Shown piece after piece: positions 1 through 64,000 of a stretch of 64,000 nt of DNA. The notes under the pieces were generated by a model. That model did not search any database. It was not told the DNA's origin and was given only the letters and a program-made list of their open reading frames with translations. The translations under genes were made by a program, and so were the position numbers. How positions within the stretch are numbered: position 1 is the stretch's first letter; each line of letters begins with the position of its first letter. Source of the DNA: Lepidodermella squamata (taxonomy: Eukaryota > Animalia > Gastrotricha); contig JBLDXI010000013.1 of the NCBI GenBank assembly GCA_047495785.1, positions 2,356,001 through 2,420,000 of the forward strand, written 5' to 3'.

Positions 1-133
1 TGTCTGTCAGAGCAATGTGAAATATCCTTTGATGAAAACTGTGGCCAGCATTGTTCGCAATGATCCAAGCATCATGCCAACCATTACTACTGGCGACAAA
101 AGCAGCTCGATGTGCAGCGCCGTCATCGGTTGA
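1..133 (+). CDS. 3' end of a GH18 chitinase (partial, continues upstream of window)
   Basis: Reads VCQSNVKYPLMKTVASIVRNDPSIMPTITTGDKSSSMCSAVIG* from position 2. Nearly identical to the segment that follows the GH18 motif YWAIDLDDFAG in the inverted copy at 5155-5524. Confidence 0.8.
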   Translation, partial: VCQSNVKYPLMKTVASIVRNDPSIMPTITTGDKSSSMCSAVIG

Positions 134-494
134 GCAGCACTTTTAGTCAAAACTGCTGCCGGTGATAAGGAACGGTGATAATATAACAGCTAAACTTTCG
201 GGTGCTACGTTTTTGAACATTTTGAACATAGCCGTACACATTTTGGAGCTTGGAAATTATTTATTTTAATAAAAAAATTGGCATTGCACTATAATCTGCC
301 AGTTCATTTTTTTGTGAGCTCAAGCCTCTCTCAAATGGGTTCACCAATTGCGCACCCTAAATTTAGGGTTTCAAAAAAACGAATTTGCAAAAATTCGTTA
401 TAAATTCGTTATAAATTCAGTCTTCGACCCCAATTTTCGGCGTGCAAATATTTGGAACCCTAACTGTCAGTATCGAGGCGGTCAACAGTCTGGG

Positions 495-3255
495 AATGAT
501 TCAACTCACCCCAACGGAAAATACCCATAGCACCATATCCCCACCGCGCTGTTGCGTTCCCCAAGTGGATTATAACAATACACACACGCGCGCACGAACA
601 CACACAAGGAAACTCGCGCGCGCAGGCAGGCGCCCACACCTGATGACACAGAGTAGAGTAGCCAGGAAAGCACGAGGAATTCGCATTCATCATCAACCTG
701 CAATCATTTTGATATTTGATATTCGACGTTCTGATGGGTAAACGCAAAGCAATCGTTACCGATTCTCAAGTTACGGCTGATAACGCTGAAGGTACACACT
801 TTCTTAAGCTGGGTTTTTTTTTTACTAATGGTACCATCCGCATAGCAGCACCTGTAAAGCGTAAACCCGGGCGGCCGCCTGGTTCAAAAAACAAGGCGAA
901 AGTGTCTGAGCAACCGGCTGTCGATCCACCGCCGGTCAGACAAGCGCAAGCTAAGAAGAAGACGGCACAGCGAGTGGCACCCGCGTCAACACCACCGCCC
1001 GTCTTTAATCCGATTACGTTCTCAACAGCTAAGGCAAGCAGAGCTAATCCAGTCGTTGTGGCCACTCAACCGCCGATACCGCCGCGCGTGGCCTCGCCGC
1101 AACTTAGCGAGGACAGCATGCCGGATCTCGAGAATCAGAGCAACTCGGCTTCAAACGACTTCAGCGACGAAGTGCCGGAACAGCACCCGCCTCAAGTAGC
1201 GGACTCAAGCGATTTCGCCTCGCCGAACACCGTGCGCCTGCTGAAGGCCCGCGTTCGCCAGCTCGAAGAAACAGTTCAGCAGCAAACAGTTCCACAGGCA
1301 ACGAACTTGAGCCTCACCCCTGATCAAATGCAGGCCATGTTGGATTTTCAGCCCGAGAAGCACGCTGTTTACTACAAGTCGTCCAAGGATGGCAAAGTCT
1401 TGTGTCACGCCGGCCATCGGTACCTGTTTGACCGACGCAAAAACGGCGCCGTCTACGTCCGCTGCTACGACCACCGTGGCGAATTGAACTGCCACTGTAC
1501 GTGGACTAGCCCGCTTCCCGAGTGGCCAGAAGGGCATAACAGCGCTTGTTACCGGTTCAACCTAGAAGAGGCGCCGAAACATGGAGGTAATTCGATATTT
1601 CGACTAAAATTGTTTGATTTTGATTTAATTTTGTTGTTAGAGCACAACCACGAACCAGACCGAGTTGGAGTCGAGGTCGAAATCAACATGGCTAAAGTTC
1701 GGTGGCTCATCTCCAACCAGCCGGCCGTCGTTCCCGGTCAACACTACCGTCAAGTGAAAAGCGAGATCTCGGACTTGGAGGTACGCGAGGCGTTCCCGGA
1801 CCTCGACGAGATCGTCTCTGGGCTGTACAAGCGCCGAGGCAAGAAGTACCCGAAAAACCCGACGTCGTTGGACGACTTGTTTGAGCTGCTGCAATCAGCC
1901 ATCGCCAAAGATCTAGACGAGGAAACACAAGCGAAAATTGAAGCCTTCATCTTAACGCATGACAAGAACGAAAAGTTTCTGTATCATCTGGAGAAAGGTG
2001 AGGACGGCAAGTCCTACATCGAGCCGCTGGTTTTTCGACGGCACTTTCGCGATAAGCCCGAAAATCTTTTACCAAATGTTCTCCATTCACACGATGAGAG
2101 ACGGCGCGACATTTCCGGCGGCATTTGTCCTCATGTCTGAGAAGAGCTCGGCCCTTTACACTCGGGTCTTTGAAACTCTAATGAACGCAATCGACGCGAC
2201 GCACGAAGAGCTGCAGCTCGAGGAGGCGACGTGCGACTTCGAGAGTGGCCTCCTGCCCGTAATTCGGAAGTTGCGGGGCAAGAATGGCAAGCTGGTCAAG
2301 ATCGTGGGATGCTTTTTTCATTTCTGCAAAGCCCTCCGTACCTGGGTCGACGAAAATGGCCTAAAGGTGAGCTAATTTCTTCCTCTTCAATTCGATTTTA
2401 ACCTGTTACTTTTAGACTGAGTATGAATCGGGGCCGCCGACCGACGACGATGGCAACCGGATCATGGGCCGTCAGACGGCCGTCAAGTGTCTAACGTCGT
2501 CTACGTCACGATTCGCCGCTTCCAGGCTCTTGCCCTGCTCAAAGAAGACGAAGTTGAGGCCGCCGCTGAGTTGCTCTTCTCCAAATTGCCACCTATGCTG
2601 AGGGAAAAGGACTTCGAAAAATATTTCCGCGGCACCTGGATGAAGCGTTTTCCAATCAGTGAATGGAATGTTCATGGACAGTGCATTCGAACAAACAACG
2701 GCGTCGAAGGGTGGCATCACCGCATGAACGTGGTCGCTAATCATCGCAAACACCCTGCTATCTGGTTTTTCATTGAGTCTATTCAAAAAGAGGAGGCCGA
2801 AGTAGCTGTCAAGATGGCCAAGTTCGAAAAACAGGGCAAGCCGTTGTGCAAGTCGAAGAAGAACCAGTGTTTAAAAAATCAAGCCTTAATTAATGTCGAA
2901 AAAGCGTTTAACGAAAATTTAGTTCACCTAGCCGCCTCTCGGGACCCGTTGAAGCATAAGAAGAAAAATGATTTGCTCATTGAATTTCTTGATAACGTCT
3001 CAAAATTGTTGAAGAAAAAAAATATTAGAATATTTGTTGAAATTTCTATTTGTAACTCGTAATTTGTTGTGGCTTTGTTGCTTGGTCTTTTCCTTTTACT
3101 TTTCGTTGTTGTGGCTTGAATAAAGTTTATTTACTCAATTGTTTACTCGGTGCGCATTAATTTTGGGGATTATCGCGTTGGGCGCGCGCGCACGGGGATA
3201 ATCGCATTGGGTGCGTTGCTTCGGGTAATTTCCGTTGGGGAGAGTTGAATATACG
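495..3255 (+). mobile_element. Mutator-like (MULE) DNA transposon
   Basis: Imperfect ~36-bp TIRs (attcaactcaccccaacggaaaataccc.. vs reverse complement of ..gggtaatttccgttggggagagttgaat). Flanked by a perfect 9-bp direct repeat cagtctggg at 486-494 and 3256-3264. Encloses a MULE transposase. Confidence 0.92.
734..3062 (+). pseudogene. FLYWCH + MULE DDE transposase, frameshifted
   Basis: AT-hook-like KRKPGRPPGSK, FLYWCH-like region (GHRYLF..YVRC..HNH), WFFDGTF, TCDFE, GCFFHF, RTNNGVEGWH. Introns at 792-845, 1587-1640 and 2367-2415. The reading frame changes near 2015-2025 and again near 2465. Confidence 0.85.
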
Positions 3256-3668
3256 CAGTCTGGGTTATCTCTGATTGTCAGTCTGGAGTTGCAAACTTGA
3301 CAGCACTGAGTAATGTAAAATTACAGTAAAATACTCTATCGATAAGAACGTATTCGTAAACAATACTTTTGAGTTAGACATTACCTGGCTTTCTGATCAG
3401 ATTATTGTGAACATGCCTAAAATATAGTCTACCAATTATCTTGCGCCGTTATTTCAGAAGAGGAGAATAGCAACTCATATTCTTCTTCGGAAATGAAGCG
3501 TGATGATCAAAAATCGAAGCGTAATCAGAATCACATGGAAAATCGGCACTTAATCGATTGTTTTCTTGTCGTGTCTGCAATATAAATTGGAACAACCCAG
3601 GTGCATCGCAAGCCTAAAAATAGTCAGAATATAAGTCGCATTGTCATTTCTTCAGGGAACAAATTGAG

Positions 3669-4989
3669 ATGTTGATCGCTAATGAGGTAACTTATGGCCT
3701 GCTAATGGCAGCTGTCATTTGCTACGATTCAAGTGCTTCTCGGTTAACTTCAACATCACCGAGCAACCGCCTGCAAAAGACAACGCTCAGGACAACGAAG
3801 TTTCGAACAGCAGCGACCACTACGACGCGCAGACCAATAACATTAGCGACCAGATCATTGGCTCGAGCTACAACAACGACAGAAAATGCGAACGAAGAGT
3901 ATGAAGAAGGCGAAGACGAAGATGAATACGAGTCCGCGGAAGACCTACTCGCCGATCCATCATTGCTCAGCGCGGTTAGTTAACCGAGCAAAAATAATCG
4001 GGATAATGTTTGTCATTTTTTACAGATGATGAACGAGACGGTGCACGAACATTTCTACCACACGACACATGCCCCTGTCAGTGTAAATTAGCTGAGATTG
4101 TTTTGAGTTGTACCTTTAATGAAATTACATTATTCCACAGGAATTTGGAGAACCTACCAAGCTGATTGGAAACGCGTGTATTTTGATCATTGGCTGTTCG
4201 ATTGCGATAGCGACATTTTTTAAGGTGGCGGATTTTATATGCACAGGTGGCGAGGCGGTGTCTTACGGCAGTGGTTGTGGGTTGCCAACTGCGATTCGTC
4301 GGTTATGCTACAAAAAATCTCGCTCAACGGCCAAATCGGCGCAAATTTGCGAGGAAACGCCTGTTATCTATCGACGAACCTACGACGATTTAGCTCAACC
4401 CCGTCAGCTTTTGATGACAAAAAAGAGAGGGCCAGTGAATGAGGTCGTCCTGTCGCCGTCCTTTCTGAGTGTCGATCAGCATTTAAGTCTATCAAAGGCT
4501 GAAATGAGGTCAAGCAGTGAGGCTAATTTGTCGCAGCGGCGCCGAGCTGCTGAACCAGTCTGGCACCGAGCCAGTGTCATGCGACAAACCGCGGCCAGGG
4601 CTACGACCTGTTTTGATGTCCCCAATCAACTGCTCCTGAAGCCATGTCCTCCTAGCAATATGCCGGCTATTTTTACGACAGCCTTAGTTCAACAACTGGA
4701 CGCAACTCGTCATCATAGAAATCCGGATGAAGCTACAGTATCAGACTTTGACATTTCTCTGTCTGACAGCGAAGCTGGATCTATTTTCACCAAGCTAGAC
4801 AAAGCGAGACATCGTCTTCTGTTGAAGCAAAGCCCTCAAGACAGACCGTCGATTTTGATTCCGATGGCGGAAGATCCGATTGTCGCAGCCAGTAATAGTA
4901 ATTATTCTTTCAGATCGATCCAACCTCATTTAACAGCGAATGATGATTACTCAGCCTCTTCCCACAACTCGAAAATACTCAGATTTTAA
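3669..4989 (+). CDS. Orphan single-pass type-I membrane protein with mucin-like/acidic ectodomain
   Basis: Three in-frame exons (3669-3974, 4026-4076, 4141-4989) with GT-AG introns. Signal peptide, Thr-rich stalk, EEYEEGEDEDEYE acidic run, hydrophobic segment LIGNACILIIGCSIAIATFF, long Ser/Arg-rich tail. Confidence 0.75.
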
Positions 4990-5154
4990 CGTTTATAAAA
5001 ATAGCATTCTTAAATAAAATTACGATCTCGTCGGTAAAAATTGCTTTAAGGCTGTCTTTGTTCTGAAAATACTAAATCTCGGGGTTATATTCATAGTAGA
5101 AAGGTCAAGAAAAAGCGAGTATCATCATCCGTTATCGCAAGAGTTGCCTGTGCG

Positions 5155-5524
5155 TTATAGAATGGTAACAGCGTTGCACATGGAGCTGCTTTTGTCGCCA
5201 GTAGTTATGGTTGGCGATGCTGGACGATGCTGGCCACAGTTTTCATCAATGGGTATTTAACATTGCTCTGACAGACACCAGCGAAATCGTCCAGATCAAT
5301 GGCCCAATACATGACACCTCCAAGCTATAATTAAACGAATGAAAATGTAACATTTTCATGTGAAACAAATCAGAAACGAACCCCTTCGCTGAGGGTGAAT
5401 TGCGCTTTAGCCTTGACGGACGCTCGATCTTCAGTCGAGATCCAGTTATTGCCCGAAAACTGGTAAGGAACCTCGCAATCAGCGTCGTAGACATAAGTGT
5501 AAGTTGGGCACGCCGGCATTCCAA
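5155..5524 (-). pseudogene. GH18 chitinase C-terminal fragment (inverted partial duplicate)
   Basis: Two exons encode ..YDADCEVPYQFSGNNWISTEDRASVKAKAQFTLSEG|LGGVMYWAIDLDDFAGVCQSNVKYPLMKTVASIV. Deletions relative to 1-133 shift the frame (stop at 5205-5207). No upstream chitinase exons are recognisable. Confidence 0.8.
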
Positions 5525-6582
5525 CTGCAATAAAATGCTACCAATTGTAAGAGTGACAATTTTTGTTTGAATTCCAAACCCTTTGCCGATCTGACCTTCA
5601 ATATTTCGGTCCTGCCTTAAAAATTCGGCATAAACCGTATCTATACGCTCCATTCATCTCACCCGACCTTTTAACTTATTTGCTCTAAATTAGCATAAAA
5701 GGCTGACGTTTTATCTGACGTTTTTTACCCCGAATCATTTCGGCATGCAAATCGTCCAAAGGAGGTTCGCTAGAACCGCTCATTTATGGTTTAGGTGAAC
5801 ACGAGACACTTCTCACGCCTTCCTTGCGGCTGATTCTGTGATTGCATCAATACCTGTCGGCAGAAGGCAGAAAGCTGTTGGTCAGAAGTCGGTTTCGCGC
5901 CACTGGTCTAACAAGATATGTGTACCTCCAACCCAATTCCGGGAACATTATTCCGAGTGACTCGAGAGAAAACCGTTTACATTAGCATACTCTATGTTTC
6001 TGCGCGTCAAAGGCATTACGCCATTTGTTTCATTTCCGACACACTGTTCCCACGATATCGTGACACATTCAGTGCACCAGAGTACGTGCAGTAGGCGGCG
6101 ATTATAGCGTCGATACAGTTTCATTTTGGTAAATCTAGCCTGGACAAATTTAATAGTTTTAAATGTCATGATGTCATGGCAGTCTAGTCTAGATATCGTG
6201 ACGCTTCACTATAGAGATGATCAGTCATGGACCGTAAAAATTATAAAATGAGATATTACACGCCAGCAGTGTATTGTGTAGGCATTCAGAAGGTTTCCTA
6301 TCTCAGAGGGGGAATATTGTTAGCAACGGATGCGCAAACACCCCTCATGACTTACAACTTTGATAATACGATGTATGCATCCGCTAGCAACACGCCTTTA
6401 ACCATACCAAAACACAGGTTAATATGACCTGACACTTTAGATAAATGAGCCTCGCAATTACAAAGCTGTTATTATAGTTCTTATTCAGAAATTTAAAGCT
6501 GCAGATAAGCCCCGCCAAAAACTTGCTATATAAGGAAGGAGATATTTAGTAAAATAAGCAGCTATATACCGCAAAAAACATT

Positions 6583-8454
6583 ATGCTCCCAAAACTTCCT
6601 TTTTCAGTTCTATTTGTGGCAATTTCCGTGTTTCAGTTCTCTGCCGCATTCAAATCACTTCAGACAGCTATACCGAATGGCGACAAAGTTCCCGATCCAT
6701 GCGAACCTGCCTCAATTTGGCAGGGCGTAGGGCATCAGGATCCCCGCGGGGGCGGTCCCAGGAACCCGTTCGGTTCCGACTTTTTCAAAGCTGGAAAGGT
6801 TTGGACTACAGAATTTTGCAAGCTCGACAGCGATGGCGACGGGAAGTCAAACGGCCAGGAGCTTGGTGATCCCAATTGCGTTTGGACGCCTGGTTCAACC
6901 CCAGCAATAACTGACCCCAAACAACTTAGCCACCCTGGAATTTGCGAGCCAATAGATTCAACTGTATGCCTGGGGAAGAACACGTTTCTGCAAAGCTGTG
7001 CAGCTCTGGGAAAGACGACACCAGCTCCTTTAACAGGTTGCCCTGGCCTCAACGAACCTGGAGTTTATCAGCAAATTTTCACGTTTGACAAGGCCAAATT
7101 GTCGGACGAAGAAACACAATACATCTGTCAAATCTTTGACATTCCATCCGATGAAGAATACGAAATTATCGCGGTATGTCGCTTAAAGATTTCTTTCTTT
7201 TTTAACCGAGTAATTGTTCAAATTGAAATGTTTAGTGGGAACCGATTATTGATAATCGCGAAATCTTGCACCATATGATTTTATATGCTTGTGAATATTG
7301 GTTTAAAAATCCAAGCGAACTGCCGTTCAATGAGCCAAAAAAGTGTCGAATGGTTCCTGAATATTGCCCATCGATGATTATAGTATGGGCCTATGGAATT
7401 GAAGGCCAGTGTTATTCCGCCGAATTTGGGGCACCCTTCGGCAAAGGACACTACACTAAAATGACATTGCAGCATCACTACAACAACGACCAACGCAAGC
7501 CCGGGTACGTTGATTCGTCTGGCATCAGGTTTTACTATCAGAAAAAGAAGCGGCCTCAAAACAAGGGCTTGATAGCTTTTGGCGATATGTTGCTGAAAAT
7601 CCCACCGAATACGCAGAGCTTCCACGTGACAAACAAAATGTCATCACAATGCACACAACAATTGCTTACGCCCAATCAGCCTCTACGTATGGTCTCGCTT
7701 CTGATGCACATTCATAAACAGGGCAGTTACGGCCGTTTGGTGTTAAGCAAGAAAAAGGCAGGTTATTCGATAGTTCTTGTTGATGAAGCGATCACTTATG
7801 ATAAGCCAAAAACCGCGCTTTGGACTGGAGACCATAAAATTATCCTCGAAGCTGGAGATGAGCTGACCTTCACTTGCGGCTACAACACGGAGAATAAGAA
7901 TACCTGGTCCTTTTTTGGCTCACAAACAACTGATGAGATGTGTTACTATTTTATCGATGGTAAGCATATATATTTTACCAACTTATACTTCTGAAACTTG
8001 GATTCGTCTGATAGTCTACCCAAGGCCTTACAATCTGAATTACATAATGCCGGCGAGTTTGGGTGATTTGGATTACTGCGAACAAATGGGGGTGCCAGGT
8101 CAGCCATGGGGTGCGCGTGGGTGTGTATTTTCCAACTTCTACAGCAAATTTGGGGCAAAGCCAGGCAACCCAGTGCCCGAGGACCTCGCCAAACTCGTGC
8201 AGGACTGTGGCTGCATGGAATCATACCCTGCCAAAGGCTGTTCTGCGGCATGTTATAACTCTATGAAAAAGTACAGCTTATTTGGCGATCCTTGCGTCGC
8301 CAGCGACAACGTTTTCATGATGGGAATGCAAACATTCTACGACGACTCGGAAATATTAATTCGAGCTCAATCACAAATGGATGTTTGCCAGAATTTGGGT
8401 TCTGAACCCTTGCCGAGCGAAACATGTGGTTTCCGAAACTCGGCCAGTCGATGA
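6583..8454 (+). CDS. Temptin-domain + copper type II ascorbate-dependent monooxygenase (DBH/MOXD1-like)
   Basis: Signal peptide. Temptin signature IPNG..VPDPC..WQGVGH..GGGPRNPFG.DF..W..C.LDSDGDGKSNGQELGDPNCVW. Cu-ligand motifs LHHMILYAC, LQHHYNN, MHIH and DEMC. Introns at 7174-7235 and 7960-8014. Confidence 0.9.
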
Positions 8455-9006
8455 TGAGGCGTTCCTTATTATTCCACCAATCGCTTTATTATTTGCTTCA
8501 CTATTTTGACTTATTTAGATTCAAAATTGGTGATTAAAAAATCTTAATTTTCTACTAAATCATCGGCGGAGGCTCGTAATTAGCAAGGAGTCTATAGAAT
8601 AATTATTTTTATTATCTTTATTTCGAAAAATATACTGTTGTATAAAAATCCGGTATAAACAATTCGTGGTTTCAAAAGGGCACGCAGGCCGCTAACTTTG
8701 AGCCAATTGAATAATATAATATTAAGAAATGCTAACAACAGAAACAAAATGTTCCGAAAATTAAGTCCATCAAGTCCATCATTCGAATGTTTGAGATGCT
8801 TGCACATAATTTTCCAGCTTTTTCGAACCTATCCATCCTGGCTAGAGTGCATGAGAGCAGGTCGTATATAGTTAATAAAACACCTATTGCCATGTTAGCT
8901 TGAACGTAAAAGAATAGATAAGCGGGCTGTGAGGTTTGAGGAATGTTAGCTGTGAATAACTGCTCCGAGACTTGATAGGCCAGTACTGTAGTAATTGAAT
9001 ATCCAG

Positions 9007-9200
9007 CTCTATCCGACATAGCTGGTGGCTAAATGAATACGACCTATCTGATGAAATCCCCAAAGCTTGTGAATGGTTGCAGGCTCGAGTGACGAAAAGC
9101 TTACTTATCAAATGCCCAGCTGGTTACATTCGAAGCCAGACAAGCAGCAAATGCGTTTCAGTTAACGCCCTTTGTGATGGTGTTCAAGATTGTTGCCCCT
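9007..9200 (+). pseudogene. Orphan exon with LDL-receptor class A repeat fragment
   Basis: AG..GT-bounded open segment encoding DLSDEIPKAC..KCPAGYIRSQTSSKCVSVNALCDGVQDCC. One expected Cys is Ser. No partner exons found nearby. Confidence 0.55.
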
Positions 9201-9695
9201 GTGAGTATCTCAAGTGGAGCGACTCGGAACTAGCTTCCGAAGGTCTCGCGTAAGAGGCGGGAAGCAATAATAGATAGTAGGCATGATCTCTGTAAACGTG
9301 ACCCATTTTAACACATGCGAGCGAACTGGCGAAATCGGCTGTGAAAACAGGAGAAAATGCTCTGAGAAAAACGGAGGTTGTGCTGGGCAATGTACACAAT
9401 TTTATAGCATTACGAACAATTTACACTCGTAAAGAGTCTATATCTGAACTCGCCGTACTCGATTTACTCATCTCCACTCGTCTTCGACTCGTTCCGATTC
9501 GTAAATCTCGGCCGGCTCCGTTCAGATATAGACTCTTTACTCGTGCTATATCAGACAAATATGAGACTTGAAACTCTCTCCAATGAGATTGGCGGTTGCA
9601 ATATTTCCGAACAAAACTTCACGAACATGTTCTCTTTTCTCCAACGTTTTCACCATTCATTTTTATTATGTCAATGATCTGGCTTTGAGCAGACT

Positions 9696-10112
9696 TCATT
9701 GATATTTTTGAGCTAGCACTATAAAACATATTATGGCAGTTTTTACCACTATCATAGCATTCGCCATTGGTGTATATGCCTCGTTGCACAAATCAGTGTT
9801 CCGGCAGCAATTAAAGCCGCCACATCCAAAGTTGTTGTAGCAATCAGAATCGATAATCGACAGACAAGCTGCGTCGGTCGTACAGCCTCGAAAGCCCGTG
9901 CTAGGTACAACGAAGCACGGAGTTGTCTGAAGATTTTGCTGCTGGCCCGTGGGGACAGTGCAGTTCACTATTCGCCAGTTGTACTTGAGCGTGCAGTTGG
10001 TCCACATTGGATTGCATTCATAGCAGAAGCTAACGGCGCTCACTTTTCCAAGAGAAATCCAAGCAAGCAAAGCTGCACTAGATACGCAAAGAATGGCCAG
10101 AGACCGGCTCAT
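9696..10112 (-). CDS. Three-finger (Ly6/uPAR-like) GPI-type protein #1, intronless, no Trp-rich insert
   Basis: Signal peptide, CYEC..C..C..C..RGC..C..C..C..CC.....CN (12 Cys), hydrophobic C-terminal tail. Confidence 0.88.
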   Translation of the reverse strand: MSRSLAILCVSSAALLAWISLGKVSAVSFCYECNPMWTNCTLKYNWRIVNCTVPTGQQQNLQTTPCFVVPSTGFRGCTTDAACLSIIDSDCYNNFGCGGFNCCRNTDLCNEAYTPMANAMIVVKTAIICFIVLAQKYQ

Positions 10113-10594
10113 CTATATAATAAGATATTTTCATTTCAATTTCGATAAATGATAAATTCATTAAATCGTGAGAATCGCAAAATAAAAGAAAATTGCAATG
10201 GAAAATTTAAATAAAAATTTCGGGCACAGAAGACATCTTTCGCAAAATCGATGCTTTAAATGGAAAATAGCTGGAAAAATATGAAGAAGATTTATGAAAT
10301 GATAAAATTAATAATCAGCAGGCTCATATACAAGCAAACATGTTTTGTCGACGCATATTGTTTGACACCATATTGAGTTACGGCACTATCCGAAGGTGTG
10401 AATGCGTTAAAAAAGTTGACCACGTTTTCTTTGTGGAGCCAAAGGTTTCTTGGTTGACCTATATTAAATTGAACCGAAACCGATAAATCGAATCTCGAAT
10501 CGATTTGCAAAGGTCACCACGCTCATTCCTTTAATTATTTTATTCTTCAGTTTCGTCAATTGGATTATAATAAAAATAGTATCTATACACAATG

Positions 10595-11068
10595 CTATGA
10601 ATCGCTGACATTCATCTGATATGAGAACAAAAATCCGAAAAAAATTGCGAACAATAAAAGTTTTGGAGGTTCAAAGTTCGAATCGGACTGATTGCACAAA
10701 TCTCGATCCCGACAGCAATAGAAGCCACCGCATCCGTATGAGGAATAGCAATTCATGTAACGTGTCGGGTTACACTGGATAGTGTTTGTAACGCAACCTC
10801 TTTGACCCCTATAATAAATAGGAAGGAGTATTTTTTTATCGCAAAATTAAAAAATGGCTGCTTACGTGGTTGGCATGACGTAGCAGGGCGTGCCGGTATC
10901 ATTAAGGTTGCAAACTTGCTGGTACCAAAACGTCGAAACGTTACACGCTGTTGTAGCGTTGCAAGCGTAACACATTGTCACAGCCGAAACGCCGTTATCA
11001 AGAAAAACGGCGATTAAAAACGGCGCAACGATCAGGGCGGAGGCGAAGGCGAACAACGAACTATTCAT
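10595..11068 (-). CDS. Three-finger GPI-type protein #2 (2 exons, no Trp-rich insert)
   Basis: MNSSLFAF..CYACNATTAC..PCYVMPTT, intron 10809-10865, GQRGCVTNTIQCNPTRYMNCYSSYGCGGFYCCRDRDLCNQS, then a hydrophobic tail. Confidence 0.88.
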
Positions 11069-11280
11069 ATTTTTTCTGCCGTATAAAGTCAATTTTATTT
11101 TGTTTACAAATGTAATAAAGAGATAGCAGATGATAACATCAATGATAAAATTGTCACGTTTTTGACACCTCGGTCGTCGTGTATAGTTCGTAAAATTTGT
11201 CAATAGAATGTAACATGTTTGTTGCGGAAAGGTGATAAAAAATTATGTGTTAGTTGCGCATCATCGTTTCGTTGTTTTTT

Positions 11281-12948
11281 TCAATGTGGCGTTAGTTGAG
11301 GCGCTCGACCTGTCAGATGGTCGCAAGGGTTGATGAAACCGCTAGTTTCGAGCTGCAGCCGCTTTTCGCGGTGGTGATGCCGTTCGGTGCGTAGTTCCGC
11401 TGGATCGAGGGCTTTGTTGATAGCGCGAAGAAGGGGCTGTTGGCCACCTCCGCAGACATCGAAAACATCGTCAAAGTCGAGCGTCCAGAGTGCGATGCCG
11501 CCGAAGTGACGGTGTAGAGCATACTGAGCTTTAGCGGCAACGGTTTCGGTGTTTTGAGTCGAAATCCACTCGTTAACTTTGTAACTTAGAAGAGCCACCT
11601 TAAAAATCGGAAATTTGAACTATTAGAATTATAATTTAATTTCCAAAAACCTCCTCAGCCATTGGATCGTAGATTGTTTCGTATAATTTTTCCATTGCGG
11701 TCGAATCGTCGCATTGTTCCTTCAAGCAAGTCTGGAAAAAATTATTTGTAAATTTTTTTCAAAATTTTCTCGTTATTTTCCTTACCTCGTAGAACGCGTT
11801 TAGCCCCGGTTCCTTAGTAAAATGACCAGCAATACCAGGTCCGCAAGTCGAAATGCCAGCCCCAGTGCCATTTGTGTTGTTCAGTGAGTCATCACATAGA
11901 CGGAAAGAACGGCCATAAGCTGGGATTCCCAGGTTCAAATTCTTGCTCAGCGCACCTTGCGACAGCCAATGATCAACGGCCCATTCCTTAAAAATTGAGA
12001 ACGCCATGAAAAACAACTTGATCCAAGAAAATAGTTTACCATGGTAAGCTGATGGCGATCTGGATCGATTTCAGCTGGGTCGTACCGAAGCGGAGCGTTG
12101 TAGCCAGTTGTGTTGTCCCAAGCTCCGTGGAAGTCGTAGGTCATCAGGGTCATGAAATCTAAGGCCCTTCATTATGGAAACGAAAATTTCAAAATCTGGG
12201 AAATTTTTCAAAATTATTTTACTGGTCAATTTCTTTGATTTCATAGGCGCTTTCAACGACTTTCTTGCCGACACCAACTGCAGCTGATAGGATTAATTTT
12301 GGCTTATTGGTTAAGGCAGCTTCTTGGCGAAATTCATCGGATAGCATCTTAAAAATTTCTTAAAAATATCAACAATCAGGTAATAAAATCTAAAAATTCA
12401 AACCTTCATCCATTTTGTGAAGCGTTCCCTGTCCTCGGGAGGACTGCCGCGATTCGCCGGGTATTCGATGTCGATATCTAATCCATCGAGTTTATTATCA
12501 CGCAAAAATTTGATAGCTTCACGGTTGAAATTAGCCATGCGTTCTTCTTCGGCCATAATGTGGCTAAATGGCTCCATCCCGGCGTTCCAGCCTCCGATGG
12601 CTACCATAACCGATAAATTTGCATTTCGATGTTTGAGCTCCAACAAGGCATCAATCATTTCTGGCCGAATAAATTATTGTTTGGGGTAAAATTCGATGAT
12701 ATCAACTAACCTCCATCATTGTGCTCTCGCATTTTCATAACACCGTCTTTCACGTCGAGAAATGCGAGGACGATGTGCGAGCAGAGATTCGGATCAATCA
12801 AATTTCCGACATTTTCGTGAGACAATTTGACCGGAACTTGACGGTACTGCGCCCAATTAGCGATGTAGCAGACACGCCGCATCGAATCACCGACATGCAT
12901 TAGGTACAATGCGCTGAGAAGGTGGGCGAATACTCCGAATATTTCCAT
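11281..12948 (-). CDS. GH18 chitinase (multi-exon, no CBM14 domain)
   Basis: Signal peptide; RVCYIANWAQYR, VMVAIGGWN, intact catalytic LDGLDIDIEYP (DxxDxDxE), MTYDFHGAW, KNLNLGIPAYGRSF, GIALWTLDFDD. All exons join in frame by GT-AG introns. Confidence 0.93.
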
Positions 12949-13235
12949 GATAATGTTTCGAGCAATTTAAAATGAAAATAATGGGGGAAATCAGTTTCTG
13001 ATGTAGCATTTTAGGCTGGATGGCACGCGATCTGTCCACATTTCAGCACGCGAGTAAAATTCACAAAAATTAACCTTTTATTTCCACAAAAATGCGTTTT
13101 GATTTTTCTACAACTAATAGCGAGGAAAGATGGCCGTGTCGAGAAAGATCGTGAATTTGATTAAAATTTTAAAATGATTTCAAAAATTCAAAATGATTGC
13201 AAGAAATTGAGCAAATATTTCAATAGAATGTCCAA

Positions 13236-13814
13236 TTATCGAATGAAGCGAAAGACGACCAGCCCGCTGAGTATCACCAAAGATGAAGCCAGCATTTCGG
13301 GTGAAGAGTTGCATCGATCCTTGTCACGGCAGCAGTAGTAGTCGTGGCAACCGTGGGTTGGCGAGAAGCAATCCTGGGGCGCTGTTTAAGAGATAAATAC
13401 AGTTGCAAGTGATACTTAATATAAATTCGACAAACTTGACGAGAAGAAGTTCCACCAGAACGACGAAATTGGTGATGACCAATCGAAATCGTAATCACGA
13501 ACACCACCAGACACAGCACAGGCACCAGTGCCAGCACAGCCTCGACTTCCACTAAAACGAAATTCATAGTTCAATTAAGGCGCCGAAATACTTGGCCATC
13601 TCACTTACGTTCTAGCGTTTTTGAAACAGTTGAAATCAAGGCCGCCTTTTGCGCTACCGCCAGTCGCGTTACAAGACACTAGCTTCCAGTTGGTCCTGTC
13701 GTTACAGTGGGCTACGTTAGGATCGCACAAGAAGCAGTTGTTTACGGCGTCACACAGCGCCGCCAGAAAGACTAGCGCGAAAAACGACCCAAAAACCAGC
13801 GAGGCGTTGCTCAT
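13236..13814 (-). CDS. Three-finger GPI-type protein #3 (3 exons)
   Basis: VNNCFLCDPN..CFKNART|GSRGCAGTGACAVSGGVRDYDFDWSSPISSFWWNFFSS|PQDCFSPTHGCHDYYCCRDKDRCNSS, then a hydrophobic tail. Confidence 0.9.
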
Positions 13815-14031
13815 CTTATATCACGCAAATATGGCCTAAAATCAGCGATAAATCAATCATGCAATTTTTTTTAGAAAATGATTTGTAGAACAAACAGGGC
13901 CTGGGAAAAGTTTTGATCAACGCTCTGATAGAAAATACATATAGTGAGGCGTGTCATATTAAAGGGTCAAATATTTTGAGCAAATAATTTTGAGACTATT
14001 TTTGAGGCGAGAAAATGCGTTCATTCAGTTC

Positions 14032-14593
14032 TCATTTGATTATCCAAACTAGTGTTACGAGCAGCAAAACGGCGATAGGTGTTAACGATGGCGCCCAGGC
14101 TGAGTTGCATCGATCGCTATCACGGCAACAGTAGAAATCGTGGCAGCCATGCGATGGACTGAAGCACGAGTGCCATACTGTGGGTTGAAATAGGTTGGAA
14201 ATTTAAAGTCTCAATCGAAAGGAAGCAGTTATACCTGGCAAGAATTGTTTCCAAACCCAAAACCATGGCCGTGACCATTCAAACTCATAGTCTCTTACGT
14301 TATTCGACGTTCCACAAGCTGTGTAGTTACCGCAGCCTCGAGTTCCACTGCAAAAAATTTTTCGTAAAAATTAGGAAAATTATATAGCAAATGACGAACG
14401 TTTGCGCAATTTTGTAGCAAGGAATCTCGGTGCCTAATGTAGCAGTGCATGTTTTCAAGGACCATTTAGCCGTATCGAAGCAGTTGTCAACATTTCCATC
14501 GCAAAACCAACAATTACTGACAGCTTCAGCGTGGTGAAGTAGGAGAACAAAGCCAACGAATGCGATGAGTCTCCAAGAAAAGTTCGAAATCAT
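14032..14593 (-). CDS. Three-finger GPI-type protein #4 (3 coding exons)
   Basis: VSNCWFCDGN..CYKIAQT|GTRGCGNYTACGTSNNVRDYEFEWSRPWFWVWKQFLP|VWHSCFSPSHGCHDFYCCRDSDRCNSA, then a hydrophobic tail. Confidence 0.9.
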
Positions 14594-14921
14594 AGATCAG
14601 CTGCAAAATTTTAGAAAAAAATATATATAATCAATTTTCCAACAATTTACCCACCTTTTACTCTCGGGATTTTATCGGTTAGATGTGTTTCTGTATCTGA
14701 GAATAAATTCTACGAAAAAAATAATTTGTTGAAAAACCGATTTCTCTTCGCCTTATACAACAAACAACATAGTGCAAGCACTCAACACAAATTAATAAAA
14801 CAAAAAATGAAAATAAAATCAACTAATAAAATCCCATTCAGCACGGTATAATGTAACGCGAGAGAAAAAAATTGAGCAATTTTTCTTTCAGACTTGAATT
14901 TGAACAAATGCATATAAGATT

Positions 14922-15492
14922 TTAGTATAGTACATAGGCGCCTATGACCAGTGGTAGCGCGATCGCCCCTAGCGCTAGTGGTGTCGAGCCAGGCATCGAG
15001 GCGGTGTTGCATCGATCCGCGTCACGGCAGCAGAAGAAATCGTGGCAGCCGTGGGTTTGCGAGAAACAATCGTGCCAGACTGAAAGAATAATTAGAATTA
15101 TCGCAATTTTTCGAATTCTCATCTTACTCGGAAGAATTTGGTTCCAAACCCAAAGCCATGGAGCACCCCAGTCGAACTCGTAATCTCTGACGTTGTTCGA
15201 GGTGACACAAGCAGGGTAAGTCGCACAGCCGCGGTTGCCACTTAAAATTTGCCATAAAAATGTCAAAAATGTATAAATTTCCGAATTAAACTCACGTTCT
15301 TCCGATCTTGTAGCACGGAGTATCGTTACCTAGAGCACCACTGTTGCAAGTTCTCAACTGCCATTGGTTAGGATCTTTGCAGTTGGCGATGTTGATGTCG
15401 CAAAACCAGCAGTTGGACACAGCATCGACGACGCTGAAGAATCCGATGATGGCGAAAAAGCTAGCGAGAACCAACTTATTCGACGAAATCAT
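14922..15492 (-). CDS. Three-finger GPI-type protein #5 (3 coding exons)
   Basis: VSNCWFCDIN..CYKIGRT|GNRGCATYPACVTSNNVRDYEFDWGAPWLWVWNQILP|WHDCFSQTHGCHDFFCCRDADRCNTA, then a hydrophobic tail. Confidence 0.9.
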
Positions 15493-15753
15493 TTGCTGAA
15501 ATACGCATGGGTAAACGTTAAAAAATCAGTTATAGCTAAAATTATTTACCCGATTCAGCTGGGCACTATATTAGCAACTATTGAAAACTATAATGCCTAG
15601 GATAAAGATGGAACACAATTCTGAGCCTCTTTTTCTTGCTTTACAAAATTTTAGAAAACAAATAATCAAGACATGAGATTTTTAGGTGACATCGATTGTA
15701 CAATTGAATAAAATTTGAGCAAAATTTAAGAAAGATAAATCAATAAATGATTG

Positions 15754-16350
15754 TCAATGACGCTTCATTAGGGCCCATAGTGCCAGACCACTGGAACCCA
15801 GTAAGAGCCATAGGGGTGCTCCGATCTCCATCGCTCCAGGCGTGGCGGTGTTGCATCGATCGCGATCTCGGCAGCACCAGAAATCGTGGCTACCGTGTTG
15901 GCTGAAGGAATCGTGAGCAACTATTCGGCATTCATAGAAATAACACTGCCATTTCAAACATAATATGGAGCGTCAACTTACCGACGAGGAACTGCTTCCA
16001 GATCCAGCGCCATGGCGCTCGCCACTCGAAATCGGTATCACGAATACCTTGCGAACTCGTGCAGGCTGCGAGGGAAGCAGCGCAACCACGGCTTCCACTG
16101 AAATTTACGAAAAATTATATTTGGTCGATGGCAAATGAAACTCAACTCACGTTATGCTCGATTTCCAACAAGGCGTGTCATTGCCCCAGAGACCACTGTT
16201 GCACGTTACAACCTTCCATGTGCTCGGGTTCCTACAATCGCCCCAGTTGTAGTCGCAAAGCCAACAATTGTTCACAGCATCGACGGCTACGAAAAGAACA
16301 GCCACAGCTATGGTGCCAAAAACGGCCGCATGGCGCCGAGCTTGAAGCAT
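15754..16350 (-). CDS. Three-finger GPI-type protein #6 (10-Cys variant)
   Basis: VNNCWLCDYN..CWKSSIT|GSRGCAASLAACTSSQGIRDTDFEWRAPWRWIWKQFLV|VAHDSFSQHGSHDFWCCRDRDRCNTA, then a hydrophobic tail. Confidence 0.9.
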
Positions 16351-16462
16351 CTCTCTTCTATAACCTCTACAAAATATTGGAAATTGAAGTAGAAAAATGT
16401 TGATTTTAGTCATAAAATTTGAGCAACAATTTTGATTTTGATCTCGCAAAACAATTCAAAGT

Positions 16463-17058
16463 TCAGTTCCAATTCCTTAGTAATAGGAAGCCGAAAATTG
16501 ACGCCACTAGAAGTAGAGGTGAACTGTTTTGAGGTAGAGCCGAGTTGCAGAAATTTTTATCGCGACAGCAAAACCATTCGTGGCAACCATGGGATTCACT
16601 GAAGCAGTCATGCGGAACTGAAAAGTTGATAAAAGTTGGATCAATCAAGTTCACGACTGAATCGAACTTACGGACGACAAGCTGTTTCCAAATCCACCTC
16701 CAAGGCGCATTCCACTCAAAATCGGTATCGCGTAGGTTGTTCGAAGCTGTGCATGAAGGCAGGGTGCCACATCCTCGACTTCCCCTATGAAAATTAGCAA
16801 TTTTTAAGGAGGCTGAATATATTCAACAGCTTTCGCTTACGTTTTCGTGTTTTTGTAACACGTTCCAAGCTCCTCGCCGCAGTTTGCCGATATCCAATTT
16901 GTTGGATTTCTGCAATCGGCTATATTGTAGTCACATAGCCAACAGCTGACATTGCGCTTCTTCTCCAGAGCGACTTGGCCATCGACTTGGCCGATGTCTG
17001 ATAGCGTAACAGCTAGTAGCGCTATGGCCAGTGCCGAACTTGCGATTTGTATCAACAT
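16463..17058 (-). CDS. Three-finger GPI-type protein #7 (with short pro-segment ending KKR)
   Basis: ..QVALEKKRNVSCWLCDYN..CYKNTKT|GSRGCGTLPSCTASNNLRDTDFEWNAPWRWIWKQLVV|PHDCFSESHGCHEWFCCRDKNFCNSA, then a hydrophobic tail. Confidence 0.9.
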
Positions 17059-17891
17059 GGCGCAAAAAAGGTATATCTAACGAACAGCAGTAGTAGCATT
17101 GATAAGTTGCCATTTTCTTGAAATCTTGATGACACACTTAATGCCGCGAAAAATGGCGATTTAACGCGCACACGACAAACTGACAGCGCGTGTTTTATTG
17201 CGTGTAAATTACCTGCGCGCGCTTCACAGCGACGCGCGCACAGCAGAAGGCCTTTGTGTCAAAAAGTTGAGGCGCAAACAAAAGATCAAGACCTGCATTA
17301 CAGCGGCGTGTTAATTACAACTGTTGTTATTGTTACAGTTCTTGTTTTTGTTACCGTGTCTGAAACTATTTTCTTGCATATAGCCACCGCTTATTGTTTC
17401 GCAAAAATTGTTAGCGGAGAAAAAGCCTGTGGCGATGACTATGTTACATACAAGGCGTTATGTGGACATCTCTAAATTTCGTTACAAGAAAAACACTCAC
17501 GCGCGCGCTTTGTTCGACGTGCGGCTATAGAATTTCGTTATTATTTTGAGGTGGATTATTACAGCGTGATTTTTACGGCGACTCGCGTTAATTACCAATT
17601 ACAAAGATAAAGCAGCAATTATCGCACGAGGTTATTTATTATCACAGCAGATGAATTGTGTCTAAGCTGCTGTTGTTTTAAGCTACGTTTCCTAACGAGG
17701 GTATCAAAGAATAATATTTTTGGACGTGACAGTACAAGGAACATGAAATTCAAAAAGCAGTGGGCGACGCGCGATGGCCCGGAGCGGAAAAGCGGGAGAA
17801 ACAAGAGCAAGAATGTTAATTCAAATAAAAGACCTCTACTATTTTTTCAACTTGAAGCGTACAAGATATACATTGGTGATATACGAGGGAG
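17059..17891. promoter_or_regulatory. Divergent intergenic region between the two arms of the three-finger array
   Basis: Head-to-head starts at 17058 (-) and 17892 (+). Rich in CGCG runs. The right half is duplicated upstream of gene #9. Promoter function is inferred from position only. Confidence 0.5.
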
Positions 17892-18445
17892 ATGCGACTT
17901 GAAGCTTCGCTTCTAAGCTTGGCCGCTCTTATTATGCTAATACCAGCCATTCAGGCGGTTAATAACTGTTGGGAGTGTGACGAAGATATCGCTGATTGCC
18001 ACAATAGTGCTAACTGGAAAGTTGCGAGATGTGTGGCTACACACGGCATCGCTCAACCGTGTTACAAACACGAACCCAGGTAGGAAAATATACTTAAATT
18101 GTGATATATAAAATTCAAAGTCACGATTATTATTGGGTTGATAAATTCTATCGTTATTATTTGTATTTTAGTGGCCGTCGCGGATGCGCATCGATGGCTG
18201 CGTGTGCCGCCAACAGTGGCTCGCGTCCTATCGCTTATGACCCAGCTCAACCTTGGATTTGGATCCTACAACAGATATTCCCTGCCTCGAAAGATTGCTA
18301 CTCGGGAGTTACCGGTTGCGCGGGAATATGGTGCTGTCGCGATTGGGATAGATGCAATTCAGCCCACCGAGCTACATCGACGTCATTGGCCCTAACTTTC
18401 GCTAGCTGTGGATTCGCCTTATTTATGATGCTATTACGCAGATAA
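17892..18445 (+). CDS. Three-finger GPI-type protein #8 (2 exons)
   Basis: VNNCWECDED..CYKHEP|SGRRGCASMAACAANSGSRPIAYDPAQPWIWILQQIFPASKDCYSGVTGCAGIWCCRDWDRCNSA, then a hydrophobic tail. Confidence 0.92.
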
Positions 18446-19375
18446 CGTTTCTAGTTGTTATACTTCAATATGATACCCTTGTATTAGCTTGATATTCAAC
18501 AAATTTGTTATTGCTTATAATGGATCCTGTATTCTTGTAACGAAGTTGAACTTTAAAATGCTGGTTTTTTCGAAAGTAAAAATGCCTTGCCAGAAATCAA
18601 CGCGTTCATTGACCATTTTTTAAATTTTTTGTATAAATTCCGGCTTTTATTTTGTTACCAGTCTCAGGAAGGTTAAGAAGGTCATGTTCTCAGCGCTCGA
18701 TTGATGATGCCTAATAATACGCTCGTTATCGGTTAACGAAATGCAACGAAATGAGTCCAAGAAATTTTGATTTAGCTTTTTGGCTAGCCATTTCATCAAT
18801 TCGTGAAAGTTGCTCATCAGGTTGCCACCGTGGGAAAAAGGCTTTTGGCCTATTAAGAATGTTTGGCTTGCCAGCAGACCCGATTTTCAAAGATGGCCGG
18901 GAAAGGCGGAAAGTATGCATATAGGGTGACGGCAATCAAGCGTTAGATGTTATATGGGCCTCTTGATCTTTCGTTGCGTGAGTTAAAATAATAAACTCGA
19001 GCGCTTTGTTCGACGTGCGGCTGGAATTTCGTTATTATTTTAAGATGGATTTTTGCTGCGACTCGCGTTAATTACCAATTACAAAGATAAAGCAGCAATT
19101 ATCGCACGGGGTCATTTATTATCATAGCAGATGAATTGTTTCACGAGCTGTTGCTGTTTCAAGCTAGAGAGTATTAAAAGAAAAATGTTACTCTGCAGGT
19201 ATTTTTGAACGTGAAAGAGCATATAGGGACATTGTCGTAAGACTCGAAAAGCAGTGGGCGACGCGTGATGGCCCGGAGCGGCAGAAACAAAAGTGAGAAA
19301 CGCTTATAACAGAAAACAAGACTTCTCCTATTTTTTCAACTTCAAGCGTACTTGCATTGGCGATAAACCAGGGAG

Positions 19376-19906
19376 ATGCGACTTGAAGCTTCGCTTCTAA
19401 GCTTGGCTGCTTTTATCATGCTAATACCAGCCATTCAGGCGGTTAATAACTGCTGGGAGTGCGACGAAGATATGGCTGATTGCCATAATAGCGCTAACTG
19501 GAAGGTTGCGAGATGTTCGACTACGCACGGCAACCCTACACCGTGCTATAAACACGAACCCAGGTAAGAAGACATACTTTTTATAGCATATCAACTCAAA
19601 AGTCATGATTTTGCTAAATTATTTCTTACTAGTGGCCGTCGCGGATGCGCAGCGTTTGCTTCATGTGCTGCCAATAGCGGTCTTCGCCCTTTCGCCTATG
19701 ATGGCAACCAGCCGTGGCTTTGGGTCTTGAATCAAATATTTCCAGCAGCGAAAGATTGCTACTCTGGAGTTATCGGTTGCGGGGGAATATGGTGCTGTCG
19801 CGATTGGGATAGATGCAATTCAGCCAACCGAGCTACTTCAACGTCATTGGCCCTAACTTTCGCTAGCAGTGGATTCGCCTTATTTATGATGCTATTCCGC
19901 AGATAA
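19376..19906 (+). CDS. Three-finger GPI-type protein #9 (2 exons; duplicate of #8)
   Basis: VNNCWECDED..CYKHEP|SGRRGCAAFASCAANSGLRPFAYDGNQPWLWVLNQIFPAAKDCYSGVIGCGGIWCCRDWDRCNSA, then a hydrophobic tail. Confidence 0.92.
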
Positions 19907-20425
19907 ATTGTCTCAATAGAGCTAATAATTTTATCAGCTAGAGTATTATTGCGTAATTAATCTTGAATTCTTGTAATGAATACTGGTTTTGTTAGTAAAA
20001 AAGCAGCCCCAATTTTTCGGAAAATGAGCCACTTTTTACGCGCGTTTGCATATTAATTTTTCCTTAATTGTTTCGCCATGGCGCATCGGAAGTGAGACAA
20101 TGCCTTGCCAGAAAAACAACTCTTTTGTTGCCCTTATACGCTTTCATCGACCATTTTTTTTTTAATTTTCGGGTAAATTCCGGCTTTTGTTTCGTTACCA
20201 GCCAGGATGGTGAAGTGTCTTTGTTCACAGCGCTCGAGTAGTGATAGTTAATAATACGCTCGTTATCGGTTAACCAAATACGAAAACAGGTGCCGGGCAA
20301 TGAAATGGAAGAAGACGACTTGTCAAATGAAATTAACCTCCAAGAACGGGAGATAATAGCTTCCTATACCCGCTCGATAGTATTATATGCAACAGTTTAG
20401 AGTCGTTTCAACTTGAAATCCAACC

Positions 20426-21000
20426 ATGCAACTTCATCAACGGCCAATATTAATCAGCCTTTTCGGGCTGATGACTTTACTGCCCCCACTTGAGGCTGTT
20501 AATAATTGCTTTTACTGTGATCCAAACGAAGCCGACTGCCACAACCCGATCAATTTCCAGGTAGTAAAATGTAGCAACGGTATCGCCGGCGTTAATCCGT
20601 GTTTCAAAATAAGAGCCACGTGAGCTAGCAATCCGGGTCCTGATTTTTGATTAATTTATTTTACTATTATTTTTCCGCCCAGTGGATCAAGAGGCTGTGG
20701 AACATATACAGGTATTATTGGTGTAAGTATTATTAATTCTCGTAAATTCTCTTACGTGATACAGCTTGCAGCACTAACTTTCCCATCGCGAACAAAGATT
20801 TCGATCCCGATCAGCCTTGGTTGTGGATCTTGCGTCAATTATTTCCTGTTCAAAAGGACTGCTTCTCATCGACTGAAGGCTGCAATCAGCTATTCTGTTG
20901 CCGCGACTTTGACAGGTGCAATTCAGGAGTTGCAATATCCGCTAACTTTTTCGCGCTTTTCTCGCTGATAACCCTGGCTACTGGTCTGTATCCATCTTAA
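20426..21000 (+). CDS. Three-finger GPI-type protein #10 (3 exons incl. 29-nt micro-exon)
   Basis: VNNCFYCDPN..CFKIRAT|GSRGCGTYT (20683-20711)|ACSTNFPIANKDFDPDQPWLWILRQLFPVQKDCFSSTEGCNQLFCCRDFDRCNSG, then a hydrophobic tail. Confidence 0.9.
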
Positions 21001-21455
21001 AAATGCTCATCTCGCCTGAAAAATTATTTAATGCTCAAACCGCTAAAGAATTGTTCAATCAAACATACTGTTTATGGACTTTGAAGTATAGTGAGATCGT
21101 TTCCACGAATAAAAAGTTCTTTTTTTTGATAACTAGCACTTTCATATTCTCTATTCATTTTCTCCATTTAAAACGGCCCGGAAAGAGACAGTGCCAGAGG
21201 ATATGACACCTAAGATCACTACCATAATTTTTATAATAAGCTCTGCAGAACATAAAAATAACCGCACAAGTTGACAAGTTTCGAACAAAAAGACTTCGCG
21301 GTTTCGTTATTGTCTTGGCGATTCCTCGAAAAAGCAGCTTTTAGCGCATTAGAGGCGACAAAAAATATAGCGCAGTACCGGTAGAAATTTGCGAATTTTA
21401 AAGCGCCTCGAGGCATTCTCTGTAGCGCTTAGAGATTTCACTCGCAATTCAAAAA

Positions 21456-21963
21456 ATGCGAAGCTATCATAATCTCGTCGTAGTTTTTTTCATTACTTTG
21501 GCTGTGGCAACTGATCGAGCTAACGCTGTCAACAACTGCTGGGAATGTGATGAAGACATGGGCGATTGCCACAATCCCAACAATTGGGTAGTCGCCCGAT
21601 GCACAGCAACCCACGGAATCCCAATGCCCTGCTACAAACACGAGCCAAGGTAAACATTATTGCATAAAAATGAAAGAAGTCTTACTCTTTCAATAAAGTG
21701 GAAGAAGAGGATGTGCTTCGATATCAGCATGTTCTGCCAATAGCGGCTTCCGTCCTGTTAATTACGATCCCCAGCAGCCTTGGATATGGATCCTACAGCA
21801 GCTGTTCCCAGCTTCTAAAGACTGCTATTCACCTGTGACGGGTTGCGCGCAAATTTGGTGCTGTCGCGATTGGGACCGTTGCAACTCAGCTCGGAGCCAA
21901 AAGTCGAGTCTAACTTCCTTACCCATTTTCGCACTACTAACTCTCCTGCTTTTTCGGAGGTAG
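21456..21963 (+). CDS. Three-finger GPI-type protein #11 (2 exons)
   Basis: VNNCWECDED..CYKHEP|SGRRGCASISACSANSGFRPVNYDPQQPWIWILQQLFPASKDCYSPVTGCAQIWCCRDWDRCNSA, then a hydrophobic tail. Confidence 0.9.
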
Positions 21964-22328
21964 TTGCAGTATAAAGAAAATGTGTATCCTAGTTTTAGCG
22001 GTTTAGCCATTTACGGCTCGAGGGCATCAATTTTTTAAATAAAAAGATAATAGCCTGTTTAGCAGATTCGTTATAACGAGATTATTTAGAGTCATGTTTT
22101 CCATCTATTATTCGCCTTTCGTTTTGAATTCGCTAACTTTAATCCATCGCAAAAAACTGCCAGCGCTAAAAACAAGCATTTAAAAACATGGTACCTTTGT
22201 GAACGGTTGCTAGTGACACTTTACCGATGCGTTTTACCTCAAGTGGTAAGCTAAAAGGCTTCCTATTATCTCTTTAACCACATCTCATTACGAGTTTGAG
22301 GTTTCCAGTAATTATCATTTGTAATAAC

Positions 22329-22884
22329 ATGGATTCAATTCGGTGGATAGCCATCTTCGTATTTTTCATCGGTATTTCGGCTGTAGAAGCAGTTAATAAT
22401 TGCTTCTATTGCGATCCAAACGAAGCCGACTGCCACAACCCTATCAACTTTAAGGTGATCAGATGCAGCAGTGGAATCGCCGGAGTGAACCCATGTTTCA
22501 AAATTCGGGCGACGTAAAAAAAAATCCATACTCTTATTCATTTTATTTACCGTTTTTCCATTGCAGTGGCTCTAGAGGCTGCGGAACATATACGGGTAAC
22601 AATTGTTGAACTAGATTTTCATTAGGCTTTACATATCATTTTTTGAAGCTTGCAGCATGCCTGGTACAGTGTCAGACCGAGAATACGACCCAGATCAGCC
22701 CTGGATTTGGATTCTTCATCAGTTATTTCCCGTCGTTAAAGATTGCTTTTCGGCAACCGAGGGCTGCAATCAACTCTACTGCTGCCGGGACTTCGATCGT
22801 TGTAACGCAGCTAATTCTATTATCAGTCCCAAAATTGTATTCACAGCGTTTACCAGCGTCATTTTACGGCCAATACTCAGCTGA
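22329..22884 (+). CDS. Three-finger GPI-type protein #12 (3 exons incl. micro-exon)
   Basis: VNNCFYCDPN..CFKIRAT|GSRGCGTYT|ACSMPGTVSDREYDPDQPWIWILHQLFPVVKDCFSATEGCNQLYCCRDFDRCNAA, then a hydrophobic tail. Confidence 0.9.
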
Positions 22885-23118
22885 TATAGACTTGAATTAT
22901 CAAAGCGAAACGTTGCTCAAAATTTGGTCTGAAATGTAAATAAAAATATCGTTTCCGATGTGGAAACGCTCGCCCTGTTTTGTGAAGGAAACGATGTAAA
23001 CATGGCTTTTTAATTCAGCGAGCCCATCCCCGTTTCCTTACTTGTCAATTCAAACAATAAAAATGCTGCGCGTCGCTAAAAACTGTCAACTCCCAAACAA
23101 AATTTTCCAATTTTAGCT

Positions 23119-23670
23119 ATGAAGAGGTTATTTTTTCCTTCGATTTTGGCGATTTTGTTGTCGCCAAGTTTGGCAGTAAATAATTGCTTCTATTGCGATC
23201 CTAATACATCGGATTGTCACGATCCGAGCAACTTTCAAGTCGTAAAATGCAGCAATGGCATTGCTGGTGTTAATCCGTGTTTTAAAATTAAATCCACGTA
23301 AGGCTATTGATGATACCGAAGTTAATTTTATAACGCTGCGCGGTTTTTCAGAGGCTTACGGGGATGCGGTACTTATGCAGGTAACTTATAGGGCCTTTAG
23401 GTGCCTTACTGTAATTTTAACTGTCTCCCAGCTTGCAGTACGAACTATCCGATACAAGATAAGGATTACGATCCTGACCAACCTTGGATATGGATTCTTC
23501 ACCAGCTTTTCCCCGTGATGAAGGACTGCTTCTCTGAGACGACTGGATGCAATCAATTATTTTGCTGCCGAGATTTCGATCGATGCAACTCATCTCCATC
23601 AGCATACCGAATAGATCTATTCATAACTATTATTGGGCTAGGAAGCTCCAAATTCTTGTTCTCAAGCTGA
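23119..23670 (+). CDS. Three-finger GPI-type protein #13 (3 exons incl. micro-exon)
   Basis: VNNCFYCDPN..CFKIKST|GLRGCGTYA|ACSTNYPIQDKDYDPDQPWIWILHQLFPVMKDCFSETTGCNQLFCCRDFDRCNSS, then a hydrophobic tail. Confidence 0.9.
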
Positions 23671-24526
23671 GACGTAGCATTTCAAATAAAACGCGGTTCA
23701 TGTATTGCAATCCCGACTTGAAACGGTACCTTTATTTATTTCACTTGATATCTTCATCTCTTGCCGTCGCACTTACATAGAGCTCATCAGAATTATTATA
23801 GAGATAATTATTTGATAATGTAATTGCGGCAACTTTCCACGGGCGTTCTTTGCGCAGATATATCGGAAAGTTGTATATATTTACGCATCCATGAACAATA
23901 TTTATATAAAGCCATTTGCACAGGAGACAAAAAAATTTGATATAGTGATTTTTGTGAGACATTGATTGTATTTTTTTATCTTTCAGAAATTGAGCAAGAC
24001 AGCCGATGAGCAAAAAAACACACAAATATATAGATGCGCCATACAACATTCCCACATATTTTTTCTTTCTATACAACAAAAATTTCAAGTTAAAATTCTC
24101 AATCACGTGCGACATAATTTTTAACGGTAATATTCATTTTTTCCGCATATATTTGCTTTTCATATAAATAGAAATTTATTTACGTTCGGTGCACAATATG
24201 TATGCGATAAATATTGACGGAAAAATCTATTCAATTGTTGTAATTTTTTTTTACAAATTTAACAAAATTTATACACGCATGACATTCAAGATGAAAACAA
24301 AGATGCAATAAGCGACATGATTTTTTTCATTAATTTGCACAAAAAATGATTATAATATAATTATAATATAATTCAGAAATATTTTGCACAATCTCTCAGG
24401 GCCAACTTCCTCCAAATCCGGATTTCAACCCGCCGATCAACGTTTAATATAATTTGCGTGAGAACAAAATTAAAGAGTGCGAGAAATAATATTATATAGC
24501 TAAATTAAAATTTTGTAAATAATTTT

Positions 24527-27486
24527 TCACTCGTATTTCAACGGAGAGCCTGAGTTAGGGTTCGCGTAACCGTTCGCTTGAGGCTGAAACTGATGCCGGT
24601 ACATTTGATACGGCTGTTGATTGCCGAATTGCGACTGGGGATGAGTCATCAGCAACATGGCTGATTGCTGCTGCTGCTGCTGTTGTTCCAACATAAATTG
24701 CTGGCTGTTATGCTGCTGCTGCTGTTGTTGATTCAGCATCATTTGCTGGTGCATCACATGCTGCTGCTGCTGATTGGGTTGGATAATACCGCCCTGTCCG
24801 TATACATGCGCGTACTGCTGCGGCAATTGGCCCCAAATCGGCGCGACAAATTGATTATGCTGCTGTTGCTGCTGCTGCTCCATAACCTGAGGTTCAGCCT
24901 TAGCCGCCCCCATGTCCTGTTGCGGAGGGAAGGTAGGCTGGCCAGGGAAATTAGGCTGGTTTTGCCGGAACATCATGTCACCAGTTGCCATTTTCGAGCC
25001 GTCAATTGGCGACTGCCGATTAGCCGGGTTCGAGAAAATAAACGCCTGTGCCTGTGGTTGTTGAGTCATCGGTTTCTGGAAAAACGACGGCGGCGTCGAG
25101 TCGGACATGGCCGAAATCACCGAGGTCGACGATTGCGGCGAGTGGGCCGCCGACGCGTCGCTCGCCCTCGCGACAACAGCGCGGAGATCCGCGAGTTTCA
25201 GCAGCAACTTCGCCATGCGATGCTGCTGGTTCTTCGCCTGATCGTCGTTTGAACTCAACTTGGCATTCGGCTCACCCGAACTAGGCGCCTCGGTGATTTT
25301 CCGCAACGCCGCGACAGTTCGGTCGAGTATGGTGTCTAAACGCGACCCATTCGTCAAACCAGCCCTGTCGGCATTCAGCAAACACGTCGCGGCCATCAGA
25401 GATACTTCGACTTCATTCAACGCTAATTCTCGACATCCGCCAACGAACTGGTTGAAATCATGCATCCCGGCGGGGCCCAGCGCCTCTAAAACGGCCTGGG
25501 TTGACGGGGTCGTCGGCCTGGCGCCCTGTTTCGGCGACTCATTTGCGGTTGTAGTCGAACTGTCCTCCATTACTACATCACTCCGCTCAGGCGATGTAAG
25601 GGCGAAGCAGTGGTCGAGTAGGATAACTTCAGCGCCAGCCCGCCTGATCAAACATAACTGGTCAGTTTGGGACAGAGCGTTGAATTCCGGGATTAGAGCC
25701 GCCCGGGCGAATGCGGCAACTCGGCGCCCGGCTGGCGACGAAACCGATAGAATACCGGCGCCTCGATTGCTGCCGCTTGACGACGCGGTTGAAGCTGTTG
25801 AAGTTATCAGCCGCTCAGCGTTGATGTTGGTCAAACTGCCGGCTAATTCTGACCCGGCGTAACCGTGGTCCGATTGCGGCGAGTCGGAACTTGCCAGGCC
25901 AACCCGTTCCTCGCCGCCGCTGCTACCCGGCGCGCCTTCGTTGCTGTCGTAGTCCGGGTCGAGAAGGCTGTTCAACAGGCCGACGTTGGTTGAGGAGGAT
26001 GAGGCGGACGATGTTAGAGTCGTCGCGCTGCGGAAATGTATCCTATACGCTTCGACTATCGCCTCAGTCGACGCCCGAGTTTCCTTCGGCATAGCAGCTA
26101 AAATTGAGTTGTAGTAGTCGCCGAGAATCGAGGCAGGGGAAGACGTGGCTGCGTTAGCTTGAGTAGGTTGAGTACTAGCAGCGCCGCCAGACCGCCGCCG
26201 TTTCCGGCCCTCATGTCTCACAGCTATAAAAAAACAAGTTTTAAGGAGGAATTTTAATTTTGTTTCACAACAAACCTTCTTTCGACATGCCGCTAGTGAG
26301 GCATTTCTGGAACCGGCAAAACTGGCATCGATTTCGAGTTAGCTTATTGATATCGCACTTCCGCTCCTTGTGACACTGGTACTGCATGTTCTTCTGAACA
26401 GATCGCCGGAAGAAGCCTTTACAACCCTCGCACGCCGACACGCCGTAGTGATAGCCGCTGGATTTATCCTGGCAAACTACGCACGGCTTGTAGACACGAG
26501 GCGGTGGGCTGTTGTCGACCTCGCTACCAGGTAGCCCTAGCAACACCCCACGCCCGCCCGCCATCGGCCCGTGGTGCCCGGCCGCCGCGGCTGCCACGAC
26601 TGCCGCGTACGCCATTTGCTGCTGGTGGTAATGCATAGCGGCGGCCGCGTCGTGGCCGTTCGCCTGGTGGTGATGGTGAAAATGAGCGGCTTGGTCCATC
26701 ATCAACATTTGTTGCTGCTGTTGTTGCTGTTGCTGCTGGTTGTTCGAAGCGTCACCAGGACCGCCGATGATGGGCGTCGGCGGCGCCATGTACTCGGTGA
26801 ACGATTCGGGGCTGGAGTCTTGGAACGATTTCTTCAACTGCTCTTCAACTATAGTATCGAGCGGAAATCCTGTTAAACAAACAAATATTACGTTAAAATG
26901 AACTTAAAATCGTAGATCAAAGTAAATTTACCGTCAGTTTGAAGTGTGGAGTCGAATTCGTGGTGTTGCCCCATCGCCGGGTGATGGTAGGCCCCGTGGT
27001 ACTGGTTGAGCAGCACCATTCCAGCGTGATGTTCTTGGTGTTGCTGTTGATACGGACCACTATTCGGCGCGAAAAGTGTCGCATAGCCACCGTTGCCGTT
27101 GACCGTCGACGTGAACGCGGCGTACTGCGGAGGCGCTTGTTGCGCCTGGCTGGGCGGCGCCGATACGGGCGTTGGCGCACCGCTGTGTTGGTACGGCGAT
27201 GGCGCCTCGCCAGGCGACGGGTAAACTGAGCTAAAATCCCCGCCGTTTTGCTGCGAAGGCGGCGGAAACATTCTATTTGTAGCCGACTGTTGTTGATACT
27301 GGTCGGTCATTTCTAAAATTCAGTAATTCGGGTAAAAAAATATTGAGAAATTAAGGCGGTTTTTTTCGAACCACGATTGCTGAAATGAGTAGGAATTGTC
27401 GGAGTTCGCCTAACGCTTGGCGGGCCGTTGCTGCCTGGAGTTGAAGGCGGAACATAGCAGGTCGGCGAAGGCGACGGTTTGATCAT
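24527..27486 (-). CDS. RAR: Retinoic acid receptor (NR1B) orthologue with divergent ligand-binding domain
   Basis: RAR-diagnostic [67 protein letters not shown] remnants [29 protein letters not shown] and [10 protein letters not shown]. Four exons join in frame. The first exon (ATG 27486) is less certain than the alternative ATG at 27310. Confidence 0.88.
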
Positions 27487-30123
27487 TTACCAACACGGTT
27501 TCAATCGTTAGCGCTTCAGTTTTTATAAATTTATATATATATTTACACGTTCTATCAAGTAGGAAATAAAATGGTTTAGTAAGGAAAAGGTTTTAAGGGA
27601 GATTGAGATGTGCGAGTGAATTTCGGCCGTTTTCTTGTCACTCGTTTCTTGTCGCATGCGCGTGCTAATATCATAATGCAACAGCGGGCTTATAGGCGCA
27701 CGTTATCGAACGCGGCTGAGCCCGGCGCGAGCTGCCGCAACACACAGGCCGAGCGCGACATCGACGAAACAGCGGATTTTTCGTACAGAGCGCAGAATCA
27801 TCTCTCGCAGCATATAGAAGTTGTGGGTAAATGTTGCGCGCACATTACTTATGTGTGTGCGCTGCGCACGGCCCGTTGTTGCGCAACCGGCGAGTTGCAT
27901 AACTGGCTATATGCGTGGGCCGAGAAAACGCGAGAGCTGTGCGCAAAAATACACATTGTACCCACACATACGAACACTCACGTTAGCAGCAGCAATATAT
28001 CCTAACAAGCGAAACACACATAACAAAGCCGCTTTTCGATATATGTCCGCATAGTATTCTTGTCGAGCAATATGCATATTATATTGGCAAATATTATAAT
28101 ATATTACTACCGTTATTATAAAACGTGCCGTCGGCTTTTCCTGAATTGCCAGCGGAACACAACACAGAGAAGGACTGAAAGAGCGAAACGCATCTTTCGC
28201 ATTTCTTCGCCGCAAAACTAGCGATTGCGCAACACCACGATAATTGCCACGCCATATATTATTACTATTAATATTATTCAGCACAGCTCCAAGTTGATAA
28301 TGGTGATAATAGAAAATGTAGGTAGGTGAAATAAAACAATTTCGCCGCAGAAATATTCTTCTGCATTATTAATATTGGTAATGGCTTAAATAATATAAGG
28401 TGGACGACACAGACACAGCGTGCCGATACACGCACCGGCGTAATATACGAGAAGGCAGGTAACATCTCGCGGCTCAGCAGCATGTGTGATAGAACATTGG
28501 CGCGAACAGCCTCCGACAACAACGCACAAATTATCGTTAGCGCCATCGCTACTTTTATTACTGTGATTATTTTCGTTACGCAACCGCTGCCTCGTTACGT
28601 TCGGCACCGTACACCTATTTATTATTTTTATTACAGTTCTCTGTAATAATTACTACACATGCGACTCGCTCACGTTTCCAGCGGCGGCGACACTGTCTTA
28701 ATCCCAAAAAGAAACCGAAATATCAGGCTCCAGCAAACTTTTATTATTTTTGTTCATATTGGTTTTTGCACGTCATAAATATTGTATTAAATAACAGTGA
28801 TAATAATATAGTTATTTTTGGTATAAACAATTTCATCATCAATCACTTCAGACTTCTGTGGTTATTTTTTGCCAAGCAGAGTACTGCAGCTCACTCTTCA
28901 AACCAGAATTATATGTGAAGAGACACCCAAAGAACCATCGTGGCAAGTCACAAACTGCAGCAAACGAGTAGTTTTTTTCGTGTAACATCAATTTTTCCTC
29001 GCCGATATATATATATATATATAGAAAAAAGCAACACCACTAGATAAGTCATAGCAAATATGAAAAAACCAGAAGTAGCATATACAAGAGAATGGAATAG
29101 TCTAGTTTTCAAGTAATAATATATCACTATTTTTTCCAGTGCTGCAATATTATTTCTTTGGAATTATATTAAGACTTGGCAATACAATATGTATGATCAT
29201 AAAATGCCAAAAGCAGCGTATATTAAGGCCATTTGATGAATTTTTTTAGGTGACAGATATCACTCAACTCGGAATTCCTGTTCTATATATATGAGAGAAA
29301 AAGCGAGAAACAAGTATTTCGACAGGTGGAATAATATATTCACAAATAAACTTCATTTCAATTTCAACAAAATGAGAATGTTCGACTTTTTCAATGATGA
29401 TTGCACAAGTTTTTTTTCTATACACAACTGCGTACCTAAATCAGACATGTATAATGACACTATTCTTATTATATACACAAAAAGCACAAATTGCGTGCAT
29501 GTGTTTCAAAATCACCATGTAGGTAGTTGAATCCAAGATGATAAAGTAGTGGGTATGTATAATGCGATTAGAAGCAAAACATGTAAAAGCGAGCAACCGG
29601 AATTTCATTCGCCACACGAAAAACCAAGCCGTATAATAGACGTGGAAAAATCTTTCCAAAAAGCCGGATATTCAGCAGTATATCGATTTTATTCACTTCC
29701 TCGACCAAAAGACAACGCAGGTATAAGTGCAACTGCTGTATTGACGGTCCGAAAAAAACATCATCTAAAAGCACTCGAAACGACGTGGAAAAAAATGAGA
29801 CGTGATTGCCGAAAAACTAAGCACCAAGTATATAGCTAATACAGGCGTGTGTGCAACTTTCCCGATATGGAAACAATAAATGTATAATATATAGACTAAT
29901 AACAACCAGCACAACAATGATTGATTTTACTTCAACATAATATTTTAATAGAAGATCAACTCCAGAAAATTATTGGGTTCTACTAAACCTGAATTTCAGA
30001 TGAATTTCTGGATTTTTATTTCGAGAAGAAAGAACGAGAGATCCCACGATAGTATTATGTTTTTTGAATAGATTTCTTCGATTGTAGCAGCCGCGTGATA
30101 AGAAGCTGTGAAAAATGATAGAC

Positions 30124-33100
30124 TTAGAACAACCGATGCTGCTGCGGCTGCGGGTCGCCGAGGGACAGCGGATGAGCTCCGGCAGGCGCGAGATTCGCCG
30201 CCGAGCGCGAGTACCACGGCCGGCGTCCGCGCGGCATCGCATCGGGCCCGCCGATCGCAAACTGCGACGGAGCTGCAAAATTGCTGGCCGGGAACACGCG
30301 CTGCCCATTCGTCATCGTGTGAAACAACGGCGGATTCATCGCTTGCTGCTCCGCTTGTTGCTGGGTGACTTGCTGCTGCTGCTGTGGTATCGCCATCGAG
30401 CTTTGCAGCAGGATATTCACGACACTCGCAGCCGCTACGACAGCCGCGTGGCACGACGCGATAACCCGCTCGTTTTTCACGGTTATGCCCGCAGTTTGTT
30501 GGCTCTGATACGGCGCAGTCGGCACAACAGGCGGCGGCATAGCCAAAACCGCCTCGAGACGGCCGGTTGCCGCCAGCGCCTTCTCAACCGCCCCCAAAAC
30601 GTTATCTCTCAGCCCGTGAGTCGTTGGCAATTGACACGCCGTTGAGGTGGATAGGCGGCAAATAGTCCTCGCCTGTTCCGCAACAAACTGGGCCTGTAAC
30701 ATCAAATCAGCCGTTGAGTTCAACGGGCCGTTTCCGGTGCTAAACGCCGCAACAGCTCCGTCCATCGCCGACAAATTTTCAGCATGGCGACGTAGCTGCC
30801 GTAAATGGTCGAGTAACGACGGCTGAGACCCGGATCGTCTCACAAAACTCGCCACATTTTGCTGCTGTTGCTGCTGGTTCTGTTGAACAGTGTAGGGTCG
30901 ATTGGTAGTCGGGCCTAACGGGCTGCCGTTTTGCGCCAAAATTCCGCGGCGGGGCAATGAGCCCTGCCTGAAACCATTCGGCGGAGTTGCGCTCGTGCAA
31001 AGCGACTCCGCTGAGCAGAATGCGGACGAAAGTTGGTGATTGCCGGGCGAGCCTTGCGTCGCCGCGGCAAAGTTTGACATCATTTGCGGCGGGGAGTAAG
31101 AGGTTGGCGAGGCGAACAGGCCGGGCGGACCTACCAGGTCGGCTTGATTCTGCTTTCCCGCTGCCGCATTCAACGCGTTCGATGTCGCGACAGTCCGATC
31201 GCGAAGGGTGGCTAACAATCGCACCGTGCAGTCGTTCCACGCAACAGCGAAGGACCGGAACGATTCGCGGGAGACTCGACTGACCGGATTCGGAAATTGT
31301 TCAAACAGGACCTTAAAAAAGAAACAAAATCAATATTTGGTGTCGATTGGTTTGAGAAATCTTTGAGCAGTGGAAATTCAAAACAATAATCCCAAATAGA
31401 CCCTAACTTTTTGAAACGTACGAGAGTCTAACAGTCCTTTTAACCACAGAAAAAATCAAATAATCAAAAAAACTGGGCCACGATACAGAAAGGACAGACT
31501 CTGCACTAGTAACTAAACAATCATTTCCGTTCTAGTAATATGGATAGGGTTTGAAAAAACTATTTGACACATTTGACGCGAATAATAGGATAGCAATTTC
31601 CATTACCCGATACAAAAAAATCCCATGCAATACCCTTAGGGGAATTTTACATCGCCTAAATTACGCGCAGTTATTGATTGTCAATTATGCATATTTAATA
31701 GGTGAGAAAAAATTCATGGCAGAAATTTTTTGTTTTCTCAAATATAAATTTCCTTCCAATATCCAATGTCCAAAAATGAGGGAAAGTGATGACATATCAG
31801 CGTCATTCCTCAGAGATCAGGTTCTAAATGTCAGTGATTAGTATTAATAAAAAAATGTAGTAAGGGATTGCTTTGTAATAAGAAGAATCACGTGAGTCCA
31901 CCGGGCAAATTTCTGGAAAAACCAAGCGGCCCACACGATCGAATCATGCTAGTCTGAATCGGGCGTCAGATTACCACGAAATCCTCTACAGACGGATGCG
32001 CCGCGTCACATAATGAGAAAATAAAATGTTGACACAGTGGCGCTCGAAATAGATATATGCGGATAAAAAAATCATCATAATACAAAGCTATTTGTATTAA
32101 AAATTAGCAGATAAGCCGGCGATGCCGCGCGTCGCCTAATTTATTCATGTGCTTACTTGAGCAGAAGCTGACAAAGCAGCAGCAATCAGGCGCAGCCAGG
32201 CCAAAACGTGTTCGGCGTCGATCAGCAGACACTCGTTGGGCGCGACGTGGCGGAAAAGCCGAGCCGCTTCGACCGCCAAATCCGCGCGTTGCTCGAAATG
32301 CGCGACCGAACAGCGGAAGGCCGTCTGGTCACCGGACAGGGCCACGAATTCCAATTGGTTAATCAACGTCGCGTAGTCTTCGATGGCTGCAGATTCCGAG
32401 ACGTCCGGGGTGGACTGCGAGATTTTGCTCCGGCTGGGTAGAGACGACCGCGAATCGAGAGACGCGTTCGCCAATTGTTCCGCAGTTCTTTGACACTCGG
32501 CTTGTAAGAAAGTGACGATATCCACCAATCGATTCACGGCTATTCTCACATTTTCGGCGCGAGCTTCCGCACTAACCTCGCCGCTTTGTTGTCCCTCCGG
32601 GGTTTGAGCCTGTTCCGCTATTTGACAAGTCTCGGCTCGCAACCTATCGAGAAGGCCTAGCAACCGCTCCCGACTTGCATGCGGGGTGTAGGCGCAGTCG
32701 GTGAAATCTTGCAAGGCATCGGCAAGCCGATTTACCTCCGTATCTAGCCGCCGAATCGCGACAGAACCAGCGCTGTAAAACGCCTCGCCGTCAACTAACG
32801 ATCGAACATTTGCGACTAGATCACGCAGGGGCGGCATTGAATCACTCCGAACGGCTCGAGAGGATCCGGCGACCGGAAAACCGGAATCGCCAGTCGTCCC
32901 CGATGAGTCAGAATCACTTTGTGGGACAATATTTTGCCCACCATTAGTCACACTGATTGTGTCATTCATAGTTTGGCCGACGCTTTGTAACGCTTGCCGC
33001 ATCATTCTTAGAATAGAATCACGAACTCGGGCGGCTGCGACTGATTCAGGGTGACGTAGACAGGTTTTCGCAGCCGCTAGTAACAACTGAGTACCTCGTT

Positions 33101-34469
33101 CAAGGGTCGCTCGACTCACCGCTAGTGATTCTCGGTCTTTATCTCGCCGTAAATCGGCCTGGCGATCTCCGGATAGATGAGCGAGCTCAACGAGGGCTCG
33201 ACCTAATTCTGAAAAGGTTGCTACAAATTCCGCCAGGGCAGCTGTTGGCCTAGCGCTGACATTTTCTAGCTCATTCAACCAGTATGAGACGCGGTCTCTT
33301 GCCGCCATTATTTGTTTCACGCAGAGTTTATCTGCTAGCAATAAAACTTTTGTTATCGAACTCAGTAGCTGCCTCGATGTAGCGACGACTGCTAACGAGT
33401 CCGGAGCACCAGGAGATATGTTTGGGTTTCGAGACGGCGAACCACCTCGAGACGTAGTTCCGCCTTGTTTTGTGATATCAGTGAGTCGGCGTAGTTCTAG
33501 CGCAGCAGCTTGCACTTCGTTACAAGCTTCGCGCATTTCCAACGCCGCGTCTGGGTATTCTTCTGCCAGCGACTCGCCAACTGCGACGAATTTATCAGCG
33601 GCGGCTGCGACGAGAAGCCCAACACGAGCCGCATGTTGCTGGGCCACACTACCCGGTCTTAGGGTCCCGGTACTACCCTGTTGTTGCTGCACGGTCGCCG
33701 GACTCTGACTACCCGCTCGAGAGCTCACCAGGGAGTTGATCTGCAAATTATTCGATGTCAAATTTAATACAAAATTCTCCAATTTACGCGCCGAAATAAA
33801 TCTAATTATCTGCTAGTAATAAAACAATTACGCAAAATAACGAGGGTGCTAAACGCAACAAGTGTCGGGAAGTATGATTTTTTTGCGCAAAACACAATCG
33901 CTCGTGATCATCGGAGCAAAAACAGCGCGCAAGTGCATGCGCGGAAATTCAATAGTAAAAAATGTGCAGACCTCGCGCGCATACAATGAAATAAAATCGA
34001 TTGCCGACGACAAGGCGGAAGCAAGTACTCTCGTGTAATAATTGCAAGATTTTTCCAAATGCCAAATGCGAAAATAATGACACTATGGACTACCAAAAGG
34101 CGACTACTACGGTTGATTGACGAGTTGCGTATATGAGACAATCGAACGCTGATTTTCAAATATACTGGCAAGTTATGCGACAGATTATGCATACAAATAC
34201 CATGCGCCACTTCCAAGTAAAAACTAAATAACGCATCTCACAGGACTACGCTTTATTCTTCTGGCTGATGCAAATTTAGGGTGCTAGGAGCGCCAAACTC
34301 TACCAAAGTACAACGCTAAAAAATAACGTACTTGAGATAACAGCGGTAGTAGCGTTTTCTCAATAGAGCGAGTTCTGATGTCATCTGAAAGCTGGAGAGA
34401 TGATGTGCTGCGAGGTTGACGATTGCCAGGTGCATCAGCAAGATTGTCAGCCGAGTAAGCGCAATCCAT
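30124..34469 (-). CDS. CTNNAL1: Alpha-catulin (vinculin/alpha-catenin family), 3 exons
   Basis: IRTRSIEKTLLPLLSQ|INSLV.., KFVAVGESLAEE, LLSSITKVLLLAD, ELAHLSGDRQADL, DFTDCAYTPHASRERLL, SLPRRG, FSTGNGPLNSTADLMLQAQFVAEQA. Exons ~34469-34332, ~33741-32157 and ~31311-30124. Confidence 0.88.
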
Positions 34470-36919
34470 AAATCATAAAATTCGATCTAGAAGAATAAAA
34501 ATACGTCATTAGTGCATCGGTGATCCAAGTTCCAAAGTGTCTCAAGTCATTTGATAAAATCTAAAATCAATGAAACCGCTAAGGTTGTAGTAGTGGTTTT
34601 CCATGTTGTTGACTCGGAAAATTTAAATATTCCTTGATTCTTATTCCTTATCCGAATATTATATCGGAAATATAATATTCCGAATAGTAGAGAAATAGTA
34701 TTCGGAAATCTAAAATTCTAAAATAGTTCTAGTGATTTTTGATTTGTTATCCCACCGATAAAACCCGTATTAACAATCAACTGGCAATTTTAAAGTTTCA
34801 AATTTGTTTCAAATGACATCAAATGATGAAGGTTCTAAAAACTAGATATATCAGCGTGATAGTAAGAGGTCAGTAGAGTAAATTGCAGATTTTCCTGGCA
34901 AATCGTTTGATTAGGTTTGATTAACAATTAACAGCGACAAGTTCGTCTTGGACCATGCGGTTATGACTAGCGAATAGTACAATTAAATAGTTTTCAAGTA
35001 ATGATTTGAAAGAAGTTTCACCCTCGGAAATGACAACAACCTGTAATCAACTATCAACTGTTGAGCGAATCTGGTCTGTCTTGATTAGATAACCACATCA
35101 CTTACGACTCATTCTTCACCCCTCTCGATTAAAAATTAATGGCATACGGGTATCTTTACAATAATAGCGCCCATATAATTAAAAACAAGATTGAGATTTG
35201 TAACTGTTGCGGCAATCGTAGAATTCTAAATCAACTTCGAAACTCGGAAAATCTCCGGCATACAGTTTCTAACCTAAATTGAAAGAGGTTGACCAGCATC
35301 CATGATGCTAAACGAAAGAAAAAGAAAGAAGTCTTCCACTTTCCAAATATTCCGCAAGACTCAACTCGTCTTGAGGGCACGTATGATATAGGGTGCATGT
35401 ATAAGACACGACATACAGCTGTCAGCTTTCACTTTTACGTTTTACGCGCCTCACTCCCCAAGATTTCCGTGCATTGAGAGGTACCAGCATAAATGAAGTA
35501 GGTATATCAATCAAAATGTAAAATGTATAAGCAGACTGAGATGAAGAGTTGACTCGAATTCCGCATTCAATGCTTTCGCCTACCGATATGGGCACAAGAA
35601 CTCACACGACTTAGGAACAACTTAAACAAACTGAGCCAAGCGTTTAGCATGGAAAAGTGACAGCTGAGAGATACGATATGCTTTTCCAATCGGAGACAAG
35701 TTTCACTGATGCTTTGATGTCAGATCAAAAAAGAACTTCAGCGTACTAAAGATTTCTTATTTTATAGTAGATTACATAGATAGTCAACTGCTTCGAGTAA
35801 TTTGCATTTAATCAAGCTTTACTAAGGCACGCAACCGGCAAAGACTCAAGAAGCGTTCGTTTGAAGGAAAGGTACTTTCACACGAGCATTGCGCCTCTTG
35901 CCAAAAAAGCGTAAAGCGGAACCGCGCGGGCCGCGCATCAGAAACCGCATCATTTGCCTAAAATTTGCTAGCACGATATTAATTATTTAAAAAAATTTCC
36001 AATTTTGTTTAAGAAAAGGTATTAAAAATTACCAGATTTACCATAATTCAATTTAATAATTTATTTGGCTGCATGCGAATATTGAAAGAAAAAATCGTAA
36101 TGCGCAATGCGCAGCGCCTCGCGGCGATGATTTACGCTCTTTTTTAGGTTTCAGTTTAAACATCCAATGAATGTAGAGCAGTGTAAGTCCCATTAAACTT
36201 GCTTTGCCGCTTATCTCATCAATTCCAGCTACCTATACGACAATTTTTATCGTCAAGAACAACCAATTTATCGCCCAGGAATCAGGAATCAACGGACCAC
36301 CGACTCGAGCGGTTGCGACTCGAGCCACCAATTCGGATGGGATAGCTGTTATTTAGATTTTCAAATCAAAGCCTTGATCAAGAAATCAGCAGCGGGAGTC
36401 GATTGAAGGAAAGATGACGACAACTAGGTATACTTCCTTCGATAGGATCCGATTGAAAAGATTTATCGACGATATCCGCGTTGGTTTCGTATCCTTCCGG
36501 TTCCGGTTTGATGCAAGTCTCGGTTTGATATTTTGTCATAATTGCCGAAGCATCCATTTATTTTTTTAAAAACTTATTAAACAAAGTGTTCGCCTCCCTC
36601 GAGATCTTGAAATCACAAGATACTTTTCACATAGGACAAAGGCTCAACGTCAATATTCCTTCTCCTCTCATGAGATAGATTTTGCTTTAAGCGTAGTTCC
36701 TTCTACATTTTTCCATGCAGATTAGCTCGTCAAAAAATAGATTATCAGTAGCTCCACAGCCACTATACAGATACCATTTGCATGTGTTTTGCTTCGCTTC
36801 GTAGTACCACCGGATCAACGCAGCCCTACATTATCCGACTGCGGGCCGCATTATACAAGGAGCTGTTAATACAGCAGGAAGTAGCATAAACTTCTGACTT
36901 CTGATGCAATAACAAGATT

Positions 36920-37497
36920 TTACAAGGTGTTGCTGTTAATAGTTAATAAAGTCGTCGTTTCGGCGCTCTTTGTAGTCATTGGTGTCGTTGTGGTCGGAGG
37001 TGTCGCTGTTTTGAAAATGAGACATGCAATTTCGAATAGAAAAGAGTACATGGTAAACACGCAAAATTTTGCCCGTTGTGGTTGTCGTAGTCGCTCTAGG
37101 CGTCGTAGTTGTTCTTATTGTTCTCGGCTGATGTAAATAATAGACATTAAAATCATCTGTAATTATAATTATAGCTTTTACTGTGGTAGTCGTAGTTGAG
37201 GTGGTTGTCGAGGTGATAGTTGTGGTAGTGGATGTGGTCGTCGTTGGCAACGTTGCTGTCGACGTCTGCAAATTACAACTTTTGATGGAATCAGAGTTAC
37301 TGTAAATGCCGGTAAACGATCAGATATAAGAGCAACATTGGGCAAGGTGCAAATTGTTCTAGATACGCAATGTCTGCCTGAAACAGCAACCTCGTGCCGG
37401 CGTTGCGGGCCGCTGGGTTGGGAGCAGAATTAGCTGCCATGTAAGGAATTAGGTATGATTTTCACATTGGGATTGTTCCACAGCGAATATGCGATGG
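36920..37497 (-). pseudogene. Thr-rich mucin-like exon fragments
   Basis: Short AG/GT-bounded segments encode TTTTSTTTTITSTTTSTTTT, RTTTTPRATTTTT and TPPTTTTPMTT. The upstream segment has stops in the frames examined and there is no clear start. Confidence 0.4.
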
Positions 37498-37520
37498 CTG
37501 AAATGTCAGAAATATTAGTA

Positions 37521-37707
37521 CCGTATTTGTTCCTATAGCAGCCCGGGCTACTAAAATTTCAACCTCGAAATTTCAAAAATTTCAAAAAATAATTTCTCGT
37601 GAATCGTTCATCATTCATGTTTTCGAACCGACTTGGCCCCTCAACCCTGGGCTACTATTAGGGATGGGTGATTATTAGTGAATGGGCTACTATTGGAACA
37701 AATACAG
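37521..37707. mobile_element. Tc1/mariner(pogo)-type MITE
   Basis: TA|ccgtatttgttcctatagcagccc ... gggctactattggaacaaatacag|TA: ~24-bp imperfect TIRs, TA target duplication, internal gggctacta repeats. Confidence 0.8.
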
Positions 37708-38283
37708 TATTTTATGTTGATCCCCGTGATTAAAAAAACCGAGGACGTAGCCGCATGTTACTGGCAAAAATTCACTGGGTGGAACGGCTCTTTCGTTCCA
37801 CGATCGGGCTGGGGCGTTTGGTATAGAGATCTCACCCAAAGGGCAAGAAAAATCTATCAGCTGATACTCGCCTTACGCAGTTTTTCTCACATCAGCCAGG
37901 CATGAATACACATTTTCTATGTTGGACTGTTCGGTTAAAAATCTAGGCAACAAATTATGCGAAAATCCGAGATGAAAAGTGGTAATATATCACCAAGTTT
38001 GCGTGAGGTCTAAAGTTAACAACAAAAATAGGCGGGAAATGTGTTAGGCTATTCTGAACTTCACAGGAATACATCATTATTGCTGGTGAAGCCAACCAGC
38101 GCCTCGATCACTGCAAAACATGTGCAATAAGCCCGATTGCACATGATGATGATGATGATGGCTACATCATCAGGCCGAAGCGACGACCGAGCTTGATCCG
38201 CTGAGAATTATTTTACTGGAAAATTCATCCACTGGGCTCGGGCTGATTTTTAGAGCTGTCCGTACAAAGCAAATTAGTAAATA

Positions 38284-39183
38284 TCATCTCAAAACTCGCA
38301 TAGACTTGCATGTGCAGAATCCAGTATTATTTACGTTTGGATTGCACGGAATGCATATTTTGTCGGAATCACATGCCGTACTAAGACTTCCTCGTAACAC
38401 AGTCAGGCATTGATTTCCAGTGGTGTAAATGGGTTCTGAGAATAAGGAAGAATATAAATAAAATTGTTGATTGCTTCGCTTCGATGCATACCAACAGCTC
38501 CAACACATGCTTTGATGTTCCGAGCAATGTAAGTTCCAGTGAGCGGTTCGCGAAACTGCACGCGCCAATCGATCTGACGAAATCCTCCGGAGCAGTTACA
38601 AGTTGAGTTGCGGCAAAACGCATTGGCAACTAGGCAGTCATTATCAGTCGTGCATGGATCTGGCAAACGATAACAGGTAAGCATAGAAGCCTTAAGGCCT
38701 CTCACTTAGAATCGGGTTATCTCACTTGGGGCGCACAAGCGCTTGCTGTTCCCCGTGTATTTGTAGCCGATAGGACATGTGCAAACTTGTTTACCGGTGG
38801 AACAGACAAGCGGAGGCAGGCATTGATTAGAATCAGCGCACTTCTCTCCTTGCTGACCTTTGGCTTCTTTGGGCACACAGATCAGATAAATTTTGTCCGA
38901 TGACAGTCTTTTGACATATCTGGGTCATGGCAAAACCGAATAAAATATAAGATTTAGGTTACACCAAAACTAACATACCCATTTACGCAATCACAAAAAC
39001 CATTAGTACAAACTGATTTCAATTGCTTGCAAGCTCTATCATCACCGCAAGGTTGGCCAACAGCAGACGCTTAACAAAAAAAGAGAGTATGAGAAGAATA
39101 TTAACGATCAATTCGATGACATACATGGTTTGCATATGAAGCTGACTTCGTCATACCAATATCCATCGGGACAGCCGCATTCT
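38284..39183 (-). CDS. Cys-rich protein with EB/EGF-like modules (5' end unresolved, possibly pseudogene)
   Basis: Five exons join in frame: ECGCPDGYWY..CKP|SAVGQPCGDDRACKQLKSVCTNGFCDCVNG|Y..GEKCADSNQCLPPLVC..CTCPIGY..CAP|PCTTDNDCLVANAFCRNSTCNCSGGF..|..CTCKSMRVLR*. The candidate signal-peptide exon near 39360-39420 is interrupted. Confidence 0.65.
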
Positions 39184-40007
39184 CCGAAAGTAAATCCATT
39201 AGATCAAATCAAATTTATCCATTTTATCAAATCGATAAAACTCATGTTTCGCCTTTAAGCTGGTTTAACATATAAAGGCCGACAATTTGATACTTGTTTG
39301 CCAAGCTCCAAGTTAAATGAATAATTTTACTACTATGTTTTACTCAAAACATACTTGCTTGCTACTTGTTACATAACAAAAAAAATATAACTGTGCTCAT
39401 GTGCTTTTGGATTGTAAGCATTTGAGTCGACTAAGTTCCAGCGAGAGCAGAATCTTGAATTGCGAAGCGATGACGTGGAAAATTTTAGGTTTAAATGAAC
39501 CCAAAAAGGACGGGGACTAACACCGGTATTCTGTGCTTGGCATATCTTCGGCGCTCAGCAGGCAATTCGAAGGCTGATGTATTAACTAAACTTTTTCTAA
39601 TGCAGTAAATCGAGGACACTTCAGCGAAGATAGAAATAGCATTTCTATATGGCTAGCAATATATTTTTCTTTAATTCATTTGTTGTGCCGTTACTCCTGC
39701 ATATTACAATCTGGATTTATCTCAGCTCGGGGGTTGCCTCTCCACTCTTCAACCGTTTACCGGTTTGCCATCGGTTTGCCGGTATCGCTTGCTTAGCATC
39801 GCTAAACGAAGTAACCTTGGTCAGAAAGGCTCAGCAGGAAGGCTGCGAATAAAATTACGTAACGAATAAGCTATCTGCTTAGAAACAAGTATCAAGTTGC
39901 TAGCTGCCACTGTGAAAATTTAATGAACATATTGCTCTTTGCTTTCACTGCTCTTTGATGCGCTCCAATAAGTGATTACCAAGGGATGCTCAAAACTTGT
40001 TGACACT

Positions 40008-40780
40008 TATTTATTTATTATTTATTTATTTCAAAGCTATGACGCCCAAGAGAGAGCAGCTTGACAATAGTGAATTGAAAATGAAACAGATAATTGCAGG
40101 ACAGGTTACAGAGGTATAGGACATTGGCAAATGATGACATAAAAAATGTTATTAAGTGCATATAGCAAGAGTGAGCGATTGAACAATGATGAGAATTAAG
40201 TAAAATAACAAAATCATAATAACATCACAACAAAACAGCATCGCAGCATTATAAAAATATATAGTCTATCGAATTTATCATAGGCCTAAACCAGTGGAAT
40301 TTCTTTCGTAAAAATAAGCATAAACATTTGAGCGGCACGCTTCAGCTGACTCAGCATTTTGAGCTTCGGCAGGCAGTTGATTCCAGAGATCGGGACCGCG
40401 ATAGCTAAGGCTCAACGTGCCACGAACTGACGAATACGTCGGCTTGAACATTGGCTCAGTGTTACGTGTTGAGTAGCTGCCGACCGGGTTCAGCTGGAAA
40501 AGTGTTTGAATTGCAGCCGGTGCTTGTTCATTCAGGCAATTGCGGATGAATGTCGCCAAATGGATGGCGTGTTTCTGTTGAACGTTGACCCAGCCGAGTC
40601 GATGGCGAAGAGGCTCCGCATCTGCGAGTGAGTGAGCGCCGCATATGATTCGGACGGCACGATCTTGCGTTGACTGAGGCTTTGCTAGAGTAGTCGGTGC
40701 TGCCTGACCTAAGGTTAGGTCACCGTAATTGATATGGCTGAATATCAAGCCATTGGCCATCATGATGGCAGTTTTTCACT
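40008..40780 (-). mobile_element. 5'-truncated non-LTR retrotransposon (CR1/L2-group LINE) fragment
   Basis: ORF2 C-terminal motifs LIFSHINYG..QDRAVRII..LGW..YSTRN..SYRGPDLWNQLP (40278-40763), followed by a 3' UTR and an (AAAT)n-like tail at ~40008-40031. Confidence 0.82.
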
Positions 40781-42079
40781 ATCACCTTAGCTCATAGATA
40801 TGATTTCAGCATGAATGCAAATGCACATACAAACTAAATGAATAAATTCTGAAGAAAAAGAGACAGAAATGGAACGGTAACGGTGACATTGGCGATGCTT
40901 GGATCGGTTCATCGCGGCGCTCAGTCGTCTTCATGCTTCACTTGATATATTTGAGCTCACACATTTCTACACGTATATGGGTTTATCTGTTTTTCACGTT
41001 AATGTTATGAGCCATGCGAAGATCGCTGTTCACGGCAGCGCTGTTGCAGGAACAACATTCGACAGGAAAAGCTCGAGCTGCAAAAAAAAATAAAAAAGTT
41101 TTAGGCGTCGCATGCGACAAATTTTACTCCATGAAGACCATTTAAAAATACATAAATATTTCTAGAGCGTTTTAGGTAATGTAAATGATGTTTAATTCGA
41201 TTTTATTTATTTATTGAGCTGATTTTAAACCACGCGTGTTTGAGCGGCTTTCGGTCGATTGAACCTTGCTGGAATGCTGGAAGCGATCTTGAAGTTCGAT
41301 CAGGATGACTAACGCACGTTGCGGGTTTCTCAATGTAGTGTAATAGAGCCGGCGTGTTCGCATGCACCATCGGAAACAGCATTACCTGATAGCCTGATGC
41401 TTTCGAAAAAGTCCGTATCTCACCATTACCCACAATTGTATAACTTTTTCGCCAGTTCACATTTGAGTACTTTTCGAAATTACCTTTAATCAGATTGTAT
41501 TCAGGATTAATTAAAGAAATAAGAAATAAGAAATCAGAATGGCATAATACTATGCTCTTCTTGTCGTGAAACGTTACTTGTTACTGACCCCACCCCATCT
41601 CTCCTATCTCTCCTATTTTACCATCTGTGGATCGTGACTTGTAATGCAGATCGATTAGAGCCTATGGCCCTATGAGTTTTTTTCATCCAGATTGTACTAT
41701 TGATGCGATAATCGACAAGGTCATTTTAGTTTACTAGCCATTTGGATTGTAAGTTGAGGAACTCGTGCCTTCGGCCTTCTCTTGTCTTTAGAGCTAGGGG
41801 ATTGGCTTGGATTGTGAGATTGTAACCTAACCTAGAGGTAGTGATCACTGATCACCACGTTTTATATTGCTTTAAGCATACGACAAATGAAGTATTTAAT
41901 TAAGATTGCTGGAAGTACGCTATTTTCCGTTATTTAACCTCAAATTCATCGTGCATTCAATATCCGATGATTGATTTATGGTTGCTGTTGAGGCTCGAGA
42001 CAAGATTGAATTGTTTTCAGCTCTCGGAGGCCTGCAAAATTTAATTTGTATCATTTCCCTCATTAGGCAGTACTTTAAA

Positions 42080-42787
42080 ATGTACTCAATTGCCGGAAAC
42101 CGCATCAAGAAGCCTGTCGGTGAGAAGCCCACCGAATTGGAGCTCAACATTGCTCAGGTATCTCGTTTTAAACTTAATATCTTGTGGGTTTAACTGGTTT
42201 TTCGTAGGTTCTCGCTGAGCTTGAAATGAGCAGCGACTTGAAGACTGCCCTATCCGATCTAGTTATTACTGGTGCTAAGGAAATTGATGCCCGCGACAAG
42301 AAGGCTATTGTTGTGTTCGTCCCAGTTCCCCAGCTGAAGGCTTACCACAAAATTCAACAGCGCCTTATGCGTGAGCTGGAGAAGAAGTTCAGCGGCAAGT
42401 CCGTTGTCTTCGTCGCTCAGCGCCGCATTTTGCCTAAGCCGAGCCGCAATCGCTCAAAGAAGGGTCGGTCTTCTGCTCTTCTCAAGCAGAAGCGTCCTCG
42501 CAGCCGAACCCTGACTGCTGTTCACACCGCCATCCTCGACGATGTTTGCTTCCCTGCCGAAATCGTCGGAAAGCGCCTTCATTTCAAACAAGTTGGTTTA
42601 ACTGATAGGAACCTCAGATGTTGTATAACGTAATGTGACATTATAGGATGGCAGCCGCTTCACCAAGGTTTTATTGGACAAGAACCAGCAAACCAACGTT
42701 GAGCACAAGCTGGAGACTCTGGCATCAGTTTACAAGAGGCTCACCGGCAAAGAAGTCCGCTTCGAATTTCCGGAATGGGTTCTGTAA
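42080..42787 (+). CDS. RPS7: 40S ribosomal protein S7 (eS7), 3 coding exons
   Basis: [91 protein letters not shown]. Confidence 0.97.
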
Positions 42788-42916
42788 ACATTTCGATTTT
42801 TCCGTGATGTGATGTAGAGAGAAATTCACAAATAATTATAAATTTGGGAGCCGGCGAAATAAAGAGACGAGGTCATCTCCATCTATGATATTTTTATTTA
42901 GAGCTTAACTTATATT

Positions 42917-44348
42917 ATGCCATCCAATCACGTTGATTATCCCATTACCCGTTTCCACAATTGCCGAGTTGTGCAATTTCACGAACCCATTAAAGGAGAA
43001 TTCGTGTCGGCTAATACTGATGAAATCTGGATAAGAGCTGGACGCGTGATTGATTCTCAGCATGCATTTTACCGAGAACAGCAACGGCCTGAAATAGATA
43101 TTGACTGCAAGGGTGCAATAGTTGCTCCCGGATTGATTGACCTGCAAGTTAACGGTGGATGGGGTATTGATTTCAGCTGTATGGAAAACCCCGAAAATGG
43201 ACTACGAACTGTTGCGAAAAATCTCCTCAAACACGGCGTGACTTCATTTTGTCCAACAATTGTTTCTTCTACCACTAATGTATATCGCAGTATGGTACCT
43301 TTTCTGGGACCAAGGAAAGGCTGCTCGGAATTCGGAGCCGCTGTATTAGGTGCTCACCTTGAGGGGTATATCCGTTACAAATGCAAATTGATTCTTTTTC
43401 AATTATAATTAATAGGCCTTTCATTTCTCCAACAAAAATCGGTTGCCATGACCCGGCAAATGTGACGGTGCCTAAGCGAGGATTCGAATCAGTATTAGAA
43501 ATGTATGGTGGAGATGACTTGATCAAAAACGTGGCAATAGTCACCATCGCTCCAGAAATCGAAGGTAAGGCTAACGAGCTGAAATACCCGCGAATTTTAA
43601 GCTGTGAATTAAACAGGAGCGTTGTCCGCTATTGAAGGACTTTCGCGAAAAGGTGTATTGGTCTCACTCGGTCACTCCTCCGCCTCGATCGCGGATGGTG
43701 AAAAAGGGGTACTTGCTGGTGCTAGATGTGTCACACATCTTTTCAATGCTATGCTTCCCTTCCACCATCGTGACCCTGGCCTTCTCGGTTTACTCGCAAT
43801 GGAAACTGATACCGAAACGCCGTCGCCGAGTCAAACAGTCATGCATTTCGGGATAATTGCTGACGGCATTCACGCTCATCCAGCAGCACTACGAGTAGCT
43901 CACCGCATGGCCCCTAGCTCTCTTTGTTTAGTTTCTGATCAAGTCCTTGCGGCTGGACTGCCGGACGGGCGTCATAATTTTCCTGGTTTGGGTCGGCACA
44001 TCGAGGTATTTTTCTTATCTTGCAATCATCGACATCATTGATTCAATATCATCGTAAATCTAGCTTTCTGGTAGAAGAGCCACTCTGGTGGATCAGCCTG
44101 AGACCCTGGCAGGGGCTGCTACTCTACTTGACGAATGTGTTCGCATCTTCAAGCAAGTTACTGGCTGTTCTATTGATTATTCGCTGGCAGCAGCTTCAAA
44201 ACACCCCGCAGCTGCTCTTCGGCTGCTCGAGAAAGGCCAGTGTGGATCGCTGGCCGTAGGATCTGTAGCAGATTTAATTCTTGTCGATCCAGCCGACTTC
44301 ACTATCAATGCTACATATCTAGCTGGCGAACGTGTTTATTCGAAATGA
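42917..44348 (+). CDS. AMDHD2: N-acetylglucosamine-6-phosphate deacetylase, 4 exons
   Basis: PGLIDLQVNG, GVTSFCPT, GAHLEGPFIS, SLGHS, THLFNAM, HHRDPG, IADGIH, TLAG and ADL motifs. Confidence 0.95.
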
Positions 44349-44660
44349 TGCTTTTTATAAAAATTTTAAAGTATTACTGACAACGTTTCAAATTTAAGGT
44401 CTATTTATACCGACTTTTTAACAGCTGAAACGAATCATAGGGAGTGTCTTTCACTGTTGATTTCTTGTTGCGATTTTCAAACTTGATTAACCTTCGCCAT
44501 TTTTTACTCGTCTGAAACAGCTGCTGTCGCGAATGTATTATATGTGTTTTTGAGGCTGATTCATTGCAATAAATGATCGTTTACTTTCAATTTCATTATT
44601 TTTCTGGTAAAATACATTGAATTACTACTCTGCTAAATTAACAGTTCGAATTTTTTTAGA

Positions 44661-45451
44661 TTAATAAGTGCGCCGGTACCCGGTGACATTCGGCGCGGAG
44701 CATAGCTTCCCAGTAACGTATTCGCCTTTTACAAGCATTTCAGTGATGCCTCTAATGAGTGATTCGCATTGCGAGATTTTCGAGTCCAACTTTTGATACA
44801 ATGCGTGACGCTCAGCTGTAAGGGAAAATGTAGTTCACTGATGCAAGCGTTTGTACGAAATATCTTACCAGGACCGCGTTTGTTGCATTCTGGAAAAGAT
44901 AGCTGCTGAAGTTGCATTCCCAAATGTTCCAATCGTGACTTGAGGTTTTGCACGTGGGCTCCTAGTTTTCGTAAAGCATTGGCAGTAGCATTGCTGGTGC
45001 CACCGGAGGACAAGAAGCCTCTATGCACGCCATCAAGCTCGTGAATAACTCGCGAAAGCTCGCCATCGTAGTTCTCGAAGACTTTCTGTCACACATAATC
45101 AACATCAATAAATGATATTAAAAATGCTGAGATGCCAACCTTGAGTTCCTTGAATGCCACCCAGTTGGGTTCCTCATCTGGTAATGGTTCGGTGCCATTA
45201 AGCATTATTTTAGCGTTGGTTGTGATGCCACAATTTTTCAAGCTACGCCGCATCTCTGAGAGAAGAACTCCTTTGTGCACAAGTTGTTGACGAGGGATCG
45301 GCACGCCACTGATTTCTTCAACGGCTTTTGCCAAATGACCCACCGTTAAAACATCACCATGCTCTTCTTCGGGTAGCACAAGCTTTACACAGTACGAATT
45401 CCTTCCGTGCAATAATTTCACTGTAATTTCACTGACGCCGTCTGCTGCCAT
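44661..45451 (-). CDS. BAG1: BAG family regulator 1-like (ubiquitin-like + BAG domain), 3 exons
   Basis: UBL (TVGHLAKAVEEISGVP..QQLVHKG..GITTNAKIML) followed by a BAG1-like helical region with ELDGVHRGFL. Exons join in frame to the stop at 44661. Confidence 0.8.
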
Positions 45452-45651
45452 GATGCCTTAGGTGTATTAAAATATATACGAGCTAGATGAGAAATAAAAA
45501 AAATCTTTAACAACCAAAAATCATGTAAGGTCGATTGAAGACGTCGATTGAAGACAAGAAATAGCTGACTAAGCAACAACTTATTTGTTTCATAACAAAA
45601 TTTCAACAATTATTTTTAGGTGCAGTAAGCAAAGTCTTACAACCACTAATA

Positions 45652-45824
45652 CAGTGCACTTTCACTATAACAAACTCCAATATAACGAACTTCCGCTATA
45701 ACGAACGTTTTGAGTGGCTCGTTCATATAGATTTGCGTTAAATCAGCTTCCAATATAACGAAAAACCGCTATAGCGAAACTTTTTGATTGGCGCGATGAA
45801 TTTCGTTATATTGAAAGTGCACTG
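45652..45824. mobile_element. Tigger/pogo-type MITE
   Basis: TA|cagtgcactttca ... tgaaagtgcactg|TA perfect 13-bp TIRs, TA duplication, internal tataacgaa repeats. Confidence 0.88.
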
Positions 45825-47211
45825 TAGTTAAAGGCTGAAGGTAATATACATTATACATCAAACATGAGCAAACGTAATATCACATAAAGAATATCCTTGC
45901 TAAAAAATATTGAAAGCAGCATTGCATCTGCTAGCTATGCAGCCGAGAAGTTGTAGGGACATTTTGACATATTCAAGTCTTGAAAGCTATGGGATTACAT
46001 TAAAGATGACTCGAAGGTCCTGATTGGAGTAAAGGGCGAGAATAAAAACGCTGGTCTTTTAGTCTAGTCATGTGCGTGTCAGGCAAGTAGTCATTTCGCT
46101 TCCATGCAATCACTAAATCAATCGAATTAGTCGAATTAATAGAAATAGTTTAGCGATTCTGAACTACTTCAAAACGTCAGCTAGAATCATGCACTCATGC
46201 AGTGATGCATTTGGTGGATTGATGGCGCCAATTCTTGGACCACAGTTGCTACTTCAAAGCTCAAAGCAGTAGATAGGAAAGAAGTCCTCATCCATCAGTG
46301 TTGCCATGGAAGCTCAAAGTAACCAAGTGTTCAATTTTGCAATTATCTAATTCAAAAAAGTATGTTATGCATGTATTACAAAAATAGGATTTGCTGCGTG
46401 AAAATAAATTAGCGGAATTTTTAAATTTTTAAATTTGCTTAGCTCAACCAGATGGCTACGATGTTTTTTTCCACCTCTGGAATAAGTGACTTTCAGTGAT
46501 CGGCGTGGTGCGTGGTCGTGAGTTGCCTTTAATTTTTGAATGAGCATGGTGGGACTTGACATTTGTTGAGAGGAACTCTTTGATAAAACAAGGTCATGTT
46601 GTGCTCATAATTGGAAAGTTCGCACATGAGAACCAGGAACAAGAGCAAAGCTTCGTTCTACTTATGCCTTTAGTCTTTAGCCAATCATCAATCCAGTCAG
46701 CCAAAACTCAATTCCTGATGAGATCTGAACAATGCGTCCATCATTTTGTTTTCGAAAACACCCTTTCATAGTTTATTCCAAACAAGTGGCGCTAAATGCT
46801 TAAGTGAAACGCGCTCTGGTTCGTGTCGAATGTTTGCGGTCAAAATTGGTCTTTGGTCTTTAAATGTTAGATAAAGCTAAATGAGTCATGAGCCTTGAGC
46901 ATATCGGAAATATCGGAAAATTCTCTCCACTTCACCCTAATTATTTTACCAATTGCCATACTTCTCCTATAGTTGTTGTTTATGAAACGTAACGCATTTG
47001 TTCGAATTCCAACGTTTCGGTTATACTCGATAACCATCTTCAGGGATTAGTTAGGAAATCAAATCGAAATTTGAAGTTAACATTAAAATTAAGGTATCCT
47101 ATAGTATTTTGCATTTTTCCTATGTTTTGTCGATATCTTATTTTCAGCCTTCATGTACGCTCTAGATGTATCTGTTTACATGTATGGTCTGAACTTAGGT
47201 GGGTTTCTTAG

Positions 47212-49610
47212 GCGTCGTAGCTGATCTGATCGATATATTTCTGGTAATGTCCGAATCTGAAAGGTGAGGAACAGTAACTCAGAGCTCAATGACTATTGTG
47301 ATTTAATTGCAGCTTACTTCATGTGCTGTTGCCCTTGGTTGATGTAACAGTTCCCGGTATCTTTAGGCTTTCTGGAAACAATACTCGTCAAAGTCGTCTC
47401 ATCGTGAGTGTTCCTTTCCTGTTAACTGATTTACTTGTCATTAACCGGAACTTACGCAGGATACGGTCCGGTCGGGACTTGATGCAAAGTCTTTGGAGCT
47501 AAATTCTCATGATGTAGCCACAGTTATCAAGCAAGTCTTACGCGAATATCCGGGTCGACTTTTTGATTCTACTACCGAAAGTGTCCTTTCGCGCCTGGTC
47601 AAAGATAACAGCGAGGCCTCGTTTCAGTAAGCTTTGACTGTTTCAGCTATGTGCCAGCAGATGATAATTTTACTAATCTAGGCGGATGCAAGAAGTTCTG
47701 AACCAGTTATCGCCCGACAGGATATCATTTCTAGCCGTTGTTTTGCCTTTTCTGAACAAAGTGTCGCTGATGTCTGACGTCAACAAGATGGACGCAATGA
47801 ATCTAGCGCGAGTTATAGCTTTGGATTTTTTCCCTGATATCAGCAATCCAATGGGGACCGATTCTACTCTAGTGCGACAGATCATTGATGTAGGCTTTAA
47901 CTATCTATTCGAACTATTATTCATCGAACACATTTTAATAGTGGCGTATAAAAGTTGTCGAGCGTCTTATCATGTTCGGTGATAGAATGATTGAAGAGGG
48001 CCGGGCTCTTCCAGTAACGCCCTTAACGCATATCCCATCAGCAACTTCAGTTACTCCGGTACATGGAAAAACGGAGAGCACTACTAATTGTTTACCTGGT
48101 GATGCTAGTCAGAAGCGAAAACGCCCACCACAATCCCCCTTGAAATGTGAGACTTGATGATGCTCTTATTTCATCCATTTTAACCTTGCTTCATAGCTGT
48201 ATGGCACGGATTGACAAATATATTCAGCAAGACACCTCGCCCTGGAAGACCAGAGAGCACACCGCCAAATGGAACTCCAAGTTTCTTCAGCAGAGTTTCT
48301 AACCGTTTGTGTCCATCTGGCAAGAAAGTGTATGTTATATCTGAGGATTTAATTCACGATTTTTCACACTAACTATGCATTTACAGAAAGCACGAGGAGG
48401 ACGAAATAACCTCTGGATACAAATCAGACGACAATTCGCTGCGATGCCCACCTGTAAAACAAAAGTAAGTTTTTGTTTTCAAATCTTTTCGTATTGACTT
48501 GAGAGATTCTCTTGAAGCTTGCGGTCGAAATTCTCGCATAAGAAAAAGTCTCCCAAGGTTACAACACCCGGTCGTTTGAAAACACCTTCAACGCCGCTAT
48601 GTACCAGCAATTACGGAACTTTCTCGAGGAATCCGTTCCCGCCACAAGAAATGCGAACAGAGGTTCGAACCGAGTTTTTCGACTTCTCGAAGAATCAAGG
48701 CGAGAAAACTACATCGGCAATATTGCAATCAAAAGATGATTTGGATCAATCAACCCAGTGTAACGTTCCGTTTGTTTTCTCATCTTCACAACAAAATTTA
48801 TCGGGAAACACAACGCTGACGAGTGTTGCGCTCAGTATGCACCACGACGATCCGCGGCCTCAGTTATCGCCTGTTAATATATCGCCGGAATTTCATCGAG
48901 AAGACGACGATGAAAATGCGCCTAATCCTCTAGTCGACAACAATTTTACCGGGGAGAGCAATAGCTGCAGCAATAGCAATAACTACGAAAATATCGACGA
49001 CTACAACATGGTTACCGAGGATGCGATGGAAACTGAAATGACAACGTCAAATTCGTCGAATTCGCTGTTATTACCCGTTCACATTCCAGAGCCCTCACCT
49101 TCGATATCTCACCTGCAAGAGGAAATGCGTGATTCGTTGTGCGATTTGCTGAATATTGGTGGACCGCGCTGCCGCCAGCCGGTTATGGAGGCGAAAAGCT
49201 CGAGCCAGAATGAAATTTTCGAGACGACTTTCGATCCAGAAAAAGACGAGGCCGAGAAACGATTAATCGCTCAAGTCAGACGTCAGGTTTGATTTCGTAA
49301 TAAATTTTTCTTTATAAGTAATATTTATCTGTGTTTTCAGCTCGGCCCTAACGGCCAATGCCAGAGTCAAGCTTCGGGTTCTCGAAGGCCTAGTGTAGTG
49401 AATCTCGAGAGAAGTGCTATGGTTAGCCAGGGGAAGCGGCTGTGGGAACAAGGCGGACCCTGCCCGTCTTCATCGATGAGCAACTATTCATCGGCTTTCA
49501 ATTTGGCACTGCAAAATGCTGGCATTTTGAACCCAGCCGATCCGGCGATGCAATCGAACAGTTTCCCGCGAACCCATGTCAGCTCGACAAAACGGCAGAC
49601 CGATCTTTGA
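47212..49610 (+). CDS. RhoGAP-domain protein (ARHGAP11A-like; 5' end uncertain)
   Basis: Arginine finger PGIFRLSG, HDVATVIKQVLREYP, FLNKVS..NKMDAMNLARV, then a long low-complexity tail. Candidate first exon at 45937-46017 (LESYGITLK). Confidence 0.78.
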
Positions 49611-50615
49611 TTGTTGCTAGTTAGCTTTCATACATGTATCTGGTGCATTTTTAACTAGTTTTTACGCCTGGTTTGTACCAGAAATTTTACAACTAGTGGT
49701 AAATATATGTTTATCCAGCGTAGAGTGTCACGACTTCTTGCGTGTTTGCCGCGTCCGTCACCTGCTGGCCATCACTGCCCAGTTCGCTGCCCGCGCGATG
49801 AGTTGAAAGTAGTGGTGTTTATTCAGTAAATGCGCTAGGTCGGTTGTTTTTATTTCAACAATCTCGGCTTATTTACTCCACGCTACGGGCGCGCAAAATT
49901 TGCGGCTGTGTTTGCATGTTTTGTGTGTGTCTCTAGTAATATCAAGTTGAATGTGAATGAGGCTGATGATGATGGTGATGATGATGTGATGGGATCATAG
50001 AACCAAAAGGCCTAGATAAAATACGCGTTATTACCTGTGTATGTCACTTTTAGCCAATTGATGATGAGTCTTTTTGTACCAGCTCTTGTTATTACTATTA
50101 TTATTATTGCTATTATTATTATTCTTATTATTATTATTATTCGCCACCATCGTCTGTTTTAATGGTACGAACCAACGTGACAGATTTTATTATTAATTGT
50201 ATGCATGTGATTCTTGTGTTAATTTACCCCCGCTGAAAATTGACGAGGTTTGTTTGTCTTTAAGCTGTCCTGTGTCACTCGCGACCAATCTTTCTGATGA
50301 TAATGTTATCACGGCTTGTCACTTTCGCGTCATCGCCGCGTATAATAACTGCCACACTGCTGCTCCTGCCCGTTTGATAAATATCAACAATAAATAATAA
50401 CTAAATCAACATTAATAAATCGTTTTCGCTAGACTGACCTCGTCAACTTTCGTTTTTTCGAGTGGTTATCGGTCATTTTTGATTCTAAATATCATGGTAT
50501 ACCAATACCACGCGTTCTTTGAGTCGCGCAACCATTCTCTAATTTTGAAAATTTTGCAGAAATTTTACCTATTTATAAAAATATTTCAACTGCTAGCACT
50601 TAACACTTATGATCC

Positions 50616-50905
50616 ATCTTAGTGGAACCACCTAATCCTTAGGACTAAAGAGTAGATCGAATTGGCTTGACTAAGAATTACTGAAGCACGCGATTGGGTA
50701 GATTTTCCAGCGCCTTAGCAAGTTATTTCCCAAAAAAACTGAAAAATCTCAAAAGAAAAATGCTTGGCCACCGCGAGTCCGGGAAATTCATATTTTCCTT
50801 TCTTTTCAAGAAATAACTTGCGAAGGCACTGGAAAATCTACCCAATCGCGTGCTTCAACAATTAAGCCAATAGCTATTTTGTGGATTCGGTGGCTCCACC
50901 AAGAT
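50616..50905. repeat. Foldback / long inverted repeat (probable MITE)
   Basis: Outer 23-bp arms (atcttagtggaaccacctaatcc / ggattcggtggctccaccaagat) and inner 48-bp arms (tgaagcacgcgattgggtagattttccag..) with 2 mismatches. Confidence 0.85.
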
Positions 50906-53900
50906 TCACCGAAGAAATTTGAAGTTTACCAGAGAAAAGTTTCGAGTGTAACTGGGTCTGTAATCTTCGGTGTTTTAAACATTTCCCGTTGAAGTTTCAT
51001 ACTCGGTTACCATTCTCATCATAATTGGAATTTGACTGGCCGCGAGATGTGACTTAACATTTGAAGTGGTTACGTATCCAAAACCAAATTTCTTCTTTGA
51101 ATCTCAATCAATTATATTTGAATAATACAAAAATTCACGTTTTTATGCATAATTTATGAAATTTCCTTACTCTTCGGGGACTGCATCTCGCATTCTGTCG
51201 TGTTCCCTAGGAAAAAACGATCAAACTAGAAAGCCCATGTTTTCGGGATATGTTAACATTAAAATACGGGCTGATAGATGCAACCTAGGACCCCTTTAGC
51301 TAAAAAACTTGGTCAGTTTAGTTCATTCGCTAGTGACCATTTTCGCTATTTACTTCCAGTGGAAGAAGAGTTTTAGCGAGCCAATGTGCGCAGCTTAGTC
51401 ATGGTTCGTGGCGGCGGTATATTAAAAGCGCATGTTGTAATACCGAGGAGGCTTTTTTAGTTTCCTCAGGAAGATGGCGCTCGTGATGATAAAAGATGTA
51501 TAAGATGAGGTCCCTCTTTTGCGCAAAGCGGTGTCAACACGCGGCGGCGGCAGCGGCATTTCCGCAGTTTTACCGCCGCGTGTTTTGCGCGCACATGTGC
51601 GACGACGTGCCCGGGCGCATTTTTGTACGTTCCCGACCACGGCGTGGATAATATATTGTTTGTCGACTGGCTCAGTCACTCAGTCATCTCCTCATCGCCG
51701 CTCGTGTATGTACTTGCCTGCTGCGACATGCAGCAGGACACACAGCTGTCGTGTGTTGTAACGCGCAACAAAGATAGCGGCTTGTTTTTGTTGCGCTAAG
51801 CCGTTGCGCATTTTTCTGCAACTGACCAAATTGCGGCAAACAGAGCAGAACTACACTCTTGTTTTGCAAGCTGTGTTTTTGTTCAGGTCGCAATCATAAA
51901 CAATCATTAAGCCGCGTGTTTTCTGTTTGTTCCCGCCGTTATAGACCCGTTTTTCGCCGCAACCTTCCCACGCCTTTTCAAAATAACCGCCGGAAACTAT
52001 TCAATGGCCATTGAAACCTTTTTGTTATATATAACGTAATCAAAAACTGCTCTATTTTCGTTGCATTATTTTTTCCCGTGTTTTTGGGCCAATTAACGTT
52101 TTTGATAATCAGACGTAGTATAGGCGGGGGAACGTGCCCTAACAATGCGTTGTTATTTGTAACATACTCCAGTTCCTAATTGAATTATTGGCTTAATATT
52201 TCTTGTAAATAAATACAAGCGCGCCGCAACACTTGATTTCAGACAAGGCAAGGCGCGTCGTAGGAATGTGCTGTTCCGTTCTGACGCCACGCGTTATTAC
52301 CTGGTGAACAATGCTCATATATGTTGTAGCCAGGCCGTCGACAAGCGAACGAGTCAAGTCTCGGTCAGCATTTTGCGCGCGACAAGGGGCGGATATGTAG
52401 GCGTTCGGGGGCATTAGCAACGCTGCGCGGCAACATTCTGCTCTCGAGGATGATTATTTACCCGGTTATTTGTGTTAAAACAGCCGGTCCCTATTTAGCT
52501 ATCCGATAGCCATTGCAAATACATTGTAGATAGCGACTGATAAACAGTTGAGATCAACATTAGGTATTTATAACAACCCGACTGTGGTTGGCGAAATTTT
52601 TTTATTATGACGACGATTGTCTCGGCGCAAAATTTCGCACGCCCAGCCACCTTAATTCGTTGCGGCTCATTTAATCGCGCGCCTGTTGTGTGAGGGTGCG
52701 TTGCTATTCAAACACTCAGTGTATATTATACTTCATTAAGTTTCACTCCCAGGCTGTTGATTCAAAGGTATTTTCTCTCATCTTTCACCTGCTGGGCTCT
52801 CGAAAATCTATTATTTAAAGGCCTCATAGTGTAAGCATTTCACCACGACACTTGTCGTTTTTATGCGCCACCTTTGTGGAATATTTACGACTTGGTTTTG
52901 TTATTGCGATGAAGGCTAGTAATATCATCATCCAAGTTTCTAATAATCGTAATAGCCCGTAATAAGTGTGATAAGCTACGCCTCCATCGCGAACTGTGAA
53001 AATGCAAGGGTCAAGTGTTGGCGATATCTTTGTATATTAAAATTTATAACGCTAATCTGTCTTTGCGCGCGCGCGTGTGCGTATGTTCACTGCTTTTCTT
53101 TGTTATTTCCGATAGTGCTAACCGCAATTATTGTTATTGTTTATTGGGAAAATGACAGAGCGGCTAGGTTCCGCGACATTTTAACCCGCTTTGTTCCGCG
53201 GCCACTCAACATCCATTGTCACAATATTTACACTCACTTGGCGTGTTTTTTTCCCCTCTCCCTGCAGCGTCATCGAGACGCATATCATGTTTTGAGGAGG
53301 CTTGTTGTCAATAATGGAACCATTTTTTGCTGCTTCCCATCTGCCGCGCCGTTCTAAAGCAGCGCGATTCATTCGCTAATTTGCGCATATTAAACACCAC
53401 CAGGCATTTTTACCTACCGGCCTTTTTACGCTTTTTGATAGTCAGGTCCTAATAATTTGAGTTGATATCACTTGATGTCGCGCTACAATAGCTCAAGGAT
53501 AGTATAAAAACAAACGCTGGTTCCGGTGCGGTTGCGTTAGCTATAATTATTTTAGCGGCGAAAAGTGATACACATTAAACCGCCAAAAGTTCAGTTCGCT
53601 TTGAGGCAGCTTCGGTGCAGCCGCGTAAATACCTCTTTAATGATATTTTTATACGTTGAAATTAATGAAGCGCGCGAAGCCGCGAAAAGTGGCGATGGGT
53701 GTTGACTAGTTTTTATTTTTATTATAAATATTAGCTATGGGATTTTTCTCGTGATTTTATACTTGCAAATTATTTCAATTAAAATTCATTCATGCAGAAA
53801 AAGAGCAGGCTGTGTTTGTTGTTGATCGTGGCTCGAGTTTTGTTTATCGTAAAACTTGAAAAATAAACTGCGGCTACGATTTTCGGCCGAGTAGGTCGGG

Positions 53901-54189
53901 TTTTTTTTACTGCCACTTGAGCGTAAGAAGACAAGAGAGGAACTTCTAGTGCAGCTTGAGTACCTTCATCGCCAGACTGCCAGCTGTTTTATCCACGCTG
54001 GCATCTAATACACATTTTAGCGCGCGGTTATTATCTCATTAATCTACTGCTTATTTTTACAATAATAGTGTAATATTGCATATAGCAGTTTAATATTTCT
54101 TCCTCTACCACTTTTAGCGGTTTTGTAGGAATTACAATAAACGCGTGTTTTACTACAACATATTCGAGGAAGACATGACATAGGACGCG

Positions 54190-57100
54190 ATGGCGGCCAA
54201 TTATGTCAACGTGTTAGACCCGCGTCTGCTGTCGTCGATGATGTCGTCTGCTCAACAACATGATCAACAGCAACAGCAACAGTCCAAGTTCAAACTGGTG
54301 CGATCGCCGCGGTTTGTCAAGCAATTGAGCGATATTAGGGCGGCTGGCCGTCAGCAATTGCAGCAAACGGGTGAGAGGCGGCTGTCTCCGCCGTATCAAC
54401 AACCGCCGCAGCCTATCGATCCCGCGTCGCTTTTGCTCATGATAAATGGTGCTTTTCCAAGTCCGCGATCTACTTGTAAGTAAATTACCTTTCAATAAGA
54501 TTGAAATTTCACTGAAGCTAGAGAACCCATCCATATACCAGATGGGGAAAATTTAATGACAAAGGACCCTTGTAGTTATTTTTTAGAGATCAGACAGAAT
54601 TTACAAATTACGAACTTGAGTTCGAATCCCGTTGAAGATTCAATTCTAGCTGAAAGCTTTCAAGTTTACGGTTCGTTTCACAGATCGGTATTTTCGATAG
54701 TTTATTGGATCCTGAGGTGTTGCTAGATGGAAAATGGCAAAAGAACATGATAATTGAAGGTTGAAGTACAACTTAAGCTGTTTTTCCTTTTCTGCTTGTA
54801 CTTCATTGATGAACAACTATCAGAAATTCTAAAATGAGAGGCGATAACCTTTTAAATGGTGAGAAATGTTCAAATGCCATTGAAATGGCTATTGGATATG
54901 AAACTTTTCAACATCAATATAAAACCGTAGAAATAAGGACAAACCGTGTAATTACCGAACCATCTACCCTTAGGGTTTTATTCGGTAAATTTTAAATGTT
55001 ATTAAATCAAGGATGAAAGATGGGAGATGTGATCGGTTGGTTTAAATTCAGAAAAATAGATAAGAAGACTGAAAAAGTTCAAAATCAGACAAAGATCCCG
55101 CAACTTATGTGGTTCAACGCATTTTCTGAATTTTGGGGCTTTCCGTTGCGAATGGTTTTAGGAACTTTCTAAATTTTTAGAATTTGGGTTTTATTTTACA
55201 TATTATCATCCAAAAATGATATTCATCCTGGCAACCAATATACTAATTACTTCACAGTGGCTAGAAACTTGCTGCGGATTAGGGCCAACATTTGATATTA
55301 TTTTTTCGTTTTGTTCCATTTTCTGGGCGGACTTGGTGATAAATGGCGAGAAAATGGCCAAACCAATCTTATCTTTACTATTTATGGCTTTCATTTTATT
55401 CTCGGAAATGGGTCGAATATTCGTTATCTGTTGAGCTGAAGGCCCATATATCAATGACCATATTAGATAAATCACGGTTTTTTTATCATTAACTCAAATT
55501 TAACCACGACAACTCCTTTTTTACTGTCCGTTCTTTTTTAGCAACCACCGCCAGTTCTGACAATCTGCAACTTTCGGAGGCGCCGCAGCCCGCGCGGCCG
55601 CCTGCTTTCGTCTCACCGCAACAAGTTCAACTAGCTCCAAGAACGCTGTTAATCGTACCTCAACCCGCTCATAACACTAGCGTCAACAAAAACCAATCCG
55701 TCTCATCATCAGAGCCTTATTCAACAACAACAAATTCTCAACTAGCCGCAATTTCATGCCTCGCCTCGCCGCCGTGGACTCGCTCAACATCGCCGGCTTC
55801 AACGCTTTCGAACGCCAACTCGCTATCTCCTCCCCTCGCTCGGCCCAACTTCAACCGCGTACCAGCAGCCGTTGTTGTCCATCATCACCACCACCGTCAT
55901 TCTTCTCCGATTTCGAGTAAGCCTGCGCGAGAAGAACCGGTGCTGCTGATCAACTCGCTGAGAAACGCGCCGAAACTCAGCCGACGAGATGGCGAAAATC
56001 TCCAACCTCCGTTGTCTCAACACGCCTTCCCTTCACCTCCCATGCCACCGCCTCTTCCTCCACCTACTAAAACAATCAACCCTCCTCAACAACAGCCGGC
56101 GAGGTCGAGGTCGGTGGCGAAACGTTGCTCAGAACCGCCGCTTCCGTTAACACCGTGCCAACTCATCAGCACGACCACTCGTCCTGTCAATGTGCGTCCT
56201 AGGTCTACATCAATGCCGGCCTTCGCCGCGAATGACGACGAAAATGAAGAGCCCTTTACTATGAGTAAGTTCCGAAATTTACTTACTACAAAATCGAACC
56301 TAGTAGAAACCTAGTCTTACTACAAAATCGAAAATTTCCATCGCTAAGGGAACTTGGGGTTCCTTCAAAATTTTTTCATATCGAAACTAAATGGTAAACT
56401 AAATGTCCTGATTTAGCAGTCTTTTTTCATTTTAGATTTTCTTACGTCTAACCAGCAGGCTCTTGATGATTTTCAAAATTGTCGAAAATTCAAGATTTGC
56501 TGAGGTCTGAAATCTTGAAATCTTGAGTTATTGAAGCGTTTAGGTGGCAAAGAATTCAGAATTTAGAATTTAGAAAAATTCACAAAAATTTTCATGAATG
56601 TGCTGTTGCCGCTTAGAAGTAAAACAAATAATTAATAAGCTCAAAATTTGGATCTTGTAGCCCGAAACTTATTCTTATTTCATGATAGAAAATATGAATT
56701 ATACCATTCTATGTCTTTTAGGCCAAGCACGTGAAACGCCTCACAGCCCAAGCACGTGAAACAGACATGTGACATCACGTGATTGATTTTGTACCAGATT
56801 TGCGCAACATTCATAAAAACTTCATTTTTAATTGATAGCCACGCAAATAAACACGTGGCGTCAACCTACTTACGTAGTGGATGGTCGCGTGCCAAACGTT
56901 TTTTTTCTATAAAATCAGCCAATGAGGAAAAACTGGGATTTTTACAAAATTGATAGCCAATTTTCTTCATCTCTATGTTTTGTATTTTATTTAGTTCCAT
57001 ATCCCAATGTCGATCCGAAAGAACTACCCGAGCAGTCGTGGGCCTATCGAAATGTTCGCAAACTCGTCTCACGGTTGTCAGCCCACGTCAAAGCTCGACG

Positions 57101-57755
57101 GGCTTCAACCGGCCGTTCGTCATCACCCGTCACTATTCGCAACGCCTTCAGCACAAACACGCTAGCTGAATCTGCTCCTCAGCGGCCTGAGAACGAAATT
57201 CGAACCGAGCTAACGCAGATTTCTCAGTTGGTCCGCGAGCAGTTCGGCGGAAGTTTAGCCTCAGTCCTCAAAACATCGCGTCGAGAATCGGCGCCGGCCG
57301 ACTTGAAAGTTGGCCCAATCACGTACGGAATGCCGAAAACGAAGCCTCAACCAACTCTGAGACTCACCTCCGGCCGGACTGTGCCGGTTGAAAGCGTGAA
57401 AAGGACGCAGAAACATCGCCGATATTCGCCAGTTCAAGTGCCGATTGATCCGACGCGATTTCGCCGAATCGAGCCGGTTGTGACGTGCCAAAACCGGGCG
57501 GTTAAATGCAACGCCTGCGTTTACTGCCTATCCGCCAACTCGCCAATGTCAAGGTACGGCCTTCGCGGCCAGCACGTGCATCTACCGCCGGAAGAACTCG
57601 ACTTGAGCGCGCGAAAAATCGATCAATTTTTCGATGACGATGCAAGTTTCGACGAAACGGACATTGCGCGATCGGCGTTTTCGCCGGAATACGGCTTCCC
57701 CGACCCAGTTACGGACGACATGTTTCAGCGATCGATCCGAGCTGTTCGATTCTGA
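54190..57755 (+). CDS. Uncharacterised Pro/Ser/Gln-rich protein, 3 exons
   Basis: Exons ~54190-54475, 55542-56264 and ~56995-57755 join in frame through phase-1 GT-AG introns. Small C-terminal Cys cluster TCQNRAVKCNACVYC. No family recognised. Confidence 0.72.
56728..56857. promoter_or_regulatory. Intronic cluster of canonical E-boxes
   Basis: CACGTG at 56728, 56753, 56776 and 56852, plus CATGTG at 56766. Confidence 0.5.
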
Positions 57756-58108
57756 TTTGTATCTTCCATAGCTTGAAAAAATGCATAATTTTTTGGTTTC
57801 TTTTGAAATTTTCTAAGCGGAGGCTGAACAACTTTTTGTTATGACTAGCCATGTTTTACATCTTGTTCTTTTTTTAGTTGTGAGACGACCATCAATTCAA
57901 GTAATTTTGTTGCTTGTTTGTTGTTACTGCTTGTTGAACCGATTCGATGAGTTTCTATTTACACTTTACAGTATGTTAAATGGACCAAAAAATTGCTTCC
58001 CAAACATTTTTGAATGAGAGAAACAGAAATAAAAGTTTTAAAAGCGCTTCTAATTGTAAACGGTGGCTTGCGTTTTGTTCTCAAGGTTTTTTTACAATTT
58101 TCAGTAAA

Positions 58109-59256
58109 ATGTCTGGAGATTCGGTGTTGAGGTGGGGCTTGGTAGGTGTCGGAATCATTACCCAAGATTTTCTACTGGCGATTCGACGGGCAGGACTCAA
58201 ACGCCATCGTCTTGTTGGCCTGGCCTCTTTATCCTCACCTGATAAAGCCCGAGAACTGGCTGAGAAGTTTGGAATCGAGAAAACTTACTCGAGTTATGAT
58301 GAGATGTTTGCGAATCCTGAAATAGGTATAGTATCTTAGTAATAGACTGAATTTTCAAGTTTTTACAGGATTTCCTGAAAACAGATGCGATTTACATCGG
58401 TTTGGTCCACCATCAACATTACCCGGTAGCTAAGGCTGCTCTACTGGCTGGTAAGGCCGTTCTTTGCGAGAAACCCCTCGCTTGCTCCTTGGAAGAAACC
58501 ATGGACCTGGTCGAAACAAGCCGCAAGACCAAAACCCTGCTAACCGAAGCGTTATGGTCGGCATTCTGCCCATCGTACGCCCGAGTTCGCGAGCTGATTT
58601 CAAACGCAAGCCCCGTCTCGCTTCAGGTGACGTTCACCCTAGCCTTCCCGGACCGCCCACCCCGGCCCGACAACCCGAAAATCGGCTACAACAGCGCCAT
58701 GTGGGGCATTGGAATTTACGCGGTTCATTTTGCCACGCTGGTTTTCGGCCCGAACCCGCGCCACGTTGCAGCTACTGGCCGCGTAGATTCGAACCACGTC
58801 GATCGCGGCGAATCGATAACTCTGCAGTATGGCCCGGAGAGTTCGCCTAAATTGGCTAGTCTGCTCGTAGACACCCAAAGCGGTGCGCCGAGCGATTGCG
58901 TCGCTACAATTTTCTGCCACGCCGGTAACCCAGCCGGCATTACAGCCATCAAAATCGCGCCTGAATTTTGGATGCCGAGTCGCATTGAAATTATCAAGGC
59001 GGATGGCTCGTCGACAGTCGAGCATTTCCCACTGCCAGGCGTTGTTGACGAGAAATTTAAGGCGGATAAATTTTTCCTACTCAACAGCGAGGGCCTGGCC
59101 TACGAAGCTGATGCTTTCGCGGATATTGTCGACGCGTGGAAGAAGTCGAATGGTACGGTTATTGAACACCCGCTGCGAAGCCATGAACAAACGATAAGTG
59201 ATGCGCGAGTCATGCAGACTTCTCTGGAAATGATTCGCAAGCAGCACAATGCGTGA
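58109..59256 (+). CDS. DHDH: Gfo/Idh/MocA oxidoreductase, DHDH-like paralog 1
   Basis: LRWGLVGVGII, KAVLCEKPL, EALWS..P, GIY and GLAYEA; one intron (~58326-58385). Confidence 0.9.
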
Positions 59257-59398
59257 CAAAATCTAAGTTGATTCTGACATACCGACGATTTTTCTCGAAC
59301 TATTTTTCGTTGATTTTTGATGCGGAATTCTCTATTTTTTCGATTAAATTGCTTTACCTATCCATTACTGAATAATTTTAGATTTTCTTGAATTATTG

Positions 59399-60635
59399 AT
59401 GGCATTGAAGTGGGGAATAATTGGCTGCGGTGGAATCAGCAATGATTTCTGTTTGTCGATTTTTCGAGCAAAATTTCCCCGCCATAAGTTGGTTGGAGCA
59501 GCATCTCGTTCTTCGCTCGAATCGGCCCAAAAATTCGCCAAGAAATTCAACATGCCAAAAGCTTTCGGAACTTACGATGAGCTTTTCGCCGACCCAGAGA
59601 TAAGTAAGGAAAATTGCGAGTTCATAAATGATTTAGAACAGAATTAAATTAAATTAAATCTTGAAATCGATTAAATTGAATCTTATTGAAAACATATTTG
59701 ATGTTTTCAGATGCGGTTTATATTGGAAATTTGAACCCTGATCACTTGGCAGCGGCATTGGCAGCTATCGATGCCGGAAAAGCCGTTTTATGCGAGAAAC
59801 CGCTGACCCTGAGCGGTGCAGATGACAAGCGAATTTTCGAAGCTGCCAAGGCTAAGGGTGTCCTAGTCGTTGAGGCGCTTTGGTCTCGCTTCAATCCGGT
59901 CTATGAGAGGATTCGTCAGCTATTGAAAACCCACAAGCCCGCAGCTTTATCCGTCAACTTCACGGTTGCAATCGAAAACAAGGATCGAGTCGCAAAGCCG
60001 GAATTTGGGTTCGTTCTATTCAATTCTCATCCGAACTTAAATTCATAATTTTATTCAGAGGGAGTGCCATGTTGGATATTGGCATCTACTGCGTCCAACT
60101 CGCCACCATGGTTTTCGGAGGGCAAGCTCCGACTAAAGTTTTAGCCAACGGCCAGCTGAACGACCTTGGGGTCGATATTGCCGAGAGTGTCTCCCTGGGC
60201 TACGCAGACGGTGGCCATGCCGCCCTGCTGATCGACGCCCGAAGTGGCAGTCCATCAATTTGCGAGGCTAAGGTCTTCTTCCTCCCCGGCGGTGAGTACA
60301 CCTCGGCTAAAATCGGCGCCCCGTTCTGGACGCCGACTCATTTGGAGCTGACCAAAACCGATGGGACAACGGTTAGGGAGGATTTCCCGCTGTTCCCGAA
60401 TGTCGATACTAATGATGGTTTGAGCTTTACCTTCGATAACAGTCAAGCCCTCGCGTATGAAGCCGATGGTTTTGCGGATGCGTTTGAAAAATGGCAGGCG
60501 ACCCGCGGCACTGAAAATCCGGTTATTGAACACCCGCTGCGGACACACAAGGACACGCTGATCGACGCGCATATCATGGACACGGTCATGGCTCAGCTGA
60601 AACGCCAGGCCCGAGCTGATTCAATTAAACAATGA
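59399..60635 (+). CDS. DHDH: DHDH-like paralog 2
   Basis: LKWGIIGCGGISNDF, AVLCEKPL, EALWSRFNP, AMLDIGIY and LAYEA; two introns. Confidence 0.92.
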
Positions 60636-60778
60636 TTACCTATACTTCAAAACAATCGAAATTCCATGACATTTGTTTGCCGTGCTAATTTTTTTGTGGC
60701 GTTGAATTAAATTTTATTTTGATGATTTCTTTTTTTCGGCTGAATAAAATCGTGTAATTTAGTAGGACGATTTTTATT

Positions 60779-61947
60779 ATGACCGTCGTTCAGTTGAAAT
60801 GGGGTATAATCGGCTGCGGGGCTATCAGTAACGATTTCGCCCTAGCGATTCATCGACTGAAATCACCCCGCCACAAATTGGTTGGCGCTGCCTCGAGATC
60901 TTCGGCAGAATCGGCTAAAAAATTCGCCGCTCGTTTCAAAATGCCGAAATTTTTCGGGTCTTACGAGGAATTATTCGCTGACCCTGAAATAAGTTCGTCC
61001 GCAATTGAGTAAAAGTAGTATTTAGAGCTGTTTTTTCAGATGCCGTTTATATCGGAAATCTGAACCCAGACCATCTGACGGCGGCCTTAGCTGCTATTGA
61101 GGCTGGGAAGGCGGCTCTTGTCGAGAAACCACTGACAATGAATCTGGAGGATGATAGGAAAATTTTCGAAGCTGCTAAGAACAAGGGTGTTCTCGTTATG
61201 GAAGCCGTTTGGTCGAGATTCAACCCGGTTTACGAGCGAATTCGTCAATTATTGAAGGAAGGCTGCCACAAACCGGCGGCTGTTTCAGCAAATTTCACTT
61301 GTGAAATAAACACTGATCGTATCGCAAAACCAGAATTGGGGTGAATTTTCGTACTAAAATATTTTTTTAATTATTTTTATTTTAATTTTATCAGGGGCAG
61401 TGCAATGCTTGATATCGGAATTTACTGCCTACAGCTGGCCACCATGGTTTTTGGTTATCAGGCCCCGACAGCAATTCATGCAATTGGGGCTGTCAATGAA
61501 TTTGGTGTCGATGTTGCTGAAAGCGTGTCGCTGGAATATCCCGAAGGTGGCCATGCCTCGTTATTGGTTGACAAACGTACAGGGTCTTGGAGCTCATGTG
61601 AGGCCCGGGTGTTTTTCCGCAGCGGCGCCGAGTTCACATCTGCTAAAATTTGTGCACCTTTCTGGGCGCCAACTCGGCTCGAATTGACCCGAGCTGATGG
61701 CACTAGCGTGGTAGAGGATTATCCCATTTACCCGAATTTGGCTGATGATGATGGTCTGGATTTTGTTTTCGTAAACAGTCAAGCTCTAGCGTACGAAGCG
61801 GAAGGATTCGCCGATGCGTTTGAAAAGTGGATGGCTTCAAAAGGCTCCGCGAACCCTGCTATCGAACACCCTCTTCGGACTCATGGTGATACACTAATTG
61901 ATGCTGCTGTAATGGAAGAAATAATTTCTCAAGTGAGGAAAAATTAG
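60779..61947 (+). CDS. DHDH: DHDH-like paralog 3
   Basis: LKWGIIGCGAISNDF, ALVEKPL, EAVWSRFNP, AMLDIGIY and LAYEA; same two intron positions as paralog 2. Confidence 0.92.
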
Positions 61948-62304
61948 CCTCTCAATTAATATTTTACTCTGAACTTCTTTCGTGAAGATATTGCATCAGA
62001 TATATTCGAAACACAATAAATTCGATGTTTCATCTTCAACTGACTTTTTCTGACTCTAAGTTAATAACGGCTTTAAAAACCATTTGTCAAGGCATGGTTA
62101 CCAAGGTTCACGAGTGCCTCTAAAATGAAAAATGAAACGTTATTGTAATTAAATGTAATTTTCTTTAGTTCGAATGACATTTCAATGATCGACAATTATA
62201 AAATAATCGAGGTCTGTGCTAATTAAGTGTATCATAGAGTATACCTATTGGAACTTATGATTTTATTTCATTGCTCATGGGCCCATGGACTCATTGCAGC
62301 TCCT

Positions 62305-62557
62305 CCCAACATCGGCGCCGAACAAAATGTTGGCCAAACTAAGACGATAAAATGAATGCATTAGACGAAGTTGGCCGAACATTTTTAAGGACTCCGATCT
62401 CAAGACGTTCGCCCAGGTTCGACCAGGCCAAACTGGCGTCGACTAGGTTCAACTAACCGGTGCCGAAAGTTTCAAACTTCAAACAGGCCAAAACAGCTTC
62501 GGCTAGGTTTGACCAAGCTAGGTTCGAATAGGTTCGACTAACCGGTGCCGATATGGG
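62305..62557. repeat. Possible small non-autonomous element with ggttcgac sub-repeats
   Basis: Weak terminal inverted similarity (cccaacatcggcgccg / cggtgccgatatggg) and repeated ggttcgac(t/c)a and actaaccggtgccga units. Confidence 0.35.
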
Positions 62558-64000
62558 TCGTGATTCGATCAAGAGTTGGATAACGTGAATTTTCTGTTGA
62601 CCAATCAAGAAACCGAGACGAAGTTGCGGAGAAGCTGACTGCTTCAACCTTGGGGTGCCACTGCCCAGCGAGCTTTGAATGCTTCCTCGTCACTGCCACC
62701 AGAGCGAATAAGTAATGATTCTCAGTCTTGATGCATTGCACATTTTATTCAGGAGGATTTTAAATGGCGGTATCAAAACCTTCGCAGAACAGTTTTTATT
62801 CGACTGCATTTCGTGATATCAATCGATATTAGAACCCATTATACTTCGACTGATTAAAATTAAATTATCCGTATCAAACATGGTCAATTCTTTATAACTT
62901 GTGCGGCGGCATGATTACAATTTTTGTTTTTCCAGGAGTTTCAACTTGCCGCAAAAGCGGACAATAAACTAATTAGGATTAGGATAGTTTTGACCAATAC
63001 TTACGTCAACGTGGGCAAGAGCAGTAGAAACATGCTGTGTTCTCGCTCGTTAAATCTTGGCAGTCCATGTGATTTCAATCAGCTCTTCGTAAAATGACTT
63101 GATTCAGACTCCAGATACTCGATATGAATTCATCAAGCCTATCACAGGACACTTAACAATAAGAAAACCGCAAACAAACATGCAAACAAACGCCTTCCTC
63201 ACAAAGATATCGACACTCAACGTCTATTGACAATCTTCATTCTCAAGGGCTCTGTTAATTTAATCTGAAACAGTTAATCTGTTAACAGTTAATAGTTAAC
63301 AGTTAGTTGCTCTGTTAATCTGAAACAGCTGTTTCCTAAATTTCTCACTGTTCATTCAATATCGAGGGATTCAATTCCATTATTTTATTGGTAAATTTCA
63401 ATTGGCTTCAGACTGAAAGAATTCTGAGCGAATCCCGTTGAGCTTTTAAGCCGTTTCATTCACATAAGCTACAGCAGAACTGAACTATAAGTCAAACAAT
63501 ATTAGCTCCTGCATGATTCCTTCGATTCTTGATAGAATCCGAGGTCGGGACCCGGTTAAGAAATCAGGTCTCGGACTGAAAACTTGAGATCAAAACTCTC
63601 AAAATCCTGCAGTATCCACAAATCTCCTACGACACAAAAACATTTATTTATTACCCAAAATTGTCAATTTGTTTTTTTAATGTTGTTTTAGCAATGAAAT
63701 TAGTTACTTATTGAATAAGATTTTCAGTTTTGACATTTAATTTTTCGAAAATATTTGGCGCTGATGTGGCGTCTTCTGCGTGATTTTAGGTAGTGAGTTG
63801 GAAACCTTCCAAGTCATCTTTAATTTTATGTTAGTCCTGTTCAGATACCATTGTTCTTGATGCCAGATGTCAAATGACATTCGCTTTATGCAGTTGATCG
63901 CGTAAAAGCCAAACTGAGTTCGCTGTAGAGGCGAGAAGCGATGATCTAGAGTGAACGAGACCGACCTATGACGTACCCTTTACCCTTGGTCCATCGTAAA

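Follow-up and report, generated by a model that had tools for sequence, protein, structure and literature searches.

The window analysed here is a 64,000-nucleotide stretch of the genome of the gastrotrich Lepidodermella squamata (contig JBLDXI010000013.1), and positions 9696–23670 of it hold 13 intact paralogous genes, seven on the minus strand and six on the plus strand. In a six-frame motif scan the hallmarks of the family (N-C-x-x-C, RGC, P-W-x-W and CC-R-x-x-x-x-C-N) occurred 13 times in this interval and not once in the rest of the 64 kb. The spliced models are 13 complete open reading frames of 138–161 amino acids, and together with the motif scan they confirm the array of 13 mostly split genes described in a first-pass annotation. 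Introns of 48–92 nt with GT-AG borders are present in 12 of the genes, all of which share a phase-2 intron directly 5′ of G-x-RGC; a second intron lies 3′ of the Trp motif in g3–g7, and within RGC-x5-C in g10, g12 and g13.

On the minus strand, g1 (9696..10112) is a single exon encoding 138 aa, with CYEC at the N-terminal end and CCRNTDLCN at the C-terminal end of a mature domain of 12 cysteines; these two are classical Ly6 motifs. The neighbouring g2 (10595..11068; exons 10866–11068 and 10595–10808) also encodes 138 aa, with the motif CCRDRDLCN, and both genes lack the Trp-rich insert considered below. That insert takes the variant form SFWWNFF in g3 (13236..13814; exons 13609–13814, 13436–13551 and 13236–13381; 155 aa), and reads DYEFEWSRPWFWVWKQFLP in g4 (14032..14593; exons 14400–14593, 14235–14347 and 14032–14177; 150 aa), DYEFDWGAPWLWVWNQILP in g5 (14922..15492; exons 15296–15492, 15128–15240 and 14922–15079; 155 aa) and DTDFEWNAPWRWIWKQLVV in g7 (16463..17058; exons 16841–17058, 16672–16784 and 16463–16617; 161 aa). 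Between the last two lies g6 (15754..16350; exons 16151–16350, 15982–16097 and 15754–15920), whose product of 160 aa contains 12 Trp residues.

The plus-strand genes are g8 (17892..18445; exons 17892–18079 and 18172–18445; 153 aa; insert AYDPAQPWIWILQQIFP), g9 (19376..19906; exons 19376–19563 and 19633–19906; 153 aa), g10 (20426..21000; exons 20426–20619, 20683–20711 and 20765–21000; 152 aa), g11 (21456..21963; exons 21456–21649 and 21699–21963; 152 aa), g12 (22329..22884; exons 22329–22513, 22567–22595 and 22649–22884; 149 aa) and g13 (23119..23670; exons 23119–23297, 23352–23380 and 23432–23670; 148 aa). Some members are expressed: contigs of one run, which we guess to be RNA, cover g8, g9, g10 and g12 and are restricted to their exons. 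A joint in one such contig skips the 69 nt (GT..AG) of intron 1 of g9, and another contig passes from the end of exon 1 of g10 into the letters of exon 2, so that intron 1 is confirmed in both genes.

Leader, cysteine framework and tail

Every gene product starts with a signal peptide, continues with a cysteine-rich domain of the form C-x-x-C ... RGC ... CC-R-x4-5-C-N and ends in a short hydrophobic tail. By inspection, all 13 leaders are N-terminal and hydrophobic and end in A-V-(N/S)-N-C or similar, and all 13 tails consist of 12–20 hydrophobic residues with the stop codon 0–3 residues beyond. The leaders fit the layout of signal peptides and the tails that of GPI signals, with small residues where the anchor attaches, then a brief spacer and a hydrophobic stretch up to the C-terminus; the proteins are putatively GPI-anchored. 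The cysteine framework of the LU (Ly6/uPAR) domain is present in all 13 proteins, with an N-terminal C-x-x-C, about ten framework cysteines and a terminal CC-x4-5-C-N, to which two further cysteines are added. The total of 12, ascribed by the first-pass annotation to every member along with the leader, scaffold and GPI-like tail, holds for 12 genes but not for g6, which has ten, Cys8 and Cys9 having both been replaced by serine. Because these two residues were lost jointly, they probably form a disulfide pair in the remaining members, an extra one in finger III. The same annotation regarded loop II as unusually short, yet the span from Cys4 to Cys6 is about 20 residues, much as in CD59.

Relationship to the Ly6/uPAR domain

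None of the curated LU profiles picks up the 13 genes. The Pfam LU families gave no match to g1 or to the exon products (hmmscan, E values up to 10), and genome scans with PF00021, PF00087 and PF17064 found 37, 48 and 46 matches elsewhere and none in C13:2365696–2379670. Sequence searches of the PDB and of about 1.8 billion proteins likewise gave no matches. For a more sensitive comparison, a profile of the family with the insert columns removed was aligned by hhalign with 16 LU domains that Pfam detects in this genome, giving a score of 25.9 (P 9.7e-5, probability 58%) over 69 aligned columns. By comparison, 100 column shuffles scored 10.0 on average (sd 2.2, maximum 18.2) and the reversed query 10.5. 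In the aligned register, LU cysteine columns are matched by Cys1–6, by the CC pair and by the C-N at the end. Homology to bona fide LU domains thus appears detectable over the whole domain, with a signal that is moderate rather than strong. In a BLASTP comparison of g1 with a Pfam-positive LU gene, the match was NCC-x-TDLCNEA (E 0.002; CCQTDLCNEA in that gene, CCRNTDLCNEA in g1), and among the language-model neighbours of g1 in the ESM-Atlas the ten best named ones all belong to three-finger families. Since the whole-domain alignment is significant and these neighbours are three-finger proteins, the genes are best read as a divergent, single-locus and apparently lineage-specific Ly6/uPAR subfamily, which bears out the earlier assignment as atypical Ly6/uPAR-like proteins.

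Known LU proteins, including CD59, Lynx1 and Drosophila Sleepless (QVR), Boudin and Coiled, share with the cluster a signal peptide, a domain of about 80–105 residues and a GPI-type tail, as well as C-(Y/F/W)-x-C at mature positions 3–6 and the CC-x4-5-C-N end. The likeness extends over the whole domain at the level of profiles, but the Pfam models UPAR_LY6, Toxin_TOLIP and QVR do not detect the cluster. The known proteins have ten cysteines rather than 12, the extra pair here being Cys8–Cys9 in finger III, and they lack the 23-residue Trp-rich insert. The neighbours of g1 also include the ectodomains of activin and TGF-beta receptors (Pfam Activin_recp and ecTbetaR2), three-finger proteins that carry extra disulfides within or close to finger III. 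These differ in being ectodomains of transmembrane kinases with a CCC run in their cysteine pattern, and hmmscan of g1 and the exon products gave no sequence match to either family.

What is new in the cluster is a local variation on a very common kind of protein. Few surface-protein families of invertebrates have expanded as much, or are understood as little, as LU or three-finger domains, and we found about 100 LU-type exon matches elsewhere in the L. squamata genome. Invertebrate genomes hold from tens to more than 100 divergent LU genes, the functions of which are stated to be unknown, and a 2026 survey of 22 phyla did not include Gastrotricha (PMC13719153). The cluster shows how far LU domains can drift from curated profiles, and censuses based on homology would miss it.

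The Trp-rich insert of finger III

The spacing between Cys7 and Cys8 is 30–31 residues in 11 genes (g3–g13) and seven in g1 and g2, a net insert of about 23 residues; the insert in loop III reported for 11 of 13 members is therefore real, but shorter than the 30 or so residues first given. It starts with an acidic and aromatic lead-in, (D/E)-(Y/F)-(D/E), followed by P-W-x-W-(I/V)-(W/L)-x-Q-(F/I/L)-(L/F)-P. As originally described, the core of this motif, P-W-x-W-(I/V)-(W/L)-x-Q-(F/I/L), is found in ten genes and SFWWNFF in g3. The hydrophobic segment is bounded by prolines and almost wholly hydrophobic. The alternation of Tyr, Phe or Trp with acidic residues, and the W-x-W-x-W pattern, are also compatible with a beta-hairpin. 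Database searches found the same insert in no other protein or described family, and the architecture accordingly stays without a match to any described family, as had been proposed. The insert has a single origin: the genes that bear it form one clade in the tree (support 99/98). The genes are old and under constraint, with dS saturated and dN 0.06–0.5 among the paralogs. Since the motif is near-invariant across paralogs with saturated synonymous sites, it is probably the working surface of the family.

The segment is most likely a helix of 2.5 turns, judging from the AlphaFold prediction for exon 2 of g8, in which residues 27–35 (PWIWILQQI) are helical. This is a half-domain model with a mean pLDDT of 51, and only residues 21–40 reach 64–74; the proposed helix is thus recovered locally, while the rest of the partial model is poor. 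Neither this model nor that of the full g1 domain (pLDDT 48) was good enough for a fold search. The term amphipathic, used in the first description, does not fit: about eight of the ten helix residues are hydrophobic, making the helix a mostly hydrophobic one.

The exposure of the helix, and the roles suggested for it in the first description (insertion into a membrane, binding to a channel or to carbohydrate), are hypothetical. It is possible, if less probable than the docking role proposed below, that these are GPI-anchored LU proteins whose Trp helix is mainly structural, packed on the beta-sheet as in CD59, and that other surfaces serve ordinary invertebrate Ly6 roles, in which such proteins modulate receptors and channels, join them as accessory subunits or help to assemble junctions. 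In CD59, too, a helix lies between the equivalent of Cys7 and the CC pair. The conserved, largely hydrophobic composition, with only x2 and x6 on one face varying, fits a mostly buried helix, and the aromatic residues gained adjacent to the CC motif in plus-strand members (CCRD-W/F-DRCN) could touch it. However, a disulfide-rich domain of 100 residues cannot fully bury three Trp together with Ile, Leu and Phe, and the scaffold of g1 and g2 manages without the insert. The models of g1 and g8 exon 2 are too poor to show packing.

We consider it unlikely that the insert instead lengthens finger III as a beta-hairpin, with a strand (D)Y(E)F(D)W, a turn x-x-P and a strand W-x-W-x-W forming an aromatic ladder akin to a tryptophan zipper. 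Beta-hairpins are usual in three-finger loops, and g4–g7 show strict i, i+2 alternation in both the aromatic/acidic lead-in and the Trp residues of the motif. Of the two hydrophobic moments, the beta one is the larger in g6 and g7, and the alpha one in g4, g5 and g8–g13. Moreover, in g8–g13 the lead-in is broken by prolines (Y-D-P-x-Q-P), which would make a better helix N-cap than a strand, and the helix at P-W-I-W-I-L-Q-Q-I is where the AlphaFold model has its best local confidence.

A possible docking role

The explanation that we favour, with somewhat better than even confidence, is that the locus encodes a tandem cluster of GPI-anchored divergent LU proteins in which a Trp-rich insert, acquired once, serves as a hydrophobic docking helix on finger III. 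The gene models, the family, its constraint, the expression of some members and the LU-type sequence similarity are shown, whereas we infer that the proteins are GPI-anchored, how their cysteines pair, and that the helix exists, is exposed and has such a target. Each protein would have a cleaved signal peptide, one divergent LU domain and a C-terminal GPI anchor signal, and so would be a small surface protein. The domain would keep the LU framework (the N-terminal C-x-x-C, the terminal CC-x4-5-C-N and ten framework cysteines) and add the Cys8–Cys9 disulfide. After g1 and g2 had branched off, one ancestor would have acquired the extra 23 or so residues in the interval from Cys7 to Cys8. The resulting helix might seat at a lipid–water interface or in a hydrophobic patch on a partner protein, and together with the GPI anchor would provide a second attachment point at the cell surface.

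Snake cytotoxins (cardiotoxins) and wheat puroindolines, whose small disulfide-rich scaffolds turn hydrophobic or Trp-rich residues of their loops towards a lipid bilayer, are analogues of this putative lipid binding in function only, with no homology implied. Both are secreted and unanchored, in contrast to the putative GPI anchor here; cytotoxin loops, being short hairpin tips, contain no inserted helix, and the puroindoline fold is unrelated. The Trp-rich loop of puroindolines, like indolicidin and tritrpticin, disturbs membranes, and the cluster might similarly encode defence effectors that bind and disturb microbial membranes, perhaps after release of the anchor. The Trp-, Arg- and Lys-rich motif of g6 and g7 (PWRWIWKQ) would suit such a role, as would a tandem array whose paralogs have expanded and diverged, a frequent feature of immune gene families. 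We nevertheless find it improbable: the motif of g8–g13 has no net positive charge and follows an acidic stretch, it is strongly conserved rather than diversifying, and the anchor signal is kept in all members. Equally improbable is a separate cysteine-rich fold that converged on the LU terminal motifs alone, for while no Pfam, PDB or large-library sequence matched, pairwise BLASTP matches are limited to the C-terminal motif and the g1 model gives no three-dimensional confirmation, the whole-domain alignment holds its cysteine register far above the shuffles, the language-model neighbours are all of the three-finger clan, and the layout of leader, single domain and GPI-type tail recurs in the Pfam-positive LU genes of this genome.

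Lipid binding by the docking helix would mean a new way for an anchored LU protein to act; if the helix merely packs on the sheet, the cluster is one more lineage-specific Ly6 subfamily. The locus offers a natural comparison, g1 and g2 without the insert against g3–g13 with it, of what the conserved Trp-rich element adds. A far more speculative version, which we rate as very improbable, is a two-point membrane tether in which the interfacial Trp helix inserts into a second bilayer while the GPI anchor holds the first. The gastrotrich epicuticle is unusual in consisting of stacked membrane-like lamellae that cover even the cilia. Were the tether real, a gastrotrich-specific family of this design might fasten the first lamella to the plasma membrane, or one lamella to the next; the three-finger fold would then have a new use, and a phylum-defining trait a molecular handle.

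Two LU genes of the same genome, at C54:1603207 (locus L017) and C3:760985 (locus L020), resemble the cluster in part. They differ from it in lacking the insert and in having another N-terminal half and another intron position; the L020 gene also lacks the C-x-x-C pair, and the N-half profile of the cluster picks up neither. Both nevertheless have the extra cysteine pair of finger III, within a C-terminal half of the form (R/K)(G/N)C-x3-C-x6-C-x4-7-C-x4-CC-x4-5-C-N followed by a GPI-type tail, and outside the cluster they are the best, albeit weak, matches of g8 exon 2 (E 0.04 and 0.3).

The thirteen-gene array

The first-pass annotation had proposed a thirteen-gene array, and this is borne out by a six-frame scan of the whole window, in which its motifs occur 13 times within 9696–23670 and nowhere outside that interval. 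We enumerated GT–AG introns and kept those that preserved the reading frame and matched the paralogs, which yielded 13 complete spliced models (g1–g13) with products of 138–161 amino acids. Genes g1–g7 lie on the minus strand (9696–17058) and g8–g13 on the plus strand (17892–23670), so that the two groups are divergently oriented on either side of about 17.5 kb. Gene g1 is intronless, and the other 12 share a phase-2 intron of 49–92 nt directly 5′ of a G-x-R-G-C sequence; in all 11 genes that carry the Trp-rich insert in finger III, the intron 5′ of RGC contains in-frame stops. A second intron lies downstream of the Trp motif in g3–g7 and within RGC-x5-C in g10, g12 and g13.

In a single public run, described only as probable RNA, contigs span the exons of g8, g9, g10 and g12 and none of the intervening DNA; among the plus-strand genes compared, g11 and g13 had no coverage in it. 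A contig of this run lacks 69 nt bounded by GT..AG, in exact agreement with the predicted intron of g9, and at g10 another departs from exon 1 at 20619 and resumes in the letters of exon 2. A variant at 20686, in g10 exon 2, is present both in the RNA-like contig and in a DNA run. Between 17800 and 23700 a DNA-like run from 2024 departs from the assembly at numerous positions and by small indels, with two contig versions side by side in places (at 23253–23544, for example, with 0 and 26 differences), which points to heterozygosity or strain differences.

Synonymous differences are saturated in nearly all paralog pairs whilst dN is 0.06–0.5, which indicates old duplications maintained by purifying selection. 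The exception is the pair g8/g9, for which dS is 0.27 outside the insert, whereas synonymous sites in the insert regions of both genes are saturated. Exon 1 is nearly identical in g8 (17892–18079) and g9 (19376–19563), and the pattern suggests that only this part of the two genes underwent recent gene conversion. Pseudogenes or chance open reading frames are ruled out by the intact frames of all 13 genes, the conserved cysteines, a dN far below the saturated dS and the spliced RNA-like contigs.

Relationship to the Ly6/uPAR domain

Every one of the 13 proteins has a hydrophobic leader whose end lies about two residues ahead of the first cysteine and a hydrophobic tail, preceded by small residues, that reaches to within 0–3 residues of the stop. 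Judged by eye only, this is the predicted layout of a secreted, GPI-anchored protein. The mature domain follows the pattern C1-x2-C2-x6-C3-x10-C4-x9..20-C5-x10-(RG)C6-x5-C7-[7 or 30–31]-C8-x5-6-C9-x4-C10C11-(R)x4-5-C12-N. In g6 both C8 and C9 are serine, and since they were replaced together the two are taken to form a disulfide pair.

The initial reading of these genes as atypical three-finger proteins is supported as regards a probable assignment to the Ly6/uPAR (LU) three-finger domain, with no Pfam LU profile matching any of them. Pfam hmmscan, with E values up to 10, gave no match for g1 or for the exon products, and scanning the whole genome for UPAR_LY6, Toxin_TOLIP and QVR gave none in the cluster vs 37, 48 and 46 exon-level matches elsewhere. 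The motifs point to LU nonetheless: g1 and g2 carry C-Y-x-C and CCR(x)xDLCN, and in a single BLASTP comparison (E 0.002) g1 shares NCC-x-TDLCNEA with one of this genome's LU genes that Pfam does recognise. In the ESM Atlas, the ten highest-ranking named neighbours of g1 all belong to three-finger families (LYPD2, TGF-beta receptor II, arthropod UPAR/Ly6, activin receptor, LYPD1, CD59, cytotoxin, Sleepless and LYPD6), a lead only, because all scores were below 0.9; the C-terminal half as query found nothing there.

A profile–profile comparison gave the same indication. We aligned the family by hhalign to an alignment of 16 LU domains of the same genome, chosen from the Pfam-scan detections. Without the insert columns, 69 columns (2–82 vs 2–77) aligned with a score of 25.9 (P 9.7e-5, probability 58%), and cysteines 1–6, the CC pair and the final C-N were all in register with the LU profile. 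Column-shuffled queries (n = 100) scored 10.0 on average (sd 2.2, maximum 18.2) and the reversed query 10.5; against only four LU sequences the match was weak (P 0.0085). On the motifs, the language-model neighbours and this comparison, the 13 genes very probably constitute a divergent LU subfamily outside the formal membership of the curated models, and a non-LU fold, which the empty Pfam scans would allow, is less likely.

The finger III insert

The spacing from C7 to C8 is seven residues in g1 and g2 and 30–31 in the other 11, a net gain of about 23 residues; an insert in 11 of the 13 members had been claimed correctly, its length of about 30 residues too generously. In a maximum-likelihood tree g1 and g2 stand apart from a single clade of all insert-bearing genes (support 99/98), which implies that the insert was gained once, and g8–g13 group inside that clade as two trios. 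The insert begins (D/E)-(Y/F)-(D/E)-(F/x)-(D/E), continues as W-x-x-P in g3–g7 or P-x-Q-P in g8–g13, and has as its core W-x-W-(I/V)-(W/L)-x-Q-(F/I/L)-(L/F/V)-(P). The Trp motif and the g3 variant SFWWNFF were found in the gene models just as first described. The W-x-W spacing does not match the W-x-x-W motif of C-mannosylation.

The first-pass annotation saw the motif as an exposed amphipathic helix. Folding was confined to g1 and the g8 exon 2 product, since no insert-bearing gene is contiguous. The g1 model was unusable (pLDDT 48): its alignment had depth in the N-terminal half only, because MAFFT misplaced exon fragments beside full-length g1 in every combination tried. The g8 half-domain model was also poor (pLDDT 51), its sole better part being residues 21–40 (pLDDT 64–74), within which PWIWILQQI (27–35) forms a helix. 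The two g8 exon products, given to ESMFold2 as separate chains without alignments, had a complex score of 0.01, a value that weighs on neither side. Prolines flank the segment on both sides and fit helix caps, and the sole variable positions of the motif, x2 and x6, share one face of a helical wheel. With this modelling as its basis, the segment is probably a helix. A beta-hairpin would also suit, given the strict alternation of aromatic and acidic residues in g4–g7, and hydrophobic moments do not separate helix from strand. The amphipathic character is not supported: about eight of ten residues on the wheel are hydrophobic, so a helix here would be hydrophobic rather than clearly amphipathic.

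Most likely, these are predicted GPI-anchored LU surface proteins in which finger III bears a conserved hydrophobic, Trp-rich element, and we favour a putative model in which this element docks at the lipid–water interface or on a hydrophobic partner. That the target is lipid specifically is a tentative suggestion. In the main rival reading, about as probable as a lipid target, the putative helix would lie against the sheet, as it does in CD59, and the proteins would work in the manner of other Ly6 modulators. A role in defence is a less likely reading.

Distribution and genomic surroundings

Searching the 121-Mb assembly with g1, g8 exon 2 and an N-half profile found no family member beyond the 13 genes. 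The best outside matches, which are weak (E 0.04–0.3), are LU genes on contigs C54 and C3 that, like the cluster, have an extra cysteine pair in finger III but, unlike g3–g13, lack the insert. These loci, L017 (G000:C54:1603207-1603335) and L020 (G000:C3:760796-761149), have the spacing C-x3-C-x6-C-x4-7-C-x4-CC, and L020 has an adjoining copy (locus positions ~700–975) with an in-frame stop. Among 5.8 billion clustered proteins there was no relative of g1 or g8 exon 2, and a homologous-protein search with a canonical LU gene as query was likewise empty. None was found either when 1.84 billion representative proteins were searched in full with a HMMER profile, in metagenome contigs, or in the PDB by sequence and by profile, in agreement with the original impression that the architecture is foreign to described LU families. 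By these searches the variant would so far be confined to one locus of one genome, and we regard the cluster as a new form within the known, very diverse LU kind.

A recent survey of LU genes across 22 phyla, Gastrotricha not among them, counted 3–109 per genome, with no function known for those of invertebrates (PMC13719153). The present assembly (G000) has a very large LU repertoire (the 37 UPAR_LY6, 48 Toxin_TOLIP and 46 QVR exon-level matches) with several tandem clusters, for example at C6:314112-396157, C26:1104113-1115081, C3:427624-507854 and C2:534557-581162; about 20 QVR-type matches are clustered on C6. An identical 113-aa open frame with an 8-Cys LU domain occurs on two contigs (L060, G000:C30:26029-26259; L061, G000:C60:173782-174012), and could reflect recent duplication, mobile element cargo or uncollapsed haplotigs.

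A multi-exon GH18 chitinase gene on the minus strand (11281–12948) separates g2 from g3 within the cluster, and its exons match Pfam Glyco_hydro_18 (E 8.5e-18 and 4.3e-5). Just upstream of the cluster, a plus-strand gene (6583–8454) encodes Temptin_C (E 1.9e-37) and both halves of a copper type II ascorbate-dependent monooxygenase (DBH/PHM-like). Long plus-strand open reading frames at 716–3062 contain a FLYWCH zinc finger (E 4.4e-5) and are read as a putative MULE-type transposase remnant.

What the first reader, a model, noticed from the sequence alone, without database searches (positions are those of the whole stretch)
24527..26230. RAR with conserved DNA-binding domain but apparently dismantled ligand pocket and AF-2, plus a new poly-Q tail
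Seen, aligned by eye to the recalled vertebrate RAR sequence. Helix 5 DILILRICTRY corresponds to [11 protein letters not shown], so both arginines are gone, including the one that binds the retinoic acid carboxylate. The TFSDG turn is VMEDS, FAKRLP is FARAALIP, and the T-box VRNDR is VRHEG. There is a long Ser/Gly-rich insert before helix 3. The AF-2 helix PPLIQEML has at best a vestige (TPPSFFQK) without the conserved Glu, followed by ~180 Gln-rich residues. Established: some mollusc RARs are RA-insensitive but keep a recognisable AF-2. Inference: a ligand-independent RAR that may activate through a Q-rich domain or act as a repressor.
Basis: partly seen in the sequence, partly recalled or inferred. 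Interest (0 to 1): 0.72.

Follow-up and report, generated by a model that had tools for sequence, protein, structure and literature searches.

The report
Gastrotrich RAR without retinoid pocket or AF-2
A small invertebrate (probably a gastrotrich) has a selected, intact copy of the retinoic acid receptor gene with a near-perfect DNA-binding half, but its hormone-binding half has lost almost every retinoic-acid contact and the usual activation helix and has gained a long glutamine-rich tail.

Summary
A four-exon minus-strand gene (27486-24527, 928 codons) encodes a nuclear receptor. Its DNA-binding domain is unmistakably RAR (NR1B): 135-139 bits to solved RAR DBDs against 93 or less for any other receptor. 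All 120 best database hits are RARs or RAR-like, and the RAR clade has 100/98 support.

The last exon (24527-26223) holds a real nuclear-receptor LBD fold from H1 to H11 (Z about 18). It is extremely derived:
- Only 1 of 25 retinoic-acid contact positions is kept, against 10-15 in other invertebrate RARs.
- Both helix-5 arginines and the turn serine are gone.
- No helix 12 is predicted, and the AF-2 glutamate kept by every other RAR sampled is absent.

A 186-residue tail with 28% Gln follows. The single orthologue found (a syntenic metagenome contig) shows the same losses, so they are old.

Selection is clear. Allelic differences run 26 synonymous to 7 non-synonymous. The LBD helices are 70-83% identical at saturated synonymous sites.

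A 17-residue tail motif is invariant and may be a new regulatory element or a displaced helix 12.

The LBD alone favours RAR but cannot exclude NR1D/NR1E (AU p 0.10-0.13). No RNA data were found, and function is untested. I rate it a new variant of a known kind.

The parts
27372..27486 (-). Exon 1 (start ATG 27486-27484; begins [11 protein letters not shown]...)
   Evidence: Frame translation and sequence. It matches the N-terminus of orthologue P0001. The GT donor is at 27371-27370.
26932..27312 (-). Exon 2, A/B domain (Q/P-rich)
   Evidence: Sequence shows AG at 27314-27313 and GT at 26931-26930. It is 43% identical to P0001 residues 38-148.
26276..26869 (-). Exon 3: rest of the A/B domain (poly-Q, His/Ala-rich) plus the whole DBD
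   Evidence: ORF. The junction QTDG|FPLD matches P0001's contiguous SDGFPLE. Pfam zf-C4 scores 109.7 bits.
26277..26483 (-). RAR-type DNA-binding domain ([23 protein letters not shown] ... GMSKE), preceded by PPPRVYKP
   Evidence: phmmer against PDB gives RAR alpha/beta/gamma 135-139 bits and the next family 93 bits or less. All 120 best hits are RAR or RAR-like. The DBD tree places it in the RAR clade at 100/98.
26224..26275 (-). Intron 3 (52 nt, GT...AG), between GMSKE and the T-box
   Evidence: Sequence. The prokaryote-style gene call of P0001 reads through the equivalent intron.
24527..26223 (-). Exon 4: T-box/hinge, LBD and Q-rich tail; stop TGA at 24529-24527
   Evidence: Pfam Hormone_recep scores 51.3 bits. 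It is 51% identical to P0001 over 523 columns.
26006..26086 (-). Helix 1 (exon-4 residues about 46-72)
   Evidence: AlphaFold models give pLDDT 81-95. It aligns to RAR H1 and is 69% identical to the orthologue.
25742..26005 (-). Ser/Gly-rich insert between H1 and H3 (about 90 residues, disordered)
   Evidence: pLDDT is below 50. It is an insertion relative to most RARs.
25823..25888 (-). Conserved island inside the insert ([22 protein letters not shown]), predicted helical and resembling a corepressor-box pattern (LxxIxxxxL)
   Evidence: 79% identical to the orthologue while the flanks are 33-59%. A helix is predicted at residues 124-143 with low pLDDT.
25145..25735 (-). LBD core, H3 to H11 (exon-4 residues 163-359)
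   Evidence: pLDDT is mostly 85-96. VIA-align gives Z 17-18.5 with 185-200 residues aligned to FXR, TR, VDR and RAR LBDs. Foldseek's best match is Rev-erb alpha.
25598..25630 (-). Helix 5, [11 protein letters not shown]: both RAR arginines replaced (R274 to D, R278 to A)
   Evidence: Alignment A2. The orthologue has Q and T at these positions.
25559..25573 (-). Former beta-turn, VMEDS (F288 to M, S289 to E), followed by a loop about 17 residues longer than in RARs
   Evidence: No strands are predicted and pLDDT is below 50 for residues 217-236.
25073..25096 (-). TPPSFFQK, at the position where PPLIxEML (AF-2 core) aligns; no Glu, not helical
   Evidence: pLDDT is below 50 and no helix is predicted. 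The orthologue differs here (TPSISSTLQQF).
24530..25087 (-). C-terminal tail, 186 residues, 28% Gln
   Evidence: Allelic differences are mostly synonymous here too. There is an in-frame CAG-repeat length variant at 24710.
24794..24844 (-). Invariant tail motif [17 protein letters not shown] (exon-4 residues 460-476)
   Evidence: 17/17 identical in the orthologue. With its flanks (residues 456-477) it is the most conserved segment of the exon, at pN 0.076 with saturated pS. In 4 of 50 structural alignments the aligned range reaches residues 477-478 and the C-terminal end of the FXR/VDR chains, where H12 lies; pLDDT there is below 50.

Best explanation
This is the NR1B (retinoic acid receptor) orthologue of a small spiralian animal. 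An earlier scan note says it is probably a gastrotrich; I did not verify this.

Shown:
- The DBD is a fully conserved RAR DBD, so the protein should still read RAR-type direct-repeat elements.
- The LBD keeps the nuclear-receptor helical sandwich (H1, H3-H11). This includes the signature region and the well-conserved H9-H10 stretch that other RARs use to pair with RXR.
- The LBD is under purifying selection.
- The retinoic-acid pocket residues are almost all replaced. The carboxylate anchors are gone: L233 to V, K236 to P, R278 to A, S289 to E.
- The beta-turn is replaced by a disordered loop.
- There is no canonical helix 12 or AF-2 glutamate.

Inferred:
- The receptor no longer senses retinoic acid.
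- It cannot form the canonical charge clamp for p160-type coactivators.
- It works as a ligand-independent DNA-bound partner, most likely with RXR.
- Its default output is probably repression through the permanently open H3-H4 groove, as in Rev-erb.
- Modulation or activation is supplied by the new C-terminal extension (the invariant [17 protein letters not shown] motif and the Gln-rich segments) and possibly by the RXR partner's ligand, as proposed for mollusc RARs.
For: DBD identity.

Gene structure and intact reading frame.

LBD fold: Pfam; AlphaFold with core pLDDT 85-96; Z 17-18.5 to NR1 LBDs covering H1-H11 only; Foldseek's best hit is the H12-less Rev-erb alpha.

Pocket: 1 of 25 positions kept (3 of 25 in the orthologue), against 10-15 in echinoderm, brachiopod, mollusc, annelid, nemertean and bdelloid RARs and 5-7 in Rev-erb/E78.

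AF-2: the glutamate is present in all other RAR rows and absent here.

No AF-2-like coding potential in the 64-kb window or in orthologous contig L001.

The same state is seen in the syntenic orthologue P0001, which also has a vinculin gene upstream.

Selection: 26 synonymous to 7 non-synonymous allelic differences. Helices are 70-83% identical and the tail motif segment (residues 456-477) is 91% identical, the 17-residue motif itself being invariant, at saturated synonymous sites.

LBD-only tree: inside the RAR/TR/rotifer clade at 99/97, on a branch of 3.24 substitutions per site.

Literature: mollusc RARs do not bind RA and probably act as constitutive repressors (PMC7827873, PMC8363021). 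A rotifer RAR keeps only 3 of 25 pocket residues (PMC6947571).
Against: - No RNA evidence: the only run holding the locus is genomic contigs, so the 3' end and the isoforms are unverified.
- The LBD alone does not significantly exclude an NR1D or NR1E affinity (AU p 0.128 and 0.104). The RAR+gastrotrich grouping has only 62/78 support.
- The outgroup sampling is thin: no ROR, VDR, LXR or EcR sequences were available as protein ids.
- The H3 alignment (W227 to G) depends on MAFFT across a long insert.
- Repression, RXR pairing and DNA binding are inferred, not tested.
- The invariant tail motif could restore an AF-2-like function.
- The list of 25 contact positions is recalled from the RAR-gamma literature. 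Only L233, K236, R278, S289 and F230 were confirmed in a paper read here (PMC6947571).
Confidence: 0.6

Rival explanations
1. Helix 12 is displaced, not lost. The invariant tail motif ([17 protein letters not shown], with PIWGQL resembling PLIQEM and YAHVY resembling an LxxLL-type pattern) folds back over the LBD after a disordered linker of about 100 residues. It then acts as a surrogate AF-2 or as an in-cis groove blocker. The receptor would still be switchable, perhaps by a non-retinoid ligand or by phosphorylation of the conserved [10 protein letters not shown] stretch.
For: The motif with its flanks (residues 456-477) is the most conserved segment of exon 4 (pN 0.076, the 17-residue motif itself 17/17 identical) inside an otherwise 26-44% identical tail. 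In 4 of 50 VIA alignments the aligned range runs on to residues 477-478, and the FXR/VDR chains are covered to their helix-12 ends. The positive groove residues are kept as Arg (K246R, K264R).
Against: pLDDT over residues 434-482 is below 50, and only a 3-residue helix is predicted. The Gly and Pro inside the motif disfavour a helix. The clamp glutamate is Gln at best. 46 of the 50 alignments stop at H11. No contact map could be inspected.
Confidence: 0.15
2. Chimeric or non-orthologous LBD. An RAR DBD is joined to an LBD that derives from another NR1 group (Rev-erb/E75- or E78-like), or the whole gene is a lineage-specific NR1 orphan whose DBD merely stayed RAR-like.
For: By sequence the LBD scores slightly higher to Rev-erb (33.8 bits) and VDR (31) than to vertebrate RAR (25). 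The best profile hit in 1.84 billion proteins is a bivalve NR1D at 46.6 bits. Foldseek's top hit is Rev-erb alpha. AU tests do not reject NR1D or E78 grouping.
Against: The maximum-likelihood LBD tree puts it with RARs (99/97 for the RAR/TR/rotifer clade). Mollusc, nemertean and brachiopod RAR LBDs score about as well (28-31 bits by phmmer; 38-44 bits by the profile search). The hinge, T-box and H1 run on from the RAR DBD without a break, and one short intron is the only junction. Rapid divergence (a 3.24 subs/site branch) explains the weak signal without a swap.
Confidence: 0.1
3. A canonical AF-2 is supplied by an unseen alternative 3' exon or isoform, and the Q-rich tail belongs to only one of several products.
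For: There are no RNA data, so isoforms cannot be excluded.
Against: tblastn with H11-H12 peptides of 11 receptors finds only chance-level matches in the window and in L001 (E 0.59 or more among the rows read; the printout was cut at 6,000 characters). The next gene downstream starts within about 900 bp. The tail is in frame, conserved at both ends in the orthologue and shows synonymous-biased polymorphism.
Confidence: 0.05
4. A decaying gene on its way to loss, as in flatworms, which lack RAR.
For: The LBD is extremely divergent. RAR is absent from all flatworms analysed (PMC8363021).
Against: The 928-codon frame is intact across four exons with clean splice sites. Allelic changes run 26:7 synonymous to non-synonymous. 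LBD helices are 70-83% conserved at saturated dS, and the orthologue is intact.
Confidence: 0.02

Closest known systems
Mollusc RARs (e.g. Nucella lapillus NlRAR; NR1B)
   Same: These are RAR orthologues with a conserved DBD. They bind response elements with RXR but do not bind retinoic acid, and are thought to be constitutive repressors (PMC8363021, PMC7827873).
   Different: Mollusc RARs still keep 14-16 of the 25 pocket positions (9-11 differ, PMC6947571; 15 kept). They keep R274 and a canonical PPLVIEML helix 12 with the glutamate. The gene here keeps 1 of 25, has no helix 12 and adds a 186-residue Q-rich tail.
Rotifer RAR (Brachionus koreanus RAR in PMC6947571; bdelloid RAR-like proteins P0005-P0017)
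   Same: A spiralian RAR with about 78-84% DBD identity and a very divergent LBD (20% identity, 3 of 25 pocket residues in the monogonont; PMC6947571). The DBD shares YQCHK, C[ED]INK and CRFQKC with the gene here.
   Different: The bdelloid proteins keep both helix-5 arginines (LRLAYRY), the turn serine and an AF-2 core with glutamate (CIFEVL). Their LBDs give no phmmer hit to this LBD at E up to 10.
Rev-erb / NR1D (and E75)
   Same: Vertebrate Rev-erb has an NR1 LBD that lacks helix 12 and so recruits corepressor constitutively. It is the best sequence and Foldseek match of this LBD.
   Different: The DBD differs (93 bits or less against 139 for RAR). Rev-erb binds haem through residues not examined here. 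The tree does not place this LBD with NR1D, though that grouping is not rejected.
Platynereis dumerilii RAR (PDB 6EU9), the low-affinity ancestral-type sensor
   Same: A spiralian NR1B with a structurally superposable LBD core (Z 17-18, 187-188 residues).
   Different: The annelid receptor keeps all four carboxylate-bonding residues, binds RA and activates (PMC6947571, PMC5821490). The gene here has none of the four.

Membership tests
NR1B (retinoic acid receptor) orthology group | RAR-type DBD: P-box EGCKG, the [11 protein letters not shown] and QKNMxYxCH...INKxTRNRCQ signature, and PPPR[IV]YKPC in front | tested here: met
   135-139 bits to solved RAR DBDs against 93 or less for others. It is 75-86% identical to RARs from vertebrates to brachiopods, and all 120 best hits are RAR or RAR-like.
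NR1B (retinoic acid receptor) orthology group | Phylogenetic placement of the DBD inside the RAR clade | tested here: met
   The RAR clade has 100/98 support against NR1D, NR1E and TR. Only five outgroup sequences were used.
NR1B (retinoic acid receptor) orthology group | Phylogenetic placement of the LBD inside the RAR clade | tested here: inconclusive
   The best tree puts it in the RAR/TR/rotifer clade at 99/97, and RAR+gastrotrich gets 62/78. AU tests do not reject NR1D (p 0.128) or E78 (p 0.104) grouping.
NR1B (retinoic acid receptor) orthology group | Retinoic-acid pocket: carboxylate anchors L233, K236, R278, S289 and the hydrophobic lining (25 positions) | tested here: not met
   1 of 25 kept; the anchors are V, P, A and E. 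This defines the function rather than the descent, and mollusc and rotifer orthologues also fail it in part (PMC6947571).
NR1B (retinoic acid receptor) orthology group | Helix 12 with AF-2 core (PPL[IV]xEML) | tested here: not met
   Absent in the alignment and not predicted. The Pfam match stops at profile position 202 of 213. No such exon is found nearby.
NR1B (retinoic acid receptor) orthology group | Heterodimerisation with RXR and binding to DR1/DR2/DR5 elements | not testable with these tools
   There is only indirect support: conserved H9-H10 ([16 protein letters not shown] against PHIFAKLLMKLTDLRSI) and a conserved DBD.
NR1D (Rev-erb/E75), considered as a working analogue | NR1D-type DBD with its C-terminal extension | tested here: not met
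   The DBD groups with RAR, not NR1D.
NR1D (Rev-erb/E75), considered as a working analogue | LBD without helix 12, giving constitutive corepressor recruitment | tested here: inconclusive
   The absence of H12 is met. Corepressor binding could not be tested.

The most novel reading that the evidence does not exclude
An RAR orthologue has been rebuilt into a new type of receptor. The canonical ligand-operated helix-12 switch is replaced by two lineage-specific, strongly conserved short motifs that compete in cis for the open coregulator groove. One is a corepressor-box-like helix in the H1-H3 loop (SLTNI[NA]A[ED]RL). The other is an invariant LxxLL/AF-2-like motif about 100 residues after H11 ([17 protein letters not shown]). 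Activity would then be set by something other than a lipophilic ligand, such as phosphorylation of the conserved SP/ST stretches or the RXR partner.
Probability: 0.12. Interest if true: 0.75.

Novelty: new variant of a known kind. Interest (0 to 1): 0.5.

Why it matters
RAR evolution in protostomes is an active question. The ancestral receptor is thought to have been a low-affinity RA sensor. Molluscs lost RA binding, and flatworms and most ecdysozoans lost the gene. In the paper library searched here I found no report on gastrotrich nuclear receptors.

If the organism assignment holds, this gene shows three things:
- RAR survived in a lineage often placed next to flatworms (this placement is from my own knowledge, not from a paper read here).
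- It survived under selection with a DBD as conserved as anywhere.
- It did so after the retinoid pocket and the AF-2 switch had both gone, which is further than any RAR orthologue sampled here.

That separates two roles of RAR: DNA-bound RXR partner and hormone sensor. It also offers a natural experiment on what keeps an 'empty' LBD under selection. The invariant tail motif is a concrete candidate for a new regulatory element that can be tested directly.

Tried and rejected
**Searches for more orthologues**
- Word-based protein search with the whole last exon found only P0001, probably because Q-rich words swamped it.
- Repeating it with the LBD core alone again found only P0001.
- A profile search of 1.84 billion representatives gave 16 weak hits and only P0001 close.
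- A metagenome contig scan with the LBD profile found nothing. No further orthologues could be added.

**RNA evidence**
- The run search returned one run of genomic contigs with no joints. Splicing and the 3' end therefore rest on sequence and on comparison with P0001.

**Search for a hidden AF-2 exon**
- tblastn with 11 H11-H12 peptides gave only chance-level matches in the output read.

**Structure-based family assignment**
- All NR1 LBDs tie at Z 17-18, so the fold does not discriminate between families.

**Language-model look-alikes**
- These pointed to NR0B (SHP/DAX-1-like) clusters at 0.95, but recognition was below the reliability mark. I treated this only as a sign of an atypical LBD.

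**Earlier scan notes**
- Searches for RXR, RAR, retinoic and retinoid found nothing. Presence of RXR, ALDH1A, CYP26 or a second RAR in this genome is unknown.
- The extra contig depth over 26395-26432 (P-box coding) is best explained by the many other NR genes noted in this genome, not by a second RAR.

Each exon was used by reference, and P0001, a natural read-through call returned by the tool, served as the joined proxy.
Full report
**1. What is at the coordinates**

The ORF 24527-26221 on the minus strand (564 codons) is the last exon of a spliced gene.
- The sequence shows ...ATG TCG AAA GAA G|gt...(52 nt)...ag|CT GTG AGA CAT GAG, so the protein reads GMSKE-A-VRHEG across the intron at 26275-26224.
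- Two more short GT-AG introns (62 and 59 nt) lie upstream.
- The model is exon 1 at 27486-27372, exon 2 at 27312-26932, exon 3 at 26869-26276 and exon 4 at 26223-24527. That makes 929 codons with the stop.
- Pfam finds zf-C4 in exon 3 (109.7 bits) and Hormone_recep in exon 4. The latter scores 51.3 bits and matches profile positions 32-202 of 213, so the helix-12 end of the profile is unmatched.

Each was searched by reference.

**2. One orthologue exists**

The only close relative in 5.8 billion clustered proteins, and in an exhaustive HMMER pass over 1.84 billion representatives, is P0001.
- It is an 888-residue prokaryote-style gene call on a 10.8-kb metagenome contig (L001) that reads through the equivalent of intron 3.
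- It is 96% identical in the DBD, about 62% in hinge plus LBD, and 43% in the A/B domain.
- A vinculin-family gene lies upstream on the same strand in both loci.
- I therefore treat it as the syntenic orthologue from a related species.
I did not test that.

**3. The DBD is RAR**

- Against all solved structures, the DBD exon scores 135-139 bits to RAR alpha, beta and gamma. It scores at most 93 bits to any other receptor, including TR4, ROR, Rev-erb and RXR.
- A DBD-restricted search returned 120 best hits that are all RAR or RAR-like, from vertebrates, an echinoderm, a brachiopod, molluscs, annelids and bdelloid rotifers. They are mostly 75-86% identical; one apparently mis-assembled record labelled PPAR-gamma is 51%.
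- The RAR hallmarks are all present: [38 protein letters not shown] and GMSKE.
- In a maximum-likelihood tree the window and P0001 sit inside the RAR clade, with 100/98 support against NR1D, NR1E and TR.

**4. The LBD is a real but extreme LBD**

- AlphaFold with a 28-row alignment predicts H1 and H3-H11 with pLDDT 85-96.
- It predicts disorder for the insert of about 90 residues between H1 and H3.
- It predicts disorder where the beta-turn should be.
- It predicts no helix after H11.
- VIA-align gives Z 17-18.5 over 185-200 residues to FXR, TR, VDR, EcR and RAR LBDs, including Platynereis RAR 6EU9. The aligned range ends at H11 in 46 of 50 rows.
- Foldseek's top hits are the H12-less Rev-erb alpha LBDs.

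By sequence the LBD is about equally far from everything:
- Against solved structures: Rev-erb 33.8 bits, VDR 31, vertebrate RAR 25.
- By phmmer against the fetched proteins: mollusc and brachiopod RAR 28-31 bits.
- By the profile search of 1.84 billion representatives: bivalve NR1D 46.6 bits, nemertean RAR 43.9.

An LBD-only tree places it within the RAR/TR/rotifer clade (99/97), on a branch of 3.24 substitutions per site. RAR plus gastrotrich is recovered at 62/78. AU tests do not reject forcing it with NR1D (p 0.128) or E78 (p 0.104). RAR descent of the LBD is therefore the best reading but is not proven from the LBD alone.

**5. Pocket and AF-2**

I numbered an eel RAR-gamma row (P0075) by human RAR-gamma numbering, anchored on W227. 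The list of 25 contact positions is recalled from the RAR-gamma literature. L233, K236, R278, S289 and F230 were confirmed in PMC6947571.

Positions kept, out of 25:

| Sequence | Positions kept |
|---|---|
| Window | 1 |
| P0001 | 3 |
| Other invertebrate RARs and bdelloid RAR-likes | 10-15 |
| Rev-erb / E78 | 5-7 |

- The four carboxylate-bonding residues are V, P, A and E here.
- R274 is D, W227 is G, L268 is A and L307 is G.
- The AF-2 glutamate is present in every other RAR row, including the rotifers (CIFEVL), and is absent here.
- The aligned stretch TPPSFFQK is not conserved in P0001 (TPSISSTLQQF).
- tblastn with H11-H12 peptides of 11 receptors finds nothing better than chance (E 0.59 or more among the rows read; the printout was cut at 6,000 characters) in the window or L001.

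**6. The gene is selected**

- Contigs of the one public run that holds the locus carry a second allele.
- Of the 33 listed differences inside the coding exons, 26 are synonymous and 7 are not.
- A 3-nt indel at 24710 falls in a CAG run, so it is an in-frame Gln-length variant.
- Between the two species synonymous sites are saturated (pS about 0.85).

Amino-acid identity by segment:

| Segment | Identity to P0001 |
|---|---|
| H1 | 69% |
| H3-H5 | 70% |
| H6-H9 | 71% |
| H10-H11 | 83% |
| Island in the H1-H3 insert ([22 protein letters not shown]) | 79% |
| Stretch after H11 ([10 protein letters not shown]...) | 75% |
| Residues 456-477, holding the tail motif | 91% |
| Rest of the tail | 26-44% |

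The tail motif [17 protein letters not shown] itself is 17/17 identical. The C-terminal ends also correspond (SPLKYE against SPIKFLE). The tail is therefore translated and carries constrained short motifs. The long poly-Q helix (residues 484-525, pLDDT above 90) has no counterpart in P0001.

**7. How it most likely works**

Shown:
- An RAR DBD.
- A folded, selected LBD scaffold.
- No RA anchors.
- No canonical H12.
- Conserved short motifs in the tail.

Inferred:
- It binds RAR-type direct repeats, most likely with RXR. H9-H10 is the part most like other RARs.
- It is blind to retinoic acid.
- It cannot build the classical coactivator clamp. K246 and K264 are kept as Arg, but the Glu is missing.
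- It therefore probably behaves like Rev-erb or the mollusc RARs, as a default repressor. PMC7827873 reports mollusc RARs as likely constitutive repressors, possibly modulated through RXR.
- The tail then supplies regulation or glutamine-rich activation.

**8. A weaker alternative**

The invariant tail motif may be a displaced H12 or an in-cis groove ligand. In four of the 50 alignments the aligned range runs on to residues 477-478 and to the C-terminal end of the FXR/VDR chains, where H12 lies. pLDDT there is below 50, and I could not inspect contacts.

**9. Comparison and novelty**

- RA-insensitive RAR orthologues are known in molluscs.
- A rotifer RAR with 3 of 25 pocket residues is published (PMC6947571).
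- RAR is reported missing from all flatworms analysed (PMC8363021).
- I found no paper on gastrotrich nuclear receptors and none describing an RAR orthologue without helix 12.

Among the RARs I could sample, this is the only lineage lacking both helix-5 arginines and the AF-2 glutamate. I class it as a new variant of a known kind, with moderate interest.

**10. Limits**

- No RNA data.
- A single orthologue.
- Thin outgroup sampling.
- No access to the rest of the genome, so RXR, ALDH1A, CYP26 and a second RAR are unknown.
- All function is inferred.

Noticed in passing
window 30127-33782 (-): A vinculin-family gene (Pfam Vinculin 81 bits on the 32148-33782 ORF) lies upstream of the receptor on the same strand. 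The same neighbour sits upstream of the orthologue on L001 (1-2500), so local synteny is conserved between the two species.
   Followed up: partly
window 58402-61947 (+): Three neighbouring ORFs match GFO/IDH/MocA oxidoreductase domains (58402-59256, 60069-60635, 61405-61947). This looks like a tandem set of paralogues or exons of repeated genes.
   Followed up: no
window 24710 and 24658-24694: The second allele in the public run carries a 3-nt insertion inside a CAG run of the Q-rich tail, an in-frame polyglutamine length polymorphism. Overall the alleles differ by roughly 1-2% across the locus.
   Followed up: partly
window 24647-24772 (exon-4 residues 484-525): AlphaFold predicts one long helix with pLDDT above 90 through the Gln-rich stretch (…MMLNQQ…FMLEQQ…AMLLM…). 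The orthologue has no counterpart. It could be a coiled coil or a single alpha-helix. Contacts could not be inspected.
   Followed up: no
window 26395-26432: Contig depth nearly doubles over the P-box coding stretch and several contigs diverge on either side. This is best explained by other nuclear-receptor genes of this genome (large NR expansions are noted elsewhere in the scan) matching this most conserved 40 bp.
   Followed up: no
P0005, P0034 (bdelloid rotifers): Some bdelloid RAR-like proteins (782-792 aa) carry a BTB domain (PF00651) in front of the RAR-type DBD, an unusual fusion for a nuclear receptor. It may be a gene-model artefact or a real fusion.
   Followed up: no
window 42917-43408 (+): An ORF has a weak amidohydrolase-family match (E about 1e-3, below the Pfam cut-off). 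It was not examined further.
   Followed up: no
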